Positions 1 through 60,000 of a stretch of 60,000 bases of DNA are shown here, one piece after another. The stretch comes from Mobula hypostoma. Taxonomy: Eukaryota. The notes under the pieces are model-generated. The model was given only the letters and a program-made list of their open reading frames with translations. It had not been told where the DNA came from and searched no databases. The stretch spans positions 97,962,001-98,022,000 of the forward strand of contig NC_086107.1 in NCBI RefSeq assembly GCF_963921235.1, written 5' to 3'. How positions within the stretch are numbered: the stretch's first letter is position 1; each line of letters begins with the position of its first letter. The translations under genes were made by a program, and so were the position numbers.

Positions 1-1099
1 ATAGTACATCAAAATTTGCAAAAGCTCAGCCCATCCAGTGCCAGCAGACAGATGACTTCTAAAATATGAAAGCTCAGGTCTGCTTTTGCACAGAACTGAC
101 AGCATCACCTATCTGACCATTCCATAATACTGCACATCTGCCCTTTTACCTTAAGGAGAAATGCAAGATTGCTTAGATAATTATGTAATAAAAATTGGGA
201 AAACAAGCTTTAAACCACGTAGCTTTAAACACAAAACTAATAAAGCCAATTTATTACAATAAACCCAAGTAAAAATGCTGGAAACAGTATGTGCGAAATG
301 TGAGACAGTTAAAGGATGTGGGGTAGGAAACATTGAAAGGATGCACATTCCCAAGAACTACAGCACAGAAATAGGCACTACACCCCACTATACCTGTGTC
401 GACCATGATACAAATCTCATTCCACCTGCCTGCACATTGCTCATTCATTTATTGTGTCTAAAATGCTTCAATGCCACAATCATATCTGATTCCCCCCACC
501 TCCCCTGCCAGAGCATTCTAAACAGTTACCACTGTGTTATAAAAAAGCAACTGCTTTGTACAACTCATTTACACTTTTCCTTTCAGCTTAAATCCATATC
601 CTCTAGTACTTTAGATTTTCACACTGGGGAAAGACTCCATCTACCACATCTATACCATCAATTTTAACTAGATACCTCACACTGGAAGTTAGCTTTGCTT
701 CTCTCTCCACAGATACTGCCTTGAGCTGCCCAATATTTCCAGCATTTTATGTTTCTCTTTCAAATCCTTCATGTTGTGTGCAGACTCTGACTATAAGGGC
801 AAGCTTGGTTTCAGTTTAAAGCTCCTTTCATTTTCAATTATAGGAAGATGCAAGTGGCAAACAAGGATTGCATTTATTTGAGGTAATCTGGTTATTTGGA
901 ATGTGGAGCTCAGGGAGCTAAAGCGATGGAAATAAATAATTCTATGATAGGTAGCATGTGGGGGTTAGAACTGCACTTGATTACCAAGTTATAAGGAAAG
1001 CGGCATGGGGTAAATAATATTAAAGAACCTAATGGCTGTGGCAGAAACAGCACAAGAACTTCGGAAAGAGGCAGCTATTCTATTGGGATGGGCTTTACC

Positions 1100-3414
1100 T
1101 GAATTTAGTTGGGACCAGTTCCCAGCAAATTGAATTAGACCCGTCGATAGGCTTTTAACTAAATAGTTGGGGGTACGTGGTTTGCATGCAGGATATTTAG
1201 AAAACTGAAGGAAAAATTTTCAACATAATTGTATAAGGGCTAAGAGCGTTATAAAAGCGAGCCTGAAGGCTTTGTGTGTCAATGCAAGGAGCATTCGTAA
1301 CAAGGTGGATAAATTAAAAGTGCAGATTGTTATTAATAAATATGATATAGTTGGGATCACAGAGACATGGCTCCAGGGTGACCAGGGATGGGAGCTCAAC
1401 ATTCAGGAATATTCAATATTCAGGAGGGATAGACAGGAAAGAAAAGGAGGTGGGGTGGCGTTGCTGGTTAAAGGGGAGATTAACGCAATAGAAAGAAAGG
1501 ACATTAGCCCGGAGGATGTGGAATCAATATGGGTAGAGCTGCATAACACTGAGGGGCAGAAAGCACTGGTGGGAGTTGTGTACAGGCCACCTAACAGTAG
1601 TAGTGAGGTTGGGGATGGTATTAAGCAGGAAAATAGAAATGTGTGCAATAAAGGAACAGCAGTTATAATGGGTGACTTCTATCTACATATAGATTGGGTG
1701 AACCAAATTGGTAAGGGTGCTGAGGAAGAAGGTTTCTTGGAATGTATGCAGGATGGTTTTTTGAACCAACATGTCGAGGAAGCAACTAGAGAGCAGGCTA
1801 TTCTAGACTGGGTATTCAGCAATGAGGAAGGGTTAATTAGCAACGTTGCCCTGAGAGGCCCCTTCGGTAAGAGTGACCAAAATATAGTGGAATTCTTCAT
1901 TAAGATGGAGAGTGACATAGTTAATTCAGAAACAAAGGTTCTGAACTTAAAGAAGGGTAACTTTGAAGGTATGAGACGTGAATTAGGTAAGACAGACTGG
2001 CAAATGACACTTAAAGGGTTGACGGTGGATATGCAATGGCAAGCATTTAAAGATCGCATGGATGAACTACAACAATTGTTCATCCCAGTTTGGCAAAAGA
2101 ATAAATCAGGGAAAGTAGTGCACCCGTGGCTGACAAGGGAAATTAGGGATAGTATCAATTCCAAAGAAGAAGCATACAAGTTAGCCAGAAAAAGTGGCTC
2201 ACTTGAGGACTGGGAGAAATTCAGAGTCCAGCAGAGGAGGACAAAGAGCTTAATTAGGAAGGGGAAAACTGGCAGGGAACATAAAAACTGACTGTAAAAG
2301 CTTTTATAGATATGTGAAAAGAAAAAGATTGGTTAAGACAAATGTGGGTCCCTACAGAGAGAAACAGGTGAATTGATTATGGGGAGCAAGGACATGGCAG
2401 ACCAATTGAATAACTACTTTGGTTCTGTCTTCACTAAGGAGGACATAAATAATCTTCCGGAAATAGTAGGGGACAGAGGGTCCAGTGAGACGGAGGAACT
2501 GAGGGAAATACATGTTAGTAAGGAAGTGGTGTTAGGTAAATTGAAGGGATTAAAGGCAGATAAATCCCCAGGGCCAGATGGTCTGCATCTCAGAGTGCTT
2601 AAGGAAGTAGCCCAAGAAATAGTGGATGTATTAGTGATAATTTTTCAAAACTCTTTAAATTCTGGATTAGTTCCTGAGGATTGGAGGGTGGCTAATGTAA
2701 CCCCGCTTTTTGAAAAAGGAGGGAGAGAGAAACCGGGGAATTATAGACCGGTTAGCCTCACATTGGTGGTGGGGAAAATGCTAGTCAGTTATCAAAGATG
2801 TGATAACAGCACATTTGGAAAGCGGTGAAATCATCGGACAAAGTCAACATGGATTTGTGAAAGGAAAATCATGTCTGACGAATCTCATAGAATTTTTTGA
2901 GGATGTAACTAGTAGAGTGGATTAGGGAGAACCAGTGAATGTGGTATATATGGATTTTCAAAAGGCTTTTGACAAGGTCCCACACAGGAGATTAGTGTGC
3001 AAACTTAAAGCACATGGTATTGGGGGTAAGGTATTGATGTGGATAGAGAATTGGTTGGCAGACAGGAAGCAAAAAGTGGGAATAAACGGGACCTTTTCAG
3101 AATGGCAGGCAGTGACTAATGGGATACCGCAAGGCTCAGTGCTGGGACCCCAGTTGTTTACAATATATATTAATGACTTAGATGAGGGAATTAAATGCAG
3201 CATCTCCAAGTTTGCGGATGACACAAAGCTGGGTGGCAGTGTTAGCTGTGAGGAGGATGCTAAGAGGATGCAGGGTGACTTGGATAGGTTAGGTGAGTGG
3301 GCAAATTCATGGCAGATGCAATTTAATGTGGATAAATATGAGGTTATCCACTTTGGTGGCAAAAACAGGAAAACAGATTATTATCTGAATGGTGGCCGAT
3401 TAGGGAAAGGGGAG
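1100..3414 (+). mobile_element. CR1 LINE, 5' part: APE endonuclease and RT (ORF2, frameshifted), in DDX17 intron 12
   Basis: NARSIRNK, GITETWL, YRPPNS and IMGDF endonuclease motifs; KSPGPDG, NYRPVSLT, DFQKAFDKV, GIPQGSVLGP and FADD RT motifs; left boundary approximate. Confidence 0.93.
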
Positions 3415-4786
3415 CTGTTAAGCATACTTTACGTATATGGTTTCAATTTCGAAGATTTTTTGGGTTTAATCAATTTATGTTAGCAAGTCCTATTATATCT
3501 AATTTCCTTTTTCAACCTTCCACTATGGATCAAGCTTACTTTGATTGGAAAACCAAAGGTATAGTACATTTTCATGATGATTTATTTTTGGATAATTGTT
3601 TCATGTCTTTTCATCAACTTTCTAATAAATATAACTTACCCAGATCTCACTTTTTTAGGTATCTACAGATTAGAAACTTTTTAATTACTGCTTCTCCTAA
3701 TTTTCCACACTCATATCCAATGGATACTTTGGAAAAAATTTTAGATCTAAATCTCTCTCAGAAAAGTGTTGTAGCAATTATTTATAATATAATTATGAAT
3801 TTATGTCCTGATCTTTCCAATAAAATTAAAGCTGATTGGGAAAGAGAACTTAAGATTATTATACCAATTGAAAAATAGGAAAAAATTCTTCAGTTGGTGA
3901 ATTCATCCTCTGTATGTGCTAAACATGTGTTGATACAGTTTAAAGTAGTGCACCGGCCTCATATGTCCAAAGATAAACTATCTCGTTATTATTCTCATAT
4001 TAATCCAATATGTGATAGATGTCATTCCGAGATAGCTTCTTTAACCCACATGTTTTGGTCATGTACTTTGTTGGAAAAATATTGGAAAGATATTTTTGAT
4101 ATTATTTCAACGGTGTTGAACACAGACTTACAACCTCTTCCAATTACTGCTGTTTTTGGATTACCAATGATAGACTCAAATTATTTAACCTCTTCAGCAC
4201 GCCGGATGATTGCATTTCTTACTCTAATGGCTAGAAGATCCATTTTGCTGAATTGGAAAGAGATTAACCCTCCTACTATAGTTCATTGGTTTTCACAAAC
4301 TAAGTTGTGTTTGAATTTGGAAAAAATTAGAAGTGTGGTTTATGACCCTTCCATTAAACTTGAAAAAACTTGGAGGCCATTCATTCAGCATTTTCATATG
4401 ATGTAATTTGATCATTTCCAAACTTATTTTACTTCTCTGTGCTGTTGGTTGAGAGGAATGGAGTCGTTGACACTAAAGTTTTCTTCTCTTCCATTTTTAC
4501 GTTGTTAGAATTGCCCAAGTCTTTTTAGTTTAGTTGACTAATTCTGTTTAGTTTTTCTTTTGGGGTGGGGTTTGTTCTTTTTTTTCTTTTTTTTTCATAA
4601 TTTTTTTTCCAGTTTTTTTTGTTCTGTAGTATTCATTGTTATCCTACACAATTGGGAGTTTTGTCAATTTATACTATTTGGTTTTATAATTACTCAATTT
4701 AAGTACAACAATGTATCTCCAACTACTTGTATTATTGCTATGTTATGTTTATATTTTATGAAACTAATAAAAAGATTGAAAAAGAA
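3415..4786 (+). mobile_element. 5'-truncated L1-clade LINE inserted into the CR1
   Basis: ORF2 C-terminus VKHTLRIWFQF...CDRCHSEIASLTHMFWSC (CCHC zinc knuckle) with one in-frame TAG at 3876-3878; T-rich 3' UTR, AATAAA 4766-4771, A-rich tail; 13-bp TSD at 3402-3414 and 4787-4799. Confidence 0.92.
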
Positions 4787-5534
4787 AGGAAAAGGGGAGG
4801 TGCAATGAGACCTGGGTGTCATTATACACCAGTCATTGAAAGTGGGCATGCAGGTACAGCAGGCGGAGAAAAAGGCGAATGGTATGCTGGCATTCATAGC
4901 AAGACGATTCGAGTACAGGAGCAGGGAGGTACTACTGCAATTGTACAAGGCCTTGGTGAGACCACACCTGGAGTGTTGTGTGCAGTTTTGGTCCCCTAAT
5001 CTGAGGAAAGACATCCTTGCCGTAGAGGGAGTACAACGAAGGTTCACCAGATTGATTCCTGGGATGGCAGGACTTTCATATGATGAAAGACTGGATCGAC
5101 TAGGCTTATAATAATTGGAACTTAGAAGATTGAGGGAGGATCTTATTGAAACATATAAAATCCTAAAGGGATTGGACAGGCTAGATGCAGGAAGATTGTT
5201 CTCAATGTTGGAGAAGTCCAAAACGAGGGGTCACAGTTTGAGGAGAAAGGGGAAGCCTTTTAGGACCCAGAGTAGGAAAAACTTCTTCACACAGAGAGTG
5301 GTAAATCTGTGGAATTCTCTGCCACAGGAAACAGTTGAGGCCAGTTCATTGGCTATATTTAAGAGGGAGTTAGATATGGCCCTTGTGGCTAAAGGGATCG
5401 GGGGTATGGGGGGGGGGGGAAGGCTGGTACAGGGTTCTGAGTTGGATGATCAGCCATGATCATACTGAATGGCGGTACAGGCTCAAAGGGCCGAATGGCC
5501 TACTCCTGCACCTATTTTCTATGTTTCTATGTTT
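4787..5534 (+). mobile_element. CR1 LINE, 3' part, continuing the element interrupted at 3414
   Basis: LYKALVRPHLE..VQFWSP, KTRGHSL and FFTQRVVNLWNSLP; ends in the (TTCTATGT)n CR1 tail. Confidence 0.93.
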
Positions 5535-5539
5535 AAAAA

Positions 5540-6480
5540 ACAAAGTCATTAACGGAAGTGCTCAAGTACAAGACACAGAAAACCTTCTAGAAATAGTGGA
5601 GAACTACTGGTCTGGAATAAGTGAGCTCAAAGAAATAAGCACTAGTTTACAATTAATGAGACTAAAAGCTGATACATTGGTAGTGTCTCATCCTCCAAAA
5701 TAATTACAGATGCTATAACAGTTTCCACAGATTGAAAAGGAGGGAATCCAAGCGCACATTGCATTATGACAATTCAGATTATGGAAATTCATCCTGAATT
5801 CAAAAAGCCAGGGAAAAGAATGAAAAAATCCCTCACAATATTTACATGGGAAAGAAATAAATTACATTTCCTCAATCAGCAATTCTTGGTGCATGCATAG
5901 ATGATGTGGATTTGTTATTTAGAAAACTGTGATATGAAAAAGAAATCACCTGTATACCCCCACTTGCTGAGGAGGGAGTGGTAAAGCAGGAATCTATAGA
6001 TCAATCAGCCTGACATCAGTAGAATAGAAAACAATGGAATGTATTGTTAAGGAAGAAGGGCACTTGGAATGCTGGACAGAATCAGAAAGGATTTGTTGGG
6101 AGTTCAGAAGTTGCAAGTAACAGAACAGACAAGGGAAAACCAGTGTTGGTCTTGGACTTTCATAAGGCAACACAGAGGATATTATTAAACAAAATTACAC
6201 CATGATGTTTGTGGCACTACATTGATTTTAATTTAAGATTAATTCCTGGATAAAAATAAGTAATGAACAAGTCCGTTCCTAGTTGGGAGACTGTGACCAA
6301 TGGAGTGTCAAAGAGCTAAGTGCTGAGGGCCAAGTCCTTCACAACTTAAATCAATAATTTTGGGTATGTATAATCAACTTGTTTGTTGAATATACAAAGC
6401 TAATTAGCAGGTTGGGCTCTGAGAAGGATGCAAAGATGCTTAGGGATATGGATGTGTTAAGGTATGGCAGGACATAAGGG
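5540..6480 (+). mobile_element. Very old CR1/L2-type remnants
   Basis: Degenerate RT blocks (atcaatcagcctgacatcagt, ttggactttcataaggc, gtgaccaatggagtg). Confidence 0.5.
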
Positions 6481-7146
6481 ACTAAATGACCTACTACTTC
6501 AAGAAATGGCAGCAAATACCTCATTATGGACTATGGCTTGCTGCTAAATACCAGCAATTCTTGACACCCAGAACTCCCATTGAGTTTAGGATTCCCACTA
6601 ATCCACAATCTTTCTAGACTGAATGCCACAGGTTATTTTCCAACTGTAGTCTGACGCCAGGGCTGCACAGAATTGTGATTCTGGGATTCTAATATTTCTG
6701 AAGATCTTTAGAGAGGTCTAACAATTGAAGCAACCCCTGAAAACAAGTTCACTGAAGTAACTGCAGAAGCTGAGTTCTTGATCACATCTGTTAGCAGCAA
6801 ACATGGCAAATGCTGGTTTGGCAGTTCCAGAGGTACCTTTAAAAACACTGTCCAACTATGGAGAAGCTTAAAAGCAGGATTCAGGTCTTTGTGCTCAAGG
6901 TGAGTAATCAATATTTTAAACAGGATTAGATTTTATCTGACACCAAGGCAGCTTTACATATTGTTATTACTACAGTGTTCATTTAAAATATTAATCACTT
7001 TAACTTGAAAGACACTGATAATCTTGTACAATTGCAGTCAATTCCACACAACAGGCCTGCAAGCAAAATGACAGCTCCACTGAAGAAGCATTACCTGGTG
7101 TCTCAGCTGGATTTTATAGTTTCCAAAGTAAAACAAAAGCACTTAC

Positions 7147-7380
7147 CTCTTCCACTTCCTCTTCCATGATCAACAAGCTGTAGCAGCTTTGGATTAATAG
7201 CTTGGCTGGCCTCTTCCAATACCTTGATCAGCTCCCTAGCCTGTTTCACATTGCCTGGTGTGAAGAAGGTGTAGGCTGTGCCTTTATTTGTACTGCGAGC
7301 TGTACGACCAATGCGATGTACGTAGTCTTCAGAGGAATTGGGGTAGTCGTAATTGATGACAAATTTGATGTCTTCCACGT
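7147..7380 (-). CDS. DDX17: DDX17 exon 12 (motif VI)
   Basis: cag|...|gtaagt, 234 nt; [87 protein letters not shown] and [11 protein letters not shown] distinguish DDX17 from DDX5. Final exon not found in the window. Confidence 0.97.
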
Positions 7381-7483
7381 CTGTAAAAGCAGAATTGCAG
7401 TGTGGTGTGGAAAGGTGGGGGATGTGCCAGTTTGAACCAGCACAAGCAGTACACCACAACAGCCAGGTAGAAAGAAGAGTTAG
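7381..7483 (-). ncRNA. miR-3064-like intronic hairpin at the 3' end of DDX17 intron 11 (probably a cis-acting RNA structure)
   Basis: Sense strand has CTGGCTGTTGTGGTGT (7466-7451) and CCACACTGCAA (7405-7395), matching from memory the 5p and 3p arms of mir-3064 at the end of DDX5 intron 11; TGTGGTGT pairs with ACACCACA. Confidence 0.55.
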
Positions 7484-10400
7484 AACAAGATTTAGTACAA
7501 GCACCCCTTACAGTCCATGTTTACAGTATTGGCCTTCCATGCAAAGAGCTTAAACCCACACCATGCTTTGAGCAAAAACCTCACAAACCAAAAGGCAGAA
7601 CACTGAGCACAAAAGTATAAAACAAATTTATTACTGACCCACATTCGGTGTTCAGAACCCTAATACACCCACCTCAAGAAAATGGAAAAACTGAGGCCTG
7701 TTTCATTGAGTAAGCCTGCTCCTCTTTGCTTAAGTTGCAGCTATAAAGTGGAAGACTTATTTGATTTTCATCAAATTCTAACTATTTTACTCACTAGGTG
7801 GATATAAATCTGAGTGAGGAGAAACTTGAGATTGAAATAAGACTTTACAACAGACCGTGCCACCTTTTAAACAATTCCAAGGAATTGTATGTTCATTCTC
7901 ATCTCAAAGTTCAAATACTACCATAACCTTTGCTTTTGTCCTTCCTGTAACAATTGAACTAAATGGCTAAAAAGTTGTTCAGCTTTTCAAATATCTATTT
8001 GCTGCAACAATTAAACCTTTAAAATAGATCAGGAGCAGCTTAGGTCTAAAGCAATACTATGCCGCCAAACTCAACCAGTTTTTGAAGTCAGATGAAGCCA
8101 GTCACATTGTACCACCTCACATCCTGCTTTCCATTATTAAAGTACACAGGGACAATAACCAAGAACCTTTACACATTGAAAATATATCTCAGATGACACA
8201 TGGAAGAACACTTGAAAATATCCTCTGAAATTCCCACTATGAATCTGACAATCCATAAGCTTCAGAATTAAGTTCCAATCTATCCCTGACAACTGACACC
8301 TCCAAGCAACATTCACCAAATTTTATGAACCAAGAATGCATGCTTTAAATCTATGTTTAGACTACCACTCTGGAAAAGAAACCTGTGGGCAAAAATACAG
8401 ATTAGATAAATTCACACATTACATTACTGCCCGAACCTCTATATATATTTTTTTTAAATAAACAGCAGTACACAGGTATTCCACCAATTTACCATATTTA
8501 AAATACTATTTCAATGGACGCAGTTACAAAACGGGGCAATTTTTTTAAAGATCTGGAAGACTCAGAGATAAGGCTACTTTTTCGCACAATGTAGACTAGA
8601 CCAATCTTCACCAAAGGTCCGAAACAAAACCAGTTCAAATTTCAGTGCAAAATAACATTATTTAATTCTGGCCTAAATAGGTAGTAAAGGAATACTCCCT
8701 TCTTGTCTTCTTAATGTAGCATTATTACAAATCTTCAAACATTATGGTTGTCAGGGTTAGAAATTACCATAGCATCACTGGTCCATGAAAATCAGAATCA
8801 ATCTGCACAAAACCAAGGTGGACCATAACTGCTAATACTGGATCTGGACATGCTATTCTCAATACAAAAACTATTATCATTTCAGGGAAATTCATTAACA
8901 CATATCAAAAGAAGTCACCTTTTGTTCAGGTTATGAAAACTAGAAAGATCAAGTGCTGATTTTGAACTGATAATACTGTAAATGGCAGATTACTTGGTAG
9001 CCCAATTGCAAATCCACGTCATACTAAATATAAACCTCTGAATAACCAAGAGGAAAGGTATCAACATCCAAAACCCAGGAGATTAGAACTACAAAAACTA
9101 CAAGAATTTGTTATGGAGCTGAAAGATTGTGATGCATCCCAGCTTAGACTATTACACTGCCACCCACTACAGCACAATCACTACTTGGACCATTATAATG
9201 ACCAGCATTAAAATCTATCCTGATATTTGTGGATGAGGATTCAAAGTTTGTTAATCCAACATCATCTGGGGTTCAGTTTGTAAAATGACAGGGGCGCTGG
9301 AATGCAGAATCCTGATCTTCGATGTAATTCATTCACTGCGCTAAGCTAATGAAATCAGTTTGCTTACCAGTCACTGTATGGTAATTTTTAACCCAACAGA
9401 CAACTCCAGATTTGGCATGTTGTCATTGAAATCCATACTTTAAAGTTGAAATCCAGAATAAATTTCGACTTCCTCCCTTCTGTGTTGAATAGTATTTACC
9501 AGTCCGATGCACACTCCCGTTTCTCTGGTTCTGGCGGTCTCCTTTCGACCTCCGCCATGCGACATGGGACCAGTGGAGCTGGGAGAGCATGCATCGAGCA
9601 TTCCCTTGTAGCGAGAAGTCTCACACGTTGGGATGGATGGCTTTTCTGCAGCCCGACTTTCATGTAGCACCAGAGGACCGCAGTCATTAAATAAGGTCCT
9701 CAAACCCAATCTCTCCAATAACTCCCAGCCCACACTGCATCTATTGCCCAGACTCAAATTATTTTTTTTTTCTTTACAATTTACTGACAAACTATTTTTC
9801 AAGTCTGTTTCTCATTACAAAAATGGGCTCAAGTTTCACTTGCTATTTCTTATTTCATTAGCGAGTGTTTCTATGTTGAATCCCAAGACAGCAATAAACA
9901 AGAGACAGAGAGGAAAAGTGTACATGAGAAATGAAAAATATTCATATTAAAGCACATATTGATATCAAATAGAAATGGACACAAACAAATAATGTACACA
10001 AGATACAGATCTCAGGTAGCCAGCTTTGATCTGTACCCCATTCTAAAAGGGCAACTCCATTTATATCACAGTGAAGCCAAAAGCTTACACCATAATTGTA
10101 ACCTACTGTGCAAAGTTGTTGCCAGCATCCTCTTTAGGTTCTAGTCTCATAATTCACATTCCAGGGTGCATTTTACACTTTAAGCTGTAAGTGATTGCAA
10201 AGCCCAATTATTTTCCCTACTTCTTGGATCACCAAGAACTCCGAAAAAAATACTGGAAATTGAATACAGTGGCACCCTCTTATTGTCTGAACAGTGCAAT
10301 ACCCTAAGAATAAAAGGAAGTGAAAAGAATACAAGAAAATCTACATAACAGCACCTGCGTGCTTCATGGTCAACCTGGCGATAACCCCACTTGGACTCTA

Positions 10401-13400
10401 GACCCTATGTTGGCTGACCTGTGTACTTCAAGTTACAGAATTTTTTAAAGTATCCTATTATTTTGAGAAACAATCAGACTGTCAAAACCAAACAATAACA
10501 ATATTTGGTCATTCATGATGCAATACAAGAGTCTTCTTGTTCACCGTCTCTATTTTTATCCCTGTCCAGTAGCATACTTCCCACTGACTGGCAAGAGATG
10601 GCTCTGATAGTGCAGCTGTGAAGACCTTCTGTGGAGTAACTCCTGCAAATCCAATCCTAGCTGATGATACAAAGGACAGGAAAGTTATTATGTTAAGGAA
10701 TAGGGACAGGAAAAAGTGTGGAACATTAAAGTCTAGATTCTCTCAAGTATCGTTTTGAATAAGTTTTAGCATAATCCTGCAACAGCCTGTATATAACATA
10801 AACTGCATATTTAAAAAAAAAATCTGAGCCCATTGTTAATGCCAGACTGGGAAAAATACTAGGTAACGCATCTGTTGTGGACATTTGATCAAAATGTGTC
10901 GTAGCTATACTAGTTTTTATAATAGTCGCGCCTTCTTGGAAAGTTTCCCATACACAAAGCCCCAGACCCAAATATGCACCTTCAAGGTGGCACCTTGACA
11001 AAGTTGTCCATTGGCTCTCCTATGCCTCAGAACAAATTTTTCCCAGCCTGATGTAATCAATAGGTAACAAGAAACAGACTGACCTAAATGAAATAGTTCT
11101 CAGTTTTGTATCAAATTCAACAGTGTCTAGGCAAGATGCAGAAAGCAGCAATCTACTCATTCCTACCTTCAAACCTTTTTGCAACCCGCTTTTCGGGCAG
11201 TGAAACCTCAGACAGGCCCAAGATGTAACCGGACAAGCCCCGACATGACGTCCTGTGAAGGTGAGGGAGATACTTGGCATGCTTGGCAGTAGGGGTTTCA
11301 CAATAGTTGAGAGTAAACTGTTTGCACCACATTACTCCACTTCATAAGAAACCATACCCCGAAGATTGCAATAGAGCCACAAATCCACAATATTCCAGAT
11401 GGATCAGTTGGCCTCTTGCTGCGAACCAGCGGGGATCAAGTAGTTTCTTCTGTATCCGTACTAAGAATGAGCAAACTGTTCCAACTGGAATTCCCCCATT
11501 AAGGGACATTTTTTCCAAAGATGACATAATCTAAACTTGTAGCCAAATCCTGCAGAGACCAAGGACACAATACCATTAATTCCTATCTTACTGCCTTTGC
11601 CCGTTAAAGGGGAGGTTATTTCGGAACAGTCTGTCCATCTCAGTCTGAAATAGTGGGCCAGTAACAGTCAGTCCATGCAGTCTTCCCATCCACATCAGTG
11701 GCTAGAAAGGTTTATTTCTAGCTCCAAGTCACTTAACAGATTGATTGCAGAACTGGCCTGCCATTTAAATGCAGTGCTCGGTGTGAAACCCCTAATCAGC
11801 AGACATTTCCACACGCCCCTTAGTTTCAGCAAGTAAACCAATTATCAGGTGTGTCAAATTTGAATGAGGGGAGAAAGTCAGATTTCAACAGGGGAATTTT
11901 GGTTCTGCTTTCAATTTTCTGATCTTGGAATTGGCTTGTGCTGGTTTTAAATGAACAGGGCTTCAGATAATGATGCTTGCCAGTAAAATATTAAGATTGT
12001 ACTGGATTCCAGCAGTTAGAAAATTAAAGCAGTATAGTTGTAAAAGAGCTCTTCTGGACCAAACTGGGGACATATCATGTTAAGTTGCATCCGCCTCTTT
12101 AAAAAAGAAAGTTAATCCTAACCCATTTCAACACCAATTATCAGAATACCCACAAATATTGCAGGCTGCGTCAACTATCAGAACTACTCCATGGTAGTCA
12201 CTTACAAATACAAGCTCGTTAATCAAAACTGCTTCAGCAAGTCAGTAAAAAGTATTTTACATGTGCACATATAGCACATTAGTACTGTTGCCAACCGACC
12301 AAATACCAAACTGCCTGCATCTGTCAAGAAAACAAGCATTTCATTTAAATAATACAAACCAATGACATTAGTATATAACAAAAACATGCTTCAAAGGGAA
12401 TGCTTCAATGTCCCTTAATGGGCATCTGAATTGCACCACTGTAGTCTCCAAACTTCTAATATGTATTCCCCTACATTATTGCATATCATACTGTCAACTC
12501 TTACAGTGTCATATACATTACACTGAAAAATTGCTGTTCTGTAGGAAGCAACTGATATCATGATATGGATTCCATTCATTTAATTGAAATTCACAGTTCA
12601 AAAGTAATCTAGATAGGCGTTAACTCCTAATAACTTTATACCTGGCATTAAACTGCCCTGTGGTTAAATATTAAACCTGGTGACCACCCAAAAATAAACA
12701 CTACTAAATACTTATATCTGCTTCTTCCTTAGCGACAAAACCAAGACTCTTATCTAAATCGAGAGCCCACAGTGCACATAGCCATTAATCCAGCCCCATT
12801 GTACACTAATCTGGTATAGATGGGAAAGACTACCTGGAACTAAAATGGATAAAGCTCCACTGGTTCAGTACTACACTATGCTAGTTTGATAGGCAAGTCA
12901 AGATGTTTAAGATATTCTCTTCAAAAGTGGCAGGGAGTGGGGCTTCAATTCCAAGTGAGCAAGCCATGCTGGAAATCCAGTCAGTTGACAAACACATCAT
13001 CTGAAGACCCTATTTATTTTAATGAACCAATCTGCTGCAGAGGTTGAACCAGACAGTGCCAGGGCGAGCTGGATAACGGCAGATGGGGTAAACATTATCC
13101 GTAGACCCCAAATTTTGGACAGCCAGCCCAGTGCATAGGGGTTAAAGGCCCCACATGGTAAGGCTAAGCTTGGTTTATGTAGGTGGCGGTAGATGGATAT
13201 CTCCTCTCCCTCTTGGTGCTCGTTTTGTCATGCCTAGGCCTTGCCGCAGGCCTGTACCTTAATATAAAAACAAAGAGATATTTTAAAAAACAAAATTAAG
13301 CCACTTAGTTAACATACTCAAGATGGTGAGGATATCATGGTTCGTCACTTTAACTACAATCTCTCCCAAGTCAGAAAATTTCAGAGTCTGTTCTGAAAAG

Positions 13401-13430
13401 CATTTTTCTGTAAACAAGTCAAGTACAAAC
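7381..13430 (-). other. DDX17: DDX17 intron 11 (6050 nt), with no recognisable transposons; equivalent to the conserved retained intron of DDX5/DDX17
   Basis: Bounded by the exon 11 donor GTTTGT and the exon 12 acceptor TTACAG; no CR1, SINE or Penelope signatures seen by eye, unlike the other large introns. Confidence 0.85.
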
Positions 13431-13490
13431 CTAAACCTCGAGATGCAACGTCAGTTGCAATAAGGATGGGTGCTTTTCCTGATCGGAATT
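13431..13490 (-). CDS. DDX17: DDX17 exon 11 (motif V)
   Basis: cag|...|gtttgt (weak donor), 60 nt; EFRSGKAPILIATDVASRGL. Confidence 0.96.
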   Translation of the reverse strand, partial: NSDQEKHPSLLQLTLHLEV

Positions 13491-15840
13491 CTGCAGAAAG
13501 AACAGAAAAGTGCTTTACTTAAAAAAGACAAAACCAGGATATTTTCTCTTTCAACTCCGTCATTTTTTCAGTTAATTTTAAGTAATTAAAATAGAAGCCA
13601 GTCTAAAGGATGCAGATTTTCCTGCAGAATATTCTTGCTCCAAGGAGAACAAAAGATAAACAATAATTTGTGCAGATCAGAATGATTTCTCATGTCCAAG
13701 TACAGGACATCAGCCCAAGACACTTCACACTAGATCACATAACAAATATATACCATTTGTCAAATATGTAAATTTTATGGAAACATAAGGCGTGCTCATC
13801 TCCCAGAATGTTCAACAGAAAGCGGAATATAGTCAAAGCGAGTACATAGTTGGCATAACAACATTCAATAAAATTAAACAGCAGTTCAATGAACACAGTT
13901 ATACTTCAAGTTACTGTTAACATATTAACCACTGCAAAAGGGGTGGTGCTTCTGGAGAATGGAACTGAACCCAATTTAATGCATTTATGCCAAGCAATGT
14001 AAATATTACATTTCCAGATTTAAAATACACAAATTTTTAAAACAGTCATGAACGGGGCAAAATTCAAAAGCTAAGAGCACAACCAAAGAACAGTTGTAAA
14101 TATATAACAGCTAAACAACCACAGAAATAATCAAAATTAGCTAGAAATGTTCTGTTAGATACGTTAATATTAAATATCACAAATGGGGATCAGTGAACTC
14201 CAGGTATTATCACTCCTCTTTGCTTGTGACCTTAAGATATCAGAAAGGGCAGTATAAATTATGTAAAGATCACTGTGAAGAGAGCCTACAGCTAGAAACA
14301 ATTAACATTCTGCACTAGCGGCAGGATGAATAGAAAAGAAAAACCCATTTAGGGAGATAATGTAGAACCAGGCAGCATAGATTCAGAGTCATGCACAAAT
14401 TCTGAAAGGTATTCAGATTAAGGATCAAATTTATTTTAATTTAAGAAAGCTCAAGTCTTAAGGAAATTAGCAGGATCAGAAAGTAATTAGTGCATTAACA
14501 AAATAGGCAATAAAGGACAACCTAACAAAGATGGAAGGGGTGGAACAAAGTTAAGGGTTATCCATGTGAAGCTACGATACACGTCACAGGCATCTAAGTA
14601 AAAGGAGTATTTAACTCTAATAATTACTACTGACAGGTTATTTTGAATATTGCCTACCTATCTTCTAAAATTTAAATTCAACAAGATGAAAGACTGAAAT
14701 ATCAACTGTTTCCTTCTCCGGAGATGTAGCCTGACCTGGTGAGTACAAAGAGCATTTCTGATTTTTATTCAGAGATGTAGCCTGAGCTGCTGAGTATACA
14801 GAGCATTTTTGGTTTTCATCTAACTTCCAGCATTAGCATTTTTGTGTTCTGTGGGAAAACAGGCATTAAGATGATGCTGATTCTAACTAATTAAGAAGTA
14901 AAAGAGCCAGACTGAATACGTTGACGTGGATATATACAATAGGATCGCAAGAGCCTGATAGTCAGTCAATCTGAAAAGTGTTCTGGGGCAGCACTGAGAT
15001 AGTGGCACAATCCCGATATCATGGGAATTGCTGCACTCCAAGGTTGGAAAAGTAACCTAGTTAATGCATAAAAGCCAACTAGGTTTTAAATCAAGGCAGG
15101 CATAACAGTAGCAGAATGCAAATTTTGTGCCTGGTATTATCTGAGGTACCAGGGAGTTTTCCTTTCAGAGTAAGTAGTTTAGTCCAAAAATGTTCAATGG
15201 ACGAAAGACTCCTCTCTAAGTTCTTATGTACTATGAAACCCGCTTTTGATCTGTAATGAGTAAGGAAGTATTACAAAATTTTAAAAAAGCTGCAGTTCAT
15301 GTAATGTTTAAGCAACTCATTACAATATTCATGTGAGCATTGACTGCATTTTGTTATTTATAAAAACTTTGCTTGCAACAGCCAAATATGAAAGTACAAT
15401 CCGCTCCCCCCCCCCGCCCCCCCATCTTTGGCGATTCCAGAAAGAGGCTGACATATGAAGAAAGGTTAAGTAAGTTGATCCTCACGGAAGCTCAGGAGAG
15501 TGAAGTGACCTTCTTGAAACTAACATTCTGAAGGGGATTGGTAACGGATTGTTTTTCCTCAAGGTGGGTATATACAAGCAGGAGGAATAGCTTCAGTCAC
15601 CAGTTTCAGGTGGAGACGGGGAGGAATGTCTTTCACAGCTAGAAATCCTCAAAATCCTTTACCCTAAAAAGATGCGGAGACAGCACCACTAGATATAATC
15701 AAGATAGAGATTGACAGATATTTAAAATAAAAAGGAGTCAGAAAGATTGGGCAGAAGATTTGATCAACTACAACAGTGACAAAGTAAACTCAAGGACAAA
15801 GTGGCCGACTTCTGTTTCTTATGTTATTTAATATTCTTAC

Positions 15841-15902
15841 CATTAAGGACCCAATCTCTTTCTGGCTGACTTTTATCTCCATGAATGCACATCGCTGGCC
15901 AA
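15841..15902 (-). CDS. DDX17: DDX17 exon 10
   Basis: cag|...|gtaaga, 62 nt; [20 protein letters not shown]. Confidence 0.97.
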
Positions 15903-16424
15903 CTGAAAGAAGGAAAAAAAAATGTTGTTCAATCTTTTATGTGACACAGCCCAACATAACACCACTGTTTCTAATTTTCCAAGTGTAAACACAGGTTTGC
16001 TCTCCTATCCAGCACTCCATCAGCACCAGCATTCATCTATTCTGCCACATATTGTACCAAATGCCTACCACAGAAAGAACACCTAATCCTTTAATGTACT
16101 GCACCCAAATCTTGCAACTCTTTATCACTAACCTGAAATGGTAACCAATTTCCTCCTTCATAGCTGCCGCCCAAATGCTGAGAATCTTTATTTTAAGTTC
16201 TATTCCAGATTTTGAGCAGTGATTTTTTTTTGATTTTTCCATTAACTATATAACCACAATGCCTTTCATCCAGTCAATTATGGTACTCCACTTAAACTAG
16301 TAATCACAGGAAATAATTTAAAGATACCTGAACTACACTTTGGAATACAACAAGAAATCTAGATTCTCTTTAACATTTATAAGCTAATTGTTCTGGCTCT
16401 GAGTTCATGACAGCTAAAGCATAC

Positions 16425-16535
16425 CCATCTCTTCTCATCCTACGGGTCAAGTCATCACAGCGACGCTTGGTTTCTACAAAGATGATTGTTTTATTTTCTT
16501 TCTCTGCCATGATTTCTTCCAGCAGATGGAGCAAT
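16425..16535 (-). CDS. DDX17: DDX17 exon 9 (motif IV)
   Basis: tag|...|gtatgc, 111 nt; LLHLLEEIMAEKENKTIIFVETKRRCDDLTRRMRRDG. Confidence 0.97.
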
Positions 16536-16629
16536 CTACAATTAAACACAAATTCAAACATCACAGTTTTTATATACCACAAAACTCGACTTCAGCAAGA
16601 TAATAAATTATAAAGAAGATTACAACTCA

Positions 16630-16803
<174 letters not shown>

Positions 16804-16902
16804 CTAAAAGAAACAAAGGAACGTTTTTTGGTCTCCACCATGAAACCATGTCACCAATTATGATTTCCCATAATTTCTAATCCCCTGAATACTCTGTCAT
16901 TA

Positions 16903-17253
<351 letters not shown>

Positions 17254-17319
17254 CTACTCCAGCGGAGAGCTAATCAATCAGTTATAAAGTTGTACTGTTA
17301 ATAACACTATTACATTCAA

Positions 17320-17935
17320 TGCTTAGGTGAAAGAACAGCATCAAATGGACCCTCTTTACCACCTTATTTAACTGTGCTGCCCTTAAAAGTATTCTTGGAC
17401 TTATATATCTACATCAACCTCAATACTCAGAAGGCCCCATCACACACTGTGTATATCCTACCCAGCGAGTCTGCAAAAATGAAGAGTTTCATATTGTGAT
17501 TAAATTCCAATCAGCCACTGCTGTTAATATCTTACCAAGTCATCAAGGTCGTGGTTTGTCCAAAATCATGCTTCTTAACATCAACAACATAATTACCTGC
17601 ATAATCTGCAAACTTGTAGTTGTACCTTCCTGTACTCATATCTGAATAGTTAACATAATTATAACCAGCAATCTCTATGGTATACACATACATTAATTAT
17701 AGGCTTCCAATCATAAAAGCACCCTTCTCTACCATCATCCTGTTCCCTACTGCCAAGCCAATTTTAAACCTAATTTTCCAACTTTCCTTGGATTCCCTGG
17801 GCTCCAACTTTTAGGACCACTCTTCAATATGGTAACTGGTCGAAGACCTTATATAAGCCCATGTTAACCGTATCAACTGCACTGCTCTCAACAGTACTCT
17901 TTTGTTACTCTTTTAAAATAAGCTCAATGATGGAC
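17320..17935 (-). mobile_element. Old CR1 remnant in DDX17 intron 6
   Basis: Degenerate RT-like blocks on the minus strand (aaggtcttcgaccag, agtttgcagattat). Confidence 0.5.
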
Positions 17936-17937
17936 TA

Positions 17938-18246
<309 letters not shown>

Positions 18247-18249
18247 TTA

Positions 18250-18530
18250 CAGAACAGTACAGCACAGGAACAGGCCCTTTGGCCCACAATGTTGTGCCAA
18301 ACCAGTTAAAAGGTCAATCAAACTTGCCCCCCTCCCCAAAAACCAATCCTTCCTATCTACACAACATCCATACCCCTCCATCTACCTCATTTCCGTGTGC
18401 CTATATGAACATCTCTTGAAGGCCTCTTAATGTATTTACATCCCAGGAATCCACCACACTGAGTAAAAAAACTTAAAACTCTCACATCCCCCCTTTGAAC
18501 CTACCCCCTCTCACCTGGGAGAAGAAACAG
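18250..18530 (-). mobile_element. CR1 3' remnant about 40 nt upstream of the DDX17 exon 6 acceptor
   Basis: Closely matches 43990-44270. Confidence 0.7.
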
Positions 18531-19004
18531 GTCATGCAATTCTATTTCATAATACTGTATCTCCCTTGGTATCCAAGATTCAAACAGGCTAGACATTGAA
18601 TATACTCAACTCAACACAGAGCTAGTAACTGAAATGCTTAAACTGCTGAGAATAATTAGCAGGCCAGATAGCATCTGTAGAAATCGGAGGTGGAAAGTAA
18701 GAGTGTTTTCCAGCAGTTCATTTTTTTTGTTCACTCTAGTTTCTCCAATTCCTTTACAGGAAATTCACAACCCAACAGATGGAGCCGGTGAGCTTAGGGC
18801 TCTTAATACCAGGTCGCCCACTGAATGCCAGGTTTTTCAGATTTCCAAGTTCCTTACAAGTTCTGTTTAGATTGCTCTTATATAGGGCAATAGAAGCTTA
18901 AGGCATCTTTAAATGTCATAATTTGGTGAACTTACTCCCAACTATAAACCCACCATAGAAAACAAGCAATTTAAGAAAAATACTCGTAATGTAACTTAAG
19001 TCTA

Positions 19005-19115
<111 letters not shown>

Positions 19116-19599
19116 TTAATCATTTAATATATTTACTTACAAGATGATTTAACTCTTCTATTAAAACGACCAAAAATGAATTTTGTAATGCCACCTAAAA
19201 TAAATCTTCTGTATATTCAAACTAACCAATACAATGTGCCTGCTGCTCTTGTCCTAGACAGACAAACAGACCGTGAATTTGTAAGATACTGTCAGAGCCA
19301 CCCAGGCAAGGAATTGGAGTGCATTTTGTAGAAGGCTGCACAGCTTGTGCCCATACAAGTTTTACCATGGCCCATTGATGCCACTTGAAATTCTGCCTTC
19401 TTGGTGTTAGCAGTCACCAACAGTCTGCTAACGACTGAGTGTAGAACACACTGCAATCCAATCTGGCTAATTACCAAATACCGAGGCAACTTGCCTCATT
19501 GTTCAGTAGATGTCACAATTATAACTGCACTGGAACATTTCAGCTAAAAGCATGCCTAGTTCTGCATTGCAAGTCTAGTTCTATAGTTGGGACATTATC

Positions 19600-20375
19600 T
19601 AGTCCCACAGCCTTTACAGAGAATCCATCCCTTAGGGCGTTCAAATGTTTCTGGATATCATCAGGGAGGAGGCTATATAGCATCCAAACCAGGACTAACC
19701 AGACTCAAAAACAGTTACTTTCCCAAGGCAGTAAGGCTGATCAACATCTCCACCCACTAACCCACCTCTCCACACCCCCAACCGTCTCTACTTTATCATC
19801 TTTTGTTAATCACCTTATGTACAGCTACTCCTTTGCCTAATGCCAATTTATGGACATATAATTCATAAATATATAACTGATATCTTCAGTATGTATTCAA
19901 TACCATGTAAAAGTCTCAGGCACATATACATATAGCCCTGAGACACCAAGCAAGGTCATTTGATTCCAAACAAGTGGCTTATTGATCTTACAGAATCTCT
20001 CTCCAGTGCTTTCCACCCCTTCCCAATCATGATATTCCCCCCCACACCTCCCTATCCCCTTTCTGTCCACAATAGAGACCCACATCGGAATCAAGCTTAT
20101 CATTCACATATGTCATTAAATTTGTTTTTTTCTGTGGCAGCAGTACAATGCAATACATAAAATTACTATAGTACCGTGCAAAAATTTTAGGCACCCCTGC
20201 TATATATGTGCCCAAGACTTTTGCACAGTATCATATTTACAATACTTTAAAAAAAAATTATCATGGTGTCCTTTATATTATTGTCCTTTTTTGTGCTGCA
20301 TCCGATCTGGAGTAACAATTATTTTGTTCTCCTTTATATTTGTGTACTAGAAATGACATAAAATAATACTGAATA
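19600..20375 (+). mobile_element. Rex1/Babar-like LINE 3' remnant with nested fragments
   Basis: SGRRLYSIQTRT..LKNSY..AVRLIN-like C-terminus; boundaries approximate. Confidence 0.55.
20168..20233. mobile_element. Miniature Tc1-derived inverted-repeat element (MITE)
   Basis: agtaccgtgcaaaa...ttttgcacagtat; same TIR as the Tc1 at 24357-26095. Confidence 0.65.
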
Positions 20376-20941
20376 TCAAGCAATAAATGGAATCAGATGG
20401 AGACTGGCTTCATAAGCCGAAATGGATCATTCATTCATTGTCAGTGGATGGTCATGACTGTGAGTACTTCCTGCCTTGACATTAACACTCATGAGTTCCC
20501 CCCACTTATTGCATGTTTAATTGCCCACCATTTTTGACTAGATGTGAATGTGACAGGAGTGTAGAGCATTAATTTGATCTGGATTGTTGAATCACTATCC
20601 CTGAAATACTGCACGCTGCATTTCCTATTCAGAGCATCTGTAGTTTCCACAGTACTGGCACTTTATTTTTTTGGCATTCCTGATGCTACTCCCAATATGC
20701 CTTTTGGCAGTCTGCATTGACCGAGAATTGAACCTCAGCTTCCCTGCAGCTGTGGTGACAGGAATATGGTGGGCCATAATATTACTGACTGTGGTGTTCT
20801 ACATTTGTGGCATCAATGAGAAAAATGAAAAGAAAACATTTTTGCAGCTATTGACATTGAAGGATTCAAACCTGCAGACCCCATTGCATGCTACCACAAA
20901 GAAAACTGTATTCAAGCGTTGCTTGCTCGAGTGGTAAACTA

Positions 20942-21235
<294 letters not shown>

Positions 21236-22541
21236 TCATAATGCAAATCAAAGGAGGTTTGCACTCTGACAGAGCTTCAGTATCAGAGATTTTGCTTTTC
21301 TCCATTAGTAACCCATCTTCTGTTCTCAGGTAACAAGTCTACTACCAGACAGTCCGGACTAAAATGCATTCAGTGTGGTTACTGATGTCATACAACATGC
21401 TGTATCATAGTGAAAGCATGCACTCTAATCCTTCGTTTAACAGCAAATTATGAAAAATTTAACAAGATTATGAAAAAACTGCTCGACATCTAAAATGAAG
21501 CAAAACACGGGAAATATTCAGTTCAGACACTTTCTATGAAGAGAAACAGAGCTTTATGTTTCAGGTTGACAACTTTAAATCAGAAGTAACAGGAACTTCA
21601 TACAAATTACAGGAGTGACCTGATAAGGAATGTAGTACACACACAAAACACATCTAGATGAACTAAAGCATTTCTGTTCAACTGTAATTAGTGCTACAGA
21701 ATTCCCAACACACTAAACAAAATGTAGTCAAATACTAATGTGAAACTATTTTGAAAACATTTGTTTTTAGATATATACTTTCATGAGAGCAGATCCTGAG
21801 CAGGAAGCTTAAGGTAAAATAATAACTGAAGAGCATTATAACTCAATTCCTTCAAAGTATTTAACTTTATGTCTCTTTGTCAGAACTAGATTCTTTTAAC
21901 ATTATCAATGGGACCTTGCACAGAGTAACATCACGTGCAGTAGAATTGAACTGCTTCTAGATCAAGGACCATTGTTAAGCAAAAGAGAGATGTAATCTAT
22001 TCCAGGCCCTCTATTGACGCACTTTGACCTTGACCAACTGTCAGTAGTCATTAATCATGGCATTTGCAAATAGTATGCCCTGCAGACCTGGTAGTTTTTT
22101 TCTAAGTCTGAATCATCAATTTACTGTATAAACTGCACAAGGAAGGTGTTTCCACCACACTGCAATCATGTGTCATGGAATACACTGACGGCAAATATTA
22201 AGATACATATGATTAGAAGAATATTTATAAGAAGCTTTAATCTGCAAAGGACTGAAAGTGTTCAATTGAGGCAATGGTGCTAAGGTCAATTAGATTTCAC
22301 ACTCAGTTGAGAAAGCTTTAAGATCCACGCATGGTGACTTTCTCCTGTAATTTTGTTTTTAACATAATCAATGTGACATTGGAAACACTAATCAACATAA
22401 CATAGATTCAAAATGATTTAGTACAACAGGCTACTGCACTGAAAGAGCTGCTTCCTGATTTTCAAAGCTGCAAAATTAGAATCTGGCAATTTCACTGTAG
22501 TTAAGCTGATGAGATGAAAGTGACACATTTGATAAACTCAC

Positions 22542-22638
22542 AAGGGAAATTGGCTTGATGAAATTGGAACACTGGCTTTGGGCAGTCCGTTCCCTTTGTA
22601 GTAATTTCTTTCTTCCGACGGAAATCATCCACTTCAAA
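22542..22638 (-). CDS. DDX17: DDX17 exon 3
   Basis: cag|...|gtgagt, 97 nt; FEVDDFRRKKEITTKGTDCPKPVFQFHQANFP. Confidence 0.95.
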
Positions 22639-24356
22639 CTGCCGAGAGAGTCAAAAAGCAATCCAAATTAAGTTTTCAACTTCAGTAATAAGCTAAGCTC
22701 CTTGTCGCAAGACAGCAATGACAAAATCCAAAACATCAGTGACAATACCACTGGCATTCCTTCAATTTATCAGTCCAAATGTGTTTCTAGGTTTTTCCAA
22801 GATCTGCTAAATTACATGCCACTTACCTTAAAATATATGTTCCCATTATTGTCTCTAAAACCTACTTGGCAGGACCCCTAAATACTTTAAGATGCTTCAA
22901 CATTTCAGCTTAGAAGGTACAGAGATCTATATAAAACTGAAAAATGGTTGTTGATGCTCCACGTTAATTCCTTCCATTTTGCCTTTTCAGCATATCTTCC
23001 TATTCCCCTCGTCTACACAGATGAACCCGTGTCCCTTACCAAGCGGTGTTTTCTCTTCAGTTCTGGCAGACCCTGTATGAATCAATTTTCCAATTCCTCC
23101 TGCTTGTCAATCATGACCTGAGAGGTGAAAACTGATTAGGGTCCAATGCAAATTTACACATTCACTCCAAGTTCTTTATCTCTGGAAATAAATCCCAACA
23201 ATTTCACATTTTTTATATTGCTAACCTATAAACGCTGTTTTCCAGACCCGTCTGTAATTTTAGTTCCTATTGCCAGAATCCACTCTTTTAAAAAGTGCAG
23301 CTCACATTTCTATCTTCCTAATGAAATGTGCATGCACACACCTGCATCCACAATAAAGCTCTGCCAACTTAACATCTTGTTGCATCTTACTGCACTGCTA
23401 ACTAAACATTTAATCACATAATTACCTTCCCAATTAACTCACCTGACCTGTGCATTCTGTACCATTATCTAGGATATTCAAGCCAAATCTTAGTAAATAG
23501 TTCCCCCAATTTTTTTTTAAGTGCTTGCTAACAGAATTATCTAACAGATTTATTGGTGTCACCAGGTAAAGAGTCGGAAACATCTTCAGTTGCAGACTGA
23601 AAGCAACAATATTTTTATACTTTTGGTTTGCACTATATACTACTTAAGAACTTACATTACACAAACATTCATAAACCCCATCCCCAATGTCGTAAATTTC
23701 TGTCAGTTTTCCAACACTGCCAGGTTTCTAAAATGGATGCCAACTGTCACAATAACTTCCCACAATCACAGAGAAGGCTATAGGATCATTTGAATTATTC
23801 AAAATGATGCAGGTTTGGTAAATGAAGATATAAATCTAGCACTTAGTATCCAGAAGACACAAAGATCTAATCTGCAAGCACCCAAGGAGGAACAGATTGT
23901 AATCTAGAATATACTACCTCAAACAAATTCACATATTCTGTTTGACCAAATTTCATTTCTAGATACTCAACTGTTATTTTGAGACAGTGATCATAAATTC
24001 TAGACCCCTAAATTAGGGGAATTATAGTCCTTGCAGCTATCCTACCATGCCCGATCAGATTTTTTTTCAATGGCTAATGAGACCACTTTCATCTAAACCA
24101 GGAAGTCCTAACCTATTTAGTGCCATGAACCCCTTTCATTAACCTCATCCACATTAGCCTTAATTACCTGTGTAGTTGTTAGTTTCATATCAGTAGCAAT
24201 CTTGGCAATGTAAAAAAAATCAATATACAATACTGTGCAAAAGTCTTCTCGTTACTGAACTGCAGCAACTTATACCCACAGGGTGGAGTGAGATTCTCTG
24301 CCAAAGAGGCTCAATTCCCAAATAGATTCTAGGCAGAGGTGACTGACTTTGATATA

Positions 24357-26095
24357 CAGAACTGTGCAAAAGTCTTTACATCCTAGATTTTTTAGTTTTG
24401 TTTTAGATGGTTATTTTTTGTCTTCTAATAATACTTTATTGATTCTGAGTGGGAAATTCTTTCGTCACAGCAGCAACATTTAAAAACACACTTAGCAGTG
24501 TGCTTAACTAATAATAAGTGTAAAATCGTAATAATCTAATATGTACCAATGTGCAAAAATGTACAAAATAATAAAGCAGGGACTATGATGTGTGTTCACC
24601 TGTCACACAGAGATGAACTGTTGTATATGCAACATATTCTGCAAAATGCATTTTTTCATTACTGTCACCAGAAAATAGCAAATTTTAGATTTCCAGACAT
24701 TTATTTTTCAAAAAATTAAATGTAAGAGATTTGTTGTATTTCATTAAAGGTAAAGACATGTAGACCACTCTTCAAATAAAAACTTGATTACTTTGTAGGT
24801 ATACAGCCCAGTGCGTGATTAAATAAAGATAACAAACAGGAGTTAATGATCAATGACATAATGAGTTGAATGAACTCAGCTGACTAACTAAAACAGAGAC
24901 TGGTGTAGAAGGAATCAAACTGGACTAAGGACAAGAAAACTAAAATGTGTGGATGTAACAGATGTGACAATTTAACCTTCAAATCATCATGGCAAGAGTG
25001 AGCATAACAAGAAGACACAAGGTTATCCTGCATCAGCAAGGTCTCTCCCAAGCAGAAATTCTGCAGCAGACAGGAGTTTCAAGATGTGTTGTCCAAGCTC
25101 TTCTGAAGAAGCAAAGAAACACGCTAGGTTGAGGATCAGAAACACAGTGGTTGGCCACGGAAACTGAGTGCAGCAAATGAGAGACACATCAAACTGATGT
25201 CCCTTCTAAATGGGAGAAATCCACTGCTATCAGCTCTGAACTCACAGAGACATTGGAACCTAATTACACCCTTTTACAGGCTGGTGAAGTCTTGTCAGAA
25301 GTGGTCTTCATGCAAGATTTGCTGCCAAAAAGCCATTCCTCCAAAATGGAAACAAAGCCTACGAACAAAAGCACAAGGACTGGGGTGCTATGGACTGACA
25401 AAGCAAAATGTGATATTTCTGGCCCAAACAGGAGGCAGTTTGTCTAAAGAAGAACCTGACAGCGCTACATGGACAAGTGTCTGCAGCCAACAATGAGGCT
25501 TGGCGGAGGTTCTTCGCAGGTTTGGGGCTGCATTTCTGCAAATGGAATTGGTGACCTAGTCAGAATGAGTGGAATCCTCAATGCTGAGAAGCACAAACAT
25601 ATTCTTATCCATCACATAATAGCATCATGAAGGGGCCTGATTGGTCCCAACTTATTTTGTAGCAGGACAATGACCCAAACACATGACCAAGGTCATAACA
25701 TTATCTTCAACGAAAAGAACAAGTTCCGCAACAGATACTATGGCCTTCACAGAGCCTTGATCTCAACATCATCAAGGCTGTCTAGGATTATCTGGAGAGA
25801 CAAAAGCAAGCGAGACAAAGTTCACAGAAGAACTGAGGCAAGTTCTCCAAGATGCTTGGATCAACCTAGCAGCTAATTTCCTTATAAAACTGCAGGTTAG
25901 AACTAACAGTGTACCCGAGAGAATTGATGCAGTTTTAAAGGTAAAGGGTGGTCATAGCAAATATTGATTTGATTTAATTTTTTTTCTGTTTACTGCTCTT
26001 TTAGATATTTAGAAACTTCTAATTTCATCAGTTTTGAAATAATCTTCACTTTACATAATTATTTTACAAGTGCTTCAAACTTCTGCACAATACTG
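24357..26095 (+). mobile_element. Decayed Tc1/mariner DNA transposon in DDX17 intron 2
   Basis: TA-flanked TIRs (cagaactgtgcaaaagtctt ... aaacttctgcacaatactg); transposase remnants HQQGLSQAEI..TGVSRC, PRKLSAANERHI, VWGC and QDNDP. Confidence 0.85.
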
Positions 26096-26270
26096 TAGGT
26101 TGGGAATTGTTAGGACCAAGAGCTAAGGTAAAATTAGTAACATTGTGGTTGTGCCAATATCATAACCAAAATTAATACATCATAACCCTAACATCCAATT
26201 CAGCAAGCAGAATAGGCACCATGAATAACAAGCTTTCACTTGGAATATTATACAACAGAATGATACGTAC

Positions 26271-26424
26271 TGGGGTTAATCTAACCACTTCAGGATGCTC
26301 TACGTAAAAATTCTTCTCAAATTTTGGTAGCTCATCCATGTCCCACTTCTTTTTTCTAAGACGTTCCCCAGGCTGTCCAAACTTCTTGCCCAGTGATGAG
26401 CCTCCACCAAACCGTGGCCCATTG
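26271..26424 (-). CDS. DDX17: DDX17 exon 2
   Basis: cag|...|gtacgt, 154 nt; encodes NGPRFGGGSSLGKKFGQPGERLRKKKWDMDELPKFEKNFYVEHPEVVRLTP (ERLRKKKWD and FYVEHPEV are DDX17-type). Confidence 0.95.
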
Positions 26425-27161
26425 CTGTTGCAGAGAAATCAGATCCGTCAGAAACAAGAACACAAACAACACGTGTATGCACTAGTCATATTGATTACTG
26501 AACTAACAGACAGCATTTATTAACCACTAAGAAAACATTTGCAGGTGAGATGTTAAAATACTTCTTCTACAAAGGTTATCTAAGTTGCTGATTATTTCCA
26601 GCATGTTTGCCAGTATCTGCGGTTTTATTTTGAATTAAAAACACATGGCCAAGCAGCATTTGCGGACGGAGATCAGAGACTCCAAGAGGCCTCGTCTTGG
26701 TGATGCAGTACCCAAACCAGCCTCCCAATTTCCGCTCTTTACTGTCAATTACGTCATCACTGCATCAGCTAAAGTCCCGGATGTGAGTGGAATGATAATT
26801 GACAACATCTCAGCCAATCGGTATGAAGAATTCACCAGCAGGCAAACTAACCAGTCAGAGGGGCAGTACACGCCAATCCCTCCAATCCGAGCTGGAAAAC
26901 AACGGAAGGCGGGACCAGCTTCGTCTATTCATGGTGATCGGCACCAACCGGAATGAACCGGCTTACCCAAACGGTGAGCCGCATAAACCAGGCCAAGAGT
27001 CATTACTGTCAGGCACCGATGTTTCGCGGCTAGGGCTACTGATAATTTAGCCTTCAGTCGGGTGTTTCGACAAGGCCCGAGTCTGATGCTGCCTAATTAA
27101 TCGGATTTACCTCGATTCTCGGCCTCACCCCTCTTTAAAGTAGCCCGGTTCCTCGCCTTAC

Positions 27162-27208
27162 CTTCCCCTGTCTCGGCCACGATCGCGTTCTCCGCCAAAA
27201 CCTCTCAT
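27162..27208 (-). CDS. DDX17: DDX17 coding exon 1 (MRGFGGERDRGRDRG)
   Basis: ATG at 27208-27206; 47 nt ending AG|GTAAGG; resembles the p72 N-terminus MRGGGFGDRDRDRDRG; lies in a CpG-rich region; phase 2 joins exon 2 in frame. Confidence 0.9.
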
Positions 27209-27400
27209 TTTCCGTCGATTTTCCTCCTGAAGGAACAAGGAAAGAGCCGTACACGTCCGTCGCTCACCCGACCTCAGCTCCACCCGCCGGAACCCGCTCC
27301 GCCCAGCAACAGTGACGTCAACGGCCGGCGGAGTCGCGCGCCCCAAACGGCATCTCCACCAATCACGGCGCGCCGGGAGGCGGGGGAGGGAGGCAGGTTA
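27209..27400 (-). promoter_or_regulatory. DDX17: DDX17 CpG-rich promoter and 5' UTR
   Basis: Perfect CRE palindrome TGACGTCA 27313-27320, CCAAT 27359-27363, GC boxes (ctccgccc 27297-27304; ggaggcgggg ~27376-27385), CCGGAA 27287-27292, high CpG density. Confidence 0.8.
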
Positions 27401-27454
27401 GTTGTTTGTTCTCCCAGCCCCGGTGAAACCGGAACGTCTGTACTGTACTGTTCT

Positions 27455-27546
27455 GTTTTTCCATAGGTGCTGCCTGGCCTGCTGAGTTCCTGCAGCATTG
27501 TGTGTGTTCTTTGGATTACCAGCATCTGCAGATTTTTCTCTTGTTT
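27455..27546 (+). mobile_element. Penelope pseudo-LTR tail next to the DDX17 promoter
   Basis: ccataggtgctgcctggcctgctgagttcc...ccagcatctgcag, the same motif as the other copies. Confidence 0.7.
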
Positions 27547-27599
27547 GGGAATAGACGTTTAGTGTGACCAGGGGTTGGACATAGCCAAAATGGGAGTAA

Positions 27600-28400
27600 A
27601 GGTCAAACCCCTCTACTCCGGGTTTGTGGAAGGGCTAAAGCCCATGGCTCAGGTCTATGGGTAGCAAGGTCAAATCCTCGTAGCCGAGGTGTAGGAATCA
27701 AAAAGCCCCCTATGCCCCACAGCCCAGGTGTGGGGGAAAAGTCAAAGCCCCATAGCCCAGGTGTATGGGGATGGTCAGTGCCCCACAGCCCAGGTGTACG
27801 GGGATGGTCAGTGCCCCACAGCCCAGGTGTACGTGGCAAGGTCAGTGCCCCACAGCCCAGGTGTATGGGGTGGTCAGTGCCCCACAGCCCAGGTGTGGGG
27901 GAAAAGTCAAAGCCCCACAGCTCAGGTGTACGGGGATGGTCAGTGCCCCACAGCCCAGGTGTACGGGGAAAGGTCGGTGCCCCACAGCCCAGGTGTACGG
28001 GGGAAGGTCAGTGCCCCACAGCCCAGGTGTAGGGGGAAGGTCAGTGCCCCACAGCCCAGGTGTAGGGGGAAGGTCAGTGCCCCACAGCCCAGGTTTACGG
28101 GGAAGGTCAGTGCCCCACAGCCCAGGTGTACTGGGAAGATCAAACCTCATAGACCAGGTATTTGGGTGGGTGGGAGGGGGGAATCGAAGCCTCATAGCCC
28201 AGCTTTAGTTGGAAGGTCAAAGCCCTTAGTCCAGTATACAGGGAAGGTCAAAACCCACTGCTGAGGTGTAGAGGGGAGGTCAAAGCCCCATAACCCAGGG
28301 GTACAGGGAAGGTCAAAGCCCTAGAGCACAGATACAGGGAAAGGTTGAAGCTGGTGAAGTCCATTGTGGGAGGAAAGTTCAAACACCTAGAGCCCTGCTG
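27600..28400. repeat. 32-34 bp minisatellite (consensus ~GGTCAGTGCCCCACAGCCCAGGTGTACGGGGAA); 13 well-preserved units at ~27712-28135 with degenerate flanking units
   Basis: CAGGT(G) recurs at 27725, 27758, 27791, 27824, 27858, 27890, 27923, 27956, 27990, 28024, 28057, 28090 and 28123. Confidence 0.95.
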
Positions 28401-30314
28401 TAGGGCTGTTCCAGCAGTAGAAGGTTTGGGGGAGTGGGAAAGTGAAAATGAAATAACTCAATTTTGCATGTATTTTAGCTAAAATATCTGAAACCACTTC
28501 TACTAAGGAGGGCCTCAGGGCTTAATGTTTATCTCTGAAAACTCTTGAGATTTTTTAAAAATTTGTTTTTTAGGTACTAAATATTTGGGTGACCTGCAAT
28601 GTGAAACTAAAAGTCTTTGCACTTAGTGTCTGCAGATCAGCTACGAATTAAACCAGTTAGACAAAAGTATTTCTGAGAAAAAAACTAAACTTAACAAGAT
28701 ACCAAATAAATTGTCTGTTAAGGAGGCCGTTTACATTGGCCAATGTATGCTTTTATTGGAAAGGGATAAACTTCCCTTATTAATGTACTTATGACTAATT
28801 TTTAAATGAAAATATAATTGCCCTGCTCAAGGCATCATCACTTTTGACCGAATGGAAAAAAAACTTTCAGCTTGCCACATCATATTGAAACTCAGTCTTG
28901 ATGCTCAGCGTGTTTCAGTTGACCATATGTGTTGTGAAATCAATCATGAAGGAATGTGATTTTGAGATGCATACAATCTCCAACTGTTTTTAATAGAAAT
29001 AACTGTTGTTATTTTGACAATATCTTCAAAGAATAAGTTTACTTGGCTCAGAAAGATCTTTTCCTGTTGTAAACCTTTTTATTTATTTCATAGTTTGGAA
29101 AGAGGCACAGGCAGAGATAACAATAGATATGACACGGTAAAATTTAGAAGTTTTCAACAACCATTGAAAATTGTGTCTTATAATGGTTATAATAAACATG
29201 CCAGAGAGTTGCAAAAAAGATGTGTATCATGTTGTGTATCTTTAAATATTAATAAGTTATTCAAAGTTCTATTTCCTCTTCAAAGATTTACAGATGAAGA
29301 AAGCTACCAACCATTAAGAATAACAAATTTATCAATTCAACATTTTGATAATGACAATCAGCAGTTTGATTTCTAGTTCTACTTTTGAAATAATCTAAGA
29401 AGAAAACAAAACTAAGGACTCTGCTGTCATCCTTCATTCACTCAAACGAAACTTAACACATTCCAGCTATTACAGTGTCAACGCTGGTATAGTGACAAGA
29501 GAAAGCAATTGCACAACAGGAATAATAGCATAGCAAATACAGGATCAACAGGATGCTAAGCTCTCACGTACAAATACACAAATTTTGCCATAGTATCCTG
29601 TGTCCAGGCTGAAAAAGAATGTACAGCCTGGATTGGGGGCGGGGGGGGGGATAGTGAATTGGTCTACCGAGTAACAGTCCATAAGTGAGTTACAGTACAT
29701 TAAAATGCAAAATAAAACCCAAATCTTCCTGGGTGTGGTCAAAAATTCTGATGGAAAACTACCAGTTTCCATCTATTGGCACTGAAGTAATTCCCTGATC
29801 TATAAACACTCAATAAGTCCAGAACCTACTGAGTGACAGATGCTGCTGGAATGAATAGCGACAACTTAAATAGGGAATGGAAATGCAAGTTGCCTTAAAA
29901 CACAAATCATTTGACTAATGTTTATAATCGCTTGTAATTATTTAATATGCTTCTAATAAAAATGACATAAACATTTAAAAACTGTTAGCTTCCTTGGCAG
30001 TTTTGGAGAAAGTTAAGCTGAGTTCCAGCTTTGCCTTCTGCCAAAACCCTTTGGAGACGTTTCCTGGATCTTGTCCCCCGAGTCCTCACTGATGTCTGCG
30101 GGATTCACAGCATCAAGATCCCCCCATGTTCATGTGCGCCAGGGAAAAGTGTGGGTAATGACTTTGGCTGGCAGTCCTTATTCAGGAATTGATTTTAAAA
30201 TGACGTTCAGCCTTCTGTGATCTTAAGGTTTAATTCTCTCTCAGCTAAATATTGAGATAAATATTACTTTATAGCATTTATGACTGTTTCTCATTGCCTT
30301 GGCATACTGAATAA

Positions 30315-30511
30315 TTTATTACAAAAAGGGTGTGTATATCAAATATTTGACAGGTAATACTCCAATACAAGATTCAACTGTGTGGGCTCTACTTATCTGT
30401 ATATATCTATCATACAGACTGAAGATTTTCCAGGTGTGTTATGTGCAGTGCTACTAAGGATGTGGCAATAGACAGTTATGAAGGGGACATGTGAATTACT
30501 GTATTAATAGG

Positions 30512-30553
<42 letters not shown>

Positions 30554-31043
30554 AAATAAATATTTAGTATGTGCCTCTATATCTGCAGTGAATGGAAAAA
30601 GCTTTTTAAAGAATGTCATTAAGTTATACTTTTGTTGTTGCATTGCAGACCACTGCCTAAACTGCAAGTACATAATACTAAATCATAAAAGACACATGGA
30701 TTAATTCTATGGCATGTTATAGTACAATTAAATACCATCCTATAATCCAATCAAACTCAGGTTTGTATGCAAAAGAGTTCTACTATTTATTTTGTAATAT
30801 TGTTGTAGTCTCTCAATGTGATTTACTTCCAGGAATTTGGGAGTGCCTAATTTTGAACATGCCTAGACAAAACAGAGGTTGGATATCAAATCGTACATTA
30901 CTTGACAAAAAACTGATTTTTCACAGTTTTTTAAATGTAAACCTGAATTACCTTGTAATCTTTTAAATTTCTATACTTTAATAGTTAAACAAATTAGTAC
31001 TCAGGAAACTCAAAATATCATGCTCATCTCTGTTCTGGAAGCC
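30315..31043 (-). other. DMC1: Probable DMC1 3' UTR with candidate polyadenylation signals
   Basis: AT-rich sequence after the stop codon; AATAAA on the minus strand at 30791-30786 and 30320-30315; true end unknown. Confidence 0.4.
30517..30551. repeat. (TA)n microsatellite
   Basis: Direct reading. Confidence 0.95.
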
Positions 31044-31113
31044 TCACTCCTTTGCATCACTAATTCCTCCAGCAGTAATGGCAAAAGTGGCTTCATTCTC
31101 TGGTAAATCTGGG
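31044..31113 (-). CDS. DMC1: DMC1 last coding exon (14)
   Basis: ttttcag| then PDLPENEATFAITAGGISDAKE and TGA (31046-31044). Confidence 0.96.
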
Positions 31114-33254
31114 CTGAAAACAAGGGGAAAAAACCTTTGCATGAAATAAAGAATACAACAACAGGCAATTGATGCAACTCTTTGGTGCTTTTGCTCCATA
31201 GAAACCCTCTCCCACCTAATTTTACTTCATCACCCTATTGGCATATTCCTCTTTGCCCTTTTTCTATCCTGCACTTGCAGTTTTCCTTAAAACATGTATG
31301 AGGCAATATCTCGTCAGCATCATGGAAATCACTGAAAATATTATACAAGAGGCCATTCTACTCATTCTTGTAGCAATCAATAAAAAGCAACCTAACCTAA
31401 TGCAACCTTCCAGCACATTAAAAGCTGTGATCTTCAGGGCTGTGGATCAAGCACAAAAGCAACTTGTAAATGTGATGAGAGGTTTAGACATTGAATTCCA
31501 GACCACTGCTGCCCTCAGAGTGAAAAAATACATTTCTTTCTAATCCTCCTACCAATTACTTTAAAATTGTGAACTTTGGTTTTGACCCCTTAGCCAAGGA
31601 TCCTTCCATCCTTGCTTCCTGTCACTGAGCCAAAATGAAATCCAATTTGTCACCTTTCCTTAGATACCATGCATCTTTATTACTCTAAAGAGCCCGCCAT
31701 CTCAATGTTGTTAAAAACCATGTTAAGATTGTCAGACAACCTATGTAAGCTGGACAGGTTTCATTTGAGGTGGAACATCGTTGAGGGAAGGTTGGTGCTG
31801 TCGAGAAGGGTTTAAACTAATTTAAAAGAGAATGTAGTTAGTGGGGAGTTGATGTCAAGTATAGAAGTCAATCCACTCAGCAAAGCATGCATGAGGGCGA
31901 TGAACCACATGGGAGGAATGGAAGATTATACTCTAGCTAATTTAATGTAAGAAATTTGACTGGTAAAGTAGATGAACTTACAGCTTGATCAGCACATGGG
32001 AACATGATACTTTGTAAACACTGATACATAATTGAGAGGACAGTAATGGAAACTCAACAATCCAGTGTGGAGAACCTTCAGACATAACTTGAGATGATGT
32101 AAGAGGTGACGGCATTGAAATATTGATTAAAGTACTAAAGGAGGATACCTTGAAAGGCTAATCAAATCAAATGAGGCAAGGTGGGTACAAAAAGGGGGTG
32201 ACCAGTTTGCTGGGGGTATATTACAAGCCTTCTACCAGTCAGTAGAAGATACAGAATCAGTCATAAAGTACTGTAGCACAGAGACAGCCCTTTAGCCCAC
32301 TTGGTCCATGCCAAACTATTATTCTGACCAGTTCCATCGAGTCGCACCTGGCTCATAGCCCTCCATACCCCTCCCATCAATGTACTTATCCAAATTTCTC
32401 TTAAGTGTTGCAATCAAACTGGCATCCATCACTTTTGCTGACAGGACCACCAGGTCTATGCTGACCTATCTGTCAACATACACTAATGCCATTTACCTGA
32501 ATTAGGACCATATCCTTGTATGCCAAGTTTCCATCTGAAGGCCTTTTAAATATAGTACCTGAATCTGTTTCATTATTTCTTTTTGTACTACAGACTTCTC
32601 CGTGTTATCCCTCAGGTCTCCTTTAAAATTCACTTCTCTCAGCTTAAACCAACATTCTTCTGTTTATGCTGCCTTTACCATGAGAGAAAGATTTTTTTTA
32701 CTGTCTCCCATCTATACCTTTCATAAATCTTATATTCTTCAGTCAGGTCACCCATCAGCCTTCTTTGCTCCAGGTGCCTTTCCAATTCTTCCTATAGCTG
32801 AAATATTCCAACTCAAGCAACATCCTGGTGAAATCTTCTCAGCACTCTCTTCCGTGAAATCACATCCCTTCTGTAGCATCACAACCAGAAGTTCACACAA
32901 TATACCAAGTGTGGCCTAACCAGTGTTTTGTAAAGTTGCAAAATAAATGTCCAAAACTTATATCCTGTTCTGTGAAATATAAAGGCAATCATGTTATAAG
33001 CCTTTTACTTTATCCTATTAATCTTTGTCACCTCTTTCTGAGAACTATGAACTTGATCACACCCCCTCTCCAGGTTTTTGTTTATCAACATTCCTGTGAC
33101 CTACCATTTTCTGTACATTAGATTCCCAAATACATGATCGTGTATTCGTGACAATTAAATTCCAACAGCAAATGCTCCTCCCAGCATTCCATCTGACCAT
33201 TACTTTTTGCGTTAGCTGCAAACTCAGTATTCGTTTTATTTAATTATTCTTTTT

Positions 33255-33490
33255 AATTTAGAGATGCATCACAGTAACGGGACCTTCCAGCCCAATGAGC
33301 CTGCGCTGCCCAAATACACCCAAATAACCAATTAACCTATTAACCTCTACGTCTTTGGAATGTGGGAGAAAACCGGAGCACCTGGAGGAAACCCACGTGT
33401 TCCCAGGGAAAACATACAAACTCCTTACAGACAGCGTTTAAAATGGAACCCGGGTTGCTTGTGCTGCATTAGTGTTACGCTAACTACATC
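33255..33490 (-). mobile_element. tRNA-derived V-SINE-like element
   Basis: Central domain gtgggtttcctccaggtgctccggttttctcccacattccaaagacgt on the minus strand. Confidence 0.7.
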
Positions 33491-34617
33491 CCTCCATCCC
33501 TCTACCAGTACCCTCCTATCACCAAGCAAATTTTGGATCCAAATAACAAGCTTGCCTTGAATCCCATACCCCATACTTCTGGACCAGCCTACCACGTGGG
33601 ACCTTGTCATGTTCTTTATTGAAATCCATATTATACACAACATCTACCGTCCTGCCTTCATCATTCTTTGAACCTCCTCAAAAAAAGACATCCAATTAGT
33701 GACATGTATTTCACCTGCATATTCCTGGTCAGTTCCTGCATTTTCAAGAGTACATTAAGCTAAGTTTACTTCTTTAGTTGTCCTACCACTGACATAAAGC
33801 TCATTGTCCTTTTTAAATAAAAGAACACTTGTTATGCTAAAGACTCATCAAATGAGGCCATTTAGTGTGATACAGGCCTTGTCACAGAGAGTGGAAGATA
33901 AAAGTATAGACTTGTAGACACATCACTATGTGGTGTAAGATATTTAACTGGGACATCCACTGAAAGGCTTTGAGAGGATAATTTTAAACTGTGTCCAATA
34001 GATTTTTTTTTTGAGTTTTTACGTAAGTAGTCCTATTCAAAAGAGGCAGTACTGGATCTAATCTTAGGGAATGTAGCCAGACAAGTAATTGAAGTGACAA
34101 CGGGAGACATTGACCAAAACCTTGTATGTTTCAAGATATGGAAAGGGATAAGGATGGATCAGAAATTAAAACCCTGAATTGAGGGAAGGCTGATTTCAGC
34201 AAGACAGGAAATGGGAGCAGCTGCTTGCTGTAAATGTAGATCCTAAATAAAGATAGCTTCCTTGGGTTTCCACTTGACTAGGCAGATTTAGCACATTCCT
34301 AAGCTAAAGTTTTTTTTTCATTCATGGAAAATAGACATGACTAGAAAGGACAATCTCGATTGTCCTTCAACAGAGGAGGCAGTTAAGAGTGAGTCCAGAG
34401 TTATCCTGTATATGGGCAGGGCAAGGACAGCAAATTACATTCACTTTTAAATTTGTGAACTAGTGGAATTTTTATGGCAACTGGTAGTTTCATGGTTATC
34501 ATTAGTGATGATCAAATTTGCTGTGAGTTATGATACCTACACTAGTGAAACATGGTTTGCATTTTTTAGATTAAGCATTTGTACTATTAATGCACCAAGT
34601 GTTGTTGGGAACATTAC

Positions 34618-34734
34618 CTATCATAGATTTTCGCAATACGTAGTTCACCCCGTCCTTTCCGTAGACTAATCCTCGTTGTAGATGCGTGAGCCAGAATGTG
34701 ACCACCAATTGGTTTCTTTGGATCTGCTTGGAAG
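34618..34734 (-). CDS. DMC1: DMC1 exon 13
   Basis: aag|...|gtaatg, 117 nt; [38 protein letters not shown]. Confidence 0.97.
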
Positions 34735-34872
34735 CTTGAAACAAAAAAAAATTTGAGGAACATAATCCATTAGAAATAACCATAAAGTATTGCTGTATTG
34801 CTTAAGCTATGAATCTAAAACAAAATATGAGCTGGTGATTATGAGCTATTTTTATTTTCTCCACCGCTTTTT

Positions 34873-35060
34873 GGGTGGCACAGTAACACAGCAGTTAGTA
34901 TTGCAGCCTCACAACTCTGGCAACCTGGGTTTGATCCTGATCTCAGATGCTATACGTATGGAATTTTCACGTTTTCCTCTGACTTTCATTCTCCGCTAAG
35001 TGTTACGGTTTCATCTCACATTCCAAAAATATGCTTAAGTTAACTGGCGACTAGGGGTGG
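34873..35060 (+). mobile_element. Degenerate V-SINE-like element
   Basis: tRNA-like head ggtggcacagtaacacagcagttag...cctgggtttgatcctg plus central domain. Confidence 0.6.
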
Positions 35061-35239
35061 GTGTTGGGAGAATCGAATGGGGTTGGGATTGATGGGCATA
35101 AAAGAGAGGTAAGTTAATGGGAATGAGGAGAGAATCAAAATAGTATTAGTTTAACATAAATGGGTGCTTAATAGTCAGCACAAACCCCGTGCTCTACATA
35201 AAAAAATATCCTTCCATATCACATACTTACAAGTAATAC

Positions 35240-35442
35240 ACACACAATGCTGGAGGAACTCAGCAGGCCAGGCAGCATCTATAGAAAAGAGTAAACAGTT
35301 GACGTTTCAGGCGAGATCCTGGGTCTCGGCCCAAAACGTCAACTATTTACTCTTTTCCGTAGAGGCTGCCTGGCCTGTTGAGCTCCTCCAGCATTTTGTA
35401 TTTGTTACTTTGATTTCCAGCATCTTCAGATTTTCTTGTTTG
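35240..35442. mobile_element. Fold-back (palindromic) Penelope pseudo-LTR derivative
   Basis: Arms 35246-35318 and 35321-35395 are near reverse complements. Confidence 0.8.
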
Positions 35443-35812
35443 TGATTCATATACAAGTAGTTATTCTGTATCTGTTGTAATAAATTGAAGTATTCCTACA
35501 AGTGCCTGGAAGAAAACAGCTGATTGCAAGTCAACACTTTTCCATTCATGGAGTGTAAGTTCAGCGCTCACTAATAGAAAATCCACCACATTAAATCCCT
35601 CCATAAATGATTACTTATGTAGCATGTAATACTCGTTTTTCTTGAAATAAACAATCCACTAAAATTCCCTCATACTACTATGTCTAAATTAAAGATTTAT
35701 ATTGAAATAGCGACAACCAAGTTTAAAGGGGCTTTGTTAAGTTCACTGTAGCTATTGTTAATTATTCTTGTTGTCTCTTAGGGTGGTTTCCAGGATGAAG
35801 TATAAAATAGTT

Positions 35813-38058
35813 ATAGAAACATAGAAAATAGGTGCAGGAGTAGGCCATTTGGCCCTTCGAGCCTGCACTGCCATTTATTATGATCATGGCTGATCATCCA
35901 ACTCAGAACCCCGCCCCAGCCTTCCCTCCATACCCCCTGACCCCCGTAGCCACAAGGGCCATATCTAACTCCCTCTTAAATATAGCCAATGAACTGGCCT
36001 CAACTGTTTCCTGTGGCAGAGAATTCCACAGATTCACCACTCTCTGTGTGAAGAAGTTTTTCCTAATCTCGGTCCTAAAAGGCTTCCCCTCTATCCTCAA
36101 ACTGTGGCCCCTCGTTTTGGACTTCCCCAACATCGGGAACAATCTTCCTGCATCTAGCCTGTCCAATCCCTTTAGGATCTTATACGTTTCAATCAGTTCC
36201 CCCCTCAATCTTCTAAATTCCAACGAGTACAAGTCCAGTTCATCCAGTCTTTCTTCATATGAAAGTCCTGCCATCCCAGGAATCAATCTGGTGAACCTTC
36301 TTTGTACTCCCTCTATGGCAAGGATGTCTTTCCTCAGATTAGGGGACCAAAACTGCACACAATACTCCAGGTGTGGTCTCACCAAGGCCTTGTACAACTG
36401 CAGTAGTACCTCCCTGCTCCTGTACTCGAATCCTCTCGCTATAAATGCCAGCATACCATTCGCCTTTTTCTCTGCCTGCTGTACCTGCAGGCCCACTTTC
36501 AATGACTGGTGTATAATGACAGCCAGGTCTCGTTGCACCTCCCCTTTTCCTAATCGGCCACCATTCAGATAATAATCTGTTTTCCTATTTTTGCCACCAA
36601 AGTGGATAACTTCACATTTATCCACATTAAATTGCATCTGCCATGAATTTGCCCACTCACCCAACCTATCCAAGTCACCCTGCATCCTCTTAGCATCCGC
36701 CTCACAGTTAACATCCAGCTTCGTGTCATCCGCAAACTTGGAGATGCTGCATTTAATTCCCTCATCCAAGTCATTAATATATATTGTAAACAACTGGGGT
36801 CCCAGCACTGAGCCTTGCGGTACCCCACTAGTCACCGCCTGCCATTCTGAAAAGGTCCCGTTTATTCCCACTCTTTGCTTCCTGTCTGCTAACCAATTCT
36901 CCACCCATACCAATACCTTACCCCCAATACCGTGTGCTTTAAGTTTGCACACTAATCTCCTGTGTGGGACCTTGTCAAAAGCCTTTTGAAAATCCAAATA
37001 TACCACATCCACTGGTTCTCCCCTATCCACTCTACTAGTTACATCCTCAAAAAATTCTATGAGATTCGTCAGACATGATTTTCCTTTCACAAATCCATGC
37101 TGACTTTGTCTGATCATTTCACCGCTTTCCAAATGTGCTGTTATCACATCTTTGATAACTGACTCCAGCAGTTTCACCACCACCGACGTTAGGCTAACCG
37201 GTCTATAATTCCCCGGTTTCTCTCTCCCTCCTTTTTTAAAAAGTGGAGTTACATTAGCCACCCTCCAATCCTCAGGAACTAGTCCAGAATCTAACGAGTT
37301 TTGAAAAATTATCACTAATGCATCCACTATTTCTTGGGCTACTTCCTTAAGCACTCTAGGATGCAGACCATCTGGCCCTGGGGATTTATCTGCCTTCAAT
37401 CCCTTCAATCTACCTAACATCACTTCCCTACTAACATATATTTCGCTCAGTTCCTCCATCTCACTGGACCCTCTGTCCCCTACTATTTCTGGAAGATTAT
37501 TTATGTTCTCCTTAGTGAAGACAGAACCAAAGTAATTATTCAATTCGTCTGCCATGTCCTTGCTCCCCATAATCAATTCACCTGTTTCTGTCTGCTGGGG
37601 ACCTACATTTGTCTTTACCAGTCTTTTCCTTTTTACATATCTATAAAAGCTTTTACAGTCCGTTTTTATGTTCCCTGCCAGTTTTCTCTCATAATCTTTT
37701 TCCCCCCTCCTAATTAAGCCCTTTGTCCTCCTCTGCTGAACTCTGAATTTCTCCCAGTCCTCAGGTGAGCCACTTTCTCTGGCTAATTTGTATGCTTCTT
37801 CTTTGGAATTGATACTATCCCTAATTTCCCTTGTCAGCCACGGGTGCACTACCTTCCTTGATTTATTCTTTTGCCAAACTGGGATGAACAATTGTTGTAG
37901 TTCATCCATGCAACCTTTAAATGCTTGCCATTGCATATCCACCGTCAATCCTTTAAGTGTCATTTGCCAGTCTATCTTAGCTAATTCACGTCTCATACCT
38001 TCAAAGTTACCCCTCTTTAAGTTCAGAACCTTTGTTTCTGAATTAACTATGTCACTCT
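35813..38058 (-). mobile_element. Young 5'-truncated CR1 LINE with an open 697-aa RT frame, in DMC1 intron 12; same subfamily as the copy at 1100-5534
   Basis: ORF 35903-37996 carries all RT motifs; tail atagaaacatagaaa; near-identical by eye to the copy at 1910-5534. Confidence 0.96.
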
Positions 38059-38352
38059 ATGTAACTATGTAAGCTATAAAAGTTGAACAGATACAGTAGT
38101 TATTTATACAGGAAGCACAACATACGCTGCACAGTGTCAGGTCAGGAACAGAAGTATGCTCAGGAGGAAGGGAAATTCCAGTATAGAACGAGAGTACATC
38201 CAGTTATGTTCTACCATCCCCCTTTTGCTCTTTTTCCATAGAAGGACAAACAAAAGGAGTGCTTCATATTCAGGTCACCTTAAAAATCAACCTAATAAAT
38301 TTCCTGTGTTTGTGAACAGCCCAATTCCAGGGATATTGATGCAACAAAGCTT

Positions 38353-38915
38353 GAGAACGATGAGTTCGGAGAAGGACATAAAGATACGGAAGGCGCTGGC
38401 ATGGAGGGCTATGAACGACTTGAAGGAAATCTGGAAGTCGAACCTGACCAGAGGGCTTAAAAAGAGGATTTTCATACCAGTCATAGAGTCCATTCTCACG
38501 TACGGATGCGAGATGCAGACACTCACCAGGACGATGCGAAAGTCTCTAGATGGTTGCTATACACAAATGCTCCAGATGGCTCTTGACGCGAGTTGGCAAC
38601 AGCACATGACGAACGTCGAGCTCTATAACAACCTACCGATGCTCACCACTAAAATCGAGGCGAGAAGACTGCAACTAGCGGGGCACTGTCTACGCCACCC
38701 CGAGCTACCTGCCAGCCTAGTCATCATATGGGAGCCCAACCATGGGAGGATGAACCCTGGGCGCCCTCCCAAGACTATGGTCAACACGCTCCTAGAAGAC
38801 AGCGGCGCGGCTAATGTGTATGAACTGAACACACTGAGGGAGAGGGAGAAGTGGAGAGTCCGTCATTGTGCCCGACATTGGCCCCCTAGGCCTGAGTCGA
38901 CGTAGTGGTAGTAGT
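38353..38915 (+). mobile_element. 5'-truncated RTE-like LINE
   Basis: SSEKDIKIRKALAWRAMNDLKEIWKS...ESILTYGCE...RRLQLAGHCLRH...GRP; (GTA)n tail; TSD AAAGCTT at 38346-38352 and 38916-38922. Confidence 0.88.
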
Positions 38916-39359
38916 AAAGCTTAAGGAGTGCTACAGAGAATATTTATAGATAATTTAAGTTGCACACATGCAGTTTTTTATGGTCCCAATTCAGCTGCAG
39001 CAAATCATGAGTGATTTTAAGAAACGATGCTATGTTATCCTGAACTGCACTTCTGTCCCCTCCATCATTAAGACCTTCTAAGCTTGATTCCTTTGGATTA
39101 TGCCTCATCCTTTGCTCTCTTTAAAGTTTAACTCATCAAAAATCCCAAATTCCAATATTGATTCCTATACCAAATACATGTTTGTCCTCACTGATATAAA
39201 TTGGGACCCATTGCTATCCAACAAGAACTGCTGACCTGACCACATGTGGTTTTGTTGATACAACTTTGGGTGTGTGTACCTGTATCATGTACATTAGTTA
39301 AATTCTCATCAGTATTCAAAAAGCAGTGCACTGTCACTTTACATTTAATCTCTCAAAGT

Positions 39360-41600
39360 GCAACAGTTCAGATTTGGCCTGGTTAAACTCCATTTGCCAT
39401 TTCTCCACCCATACCTGTGACTGATTAATATCCTACTATATGCTTTGGCGGTCTTCTACACTATCCACAAAGCACACATTTTCATATCCGTCTGCAAACT
39501 TACAAACTCACCCATCTACATTTTCATCCAGGTCATATTATATATACAGTAGTACAAACAGCAATGGCCAATTTGCTGTGGATCCCATGGATCTTAACCT
39601 TCTTGATGACCCTCCCATGAGGGATCTTGCCAAACACCTTACTAAAGTCCATGTAGAGAACGTCTTTGCCTCATCAATCACCTGCGTCACCTTCTCAAAA
39701 ACTCAATCAAGTTAATATGATATGATGTACTCAGCACAGTCCCTAATAAGGCTATTATTTTCCAAATGCTCATAAATTCCATTCCTACAGATTTCTCCAG
39801 TAACTTCATTACCACTGATGTTCAACACATTGGTCTACAGTCTCCAGGATTATCCTCATTTCCCTTCCTGAATAATGGAACAACATCAGCTACTCACCAG
39901 TCTTCCAGGACCTCACCTCTAGTTAGAGAGGGCAGGAAGAAATTGGTCAAGGCCCCAACAAGATCAAAAATTATCTTAATGTGGTTAACTCTTGAGCACT
40001 ACCTCCTTCATTTTGAAATGCCTTAGCATATTAGCATGCTCCACATTGATCTCCCTATCTTCCACATCCTTTTCCTTGGTAAATTCTAATGCAAAGTACT
40101 TATTTATGATTGTTTCCATATCCTCTGTCTCTAAGCATGTGTCCCTCCTTTATCGATGAGTGGTCCGACCTTGTTCTTGAAGTATGTATAGAATTCCTTG
40201 GGATTCTTTTTAATCATACTTGTCAGGGATTTTTCGAGGCCACTCCTGACTTCCTAATTCCCTTCCTGAGTTCTTTTCTGGCTTTTTTTTATAACCCTCA
40301 AGGGTCTGTTTGACTTCCTAAAATTTATATATGCTTCCTTTCTCTTTTTGTTTAAATGCACTGCCTCTTTCGTCATCCAAGGTTCCCTTATGTTGCTATT
40401 CTTGTTTTTCCCTTTTACTGGTACAAATTTGTCCCATGGTCTGCGTAGTTGATCTTTAAACACCCTCCACATATCGGATGTGGACTTGCCCAAAAACAGC
40501 TGTAGACTATTAACTTTCCCTGTTTCCTGAACAATAGTTTCAAAATTTGCTTTGTTTCAATTTAATACTCTGTCACAAGGTCCATATTTATCCTTATATA
40601 TTAAGCTATCTTAAAACTTAAGGAGTTGTGGTCACTGTTTCCTAACTGCTCTCCCACTGAAAGATCGGTTACCTGGCCAGGCTCATTACCCAACACTAGG
40701 TCCCGTTCAGCCCCTCCTCCTGTTGGACTATCTACATATTTGTTTTAGGAAAACTTTCCTGGATGCACCTAACACAGCTCCCTCCCTCTAAACCACATGC
40801 ACTAAGGAGGTCCCAGTTTGTTTCTACACTTTAACCTAATCTGCCTGCATTTCTGTTCCTCAATGTCTCAGTGTCTGTGGGAGGGAGGTGGTCAGTAGTA
40901 TAATCCCATCAGAGTGCTCATATCATTTTGTTATTTTTAAAATTTCCACCCATATACATTGGATGAGTCCTCCATTATGTCCCCTCTGAGTGCAGATATG
41001 ATATTGTCACTGATTAATAGTGCAACCTCCCCTACCACCACCCTCCCCTCCCCACCCCATCTTAACCCCCTCCCCCAACCTTTTCTAAAACACTGAATCC
41101 CTGGTACATTAAGCATCTATTCCTCACTCTCTCTCTCAACCAAGTCTCTGTCATGGTCACATCATAGTTCCATGTACTGATCCATGCTCTAAGTTCATCA
41201 CCCTTACCTTAATAATTCTAGAATTAATATCCACAGATTTCAACCCATTCTACCTTCTGCTCAATCGCACCAGTTTCTGACCTGGTCTCTGGTTCCCATC
41301 TGCCTGCCAGGCTAGTTTAAACCCTCCAAGTCACGCTAGTGAACTTCCTGATCAGGATATTGGTTGCCCTCCAGTCAAAGTGCAACCTATTCCTCTGTAC
41401 AGGTCACCCAGGCCCCAGAAGAGATTACAATGGCTCAAGAACTTGAAATCTTGCCTCCTGCACCAGTTCCTCAGCCACACATTCATCTATTCTGTTTTTC
41501 TATTCCTACCTTGACTGGCAGGAATAATCCCGAGATTACTACCTTTGAGGTGCCGCTTTTCAGTCTCTTTCCTAACTCCCTATACTCACTGTGCAGAACC
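39360..41600 (-). mobile_element. Old, heavily deleted CR1 LINE
   Basis: Minus-strand remnants such as WRVFKDQL..KFVP..REPWMTKE, plus RT and endonuclease fragments. Confidence 0.7.
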
Positions 41601-42030
41601 TTGTTGATAGGAAAAGCTTAAAGGAACATGGACCAAACGCAGGCAAATGAGATTTTCTCAGATGGCATCGATGGGCCAGGTCAAAGTGCTGTATAAGTCT
41701 ATGGCTTCAATGTCTTTGTTCTACCCAGCACATTTTGTCTTTACTGAATGGAATACAATTAGTCATATCTAAGTAGTGGTAAATGTGATGAATAACACCA
41801 TACCAGCCTGCTGGATTCAAAATGCTCACGTTTGTGTTTAACTGTTTTCATGGCCCTAATTTTGTAATCACCAGAAAACCCTAGAGCTCCCCCAGGCCCA
41901 ACATCAGTCTAACCCTGATCTCTCCAACCCGTCAGCATCAGGAAGATTAGCTGATATTCTCCTATGTGTTTCCAATCCCACCGGTACACGATCACATATA
42001 AATCTGATTAAAAATAAACCAAATGTATAC

Positions 42031-42091
42031 CTCATGGTTGCTCCTGGATCTGCAGTCATCTGATTGGAAACGAATATGGCCACATTGTATT
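42031..42091 (-). CDS. DMC1: DMC1 exon 12
   Basis: cag|...|gtatac, 61 nt; EYNVAIFVSNQMTADPGATM. Confidence 0.96.
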
Positions 42092-42884
42092 CTGAAGGAA
42101 AAAATGAAGAAAGTAGTTCAACATAACCAATTGTGAAAGAAACTTTACAGAAGAAGAAATCTGCCGTGAATAAATACTCAAAACCTAACACAGTCTCACT
42201 TGTAATAAGGTAAATCAGCAAGATTCCAGATGGAATTAAACCCATCTGGAATTACACCACATTTAACAGTCATAAAGTTTTCTTCACAAGTTAATTGTTT
42301 TCCAACAGATTATTTACACAGCTCTCTTAATATAATCATAGAATCATACAGTACAAATATGAGCCATTCAGCCCACCATGTCCATGCCAGCCCCTTTGTC
42401 CATCTATACTAATACCATTTGACTACATTAAAACTACATCTTTTTATGCCTTGTCTATTTAACTGTCTAAATACCTCCTAAATATAGTAATTGCATCTGA
42501 TTTCTTCACTTCCTCTGCCAGTATTTTCCAGATATTAGCTGTTCTCCGTGTTATTAAACTTACTCATCAAGTCTCTTTTAACTCTTCTTTCCCTCACCTT
42601 AAACCTGTTTATGAAATCCTTACGATAGGAAAAAGATAACCACCTACCCTATTCATGCTTCTTGTGATCTTATATACTCCTATTAGGTCACCTCTTCATT
42701 CCGGGGAAAACAAGTCCAGCCTATTCAATTTCACCCCATAGATAAAGTCTTTCAGGTGTTACTTCTGTGACATAACATGTTGGCGAATAGAGCAGCCAAT
42801 GAATTGGTCCCTATGATTCTGAGGAGGTAGTTGAAACTTCCTGCTGTGTCCTGCAGGCATCCAAGTATTTACATGGGCAACTCC

Positions 42885-43146
42885 TCCTAAGTATTTCACC
42901 AAGATGCAGCACAGAGCGTCATAGGAAGTCATTCCTGCCTGTGGCCATCAAACTTTACAACTCCTCCCTTGGAGGGTCAGACACCCTGAGCCAATAGGCT
43001 GGTCCTGGACTTATTTCATAATTTACTGGCATAATTTACACATTACTATTTAACTATTTATGGTTCTATTACTATTTATTATTTATGGTGCAACTGTAAC
43101 GAAAACCAATTTCCCCCGGGATCAGTAAAGTATGACTATGACTATG
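42885..43146 (+). mobile_element. Rex1/Babar-like LINE 3' end
   Basis: PRCSTERHRKSFLPVAIKLYNSS; cccccgggatcagtaaag followed by an (TATGAC)n tail. Confidence 0.7.
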
Positions 43147-43477
43147 TATTTCTGCTTCACTTCTTTTTAAGTGCAAGGAACTTTCATGAAAGCCACACAT
43201 GTTGCAATAATTTCTGAAGAATCACAGCAATATGACTCTTTCATGGAAAGGCTCTTGGCAAAATTAGCCACCATATTATAGGAAAGATGTGGGTGTGCTG
43301 GAGAGAGTGTAAAGGAAATTCACCAGGAAGTGGCCTGGATTGGATTAGCTACGGGGAGAGTGTGAATACGCAGGGTTGTTTTCCTTACAATGGAGGAGGC
43401 TGAGTGGAGACCCGAGTGGTACATAAAATTATAAGTGGCATAGGCAGATAGTAAGAATCTTTTCACAATAGTTTGTT

Positions 43478-43770
43478 CATTATGTATCATGCCATATGAC
43501 ATGGGCAATCATAGTCTTTTCATGACCATGATTGTTCTTGGTAAATTTTTTTGTAAAAGTGGTTTGCCATTGCCTTCTTCTGGACAATGTCTTTAGAAGA
43601 TGGGTGGTCGTATAACCAGGACTTGTGATATGCACCATCTGCTCATACGGCCATCCACCACCTGCTCCCACAGCTTTATGTGACCCTGATTGGGGTCTAA
43701 GCAGGAGCTACACTTCGCACAGGGGTCACCTGATGGTTAGCAGAGGGAAGGAGTGTCTTACACCTTATTG
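43478..43770 (-). mobile_element. RTE-related non-autonomous element
   Basis: gtggtttgccattgccttc motif typical of RTE/BovB-associated SINEs; boundaries approximate. Confidence 0.45.
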
Positions 43771-43984
43771 TAGCCAGGGCATCAAAGGTTATGGTGAGAA
43801 GGCGGGGGAGTGGGACTAAATAGGCGAAAATGGATCAGCTCATGATAAAATGGCGGAGCAGACTCGATGGGCCGAATGGCCTACTTCTGCTCCTTTGTCT
43901 TATGGTCTTATTCGGTAGAGACATATCTCCACCTTGCCACCCAATTCACAATAATAGAGATATTTTAAAAGGTTTAGCTATAAA

Positions 43985-45005
43985 CATAGAAGAGTACAGC
44001 ACAGAAACAGGCCCTTTGGCCCACAATGTTGTGCCAAACCAGTCAGAAAGTCATTTAACACCCCCCCCCCACCAAACTAATCCCTCCTACCTACCCAACG
44101 TCCATTACCCTCCATCTTCCTCACATCCATGTGCCTATCTAAACATCTCTTAAAAACCTCCAATGTATTTGCCTCTACCACCATACCAGGTAATGCATTC
44201 CAAGCATCCACCACTCTGAGTAAAAAACTTACCCCTCACACCCCCTTTGAACCTACACCTTCTCACCTTCTTGTTTTAGATATTTCAACCCTGGGAAACA
44301 GATACTCACTGTCCACCCTATCTATATTTCTCATTATCTTATAAACTTCTATCAGAAGTTTATAAATAACCGAAACTTAAATTGAATAAGTATCAGAAAG
44401 AATTCATAAAAATTGCACTGGCAGTAGCTAAGAAGGCTATAGCAGTTATTTGGAAATCTGATTCGTATTTAAGTATGAATCATTGGAACAATGAAATGGC
44501 TAGTTCTATTCACTTGAAAAAATTACTTATAATTTAAGAGATAAATATGAAACATTTTTGAATATTTGGCGCCCTTATTTACAAAAGATAGGATGGATGT
44601 ATGTTGGATGGCATATTTAGTTGCTCCGATGATAAAGATCTTGGTCCCTTGGGCAAAGTAATATATAAATATACTAAATTTATTTTGAATCCCATGGAGC
44701 ATGTGGAAACCTTCCAATATCCAGGCGGTTCTCTTTTTTTTTCTTTTTTCTTTTTTCTTTCTTTCTTTTCTTTTTAGGTAGGAGTATATATCGGGGGGAA
44801 GGGTTAAGGGGAGGGGGGAGGGTTGACACTATCTTTTCATGTATTCACTTTGAAAACTCAATAAAAATTATATTAAAAAAACTTCTATCAGATATCCCCT
44901 CAGCCTCCGACATTGCAAAGAAAACAATCCAAGTTTGTCCAATCTCTGAGGCACATGAGGCAGCATCCTTGTAAACGTCTCTGCACCCTCTCCAAAGCCT
45001 CAATG
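43985..45005 (-). mobile_element. CR1 3' remnant hosting the L1 fragment; a related copy lies at 18250-18530
   Basis: agtacagcacag..acaggccctttggcccacaatgttgtgcc CR1 3' end; the ORF2 remnant resumes after the L1 TSD. Confidence 0.75.
44357..44878 (+). mobile_element. Short L1-clade 3' fragment inserted in a minus-strand CR1 remnant
   Basis: KEFIKIALAVAKKAIAVIWKSD ORF2 end; T-rich and G-rich 3' UTR, AATAAA, A tail; 14-bp TSD AAACTTCTATCAGA at 44343-44356 and 44879-44892. Confidence 0.88.
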
Positions 45006-46282
45006 TTCAGGTGAGGGGTCGGACTTTTTAAAAGGGGAATTGCTGAGTTTTTTTAAACACTTGATATTTGGAATTCATTGCCACAGGAGGAGATGGTGGT
45101 ATCAGACATAATCACTTTATTCAACATATATTTAGGGCAGGTGCTTAAATAGATAAAGCAATGAAGGATGAGGATCTACTGCAACCAATGGGATTAGGTA
45201 GATGGGCACAAAGGTCGGAGAGGCCAGAAGGGCCTCAGCTCTATGACTCTATGAGAGGTGAGTCTGGAGTACAGTGAAGTAGCAATGCTTGGAGTCCCAG
45301 AAGCAGGGAACGGTGATACCACAACAATGGTTAAGGCAGGGATCAAAACAGTGGAAATAGGCTGTCTTTCTGATGGACAGGATAAGGATCAAGAACTCAG
45401 TTCACAGTCACACATCAGCCAGGGTCGTAGTCTGGTTTAATCTGAGACATCAACCAGGTTTTCTGATAGGTCTAAAATCAATTTCAAAACTTTCTTGCCC
45501 AATGTTTATGATAAAACATGTGAAAATATATTTCCAAAACATCAAGCGTAATACTCCCAAGCCACTTGGTCTGCACATACAGTATATCCAGCAGCTTTCC
45601 TGATTGGAATAGTGCTATAAATTAGAACATGCCTGGCTTCAAGTTGAATTTTGCTGTAATGGGAATAGTGAAGCCCCTTGAGAAAAGGAGCCTTAATTAG
45701 GTCACATATATTTTACAAAACATACTGGAGGACATGGGGATCAAGTGTGCTTTCAGCTGGGTAAGAAGTATCATCAAGAGTCTTCTGTTTAAGTAGACAA
45801 TGTAGGAATGTTTCTGATTGAAAGAATTTTCCATCCATGCAGTGGAATGAGACAGAAAGATTGCTATCAACACCACATTCTAGTACATTTGAGGTCAGGG
45901 GTTGCCAGCTTTGGCCGATATAATATTAAATCACATGCAACATTGGTTTCCACTTTCAATTTTAGTTAATCCTGAAGAAAATGATACTAATTCAAAGCTT
46001 AAGTGACAGCCATATGGCTTTTGCTGCCCAAAACATATGCATGACAGAACAGACTAGGAGAAATGGCATAAGAAGCAAAAACAGAATCTCTGCTCAAAAT
46101 CCAAGGCATCTTTTTTAAAAAGTTAACCGTGAGGATACAGTCTCCTACCAAGGATATTGTATTTCAAAGATTAACTTCCAAAATAATACGGCATGCATTG
46201 CCCATGGTGATCCCTCACTCTTCATTACTGTACAGCTTTAAAATAATGTGCTTTGAAGTACACGTTATCTGTTAATGCTTAC

Positions 46283-46397
46283 CCTCAGAGATTTTCTGCA
46301 GGCGGGAAAGCATCTGAGCCAGCTTCTGCTGGCGCTCTGCAAGCTCACCACGGCCACTGAAATCAACTCGAAAAAGTGCCATGATTGAATCTATGAT
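46283..46397 (-). CDS. DMC1: DMC1 exon 11 (Walker B)
   Basis: cag|...|gtaagc, 115 nt; [38 protein letters not shown]. Confidence 0.97.
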
Positions 46398-48684
46398 CTG
46401 AGCAACAAATGTACTGTCAGGAAAATTCCTTTAAAAACACTATATCAAAGTCATTAAACTCCAGTACAGCTAAGTAAGGAAACAATTCACTCCAAGCCCG
46501 ATTTTGAAATATTTGCGGATTAGCAGTTGGTAAAATGGCTGGAATGTAGTACAGATTATTATTCAGTTTATTTTTGTCTGTGGCTAACTGAACATGACAA
46601 ACAACACACTTGCCCCAGTATATACAGGTGGATGCAGCTGAAGGACCTATGAGGCTGAGAACATAGTGACACAAATCAACTTAACAACAGGAGTTATTTA
46701 GGATTTTCGGCTTTGTTTTCTGCCATCAGCCAGCTGAGGCTCCAGTGACAGGAAGCTGTAGTTTCTCGGGGCTATTTCATGGATGTGGTCATGGCTTGTA
46801 GGATAATCCCATGATTGAAGTGAAGGAACAGGTGGCATGAGAGATATGGGAGATAACCCTGTCACTGGAGGAGAAAGATCTGGAAAGATCCGAATAAAAG
46901 AGGAAGGCTGCTACAGTATTTTGTGAAGTAACATATCTATGATTGGGAGAGAAGCAGCAGTCAGCATTACGAGAGGAAGGAGAAACTGCATTTATGATGG
47001 TAGAAGGCTGACATAGGTAGGAGGAGAAAACCCTCATTAAGTCTTGTGTGTTTAGGAAAGAGGCTGCAGATACAAATGTTGCAGAAGCAGGAAAGGACAG
47101 GTTCACAACTTCATATTTTCCTCAAGGTAAAAGGATGCTATTCAGCCCATCAAGGCTCTGTGAACTCTGAGCAGTTCCATCAGTCTCTCTTACTCTGTGG
47201 CCTACTCTTTCTCAAATGCCAACTCTAACCACCTACCTACACTTGGTATGATTGAAAGTAACCAATTAACCTACGAACACATCTTTAGGATGTGAGAGGT
47301 ATAGAGAGGCCCGTGAGAACCCACGTCGTCACAGGCATAATGTGCAAATGCCACAGTTAGTAGTGAGATCAGTATCACACCTGGGTCACTGGAGCTGTGC
47401 AGCAGCTGTACTGTCTGCTCCATTACTGTGCCGTTCTTTAAGAGAGCTTAGTACAGCGCAGGAGATAAACACTGCAAGAATTTAAAAACTGGATAGGAGA
47501 GAGAGGCTTCAAAGATGTGTTGATTTTCCCCTGCCTGGAAGTCTAGAATCACAGAAAATACTGAAAATACTCAGCAGGTCAGCCATATTTGTAGGAAGAG
47601 AAACAAAGCGAATGGTTCAGGTTAAAGACTCTTTGTCAGAATGGGGAAGGAGCCAAAAGAAATTAGGTAAGCTGCAGAGGTGAGGGGATGGCTCTGATGG
47701 GGTAAATCAAGAGTGACCATGGGGGAATAAGCCGTAATCAAAGTTATTTGGTCAATGAGTGAGTAGGAGAGTGCAATCACCTCAATTTCTGATCTTATAA
47801 TAGAAGAATCATGACTGATAAAGCAGCTGAAAATTATTGAGCACTCCGAATGCACTGTCTGAGGCAGAGTTGATTGACTACCGGTAACTATCTTTGTGCT
47901 AAATACGATTCCAGCCAGATGAATAGTTTTCCCTTCATTCCTACAAACCAGCATTTTCTCAGTGCTCTTGCTTCTGGTGTTCACCTCCATGTCAAGGTCA
48001 AGGAGGTAATGAAGTCTGGAATGCTCGTGGCTAAGTGCTGCTTAAACCACCTAACAAGAGTATTCTCTATTACCATGTTGATAACTGTGAGTAGATTGAT
48101 GGGGCAGTATTAAATCAGATTGTGTTGATCTTTGTGAACAGAATATAACAGGGTAGATATGAATGTTATAATTGTGCAGGGAGCAGTAGGAGAGGAAGAA
48201 CATTGATACAAGAATGTAGGAGTAGCAAAATACAGAGCAGGAAGATAGACCCACTAGCTCAGATTGGCATGTCTTCCACTTCCAAAGTTCAAGTTTAATT
48301 GTCATTCAGTCATACATGAATACTGCCAAATGAAACAGCGTTGCTCCATACAGACACATATTTTATACATACACACACACACACACACATATATAGAGCT
48401 GCAGCATTATCTCACAGTGCTATCACCTGTTTAAACTCTCAAAAAGATGCAGCAGAGTGAAGCCTATACTGATCATTTGTGACCGTGCTGAATGATAAGG
48501 GATAGAGGTTGGAACTATCATGTCAGCTAGAAAGCTGCTTAGTTATGTTCACATTGATAATCCTCGGCAGAGTTCACTGGCCGTGTGTTGCTGTAAGCTC
48601 ACCTCAGTGTTTAAATGATGTCTCGTATTTCCAAAGGATTTTCTTAACAAACCAAGGCATAGAAGTTGTCATTAGTGTCACCAA

Positions 48685-48716
48685 CATGAGAAAATCTGCA
48701 GATGCTGGAAGTTCAA

Positions 48717-48758
<42 letters not shown>

Positions 48759-49160
48759 TGCTGAAGGAACTCAGCAGCTCAGGCAGGATCTGTGGAAAAG
48801 AGTAAACAGTTGTCATTTTGGGCCGAGACTCATCAACAATACTGGAAAGAAAGGCAGAGAAGTAAGGTGTGGGGTGGGGGAGGAGAGGAAGAAGTACAAG
48901 GTGGTAGATGATAGATGGAATAGGGAGAGGTTAAGTAAAGAGCTGAAATGTTGATTGGTGGGAGAGATAAAGGGCTGGAGGAGGGGGAATCTGATAGCAG
49001 ATGACAGATGACCATGGAAAAAAGGGAAGGGGGAGGAGCACCAGAGGGAAGTGATGGGCAGGTATGGAGATAAGGTGAAAGAGGGAAATGGGAACAGGGA
49101 ATGGTGGAGTGGGGCATTTACCGGAAGTTCAAGAAATCAATGTTCCTGCCATCAGGTTGA
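48685..49160 (-). mobile_element. Penelope-like 3' remnant with internal (CA)n expansion at 48721-48757
   Basis: Reverse-complement counterpart of 56400-56940. Confidence 0.7.
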
Positions 49161-49829
49161 ATTGGTTGTGATTAGTATCTGGGTTAATGTACTTACCAGT
49201 ATTATTTTGAAAGCAGAATGAAGAAGAAATTGGTTAAGGACTATGGGGGGGGGGGGGTGCCAAGATAATGTAGCGGTTAGCGCCCTGCTATCACAGCTCA
49301 TGGAGTCAGAGTTCAGAGTACATTTTGTGACTTTGATCAAAGTCACCTGAGAGACACTGAAGCTGATGGATATTGAAGTATTTATTCAACAAAACAATCA
49401 GGCATGATACTGCAGTCGCTTGGAAGAAGAGACTTCCTGAACCAATATTACATGACATTTTGTTTGTTAAAGAACAAAGGTAACAACAGGACAATTTCTG
49501 TAGTTACCATGCATTCATCATGCATCCTTTGAGTTGCACATAATTTCAAACAGCTAAATCGTCACATCACCAGACTCAAAATGAGTGTTAATCACCTCTG
49601 TCTCTGAATTGCATTCATGCATATGCAAACATCTCAGGTGAATGGAGTGTTTCCTGATCTGTTAACAACAGTTCTGTAGCTCCAGGAAGACCATTGCTCT
49701 GAGCTGCATTTTAAATTCAATCTACAATCCATATTCAGGTCTGAAGACTGGTGGCTGTTGAAATTAATATTTGCTATACTGTATTACATAATCTCCACCT
49801 TCACATTTCATTTCCAGCAGCATCGGTAT

Positions 49830-50200
49830 GCAAGTTTGTACATTTCTCCCAGCATGTGTATGGGTTTCCTCCAGGTGCTCTGGTTTCCTCTCACAGTCCA
49901 AAGACATGCCAGTTAGTACGTTAATTGTTGTTGTTGTTGTTATTTTTTTTACGAGGTCGAGTTGCTAGCTCAACGCTCAACCCAGCATAAATGGAAACCG
50001 TGCAAGGAGCTGGCTGGATTCGAACCCGTGACCACTCGCCTTGAAGCCTGTTGCGGCTGCGACTACACCAGCTGGCTAGTAGGTTAACTAGTCATTATAA
50101 ATGCCCTGTGATTAGGCTGGGGTTATATTGGCTGGTTGCTGGATAGCGTGGCTCGATGGGGGCGGAAGGGCCTGTTTCACATTGTATCTCTAAATGCTAA
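49830..50200 (+). mobile_element. V-SINE-like element interrupted by a second SINE
   Basis: gggtttcctccaggtgctctggtttcctctcacagtccaaagac core; CR1-like tail gggcggaagggcctgtttcacattgtatctctaaa. Confidence 0.7.
49925..50076 (-). mobile_element. Short tRNA-derived SINE with an (AAC)n tail
   Basis: Minus strand A-box TGGTGTAGTCG and B-box GGTTCGAATCC; ~11-bp TSD tagta(c/g)gttaa at 49914-49924 and 50077-50087. Confidence 0.75.
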
Positions 50201-50203
50201 ATA

Positions 50204-50204
<1 letters not shown>

Positions 50205-50238
<34 letters not shown>
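50205..50238. repeat. (CA)n microsatellite
   Basis: Direct reading. Confidence 0.95.
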
Positions 50239-50241
<3 letters not shown>

Positions 50242-51829
50242 TTCAGATGAATTAGGCTATTGGTTAATTGGAGCAGCTGTCTATTTGGGACAACTCTTAA
50301 AGAACAAAACCAAATCAAGAAAAGAGCCAGGATTCCTTTATGGATTTTGGACACTATGCCACTTAATTGGGACAGGAGACAGTCAGTCACGTGCACTTCT
50401 GTGGCCTTTAGACACTGCACTGGTCTTACAGCAAACAGTTGTGTCAGTTGTGCTTGTGTTATGTTATCAATTTGGGCTGATGGTCACTGATTGAAAAAGC
50501 AGTCATTTTTGATAATTTTGTTTTTTTTTAATTTTGAGACCCTTTCCATGAAATGATTTGACACTAGCCAAAAAAATTACCCTTTAGGACCAAAATAAAA
50601 GTTATCCAACAAACTCCACTCATTGTTAGCTGTAGAGATAACTGGAGTGCCAAAATCTACAATTACATATTCGATACATCAACAAGAGGAACTGTGAGAA
50701 GGATGAGCATTACATCACAAAACAAAAGCATGAAAGTAAGGATCCAGATGATGAGGTGGCCCTCAATTAATGGTTTTTCATTTTAACCATACAAAGTGTA
50801 TGTGTCAGTGGACCAAAGTTAAAAAAAAAACAAGCTAGGTAAGAAGGTGGTCACAAAGATTTTAAAGCCACAGATGGTTGATTGGCTCGACGTAAATGCA
50901 GGCACCACATTAAATTCAAGAAAGCACATGGTGAGAAGGGTAGTGCTGATGCTGTAAGTACAGAAACATGGAGATCTATAAGACTCCCTGACTTGCTTCA
51001 AAATTATGTATAGATGATATCTACAATGCCAATAAAACAGGCCTTTTTTATCATGCCAGGCCAAATGGTTTCTTTTGTTACAAACACGCAACACTATCAG
51101 GTTCAAAGAAAGCAATGGATCACATAACTGTGTTATGTTATTCAAATATGTCAAGAACTGATAAGAAGAAATTGTTGCTTTTTGGGAAATGTGTGACCTT
51201 AATCTTTAAGGAGCTAAGAATGCATATTTTACCAAGCAAGTACTATGCCAGCGTACACTCAATGAATTCCTCTGTGCGTATCCATTATGAACTAACACAC
51301 AGTTTTAGAGTATTGTAGTACTATTGGTAGTGTTCCATTTTGTTCTGTATTTATTTTAAATGAATTGTTACTCAGTTAAATGGTAGTTTGCCCTTTTTAT
51401 ACCTTTTTAACTATTTGCATGAAACTTCAGATAATTGGGCCAAAACATATTGGTCCTGATGTTATAAAATGACTAGAGAGAGCAATACATTACATATTTG
51501 AATTTCAGTTTATAGCTAGGCAGGAAGGAGTGTAGTGTATTTAATATTTCAGTAGATTTGAGTAACATTGTAAATATATTGTTTGATTAAACATTCTTTG
51601 TTTACATAATTCATTATAGGTTATATATACGTGAATGGCATATGTCATTCAATGGGTCAAATGGTCTAATTCTGCTTATATTCATTACACCACCACGTCA
51701 TATTGCATGTGAGCGCTTCACCAAAAAAGTGGGGTAGGAGGAACTAAGTAGAAAAGTACCCCAGCTCCTGTATTATTTTTTTCCCAATAGTTTCTGGAGT
51801 TACAAAACATAAACAGAAAGTATATTCAC

Positions 51830-52730
51830 AGATGCCGACGTTATTCCACTTGTGGTCTAACCTTTGTTTTAACAGTTGTATCAAATTCTCCCTTCATGCC
51901 TTGTCTCTGCCCCAGCTAATAATGGCAAGCATCCAGCGTGCCTGCTTCATCACCCCTCATATACCTGTGCTACCAACTTCAGGGATCTTTGGATATGTAT
52001 TCCAAGACCCCTTCGTTCCTCAATATCCCCTCATTTCTCTATTACGGATTTATTGAGTTTGCCCGCAAGAAAGCTAATCTCAGGGTTGTATATGCTGACA
52101 TATATGCACTTTGATAATAAATTTACTTTGAACTTTGATCGTGCCATTCATGGTATACTTCCTAACTTTTTATGACCTCCTAAAGCACAATTTCACACTT
52201 ACCGAAATTAAGTTCACTCTGCCATTGTCCTGTCCAATCTTATCAGCTTACTAAAGACTACCCACCTCACCATCAACACCACCAATTCTTGGTGCAACAG
52301 TACACTTACTAATTATATCTATGTTCATATTCAAGTCATTAATGTACTGTACATAACAAATAGCAAGGGTTCCAGCACCTACACTCTGTGGTACTGTACA
52401 TCACTGGTCACAGGGTTCAAATCACAATAGTAATCCTCTGCTATCACCCTGCCTCCTATTACAAACCTATTTTGGAAGTAATGTATCATGCCCTGATTCC
52501 CATGGGCCAGCATTCCATTTGGGACCTTGGTAAAAGCTTTATCAAAGTCTACATGAACTATATGAAGCACACTGTCCTAATCAATATATTTAGTTATCTC
52601 TTCAAAAAACTCAATTAAATTCGTCAGAAAGGATCTCCCATCAACAAATTCATGCTGTCTGTGATCAATCCCTGTCTTTGCAAGTGAGATTATTCCTGTC
52701 CTTCCTAATTTTCCTGTAATTTCCCTTTCA
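51830..52730 (-). mobile_element. Old CR1 remnant
   Basis: VHVDFDKAFTKVP and QHEFVDGRSFLTNLIEFFEEIT. Confidence 0.7.
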
Positions 52731-52732
52731 CT

Positions 52733-53735
52733 TAGTGCATTGAGAAAGTATTCAGCCCTCACAACCGTTTACACATTTTACTGTCTCATTTTCCAAATTT
52801 AAAATATATTGAAGTAGGATTTTTCAGCCAATCTACAAAACATTGTGTACCATGGCAAATCAAAAGAAAAATTTCAAAACCTGTCAACAATTTACTAAAC
52901 TTAAAAACCAAAGTTATGAGGCTGAAAAAGTATTCATTCCCTTTGTAATCACTATACTAACTTTCCTCAGAAACAATATATACTGTATTACCTTACCAAC
53001 TTACCCAATTTGTTGATGTAGAAAATTGGAGGATCACCTGTTTTCAATTAATTCGTAAGACTAAATACCCCCTCACTCTCTGTAAGGTCTGACAGTATGG
53101 TAGATTTTCAATAGATCAAACCATAATGAAGACATAATGAGGAAGGTACAAGACCATCTCAAAGGCATTGAATATACTTTGGCGCTCAGTGCAGTCCACG
53201 TGGAAAAAGTGGGAAAAATATGAAACCACAGTCACACTGCCGAGGTCAAGCTGCCCCTCTAAATTTAGTCACCAGATAAAAAGACACTTGTAAGGGAGGC
53301 TACATACATCAAAGTTGCTGGTGAACGACGAGACATCAACCGTCTCGACTTCACCGCACCTTGTCCCCATTCCAACCTCACTCCTTCGGAACGCTCTGCT
53401 CTCCACTCCCTCCGCACTAATCCTAACATTTTTATTAAACCCGCTGATAAGGGGGGTGCTGTTGTAGTCTGGCGTACTGACCTCTACCTTGCCGAGGCAC
53501 AGCGACAACTCGCGGATACCTCCTCTTATTTACCCCTCGATCGTCCAGCAACTTTGATGTATGTTGCTTGAATTTCCAGCATCTGCAGAATTCCTGTTGT
53601 AAGGGAGGCTACTGTGATGCCAACATTCACTCTGAGTGAGCTGCAGAAGTCAGTGACTACAACTGAAGATGAAGCTCATGGCTCCACATCTCTAAAGGCT
53701 TTTACAAAAAAGGGAATTTATGGAAGAGGAAGAAT
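52733..53735 (+). mobile_element. 5' half of an IR/DR-type (Sleeping Beauty-like) Tc1 element, interrupted by a Penelope fragment
   Basis: agtgcattgagaaagtattcagccc outer repeat with inner repeat aaaagtattcattccc (~52925); YKTISKALNI..KKWEKYETTVTLPRS..TLVREAT..TLSELQKS. Confidence 0.8.
53304..53596 (+). mobile_element. Penelope-like retroelement fragment
   Basis: SNLTPSERSALHSLRTNPNIFIKPADKGGAVVVW RT N-terminal motif; tail ttccagcatctgcag; 16-bp TSD at 53288-53303 and 53597-53612. Confidence 0.85.
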
Positions 53736-54032
53736 CAAGTTCCTCTCCAAAATACAATCAGTTAATGGATCCACTTTCCAAAGTACAACCACATAAAAGC
53801 CCCATTCTCTAGTAAATGCACCTGTTCCACAGAACAATGTTGTGCCCACTCTTCAACATATAACTAAATAATGGACACAGCCCTCAATAAACAATGGGCC
53901 AATGATTCCAGGTGAAAAATAGATTGAATGCCTAGCTCCAATTATACTTCCCAAATTCAGAAGACTAATACCTACTATCGTTCATGTACAATGCAGTTTT
54001 GGACAATTTGAAAATTATTAGTTAATGGATAC

Positions 54033-54106
54033 CAAGAGTTTGAAAATTCCACCCTCTTCATGGAATTTGGCTGCTACGTAATCCAGTAATTCCATCTGGT
54101 GTTCAC
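54033..54106 (-). CDS. DMC1: DMC1 exon 10; upstream exons lie beyond the right edge of the window
   Basis: cag|...|gtatcc, 74 nt; EHQMELLDYVAAKFHEEGGIFKLL. Confidence 0.96.
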
Positions 54107-55235
54107 CTGTCAATGAGACAGTATGTGAATGAACACAACAATTTTCAAATTCAAAAACAAATAGATTCACATTTCATTAAACAACTCTTATTGAGATAAT
54201 ATAGTCATTTCTGTTTGAATTCAAAGTGACACTTGAAGACTAATGTCTGATGAAGGCAAGAAAAAATGTATTTTATAATGTTAAAAAGGGACTGGATATA
54301 AATTTGAGAAACATTCTCTAATTTTGTGTATTTATCTATGCGATAGCCGAATACTGATATTAATTGCTCTAATATTCACCTTCCAGAATACTGAAGCATA
54401 AAATTGTGTTAGGAATCTTAAGGATCTAATTGTTATTAATTATCCAGGCTGATATCAGTGCTTTAGCTGACACTAGTTTGGCTTTTCACCAAAATATTCA
54501 ACTCCTGCGATTAGTTGGAGGGTAAAAACAACGTGTCCTTCCTCAGCAGGTTGACTGAGACCCTTAGGTGACCAACAAACAACATGATGTGCATATGCCA
54601 TGAGACAGATGGCACAGCTTTTAAAGCTTCATGGATTCTTTTCTCCAAGAATCCTTCACTACTCTCAACTTATTTGTGGCATTTTGTAGTCACATCAACA
54701 ATCTGCACACAGGTATCATTCAGCTGAGATCCAGTTTGAGCATACTCAGTCAGGTGCAGTTATTGCATCAATTTCATTTGTGCATGCTGTCAGGCTGCAG
54801 TAAAATCCATCAGGCTTTGCAAAGCCACGGAACCACTACAGAAAGTAAGAACATAAGAAACAGAAATGGGCATAGGCCATTCACTCCATCAAGATCATGC
54901 TTGATTTTCTACCTCAACACCATTTTTTAGCACTGTCACCATATCCCCTGATGCCCTTAATATCCAGAAATCTAACAACCTCTGCTTTGTATGCATGAAC
55001 TTCCAGTCTCCAAGATTCCCCTCTATCCACCTCTCTTGGGGGGAGAGAATTCAAAAGTAAATTGAATTTTTCCTCATGTCAGTTTTAACTGACCTCCTGC
55101 TTTCCTCTCAATCTCAGTGTGGTCCCAGACTCCTCAATCAGGGGAAATATCCCCACTGCATCTAGTCTGTCAAGCCCTATAAGAACTTAGCATGTTTCAA
55201 TTAGATTTCCTCTCATTCTTCTAAGCCCGGAAGAA

Positions 55236-55715
55236 TCAGAATCAGGTTTATTATCACCGGCATGTGACGTGAAATTTGTTAACTTAGTAGCAGCAGTTCA
55301 AGGCAATACACAATATAGAAAAAAAGTAATACTAATAATAAGTAAATCTTATTCAGTATACTTTATATACTACACGTATATTGAATTGATTAAAAATCAT
55401 GCAAAACACAGATATGCTATATATTTTTTAAAAAGTGAGGTAGTGTCCAAGGGTTCAATGTCCAGATGGACATTGAATCAGATGGCAGAGGATAGAAGCT
55501 GTTCCTGAATCGCTGAGTGTGTGCCTTCAGGCTTCTGTACCTCCTACCTGATGGTAACAGTGAGAAAGTGCAGGATGTCCTTAATAATGGACGCTGCCTT
55601 TCTGAGACACCACTCCTTGAAGATGTCCTGGGTACTTTTTACGCTAGTACCCAAGATGGAGCTGACTAAATTTACAACCTTCTGCAGCTTCTTTCGGTCC
55701 TGTGCAGTAGCCCCA
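55236..55715 (-). mobile_element. Rex1/Babar-like LINE 3' remnant
   Basis: AQDRKKLQKVVNLVSSILG...CLRKAASIIKD; ataaacctgattctgattct tail. Confidence 0.7.
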
Positions 55716-56229
55716 AGCTCCTTAAGCATGCCCTACTATTCAACAAGATCCTATGATTGTATTCAAAATATGTATCGCCTCTCGGAATACCTCTAAGGAT
55801 CTCACCCCCACAATCTCTAAAAAGAAAAAATTTGAGAAGTTACAGTACATCAGTTTTAAATGACATTTTGTGAATATGTTCCATTGTTCAAGATTCTTCC
55901 ACTCATAGAAACATCTCAACATCTTCTCTGTCATGCTCCCTTAGAATCTCATATTTCAATAAAATTACCCTCCACTATTTTAAACTCCAAGGAATATACA
56001 TCTATTTTCTTTAGCCACTCATGATAGGTCAACTTTTTCCTCCCGGAGTTAGCTTAATGAAGCTCTTTTGGACAGCTTTAAGGGGCCAAAAAATTGTGCA
56101 CATTACTCAATGTTTGGCCTCATATATATCCTGTACATTTGTATCTTTCCTAATTGTACTTCCCCATTTCTAAACTCCAGTCCTCATGCAATATATCTCA
56201 ACTGTCATTTGGCCTCCTAACCACTTGTT

Positions 56230-56942
56230 ACGCTTATTGTGAGACCCAATGCATGACTGTAGGGATCACTTCTCGAGCACTTTCACTCCATTCTCCATAA
56301 CAGCCAGAGCCTCCAGGTAACCAGACATTTTAATTCCACTTCCCATTCCCACAGTGATATCTGGCCACATCTTCCACATTGCAGCCAGATGCAGATTGTA
56401 AGGGCAACACCTCATATTCTGTCTTGGTAGCCTCCAACTTGACAGCATCGTTGGTTTCTCTAGCTTCTGGTAACCATCTCTTTCCTCCCCCTGCCCCCTT
56501 TGTTTTTCCTTATCTCCCTGGCCCCTTTACCCCTTCTCTTCTCCCCCCTCCTCACAATCTGCCCATCACCCACACCTTCCTCCTCTGGCTTTCCACCTCG
56601 TTCCCTTTGTTATATGTTCTAATATCCTCTCCTACCAGATTATTTCTTCTTTAGCCCTTTGCCTCTTCCACCCATCATCTCCCAGCTTCTCACATAATTT
56701 CCCCCACCCTCCCCCACATCTCACCTGGATTTGCTTAACACCCACCAACTTATGCTCCCTCCTCTTCCCCCACCTATTTTTTCCAGCTTCTGCTCTCTTT
56801 CTTTCTGGTCCTGATGAAGGGTCTCAGTCTGAAACATGGACTGTTCCCACGCCTCCATAGATGCTGCCTGACCTGCTGAGTTCCCAGGTTTGAGTACAGT
56901 ATGTTACCAGACTTCCAACATCTGCAGTCTCTCTTGTGTTTG
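56230..56942 (+). mobile_element. Penelope-like 3' remnant: GIY-YIG endonuclease end, pyrimidine-rich UTR and pseudo-LTR with degenerate hammerhead ribozyme
   Basis: EHFHSI...VTRHFNSTSHSHSD...QHLIFCLGSLQ; CTGATGA(13 nt)GAAA at 56811-56834; gatgctgcctgacctgctgagttc tail. Confidence 0.8.
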
Positions 56943-57176
56943 TGCTGCACTTACCTGCTAACTTTCTGCAATTTATACACAATACCTACATTCCACTGTG
57001 CTTCATCCATCAGCAATCTTTTTCCATTTAGAAATAGTTTGCCTTTACTTGCACTTACCAAAGTGCATGACCTCATATATCCTCACTCTAAATGCCGTTT
57101 GCCAATTCTTCACATGCTCACAATACTGCTAGCTTAGTGTTATCAGCAAACTTAAAAATATGCTATCTGGTTCCAT

Positions 57177-57560
57177 TGATGATGAGGCCTCCGTTGGTCA
57201 GGGTTGACCATGGATGTTGCATCCTTGCTGTCGTGATATGCAAGCCTGGGCAGTACAATATGGAGCGCAAGCTGTTGCCCAAGTAGCAAGCTCCCACTCT
57301 CCATGCATCTAGTGAACTCAAAGGAACAGCAGAGATTGATACAGTTTGGCACAAGCAGCATCACACGATTTGCCAGTCAGCATTAAACCCAACATAGGAC
57401 TGCCTTAAGGACTTCAGCTCCAGTTTCTTCCCTCAGGGTTTACTCCCGAAGCCTTCTCCATCAGTGGGTATAGCTGCACGGCAGCAGAGATTTGAGGTCA
57501 GAGCTTTCCTTTTCCCAGATGAGCTGCCAACCACATCTGACAAGCCCTATCTGCCCAAAA
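57177..57560 (-). mobile_element. Probable RTE-related non-autonomous element
   Basis: (TGA)n end and RTE-5'-UTR-like gagctgccaacc and actcccgaagccttc blocks; weak recognition. Confidence 0.4.
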
Positions 57561-58405
57561 TCGTTCCCTAGCCATTGGTATAGATCATGAATAGCATAAA
57601 AAGACTGACCTTCATTTCTTCTAATAACCACTCCTCATTTGATGTCAGTATATTTTGTGCAATTCTACGTGTTCTAACTCTATTGTCCAAATTCCAGGGA
57701 AGCTTCCAAAAAATCCAAGTTCATCATATCCACTAGTAGCCTCTTATCTATCCTACCCATCACATCTCCAAAGAACTCCAGATTAGTCAAACATCGTTTT
57801 CCTTACATTATTCCAAGTTTACTTTTCTCAGTCTTATTTCACTTTCATTATAGATTCCAGCTTTTCCCCTTCCACTGATGTTAGGGAACTAGTTCATTAA
57901 TTCCTTTTTTTTCTCTCCCCCTCCTTTCTTCCCTCCATGCTATTCTCTAAACATCTGAAACAATTTCAGAGTGTGTTAACCCTGGAAGATGGCACTAGAG
58001 CAGCTCTAAAGCCACCTTCATCAAAACTCAGGGATGTACGTAGTTGGTATTTATCAGGTTTCACACTCACAAAATTCTTGTGTTTTTGATTAGTTCTTAA
58101 TTTCTTCACTTCTTCACTCTTGTTAGAAACTTAGCAAATTTTGTGTTTCCTTCCATGAAAAAGACATACACAAACTAATTATTTAATTTTTCCCCAATCA
58201 TAACTTCTGTCTCGATCTGCAAGGGATTCACACTCGTATGTCTTTTCCACTTAAATGCCTATAATTTGCTTACAGAACATTTTTGCTTCCTGCCTTTCTT
58301 TGTGATGTTCCTTTGCTGAGTTTTAATATGCTCCCAGTTGCCAGGCCTACTGCTATTTCTGGCAACTTAATTAGTCATTTTATTTAGAATAACATTCTTT
58401 AATTA

Positions 58406-58540
58406 CAAACAAGAGAAAATCTGTAGATGCCGGAAATCCAAGCAACACACATAAAATGCTCGAGGAACTCAGTAGGCCAGGCAGCATCTTTGGAAAAAAG
58501 TACAGTCGACATTTTGGGCCAAGACTCTTCATCAGGACAT
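58406..58540 (-). mobile_element. Solo Penelope pseudo-LTR fragment
   Basis: Minus strand CTGATGA-agagtcttggccc-AAAA-tgtcgactg followed by gatgctgcctggcctactgagttcc. Confidence 0.7.
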
Positions 58541-58629
58541 TTCAGATGAAGCATTTACCTTTTGGGTTTTTGTTCCTTTACAAATTTACATAATGAGACA
58601 CTGCTGCAGCTAGTAGAGTGCTGCCTCAC

Positions 58630-60000
58630 AGCTCCCCTTAGCTTCCGCTGCTCCAAAGAAAACAATTCAAGTTTGTCCAACCTCTCATCACAGTACATAC
58701 TCTCTAATCCAGGCAGCATTCTGGTAAACCCCTTCTGCACCCTTTCCAAAGGCTAGATCTGTAATGGGCGACCAAAACTGTATGCAATACTCCAGATGAG
58801 GCCTAACTAGAGTTTCATAAAGCTGAAACATAACTTCCTATCTTTTGAACTCAATGCCTCGACTAATAAAGTGACGCAACATCAGCTCCTCCTTTAGCTC
58901 GAAATGCCCACTAATAAATATTGTTCTTAACCACTCTGTCAACCTTTCAGGGAGCTAAGAAATTGGACCCCAAGATCCCTCTGCTCATCAACACTGTTAA
59001 AGGTCTTGCCATTTGACTTACAAAGGTGCAACACTTCGTATTTTACCAGTTTAAATTCCATCTGCCATTTTTCTGCACTTATCTATAACTGATCTATACA
59101 CCACTGTATTCTTTGCCAGTGTTCTACACTGTCCACAACACCACCAATCTTTCTATAATCTGCAATCTTACTAACCCACCCAAAAAACATTTTCATCTAG
59201 GGTATTTACATCACAAATCGCAAAGGTCTCAGTACAGATCCCTGCGAACACTGTTAATCACAGACCTCCAGGTAGAATAATTCCCTTCGGCCTCTACCTT
59301 TGGTCTTCTATAGGAAAGCCAATTCTGAATCCAGATGGCAAATTCACCATGGATCTCATGCATCTTCATCTTCTCGATGAGCCTCCCATGAGGGACCTTA
59401 TCAAAAGCCTTTCTAAAATCCCTGTAGACAACATCTACAGCCCTATCTTCATTAATCACCCTCGTTACCTCGTCAAAAAACTCAGATCAATTTAGTAATT
59501 CATGACTTGTCCTCCACAAAGCCAGACTAGCTCTCCCTAATTAGGCTATGGTTTTCCAGATGCTCATAAATTCTATCCCTAAGATAGAATTCCGGTAACT
59601 TCCCTACCACTGACATGAAACTCACCAGTCTATAGTTTCCAGGATTATCCCTGGTTCCCCTCTTGGATAATGGAATAACATTAGCTTCTCACCAGTCTTT
59701 TGGGAGCTCGCCCGCAGCCAGAAAGGACAATCTCTCCTCTTGCCTCTCTCTATAACCTGGAGTATATTCTATGAGTCCCCAGGGACTTATCCAACTTAAT
59801 GCTCTTTAAGAGATGCAACATCAACTCCTCCTTTAGCTCAAAATGCCCAAGCATATCAATACTCTCAACATTGATCTCCCTATCCTCCACATCCTTCGCC
59901 TTGATAAATATTGATGTAAAGTACTCATTAAGGATCTCACTCACATCCTCTACATCCAAGAAAATGTTCGCCCCTTTATCCTTGAGTGGTCCTACCCTCT
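58630..60000 (-). mobile_element. Old CR1 LINE remnant running off the right edge
   Basis: VDVVYRDFRKAFDKVPHGRL, ILNEYFTSIF and [14 protein letters not shown]. Confidence 0.85.

Follow-up and report, generated by a model that had tools for sequence, protein, structure and literature searches.

We find that the 3' end of DDX17 intron 11 in Mobula hypostoma carries a hairpin that, judged by its sequence, is a diverged sister copy (paralogue) of the mir-3064 hairpin of DDX5, and that this intron is strongly retained in RNA contigs. We propose that the hairpin belongs to a structured 3' splice-site module which would bring a distal branch site to the AG of the retained intron, a reading to which we give a probability of roughly 45%; that the hairpin tunes intron 11 splicing is more likely than that it yields a microRNA. 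The window analysed is a 60,000-nt stretch (GCF_963921235.1, NC_086107.1 positions 97,962,001-98,022,000) in which the feature is read on the minus strand, and exon 12 and intron 11 are numbered by homology to human DDX5 intron 11. The motifs named in an earlier note on this DNA all lie on the minus strand at the positions it gave for them, and they are listed here with their neighbors.

7381..13433, minus strand: DDX17 intron 11, 6053 nt, phase 1, with donor G/GTTTGT at 13433 and acceptor AG at 7382-7381
7566-7552, minus strand: GCAUG with the GU-rich GUGUGGGUUU directly after it
7543-7538, minus strand: UGCAUG
7475..7501, minus strand: 12-nt tandem duplication, 2.2 copies with 86% matches (Tandem Repeats Finder), containing both TACTAAA and TTCTAAC
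7497-7491, minus strand: TACTAAA, branch-like sequence
7485-7479, minus strand: TTCTAAC, candidate branch site, whose putative branch A at 7480 is 99 nt from the G of the AG
7478-7466, minus strand: pyrimidine tract TCTTCTTTCTACC, 13 nt, immediately 3' of the branch site and aligning with the DDX5 tract
7466-7451, minus strand: 5' arm CTGGCTGTTGTGGTGT, equal to nucleotides 2-17 of mammalian miR-3064-5p and identical at 15/16 positions to the DDX5 arm of the same genome
7444-7423, minus strand: inner hairpin, 9 bp with two G-U pairs and a UCAA loop
7425-7420, minus strand: ACAUCC, fitting RCAYCH and overlapping the start of the C-rich spacer
7422-7409, minus strand: C-rich spacer UCCCCCACCUUUCC, 14 nt, unpaired
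7408-7395, minus strand: 3' arm ACACCACACTGCAA, whose core CCACACTGCAA (7405-7395) matches mammalian miR-3064-3p
7408-7403, minus strand: ACACCA, fitting RCAYCH, in the 3' arm
7381..7394, minus strand: U-rich linker UUCUGCUUUUAC and the acceptor AG (7382-7381) at the splice junction
ending at 7381, minus strand: TTTTACAG
7147..7380, minus strand: exon 12, DDX17-like coding sequence with a helicase motif; an RNA contig covering 7146-7382 is spliced at both ends

The acceptor is real because exon 11 is joined to 7380 in spliced RNA contigs from related runs; the end of exon 11, reverse-complemented, is also found at a loose contig end at 7382. The position and phase of the intron are the same as in the paralog DDX5, the hairpin region being the 3' end of the intron that precedes the motif VI exon, and conservation of this position reaches from the DBP2 intron of yeast to DDX5 in human. 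In the reading frame that leaves exon 11, retention of the intron would add 16 extra codons and then a stop. Intron 11 sequence was present in the RNA contigs of 4/4 runs, at a depth far above that of intron 12, and in one of them (run X2) a 6109-nt contig joins the intron to exon 12. The unspliced and spliced branches had depths of 68.4 and 317.9 at intron 11 against 7.24 and 414.4 at intron 12 in run X2, of 745.8 and 776.8 against 18.7 and 1464.8 in run X6, and of 9.8 and 11.8 at intron 11 in run X15, while run X13 gave one contig reading from exon 12 into intron 11. These are rough depths, with one figure per contig and with the runs taken as RNA from their spliced contigs, and by them the unspliced share of the two branches is 18-49% for intron 11 compared to 1.3-1.7% for intron 12.

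The end of the intron has the layout of a distant branch point, with a long AG-exclusion zone and a branch consensus plus 13-nt tract at its upstream end. The AG-free zone before the acceptor measures 124 nt, in agreement with the ~120 nt claimed previously. Gaps of at least 125 nt make up 5 of the 4010 AG-to-AG gaps on the minus strand of the window, where the median gap is 10, and 222/20000 shuffles of the segment were free of AG by chance. Matches to yUnAy in the zone are limited to CTAAC at -99 and TTTAC at -3, with none between -98 and -4. CTAAC and the tract are aligned in position in DDX17 and in the DDX5 paralog of the same genome, and a 12-nt U-rich tract lies just upstream of the AG. 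Distant branch points, long AG-exclusion zones and structures that shorten the branch-to-AG distance were reportedly described by Gooding et al. in 2006, Meyer et al. in 2011 and Lin et al. in 2016. DDX17 intron 11 resembles such introns in its AG-free zone, in its far-upstream branch motif and tract, and in a stable predicted fold before the AG; it differs from them in that the intervening structure is an old element common to paralogs and catalogued as a microRNA, and use of the branch site here is putative.

In the predicted fold, 11 pairs, interrupted by one mismatch and one bulge, make up the outer stem, which opens into an internal loop of 6x14 nt because the 14-nt C-rich spacer, which was missing from the earlier description, faces only 6 nt. 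The predicted hairpin spans 67 nt (7463-7397) and ends 16 nt before the AG. The arms pair in a register shifted by 3 nt from that of DDX5 (-22.4 versus -18.4 kcal/mol), so that pairing ends at 7397, or at 7394 if the DDX5-like register is taken. Pair probabilities in a 270-nt context averaged 0.98 for the inner stem and were 0.84-0.91 for the 7-bp core of the outer stem. The folding energy by itself is unremarkable compared to shuffles: the 77-nt hairpin segment, at -22.4 kcal/mol, has a z-score of -1.59 and 13/200 shuffles fold as well, and for a 130-nt segment the z-score is -0.25 and 78/200 shuffles fold as well. Counted from the fold, the path from branch to AG is shortened from 99 to ~34 nt, so the stable structure predicted between tract and AG would put the effective distance in the usual range.

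What sets the element above chance is its homology to the DDX5 intron end, and not its folding energy. The 5' arm is identical at 16/16 positions to nucleotides 2-17 of miR-3064-5p, seed included, and there is an 11-nt identical core with the 3p arm. Arms, branch site and pyrimidine tract recur at the intron end of DDX5 in the same genome, and the score of the alignment of this end with the last 120 nt of the DDX17 intron was reached by 1/2000 shuffles. The arms are 15/16 and 16/16 identical, though the paralogs share only 78% in the flanking exon. The inner hairpin and the C-rich spacer have no counterpart in DDX5, giving ~45 nt of different middle sequence. The earlier note was right on the mir-3064 arms and on their location at the 3' end of DDX5 intron 11 (Wen et al. 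2015, PMC4556696; PMC4807562), and both arms are common to the DDX17 hairpin. From the arms common to both genes, and from their occurrence at the same place in the DDX5 gene of this genome, the simplest reading is that the element is older than the DDX5/DDX17 split, as the earlier note had proposed.

The DDX17 copy falls outside the mir-3064 family in Rfam (RF03840). The DDX5 hairpin of the same genome scores 48.8 bits (E 1.7e-10) on this family, below its gathering score of 76 bits, and the DDX17 hairpin gave no RF03840 match in 7300-7600 at E<=10 or in the whole window at the gathering score, where no family matched at all. Matches to snoR35 and REN-SRE, the only ones from Rfam in 7300-7600 at E<=10, were set aside as chance hits. 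A pattern search of the genome for both arms returned 4 matches; the two extra ones lie within a high-copy interspersed repeat, adjoin no DDX exon and were treated as chance (the repeat yielded 3651 candidates at first look; the 40 that were scored had 89-100% identity). In PMC6478348, which names both mir-3064 and DDX17, we found no description of the DDX17 hairpin copy; Moore et al. 2011 (RNA 17:555) may bear on this point.

We compared the region with three relatives, all of them close (<= about 5% intron divergence). Organisms B and G have zero differences over 7381-7579. Organism F differs at 7567 and 7569 and then nowhere down to 7429, with 2 differences in the 186 nt of 7381-7566 compared to at least 24 listed in the next 534 nt, 17 further differences of this organism being unlisted; the listed differences reproduce the k-mer shares, so none seems to be hidden in the region. 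One of the two, U7429>C, turns the wobble G7438-U7429 into G-C and keeps the pairing, and the other falls in the unpaired C-rich spacer. The GCAUG motifs and GU-rich run at 7538..7566 form the upstream edge of the block that is invariant in the relatives, and we did not find the GCAUG motifs by eye in the last 300 nt of DDX5 intron 11 of the same genome.

Beyond these relatives, a metagenome scan gave 80 loci, of which only L003 reaches 93% exon identity, the others having <=76% or being partial; a search of genome contigs added 5 distant loci, and in viral contigs no DDX17 locus was found. L003 is the only vertebrate-like DDX17 ortholog found in these three sources. The arms and outer stem are absent from it, and it keeps a distal branch site, TTACTAAC at -132, within an AG-free zone of 162 nt; its C/U-rich tract is both kept and expanded. 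The expected conservation of the arms in other DDX17 orthologs thus holds for the three close relatives, where they are near-unchanged, and fails in L003. Part of the C-rich spacer, CCCCACCTTTC, also occurs in L003, a match that is not significant on its own.

The order of CTAAC or CTTAC, tract, hairpin and AG is common to the introns of DDX17, DDX5 and another locus, L056. DDX17 has an AG-free zone of 124 nt, a branch motif at -99 and an effective path of ~34 nt; the corresponding values are 105 nt, -73 and ~29 nt for DDX5 of the same genome, where the stem ends 8 nt from the AG, and 124 nt, -97 and ~43 nt for L056. Metagenome loci supplied 35 distinct introns at the same position for comparison; their AG-free zones have a median of 27 nt, and a fold with z <= -2 is seen in only 2 of them. 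The architecture is therefore special to the DDX17, DDX5 and L056 copies. The homology of L056 is only suggestive. The covariation check that the earlier note had proposed gave 1 compensatory pair among 3 sequences, supplied by L056, and this was reached by 170/500 shuffles. A covariance model built from the three hairpins matched only its three training sequences among 67 sources. A second model, built from the two paralogs, ranked L056 third of 25 matches in 72 sources (12.4 bits, E 0.9) and gave no match at the L003 intron end in the same search; Rfam mir-3064 matched neither L056 nor L003. If the homology of L056 is true, a sensor of the kind considered below would predate vertebrates.

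In the module that we propose, CTAAC at -99 would be followed by the 13-nt tract, a two-tier hairpin of 67 nt, a U-rich linker of 16 nt and the only AG. U2 snRNP and U2AF would engage the distal CTAAC and tract, and the folded hairpin would remove 67 nt from the path, so that ~34 nt rather than 99 would separate the AG from the branch point. The stability or occupancy of the hairpin might then set the speed at which the AG is used in the second step, and the outcome would be a slow, retained intron, with retention leading to a premature stop. By precedent only, DDX5 or DDX17 protein could melt the 11-bp outer stem; splicing would then fall, completing a negative feedback loop. Against the module, L003 splices the homologous exon without the outer stem. 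Furthermore, a hairpin abutting a 3' splice site forces the branch upstream and bars an internal AG, so the architecture alone cannot separate a splicing role from a microRNA role.

A working microRNA precursor, that is, a DDX17-hosted mir-3064 paralogue giving a miR-3064-5p-like RNA with the same seed, would make the splice architecture a by-product of housing the hairpin. MicroRNA precursors have a continuous duplex of ~16 or more pairs between two 22-nt arms. The DDX17 hairpin lacks such a duplex, with 11 outer pairs: its would-be 5p arm is paired at only 11/~22 positions, and the place of the upper stem is taken by the internal loop and a second hairpin. The stem end, 16 nt before the AG, is also too far from it for a 5'-tailed mirtron, RF03840 does not match even at E<=10, and L003 has no arms. 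In 12/14 supplementary files of Wen et al. 2015 (PMC4556696), which cover human and mouse only, the mirtron tables hold 0 DDX17 entries. What speaks for a microRNA is the 5' arm, which includes the miR-3064-5p seed and belongs to the dominant mammalian arm (2536/2840 human and 4460/4852 mouse reads in Wen et al. 2015, PMC4556696), and which is conserved letter for letter, as in mature microRNAs, in line with the saddle-shaped conservation profile of mir-3064 (Wen et al. 2015, PMC4556696). A UGUG lies 22 nt after the start of this arm, and the DDX5 copy of the same genome does score on the family. We consider a working precursor very unlikely here; the earlier wording, 'rather than a microRNA', is borne out by geometry only, namely the 11 outer pairs and the lack of an Rfam match. 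A decaying relic of an ancestral mir-3064-like hairpin, with no present role and a likeness kept by chance and ordinary 3' splice-site constraint, would explain the rebuilt middle and shifted register, the loss of the arms in L003 and the ordinary folding z-scores, and the closeness of the compared relatives weakens the argument from their invariance. Arms kept at 15/16 and 16/16 beside a flanking exon at 78% speak against a relic, as do the deficit of differences in organism F over 7381-7566 and the change there that keeps the pairing, and we regard it as highly improbable.

Retention would also follow if the hairpin were a repressor and not a bridge: splicing would use a weak branch point and tract nearer the AG, within the 3' arm and linker, and pairing or proteins would hide them. 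Such a weak proximal branch may exist, and the 12-nt U-rich tract before the AG would suit it; however, there is no yUnAy between -98 and -4, and the strong CTAAC and tract are conserved in position in both paralogs. The conserved arms would then be protein sites first, with the GU-rich 5' arm, the CA-rich 3' arm and the C-rich spacer as putative targets. Candidate proteins are hnRNP M as a part of LASR, hnRNP L, PCBP or PTB, and the core of DDX17 acting through RCAYCH. LASR contains DDX5 and hnRNP M, and GUGUGU and GUUGUU are bound by hnRNP M (PMC11874969), which suits the GCAUG adjoining a GU-rich run (7566-7552) inside the invariant block; the lack of the GCAUG motifs at the end of DDX5 intron 11 counts against it. 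RCAYCH is the core motif of DDX17, whose unwinding requires a single-stranded flank (PMC6953907), and the hairpin has two such motifs. Their enrichment is marginal (781/20000 shuffles; two or more motifs in 5.8% of 130-nt windows) and not conserved, RCAYCH being found neither in DDX5 of the same genome nor in L056. Conservation of the exact arm sequence rather than covariation fits a repressor, as do the high retention of intron 11 and the C/U-rich tract of L003, kept and expanded where the stem is lost. The letter-for-letter conservation of the 5' arm (16/16) points to a sequence-specific reader over pairing alone. On balance we think a repressor unlikely.

The dosage-sensitive helicases DDX5 and DDX17 regulate themselves as well as one another, and overexpression of human Ddx5 lowers both Ddx17 and endogenous Ddx5; in human cells the effect on Ddx17 is ascribed to NMD and does not need ATP hydrolysis (PMC3763533). 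A bolder version of the splice-site module, which we hold to be distinctly unlikely, is that an old helicase sensor resides in the 'DBP2 intron' and takes the form of this hairpin in vertebrates, with direct negative feedback and paralog cross-regulation, and that mir-3064 in DDX5 is a later exaptation. The landing place of DDX5 or DDX17 protein would be the C-rich spacer, which is single-stranded, together with the RCAYCH motifs (7425-7420, 7408-7403), and the protein would melt the 11-bp outer stem; the only AG would move from ~34 to 99 nt from the branch point, and the intron would be detained with its premature stop exposed. If a pre-split splice-site structure is true, the mir-3064 hairpin would be one copy of it, the 'microRNA' annotation may hide a splicing control element, and DDX5/DDX17 autoregulation could be tested by simple mutations in the stem. 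With its arms kept and its microRNA-like geometry lost, the DDX17 copy is therefore a natural experiment separating the splicing role from the microRNA role.

5'-tailed mirtrons were reportedly described by Ladewig in 2012, and an autoregulatory DBP2/dbp2 intron of yeasts reportedly by Barta and Iggo in 1995. The closest known relative of the DDX17 hairpin, mir-3064 (RF03840; miRBase hsa-, mmu- and gga-mir-3064), has the same intron position in a paralogous gene and homologous arms, and the CTAAC and tract upstream of the DDX5 copy in this genome are also present in DDX17. The DDX17 hairpin differs from it in its host, in its extra ~45-nt middle with inner hairpin and C-rich spacer, in the 3-nt register shift and in ending 16 nt before the AG. 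In lying downstream of the branch site, at the 3' end of a long intron, it resembles 5'-tailed mirtrons (PMC4807562; Wen et al. 2015, PMC4556696), whereas its 3' arm does not reach the acceptor. In the mutant data of PMC4807562, mir-3064 microRNA was not lowered by splice-site mutation (MUT/WT 173%). In yeasts, the orthologous helicase gene has its DBP2/dbp2 intron at this very position, and that intron is poorly spliced, as intron 11 of DDX17 is retained (Kilchert et al. 2015, PMC4695336); the dbp2 intron limits expression and may be autoregulated, and the role in animals of this intron, conserved from yeast to man, is presented there as never settled (PMC4695336). The likeness rests on position and poor splicing, whereas the S. 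pombe mechanism involves Mmi1 and exosome decay (PMC4695336). In plants, the helicase DRH1 acts on its own pre-mRNA by unwinding a structure located at an alternative 3' splice site, and the structured RNA of DRH1/RH46 shares with DDX17 a conserved structure at the 3' splice site of a DDX5-type helicase pre-mRNA and a proposed feedback by self-unwinding; in contrast, the plant element masks an alternative acceptor, and the DDX17 structure is without an internal AG (bioRxiv 10.64898/2026.01.23.701338).

The mir-3064-like hairpin under study closes the 3' end of intron 11 of DDX17, which lies on the minus strand of the window; exon and intron numbers (11 and 12) are taken from the homologous human DDX5 intron. 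The sequence confirmed the order and coordinates of the sense-strand motifs proposed in the earlier note, as well as the inner hairpin between the arms, although the 14-nt C-rich spacer that follows it had been omitted.

Features of the 3' end of DDX17 intron 11, in sense order (read from the sequence; inner hairpin from sequence and fold)
7497-7491, minus: TACTAAA, branch-like
7485-7479, minus: TTCTAAC, branch-like
7478-7466, minus: pyrimidine tract, 13 nt
7466-7451, minus: GU-rich 5' arm, 16 nt
Between 5' arm and inner hairpin, minus: 6 unpaired bases
7444-7423, minus: inner hairpin, 9 bp, UCAA loop
7422-7409, minus: C-rich spacer, 14 nt, unpaired
7408-7395, minus: CA-rich 3' arm
Ending at 7382-7381, minus: U-rich linker, then the acceptor AG

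A 12-nt tandem duplication accounts for the two branch-like motifs, one per copy. The exon downstream of the acceptor codes for helicase motif VI with DDX17-type residues, and exon 11 ends at 13434 with the donor G|GTTTGT, so that intron 11 is 6053 nt long and in phase 1. From the reading frame, retention of this intron would add 16 codons and then a stop.

Folding energy by itself says little on whether the hairpin exceeds chance: the 130-nt segment gave a z of -0.25, and the 77-nt hairpin folded at -22.4 kcal/mol (z -1.59), with 13 of 200 shuffles equally good. The predicted fold is robust in a 270-nt context, with pair probabilities of 0.98 for the inner stem and 0.84-0.91 for the core of the outer stem. 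The AG-free zone before the acceptor, put at about 120 nt in the earlier note, measures 124 nt. Only 5 of the 4010 AG-to-AG gaps on the minus strand of the window reach at least 125 nt, and shuffling the segment left it AG-free in only 222 of 20000 cases. Besides one at -3, the sole yUnAy in this zone is CTAAC, whose A lies 99 nt from the AG.

The same genome carries the paralog DDX5, with an intron 11 of about 1.28 kb that ends, in order, with CTAAC, a pyrimidine tract, the 5' arm, a shorter middle, the shared 3' core and TTTACAG. The 5' arms of the two paralogs are identical at 15 of 16 positions, and when the last 120 nt of both introns were aligned, the score was equalled by 1 of 2000 shuffles. 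The DDX5 hairpin (-17.7 kcal/mol, z -2.14) matched the Rfam mir-3064 family (RF03840) with 48.8 bits (E 1.7e-10; L002 1643-1705), which falls short of the gathering score of 76. In the supplement of Wen et al. 2015 (PMC4556696), hsa-mir-3064 and mmu-mir-3064 are classed as '5p-tailed mirtrons' hosted by DDX5 introns of 1236 nt (human) and 1265 nt (mouse), with 2840 human and 4852 mouse reads in which the 5p arm predominates; placement in DDX5 intron 11 is given in PMC4807562, and chicken is also covered (PMC6478348). The 5' arm of DDX17 equals nucleotides 2-17 of miR-3064-5p, and 11 nt of its 3' arm are identical to the miR-3064-3p core; thus the arm sequences and DDX5 location given in the earlier note were right, and agree with the Wen et al. 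rows and PMC4807562.

The DDX17 copy shares the arms, CTAAC and tract with mir-3064 of DDX5 but differs in its longer middle and in its pairing register, which is shifted by 3 nt from that of DDX5 (-22.4 versus -18.4 kcal/mol). Only 11 outer-stem pairs are left, around a 6x14 loop. Membership of RF03840 is ruled out by the family's own model, which gave no match to the DDX17 hairpin at E<=10, and a mirtron is ruled out by geometry, as the stem stops 16 nt short of the AG. It follows that the DDX17 hairpin is a paralogue of mir-3064 that has diverged, neither family member nor mirtron. It sits within a retained intron that has a candidate distal branch site. Both arm motifs also occur 38 nt apart in two copies of a high-copy interspersed repeat (L088 1501-1562, G000:C1:255529157-255529218; L090 1501-1562, C63:36153022-36153083), a family with 3651 first-look candidates; the 40 of these that were scored had 89-100% identity. 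Neither copy adjoins a DDX exon, and we therefore take these as chance matches in a large repeat family.

Close relatives show local constraint on the hairpin region. Organism B has 15 differences, all of them listed, and none falls in 7242-7579, nor does any of those listed for organism G. Organism F has two listed differences in the hairpin region (sense): A7416>U, in the unpaired spacer, and U7429>C, which turns the inner-stem wobble G7438-U7429 into G-C. It has 2 differences in 186 nt (7381-7566) versus at least 24 in the next 534 nt upstream. By our arithmetic the listed differences account for the k-mer shares of 0.57, 0.76 and 0.82, so a further difference in 7130-7620 is unlikely. The upstream edge of the invariant block coincides exactly with a GCAUG abutting a GU-rich run (7566-7552, minus), and a UGCAUG lies inside the block (7543-7538, minus). 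These motifs resemble the multipart Rbfox/LASR modules of PMC11874969, in which LASR includes DDX5; they are absent from the last 300 nt of DDX5 intron 11 in this genome.

The stretch was found in 18 sequencing runs of coded organisms, and contigs of four were examined. Contig ends are spliced, matching the reverse complement of the exon 11 end beyond 7382 and the next exon before 7146; these four runs are RNA, to judge from this splicing, and the acceptor at 7382-7381 is the one in use. All four also had contigs with intron 11 joined to exon 12, one of which (X2, 6109 nt) spans about the entire intron.

Contig depth of unspliced versus spliced forms (contig means, rough only)
X2: intron 11, 68.4 versus 317.9 (spliced branch); intron 12, 7.24 versus 414.4
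X6: intron 11, 745.8 versus 776.8; intron 12, 18.7 versus 1464.8
X15: intron 11, 9.8 versus 11.8 (spliced branch)
X13: single contig crossing the intron 11 acceptor unspliced

Within a run, introns 11 and 12 thus contrast by 10- to 40-fold on these rough means. The DDX5 hairpin was likewise joined to its exon in RNA contigs (X2, 1204 nt, depth 76.3; X15, 1339 nt, depth 32.9), which means that retention extends to DDX5 intron 11. Both observations fit the published retention of Ddx5 and Ddx17 introns across vertebrates (PMC5688624) and the poor splicing of the yeast dbp2 intron at the same position (PMC4695336).

The exon motif occurs in 47 of the metagenome and genome loci (L003-L087), most of them from non-vertebrate eukaryotes; 42 keep the phase-1 intron at exactly this position before DV.D[IV]K and 5 are cDNA-like. 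The shared position is in line with the 'conserved intron' described for the DBP2/DDX5 family. In 35 distinct introns at this position the median AG-free zone is 27 nt; it reaches at least 70 nt in 8, and only 2 fold with z <= -2. The long AG-free zone and hairpin are therefore not general to the intron. One metagenome locus, L003, has a DDX17-type exon (93% identical) and a protein that we take to be mammal-like; at its intron end, where TTACTAAC stands at -132, the pyrimidine tract is long and a C/U-rich stretch of 162 nt is free of AG, but the arms and outer stem are absent and neither covariance model built here found a match. A long near-perfect hairpin in its next intron (1186-1256), about 350 nt downstream of the DDX17-like exon, gave weak chance matches to plant microRNA families in Rfam (20-22 bits). 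Another of the loci, L056, shares an identical exon with L012 and L014, two cDNA-like loci encoding a protein that ends in an RGG-rich tail, in contrast to vertebrate DDX5 and DDX17. The L056 hairpin folds at -20.8 kcal/mol (z -2.5), and its 5' arm matches at 14 of 15 positions; one stem pair differs on both sides, A-U in place of G-C. CTTAC lies at -97, and the AG-free zone measures 124 nt. L056 scored 12.4 bits (E 0.9) against the two-paralog covariance model and had no match to Rfam mir-3064, and its plain alignment score to DDX5 was matched by 58 of 2000 shuffles; its homology is not established.

We suggest that the distal CTAAC and tract serve as branch site and U2AF site, and that the hairpin would shorten the path from branch to only AG from 99 to about 34 nt in DDX17, with similar putative shortenings in DDX5 (73 to about 29 nt) and L056 (97 to about 43 nt). 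The stability of the hairpin, or proteins bound to it, could then govern how fast a deliberately slow intron is spliced. Feedback by the helicase would be a step with precedents only: plant DRH1 unwinds structure at the 3' splice site of its own transcript (bioRxiv 10.64898/2026.01.23.701338), the yeast Dbp2 intron limits expression (PMC4695336), and human Ddx5 lowers Ddx17 and itself, an effect ascribed to NMD for which ATP hydrolysis is dispensable (PMC3763533). The duplexes that DDX17 unwinds have single-stranded flanks, and its preferred motif is RCAYCH (PMC6953907). Two such motifs lie in the DDX17 hairpin, a marginal count reached by 781 of 20000 shuffles, and none in this genome's DDX5 or in L056.

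Because any hairpin next to the acceptor pushes the branch site upstream and keeps the interval free of AG, architecture alone cannot separate a splicing element from a microRNA host. The balance is tipped toward a splicing element by the DDX17 copy, which lacks microRNA geometry and keeps the arms, pairing, branch site and AG-free zone, and by its L003 counterpart, which keeps the distal architecture without the arms. The 5' arm, conserved to the letter, points to a sequence-specific reader, whether a protein or Argonaute, and so keeps the rival explanations alive. The interpretation given in the earlier note is partly supported.

Two further blocks are shared by DDX17 and DDX5 in intron 11. 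One, near its 5' end (13201-13267, minus; 53/70 identical, E 2e-7), has at its core 15 identical nucleotides, GGCCTAGGCATGACA, together with a sequence that resembles a 5' splice site (AAGGTACAG in DDX17, AAGGTGCAG in DDX5), and could be an alternative or decoy donor. The other lies mid-intron (9726-9759, minus; 28/34 identical, E 4e-4) and includes ATGCAGTGTGG. A poison exon has been reported in human DDX17. Upstream of the first helicase exons (minus strand), 26001-28000 is the sole GC-rich segment of the window (GC 0.497 versus about 0.39 elsewhere), a possible promoter or first exon of DDX17.

Follow-up and report, generated by a model that had tools for sequence, protein, structure and literature searches.

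A predicted hairpin and an interleaved stem pattern beside a poison exon in a retained DDX17 intron of Mobula hypostoma

The DDX17 locus, its retained intron and its poison exon

The analysed window is a 60,000-nt stretch of the Mobula hypostoma genome, and all positions given here are numbered within it. The features described lie on the minus strand and are therefore written from the higher to the lower coordinate. The initial annotation had placed the region in DDX17 on the minus strand, a gene call that was borne out by two exons whose top PDB matches were DDX17 (142.2 and 106.4 bits). Using spliced contigs, translation and a tblastn exon map, a 61-nt DDX17 coding exon (...EFRSGKAPILIATDVASRGL) was located at 13491-13431. 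Its protein sequence ends in ...ATDVASRGL, it is in phase 1 at the 3' end, and its donor (TAG/GTTTGT, splice point at the slash) is weak. The next coding exon was located at 7380-7146 from spliced contigs, and the joint between 13431 and 7380 was found in spliced contigs of X6, X17 and X11, three of the four RNA runs. The reported element lies between these two exons, as had been claimed. The label "intron 11" rests on the 13-exon structure of the human gene, and the tblastn exon map, which is incomplete, is compatible with it.

Contig depth in the RNA runs identified the 6050-nt intron at 13430-7381 as a retained intron of the 'detained' type. In X6 a single contig extended across 7353-13460 at a depth of 327.8, where the flanking exons were at 740-752 and the junction contig was at 336.4; the upstream intron in the same run had a depth of 8.6. 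The corresponding depths in X17 were 397-746 for the retained intron, 776.8 for the junction contig and 10.9 for the upstream intron, and in X11 the intron contig was at 18 and the junction contig at 91.4, with no contig on the upstream intron. By contig depth, which is a crude measure of retention, the intron was present at approximately half of exon depth, and it is strongly retained relative to the neighbouring intron. Its position is conserved from yeast DBP2 to DDX5, as outlined in PMC4695336.

A poison exon had been proposed to start at 13257, and this acceptor is used: a contig from the fourth run, X19, which comes from a relative, joins 13431 to 13257. The acceptor AG is at 13259-13258, and 13257 is the first base of the exon. 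Entered in phase 1, the exon continues for 27 codons to an in-frame TAA at 13177-13175, giving a segment from acceptor to stop of 13257-13175. With a used acceptor and a premature stop it is a candidate NMD-coupled poison exon, for which degradation is putative. The X19 contig is identical to the window in 76 of 76 letters over 13180-13255; that contig's coding exon has 8 differences in 63 positions, and coding exons overall differ at approximately 11-13%. The X19 assembly has a depth of 2-4, at which the absence of a contig over 13057-13135 is uninformative.

All GT sites in 13300-12850 were ranked with a consensus matrix, and the sole plausible donor past the stop was a weak candidate at 13157-13149 (CAT/GTGGGG, GT at 13154-13153), which would make a 103-nt exon. 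The GGGG of this candidate (13152-13149) can pair in the predicted fold with CCCC at 13141-13138. A junction from the poison exon to the 7380 exon was found in no contig of the four RNA runs. A BLASTN search of the DDX17 intron with that of DDX5 returned 70 nt at 75.7% identity (E 1.6e-7), and alignment defined the conserved block as 13267-13201; it takes in the acceptor and approximately 56 nt at the start of the poison exon, where GGCCTAGGCATGACA occupies 13240-13226.

Further downstream, sequence inspection and shared k-mers pointed to a poly(A)-site-like unit at 13026-12988. It contains the overlapping hexamers ATTAAA (13023-13018) and AATAAA (13018-13013), followed by the GU-rich run TGTGTTTGT at 12996-12988. 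The motif TTCATTAAAA is common to DDX17 (+231) and DDX5 (+217), and in DDX5 it is followed by a U-rich run. A hexamer with a downstream GU/U-rich element makes this a candidate intronic poly(A) site, and since the motif is shared, the question arises whether the poison exon could double as an alternative terminal exon. No loose contig end was recorded near 13000, contigs being unable to show cleaved RNA ends. Among the listed literature matches for DDX17 intronic polyadenylation, none concerned the 13026-12988 site, as judged by title or the start of the abstract. The setting of the element is solid: a strongly retained, deeply conserved regulatory DDX17 intron with a poison exon just upstream.

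The 79-nt element and its predicted folds

The reported element occupies 79 nt at 13135-13057, starting approximately 20 nt past the weak donor candidate and ending approximately 34 nt before the poly(A)-signal motif shared with DDX5. Its core begins 147 nt downstream of the poison-exon acceptor, and the TAA precedes it by 64-65 nt, in agreement with the distance of about 65 nt first given. The core had been described as two interleaved stems at 13110-13071, and its letters and coordinates are exactly as claimed. Read in the sense direction, it consists of the stem 1 5' arm TGGGGT (13110-13105), loop 1 CTAC (13104-13101), the stem 2 5' arm GGATAATG (13100-13093), loop 2 TTT (13092-13090), the stem 1 3' arm ACCCCA (13089-13084), loop 3 TCTGC (13083-13079) and the stem 2 3' arm CGTTATCC (13078-13071). 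The order is thus S1a-S2a-S1b-S2b, with stems of 6 bp and 8 bp (one U-G) and loops of 4, 3 and 5 nt. An outer bulged stem encloses the core through TGC/GCA, GGGC (13129-13126) with GCCC (13065-13062), and GGCTG/CAGCT; these enclosing pairs, also part of the original description, are present in the minimum-free-energy fold of 13135-13057.

This nested fold is made up of the outer stem, stem 1 and a 3-bp tip. Pair probabilities define the stem 1 hairpin at 13110-13084 with an inner tip ACG/UGU and the loop GAUAA, the stem 1 pairs having probabilities of 0.97-1.0 in the nested ensemble. Stem 2 (13100-13071), which is either pseudoknot-forming or an alternative pairing, has a probability of 0.001 in that ensemble, and forcing it within the 79 nt costs 5.1 kcal/mol. 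Folded alone, the stem 1 hairpin with its tip has an energy of -11.6 kcal/mol and the stem 2 hairpin one of -6.2 kcal/mol. For the 40-nt core, a rough pseudoknot energy of -15.0 to -15.8 kcal/mol was obtained, compared with -11.6 kcal/mol for the best nested fold. This estimate is our own approximation, made by adding stacking energies of -14.3 and -12.1 to textbook-type penalties of our choosing. Since it falls below the nested energy, a pseudoknot is feasible.

The 79-nt element has a minimum free energy of -28.9 kcal/mol as a nested fold (z = -1.99), which 7 of 200 shuffles equalled, and its antisense gave z = -2.46 and was equalled by 3 of 200. It had been argued that the G-U pairs fit the sense strand only, and this part of the argument stands, but the overall stability shows no such strand asymmetry. 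Wider folds gave z = -1.18 (111 nt) and z = +0.42 (273 nt, from the acceptor to the poly(A) signal), and their DDX5 counterparts gave +0.38 and -1.4, respectively. Of 150 80-nt windows placed on a fixed grid along the intron, three had z <= -2; the five lying within 13300-13000 ranged from -0.49 to -0.97, with one at +0.34, and those over the element from -0.5 to -1.0. The thermodynamics of the element are unremarkable, with ordinary z-scores that are alike on both strands.

The same type of interleaved pattern occurs at three places in the real window: the element, a tandem repeat at 27626-27593 and an (AT)n run. Dinucleotide shuffles of the 60-kb window contained a mean of 1.77 such loci each, with at least one locus in 48 of 60. 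Stacking at least as strong as that of the element, whose sum is -26.0, was found at 7 of the 89 loci in shuffled sequence, and these lay in 7 of 50 windows. The pattern is at chance level for a 60-kb stretch, and the proposal of an H-type pseudoknot as a selected structure is not supported. The annotation had also named Rfam as a check, and no family matched over the element: there were no matches at E <= 1 over 7000-13600, xrRNA types, snoRNAs and miRNAs included, and the search of 11500-15000 returned only three weak unrelated matches, all outside the element.

Several other identities were considered for the element. A canonical G-quadruplex was rejected because the G-runs are 15-20 nt apart, and a repeat or tRNA-derived SINE was rejected on finding a single copy in the genome of origin by a lower-bound DNA search. 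No tRNA-like fold was found in the element, and the 76-codon open frame that runs through it had no match in a protein search. By title, the listed literature matches for a DDX17 intron pseudoknot were reviews or unrelated work.

Comparison with the DDX5 paralogue

The comparative evidence comes from two sequences, DDX17 and the DDX5 paralogue of the same genome, whose alignment is uncertain. When the two are compared in register, 2 of 6 stem 1 pairs and 3 of 8 stem 2 pairs hold, a number of stem 2 pairs that 254 of 500 shuffled partners score as high. Conservation of the stems had been set as a check on the annotation, and with 5 of 8 pairs broken in register, stem 2 is lost by it. Four base pairs of stem 2 can form in DDX5 (AACA/TGTT), with changes on both sides and a different spacing. 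DDX5 can also form an off-register G/C hairpin, GGCGG/CCGCC, which encloses the same conserved loop letters and has a compensated tip of 3-4 bp. An RNAalifold consensus of both paralogues kept GG/CC and the tip, with CG to UA (compensatory) and GU to GC changes. The stem 1 hairpin is the part of the element with some comparative support.

A shared k-mer test delimited two C-rich motifs common to DDX5 at 13092-13059. TTTACCC (13092-13086) lies at +165 from the acceptor in DDX17 and +162 in DDX5, and CTCGCCCTGG (13068-13059) lies at +189 and +187; TTTACCC belongs to the stem 1 3' arm and CTCGCCCTGG to the outer stem 3' arm. Three short motifs are collinear in both paralogues, two of them within the element and the third the poly(A) signal. 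At k=10, two collinear shared words were observed where 0.013 were expected, and 3 of 1000 shuffles reached two; at k=8, six were observed where 0.25 were expected, and 1 of 1000 shuffles reached six. This test used a +/-20 diagonal band and was devised after the motifs had been seen. An alignment-score test of the sequence downstream of the acceptor block was not significant, 22-35 of 400 shuffles being as good under four scoring schemes, and under stricter scoring of the same sequence 276 of 500 and 112 of 500 were as good. The MAFFT alignments A1 and A2 put CTCGCCCTGG out of register.

Additional sequences were sought in other collections. Two close relatives in the RNA runs (organisms B and C) cover the element at 1-2% divergence, which is low enough to carry almost no comparative information. 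When metagenome contigs were scanned for the conserved poison-exon motif, the one match was on a bacterial contig that had no further similarity, and it was dismissed as chance. Four loci, none usable as a DDX17 orthologue, came from a protein-guided scan of contigs from prokaryote genomes. One of these is an intronless, eukaryote-like DDX5-type sequence inside a bacterial assembly; the other three, on MAG contigs with 49-68% identity, were taken for bacterial DEAD-box genes. Two further pairings, the conserved exon CGAG with the outer-stem CTCG and a hairpin over the donor candidate in the DDX5 fold, were considered and set aside with just two sequences to compare.

Interpretation and relation to known systems

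We regard a nested, helicase-sensitive hairpin in the processing-control region of the DDX17 intron as the best reading of these data, with a probability of roughly 0.35. On this reading the 79 nt are not a free-standing RNA and belong to a region at the 5' end of the retained intron that controls its processing. The predicted fold would be a plain nested bulged hairpin composed of the outer stem, the GGGG/CCCC stem 1 and the 3-bp tip, in which the G-runs would be held by the C-rich motifs TTTACCC and CTCGCCCTGG, both conserved in the DDX5 paralogue. Stem 2 would be a product of chance or at most an alternative pairing, with no selected pseudoknot. We infer the fold in vivo and each functional step that follows. 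The hairpin may be a substrate of the DDX5/DDX17 helicases, and its opening would free the G-runs and C-motifs for splicing or 3'-end factors. The freed motifs could then favour unproductive processing, through poison-exon inclusion or intronic polyadenylation, such that high helicase activity would lead to less productive DDX17 mRNA.

There is a substantial possibility, short of even odds, that the pairings are chance complementarity of no structural role and that TTTACCC, CTCGCCCTGG and TTCATTAAAA are linear sites for splicing or 3'-end factors. Such an origin agrees with the frequency of the pattern in shuffled windows (1.77 loci per window, 48 of 60 with at least one, and 7 of 50 equalling its stacking energy) and with z-scores that are unexceptional and alike on the two strands. 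It also agrees with the 5' partners of the conserved C-rich motifs not being conserved in register, and with one conserved motif being an ordinary poly(A) hexamer followed by a GU-rich run. However, chance alone leaves aside that a G/C stem closes the same conserved loop letters in both paralogues, that the differences in the hairpin tip all fall in the loop or preserve pairing, and that the element lies in a transcript region abundant and long-lived enough to fold.

A genuine H-type pseudoknot, a compact fold in which the outer stem surrounds stems 1 and 2 formed simultaneously, is improbable, as is any role it might have in RNA that retains the intron or in a truncated isoform's 3' UTR, be it as a platform for proteins or as an obstacle to exonucleases or helicases. 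Except for one U-G both stems are perfect, general pseudoknot geometry suggests that the loops (4, 3 and 5 nt) leave enough room, the rough core energy (-15.0 to -15.8 kcal/mol) beats the nested one (-11.6), and 4 bp of stem 2 (AACA/TGTT) are still possible in DDX5. That remnant, however, is at a different spacing, 5 of 8 stem 2 pairs are broken in register, and stem 2 competes with the hairpin tip common to both paralogues. The pattern is also at chance level for the window, no Rfam family matches it, xrRNA types included, and at a distance of 64 nt from the stop codon it lies beyond the range of readthrough or frameshift-type effects. The initial annotation had already raised the two stems as mutually exclusive conformers, and a two-state switch would have a helicase or protein shift the balance between the stem 1 hairpin with its tip and the stem 2 hairpin. 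Stem 2 and the tip do use the same nucleotides (13102-13093), and both hairpins are stable alone (-11.6 and -6.2 kcal/mol), but the stem 2 state is 5.1 kcal/mol worse within the 79 nt, with a probability of 0.001, and stem 2 has no comparative support in DDX5, which makes such a switch very unlikely.

Splicing, miRNA processing and transcription all have DDX5 and DDX17 among their master regulators, and the dosage of the two proteins is kept within narrow limits, partly via this intron. To our knowledge the DDX5/DDX17 feedback loop has been known in outline since the 1990s, and its cis-element is unmapped in vertebrates. If the hairpin or pseudoknot were a real helicase sensor, it would supply that cis-element and a link to the plant mechanism described below. 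The useful results at present are the negative result on the pseudoknot and a map of the intron module in a vertebrate genome whose repeats suggest an early-branching lineage, the map consisting of the confirmed poison-exon acceptor, the nucleotide block shared between paralogues, strong retention and the shared poly(A)-signal motif.

Related regulation has been described within this family. p68 is reported to lower p72 through partly spliced pre-mRNA (PMC1920232). The human DDX17 poison exon and intron retention have been validated by RT-PCR (PMC12894984; 10.1101/2025.11.04.686193), and DDX17/DDX5 transcripts with a poison exon or retained intron respond to perturbation (PMC12894984; 10.1101/2025.11.04.686193; PMC5688624). 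The passages of these accounts that deal with the human exon leave its host intron unspecified and describe no RNA structure (PMC12894984; 10.1101/2025.11.04.686193; PMC5688624; PMC1920232). DDX5/DDX17 are also described as acting with hnRNP H/F at G-tracts past weak donors (Dardenne et al. 2014, in PMC13126168; 10.64898/2025.12.18.694734). The DDX17 intron resembles those cases in having a weak donor candidate followed by G-runs at 13152-13149, 13129-13127 and 13109-13106, which are paired in the predicted fold; the hnRNP H/F cases, as presented there, involve G-quadruplex-prone tracts (PMC13126168; 10.64898/2025.12.18.694734), whereas the DDX17 G-runs are too far apart for a canonical quadruplex.

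The closest counterpart by gene family and position is the intron of yeast DBP2, S. pombe dbp2 and human DDX5, which lies at the equivalent place after ...ARGL in the same gene family. The DBP2 intron is autoregulatory and conserved in position (Kilchert et al. 2015, PMC4695336), and the autoregulatory conserved intron of DBP2/dbp2 and human p68/DDX5 was described by Barta & Iggo 1995 and Moore et al. 2011, as cited in PMC4695336. Like the DDX17 intron, these introns are poorly spliced and retained, and the known ones lower helicase expression (PMC4695336). Unlike in DDX17, the yeast mechanisms involve no poison exon and work through Mmi1/exosome decay or through retention that depends on the helicase (PMC4695336). 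The known likeness of the DDX17 element to DBP2-type introns is one of gene family and position.

A likeness of another kind is found in the plant DDX5 homologue DRH1, which is described as sensing its own helicase activity via an intronic hairpin (10.64898/2026.01.23.701338). The plant DEAD motif (DRH1/RH46) resembles the predicted DDX17 fold in being an RNA structure that a DDX5-type helicase gene carries in one of its long introns, beside alternative splice sites that give PTC-containing isoforms, and with intron retention; its unwinding by the gene's own helicase has been proposed as negative feedback (10.64898/2026.01.23.701338). As reported, that motif is one 19-20-bp hairpin with a 3-5-nt loop that overlaps an alternative 3' splice site, and its covariation is supported by R-scape across 353 instances (10.64898/2026.01.23.701338). 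The DDX17 element, in contrast, is predicted to be a short bulged hairpin of 6 bp and 3 bp in an outer stem, 120-200 nt past the acceptor, and since it has no 19-20-bp hairpin at the 3' splice site, membership in the DEAD motif family was rejected. It is doubtful that vertebrate DDX17, and DDX5 in altered form, has a helicase-sensing fold past the ultraconserved poison exon, be it a pseudoknot or a switch between stems 1 and 2, that corresponds in function to the DEAD motif of plants and the DBP2 intron of yeast. Were this the case, DDX5-type helicases in three kingdoms would measure their own unwinding via a structure in the same conserved intron.

The retained DDX17 intron and its poison exon

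The minus strand of the window encodes a DEAD-box gene of the DDX5/DDX17 type. The initial annotation had named it DDX17, and this assignment holds, as human DDX17 was the best match among solved structures for two exons (142.2 and 106.4 bits); for the second exon, the 106.4 bits compare with 67.1 bits for a DDX5 chain with partial query coverage. In spliced-RNA contigs from three sequencing runs, a 61-nt exon (13491-13431, minus strand) is joined from 13431 to 7380, across a 6050-nt minus-strand intron with GT..AG ends and a weak donor (TAG/GTTTGT). The whole intron was also present within single contigs. Depths in run X6 were 327.8 for this intron, 336.4 for the spliced-junction contig, 740-752 for the flanking exons and 8.6 for the upstream intron, and runs X17 and X11 gave the same contrast. 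Although contig depths are crude, the 38-fold gap between the retained intron and the neighbouring intron is plain.

The acceptor of the poison exon proposed at 13257 is used in RNA, as in run X19, which comes from a more distant relative, a contig splices 13431 to 13257. Over 13180-13255 the same contig is identical at 76 of 76 letters, with 8 of 63 letters different in the adjoining coding exon. Entered in phase 1 from the upstream exon, the poison exon contains 27 codons followed by a TAA stop at 13177-13175, and this stop precedes the candidate pseudoknot core by 64-65 nt, in agreement with the approximately 65 nt originally noted. The sole donor candidate within 400 nt is a weak CAT/GTGGGG at 13154, which would give an exon of 103 nt. 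Overlapping ATTAAA/AATAAA hexamers at 13023-13013, followed by TGTGTTTGT, resemble a poly(A) site; with such a site inside the intron, the poison exon may double as an alternative terminal exon. Whether the element (13057-13135, minus strand) is intronic, immediately beyond the poison exon, or belongs to the 3' UTR of a truncated isoform depends on where that exon ends.

Deep in the retained intron, 10872-11061 (minus strand) is matched by a 193-nt X19 RNA contig with five differing letters and six gap positions, which makes it another expressed and strongly conserved block of the intron; the X19 coding exons are approximately 11-13% different. It had no Rfam match. The G+C-rich sequence that precedes the first mapped DDX17 coding exon includes, at 27683-28364, an array of a 33-nt G+C-rich tandem repeat in approximately 14-20 copies, likely in the promoter or first-intron region. 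The gene is flanked by inverted copies (1909-5530 and 35813-38058; 91-96% alike, approximately 2.2-3.6 kb, 30-35 kb apart), one of which carries a 360-codon open frame (1209-2291, plus strand); the pair is probably a young transposable element. Beyond the window, a 2.3 kb contig of a Pararhizobium haloflavum assembly (NZ_NWUC01000030.1) contains an intronless coding sequence for a eukaryote-type DDX5/DDX17-like helicase of approximately 500 residues, 71% identical to the query exon, and is probably eukaryotic cDNA-like contamination of the bacterial assembly.

Fold and identity of the element

The core letters first reported match the minus strand at 13110-13071, read in the sense direction as TGGGGT-CTAC-GGATAATG-TTT-ACCCCA-TCTGC-CGTTATCC. 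Its stems, of six pairs (all Watson-Crick) and eight pairs (one U-G), are indeed interleaved in H-type order, and the enclosing pairs TGC/GCA, GGGC/GCCC and GGCTG/CAGCT are present in the minimum-free-energy fold of 13135-13057. This fold (-28.9 kcal/mol, z = -1.99, equalled or bettered by 7 of 200 shuffles) includes stem 1, topped by a 3-bp tip (ACG/UGU around GAUAA), and leaves out stem 2. Pair probabilities in the nested ensemble were 0.97-1.0 for stem 1 and 0.001 for stem 2, and forcing stem 2 into nested folding carried a penalty of 5.1 kcal/mol. The antisense strand reached -27.7 kcal/mol (z = -2.46, 3 of 200 shuffles equal or better); the G-U pairs do work on the sense strand only, as had been stated, but there is no strand asymmetry in overall stability because the antisense folds about equally well. 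Larger frames gave z = -1.18 (111 nt) and z = +0.42 (273 nt). On a grid of 150 fixed 80-nt windows across the intron, z averaged -0.05 and was -2 or lower in three, with values of about -0.5 to -1.0 over the element.

The Rfam scan of 7000-13600 returned no matches at E <= 1, and that of 11500-15000 three weak, unrelated matches and nothing else. The element has no tRNA-like fold, and a lower-bound search of the genome found the surrounding 311 nt in one copy. In the narrower Rfam scan, 11820-11897 (minus strand) weakly resembled the box C/D snoRNA snoMe28S-Gm1083 (22.7 bits vs a gathering threshold of 48, E 0.68); the wider scan did not return this match at E <= 1, and it is probably due to chance.

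Comparison with the DDX5 paralogue

One close paralogue in the same genome, which we take to be DDX5 from its protein similarity, is 79% identical across the next exon and has the same exon pair, separated by a 1280-nt intron. BLASTN of intron against intron gave one clear block at 13267-13201 (75.7% identity over 70 nt, E 1.6e-7), spanning the acceptor together with roughly 56 nt at the start of the poison exon. DDX17 and DDX5 use different reading frames over these shared letters, which places the constraint on the RNA and not on a peptide. A second intron similarity joins 9726-9759 to paralogue intron positions 822-855 (34 nt, 82% identity, E 4.4e-4). Downstream of the 13267-13201 block, alignment scores were not significant (22-35 of 400 shuffles equal or better), and stricter scoring was worse.

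Measured from the poison-exon acceptor, TTTACCC (stem 1 3' arm) lies at +165 in DDX17 and +162 in DDX5, CTCGCCCTGG (outer stem 3' arm) at +189 and +187, and TTCATTAAAA (poly(A) hexamer motif) at +231 and +217. In a post hoc test, designed once these motifs had been noticed, a +/-20 band held two shared 10-mers against 0.013 expected (3 of 1000 shuffles) and six shared 8-mers against 0.25 expected (1 of 1000). At 12988-13026 in DDX17 and ~217-260 nt past the acceptor in the paralogue, TTCATTAAAA precedes a GU- or U-rich run. Approximately 70-105 nt past its acceptor, the paralogue also has a donor-like GAT/GTGATC within a predicted 12-bp hairpin (TGTG.TCGGCTGG ... CCAGTCGA.TACA); a candidate splice site masked in this way would suit helicase-dependent control.

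Conservation of both stems, which the initial annotation had proposed as a check, was not borne out between DDX17 and the DDX5 paralogue. A MAFFT alignment of the two genes kept two of six pairs in stem 1 and three of eight in stem 2, and its paired-cell share of 67.9% was equalled by 254 of 500 partner shuffles. Two-sequence RNAalifold retained two stem 1 G-C pairs and the 3-bp tip, in which one C-G pair becomes U-A, a compensatory change, and one G-U pair becomes G-C; the consensus reached just -3 kcal/mol. In DDX5, an off-register GGCGG/CCGCC stem encloses the same conserved loop letters. This single comparison suggests, with modest strength, a nested hairpin; stem 2 is without paralogue support except for a 4-bp remnant, spaced differently in the two genes.

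Competing readings and known helicase introns

For the 40-nt core, a rough pseudoknot energy (stacking plus penalties of our own choosing) was -15.0 to -15.8 kcal/mol vs -11.6 for the nested fold, an estimate by which a pseudoknot would be feasible and which supports nothing beyond that. Both strands of the window were scanned for 6-bp Watson-Crick stems interleaved with 8-bp stems (at most one G-U; loops of 1-8, 0-6 and 2-12 nt), and three loci were found: the core, 27626-27593 in a 33-nt tandem repeat, and an (AT)n run. When the window was dinucleotide-shuffled 60 times, the average was 1.77 such loci per shuffle and 48 shuffles had at least one, so the pattern does not exceed chance. The core's stacking sum of -26.0 kcal/mol was also reached in shuffled sequence, by 7 of 89 loci, which came from 7 of 50 shuffled windows. 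A true pseudoknot is improbable; a two-state switch, for which stem 2 and the 3-bp tip would compete for the nucleotides that they share, is slightly less likely still. That the stems are fortuitous and the shared motifs work as linear sites is almost as likely as our best reading.

That reading, to which we give a probability of roughly 35%, is that the element is part of a processing-control region of the retained DDX17 intron. Its fold, if any, would be a nested bulged hairpin with G-runs paired to the conserved C-rich motifs, and opening of the hairpin by DDX5/DDX17 would favour unproductive processing. Among the papers listed, judged by title, none concerned an RNA structure in this DDX17 intron. 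The proposed mechanism is drawn from three sources: the intronic hairpin of plant DRH1 (10.64898/2026.01.23.701338), the control of p72 pre-mRNA by p68 (PMC1920232), and the link of DDX5/DDX17 to G-tracts downstream of weak donors (PMC13126168; 10.64898/2025.12.18.694734). Poison-exon use and intron retention of DDX17 in human cells have already been published, according to PMC12894984 and 10.1101/2025.11.04.686193. PMC4695336 and PMC1920232 describe this intron as autoregulatory and inefficiently spliced, with a position that is conserved from yeast DBP2 to human DDX5, and the references in them trace the conserved DBP2/DDX5 intron back to the 1990s.
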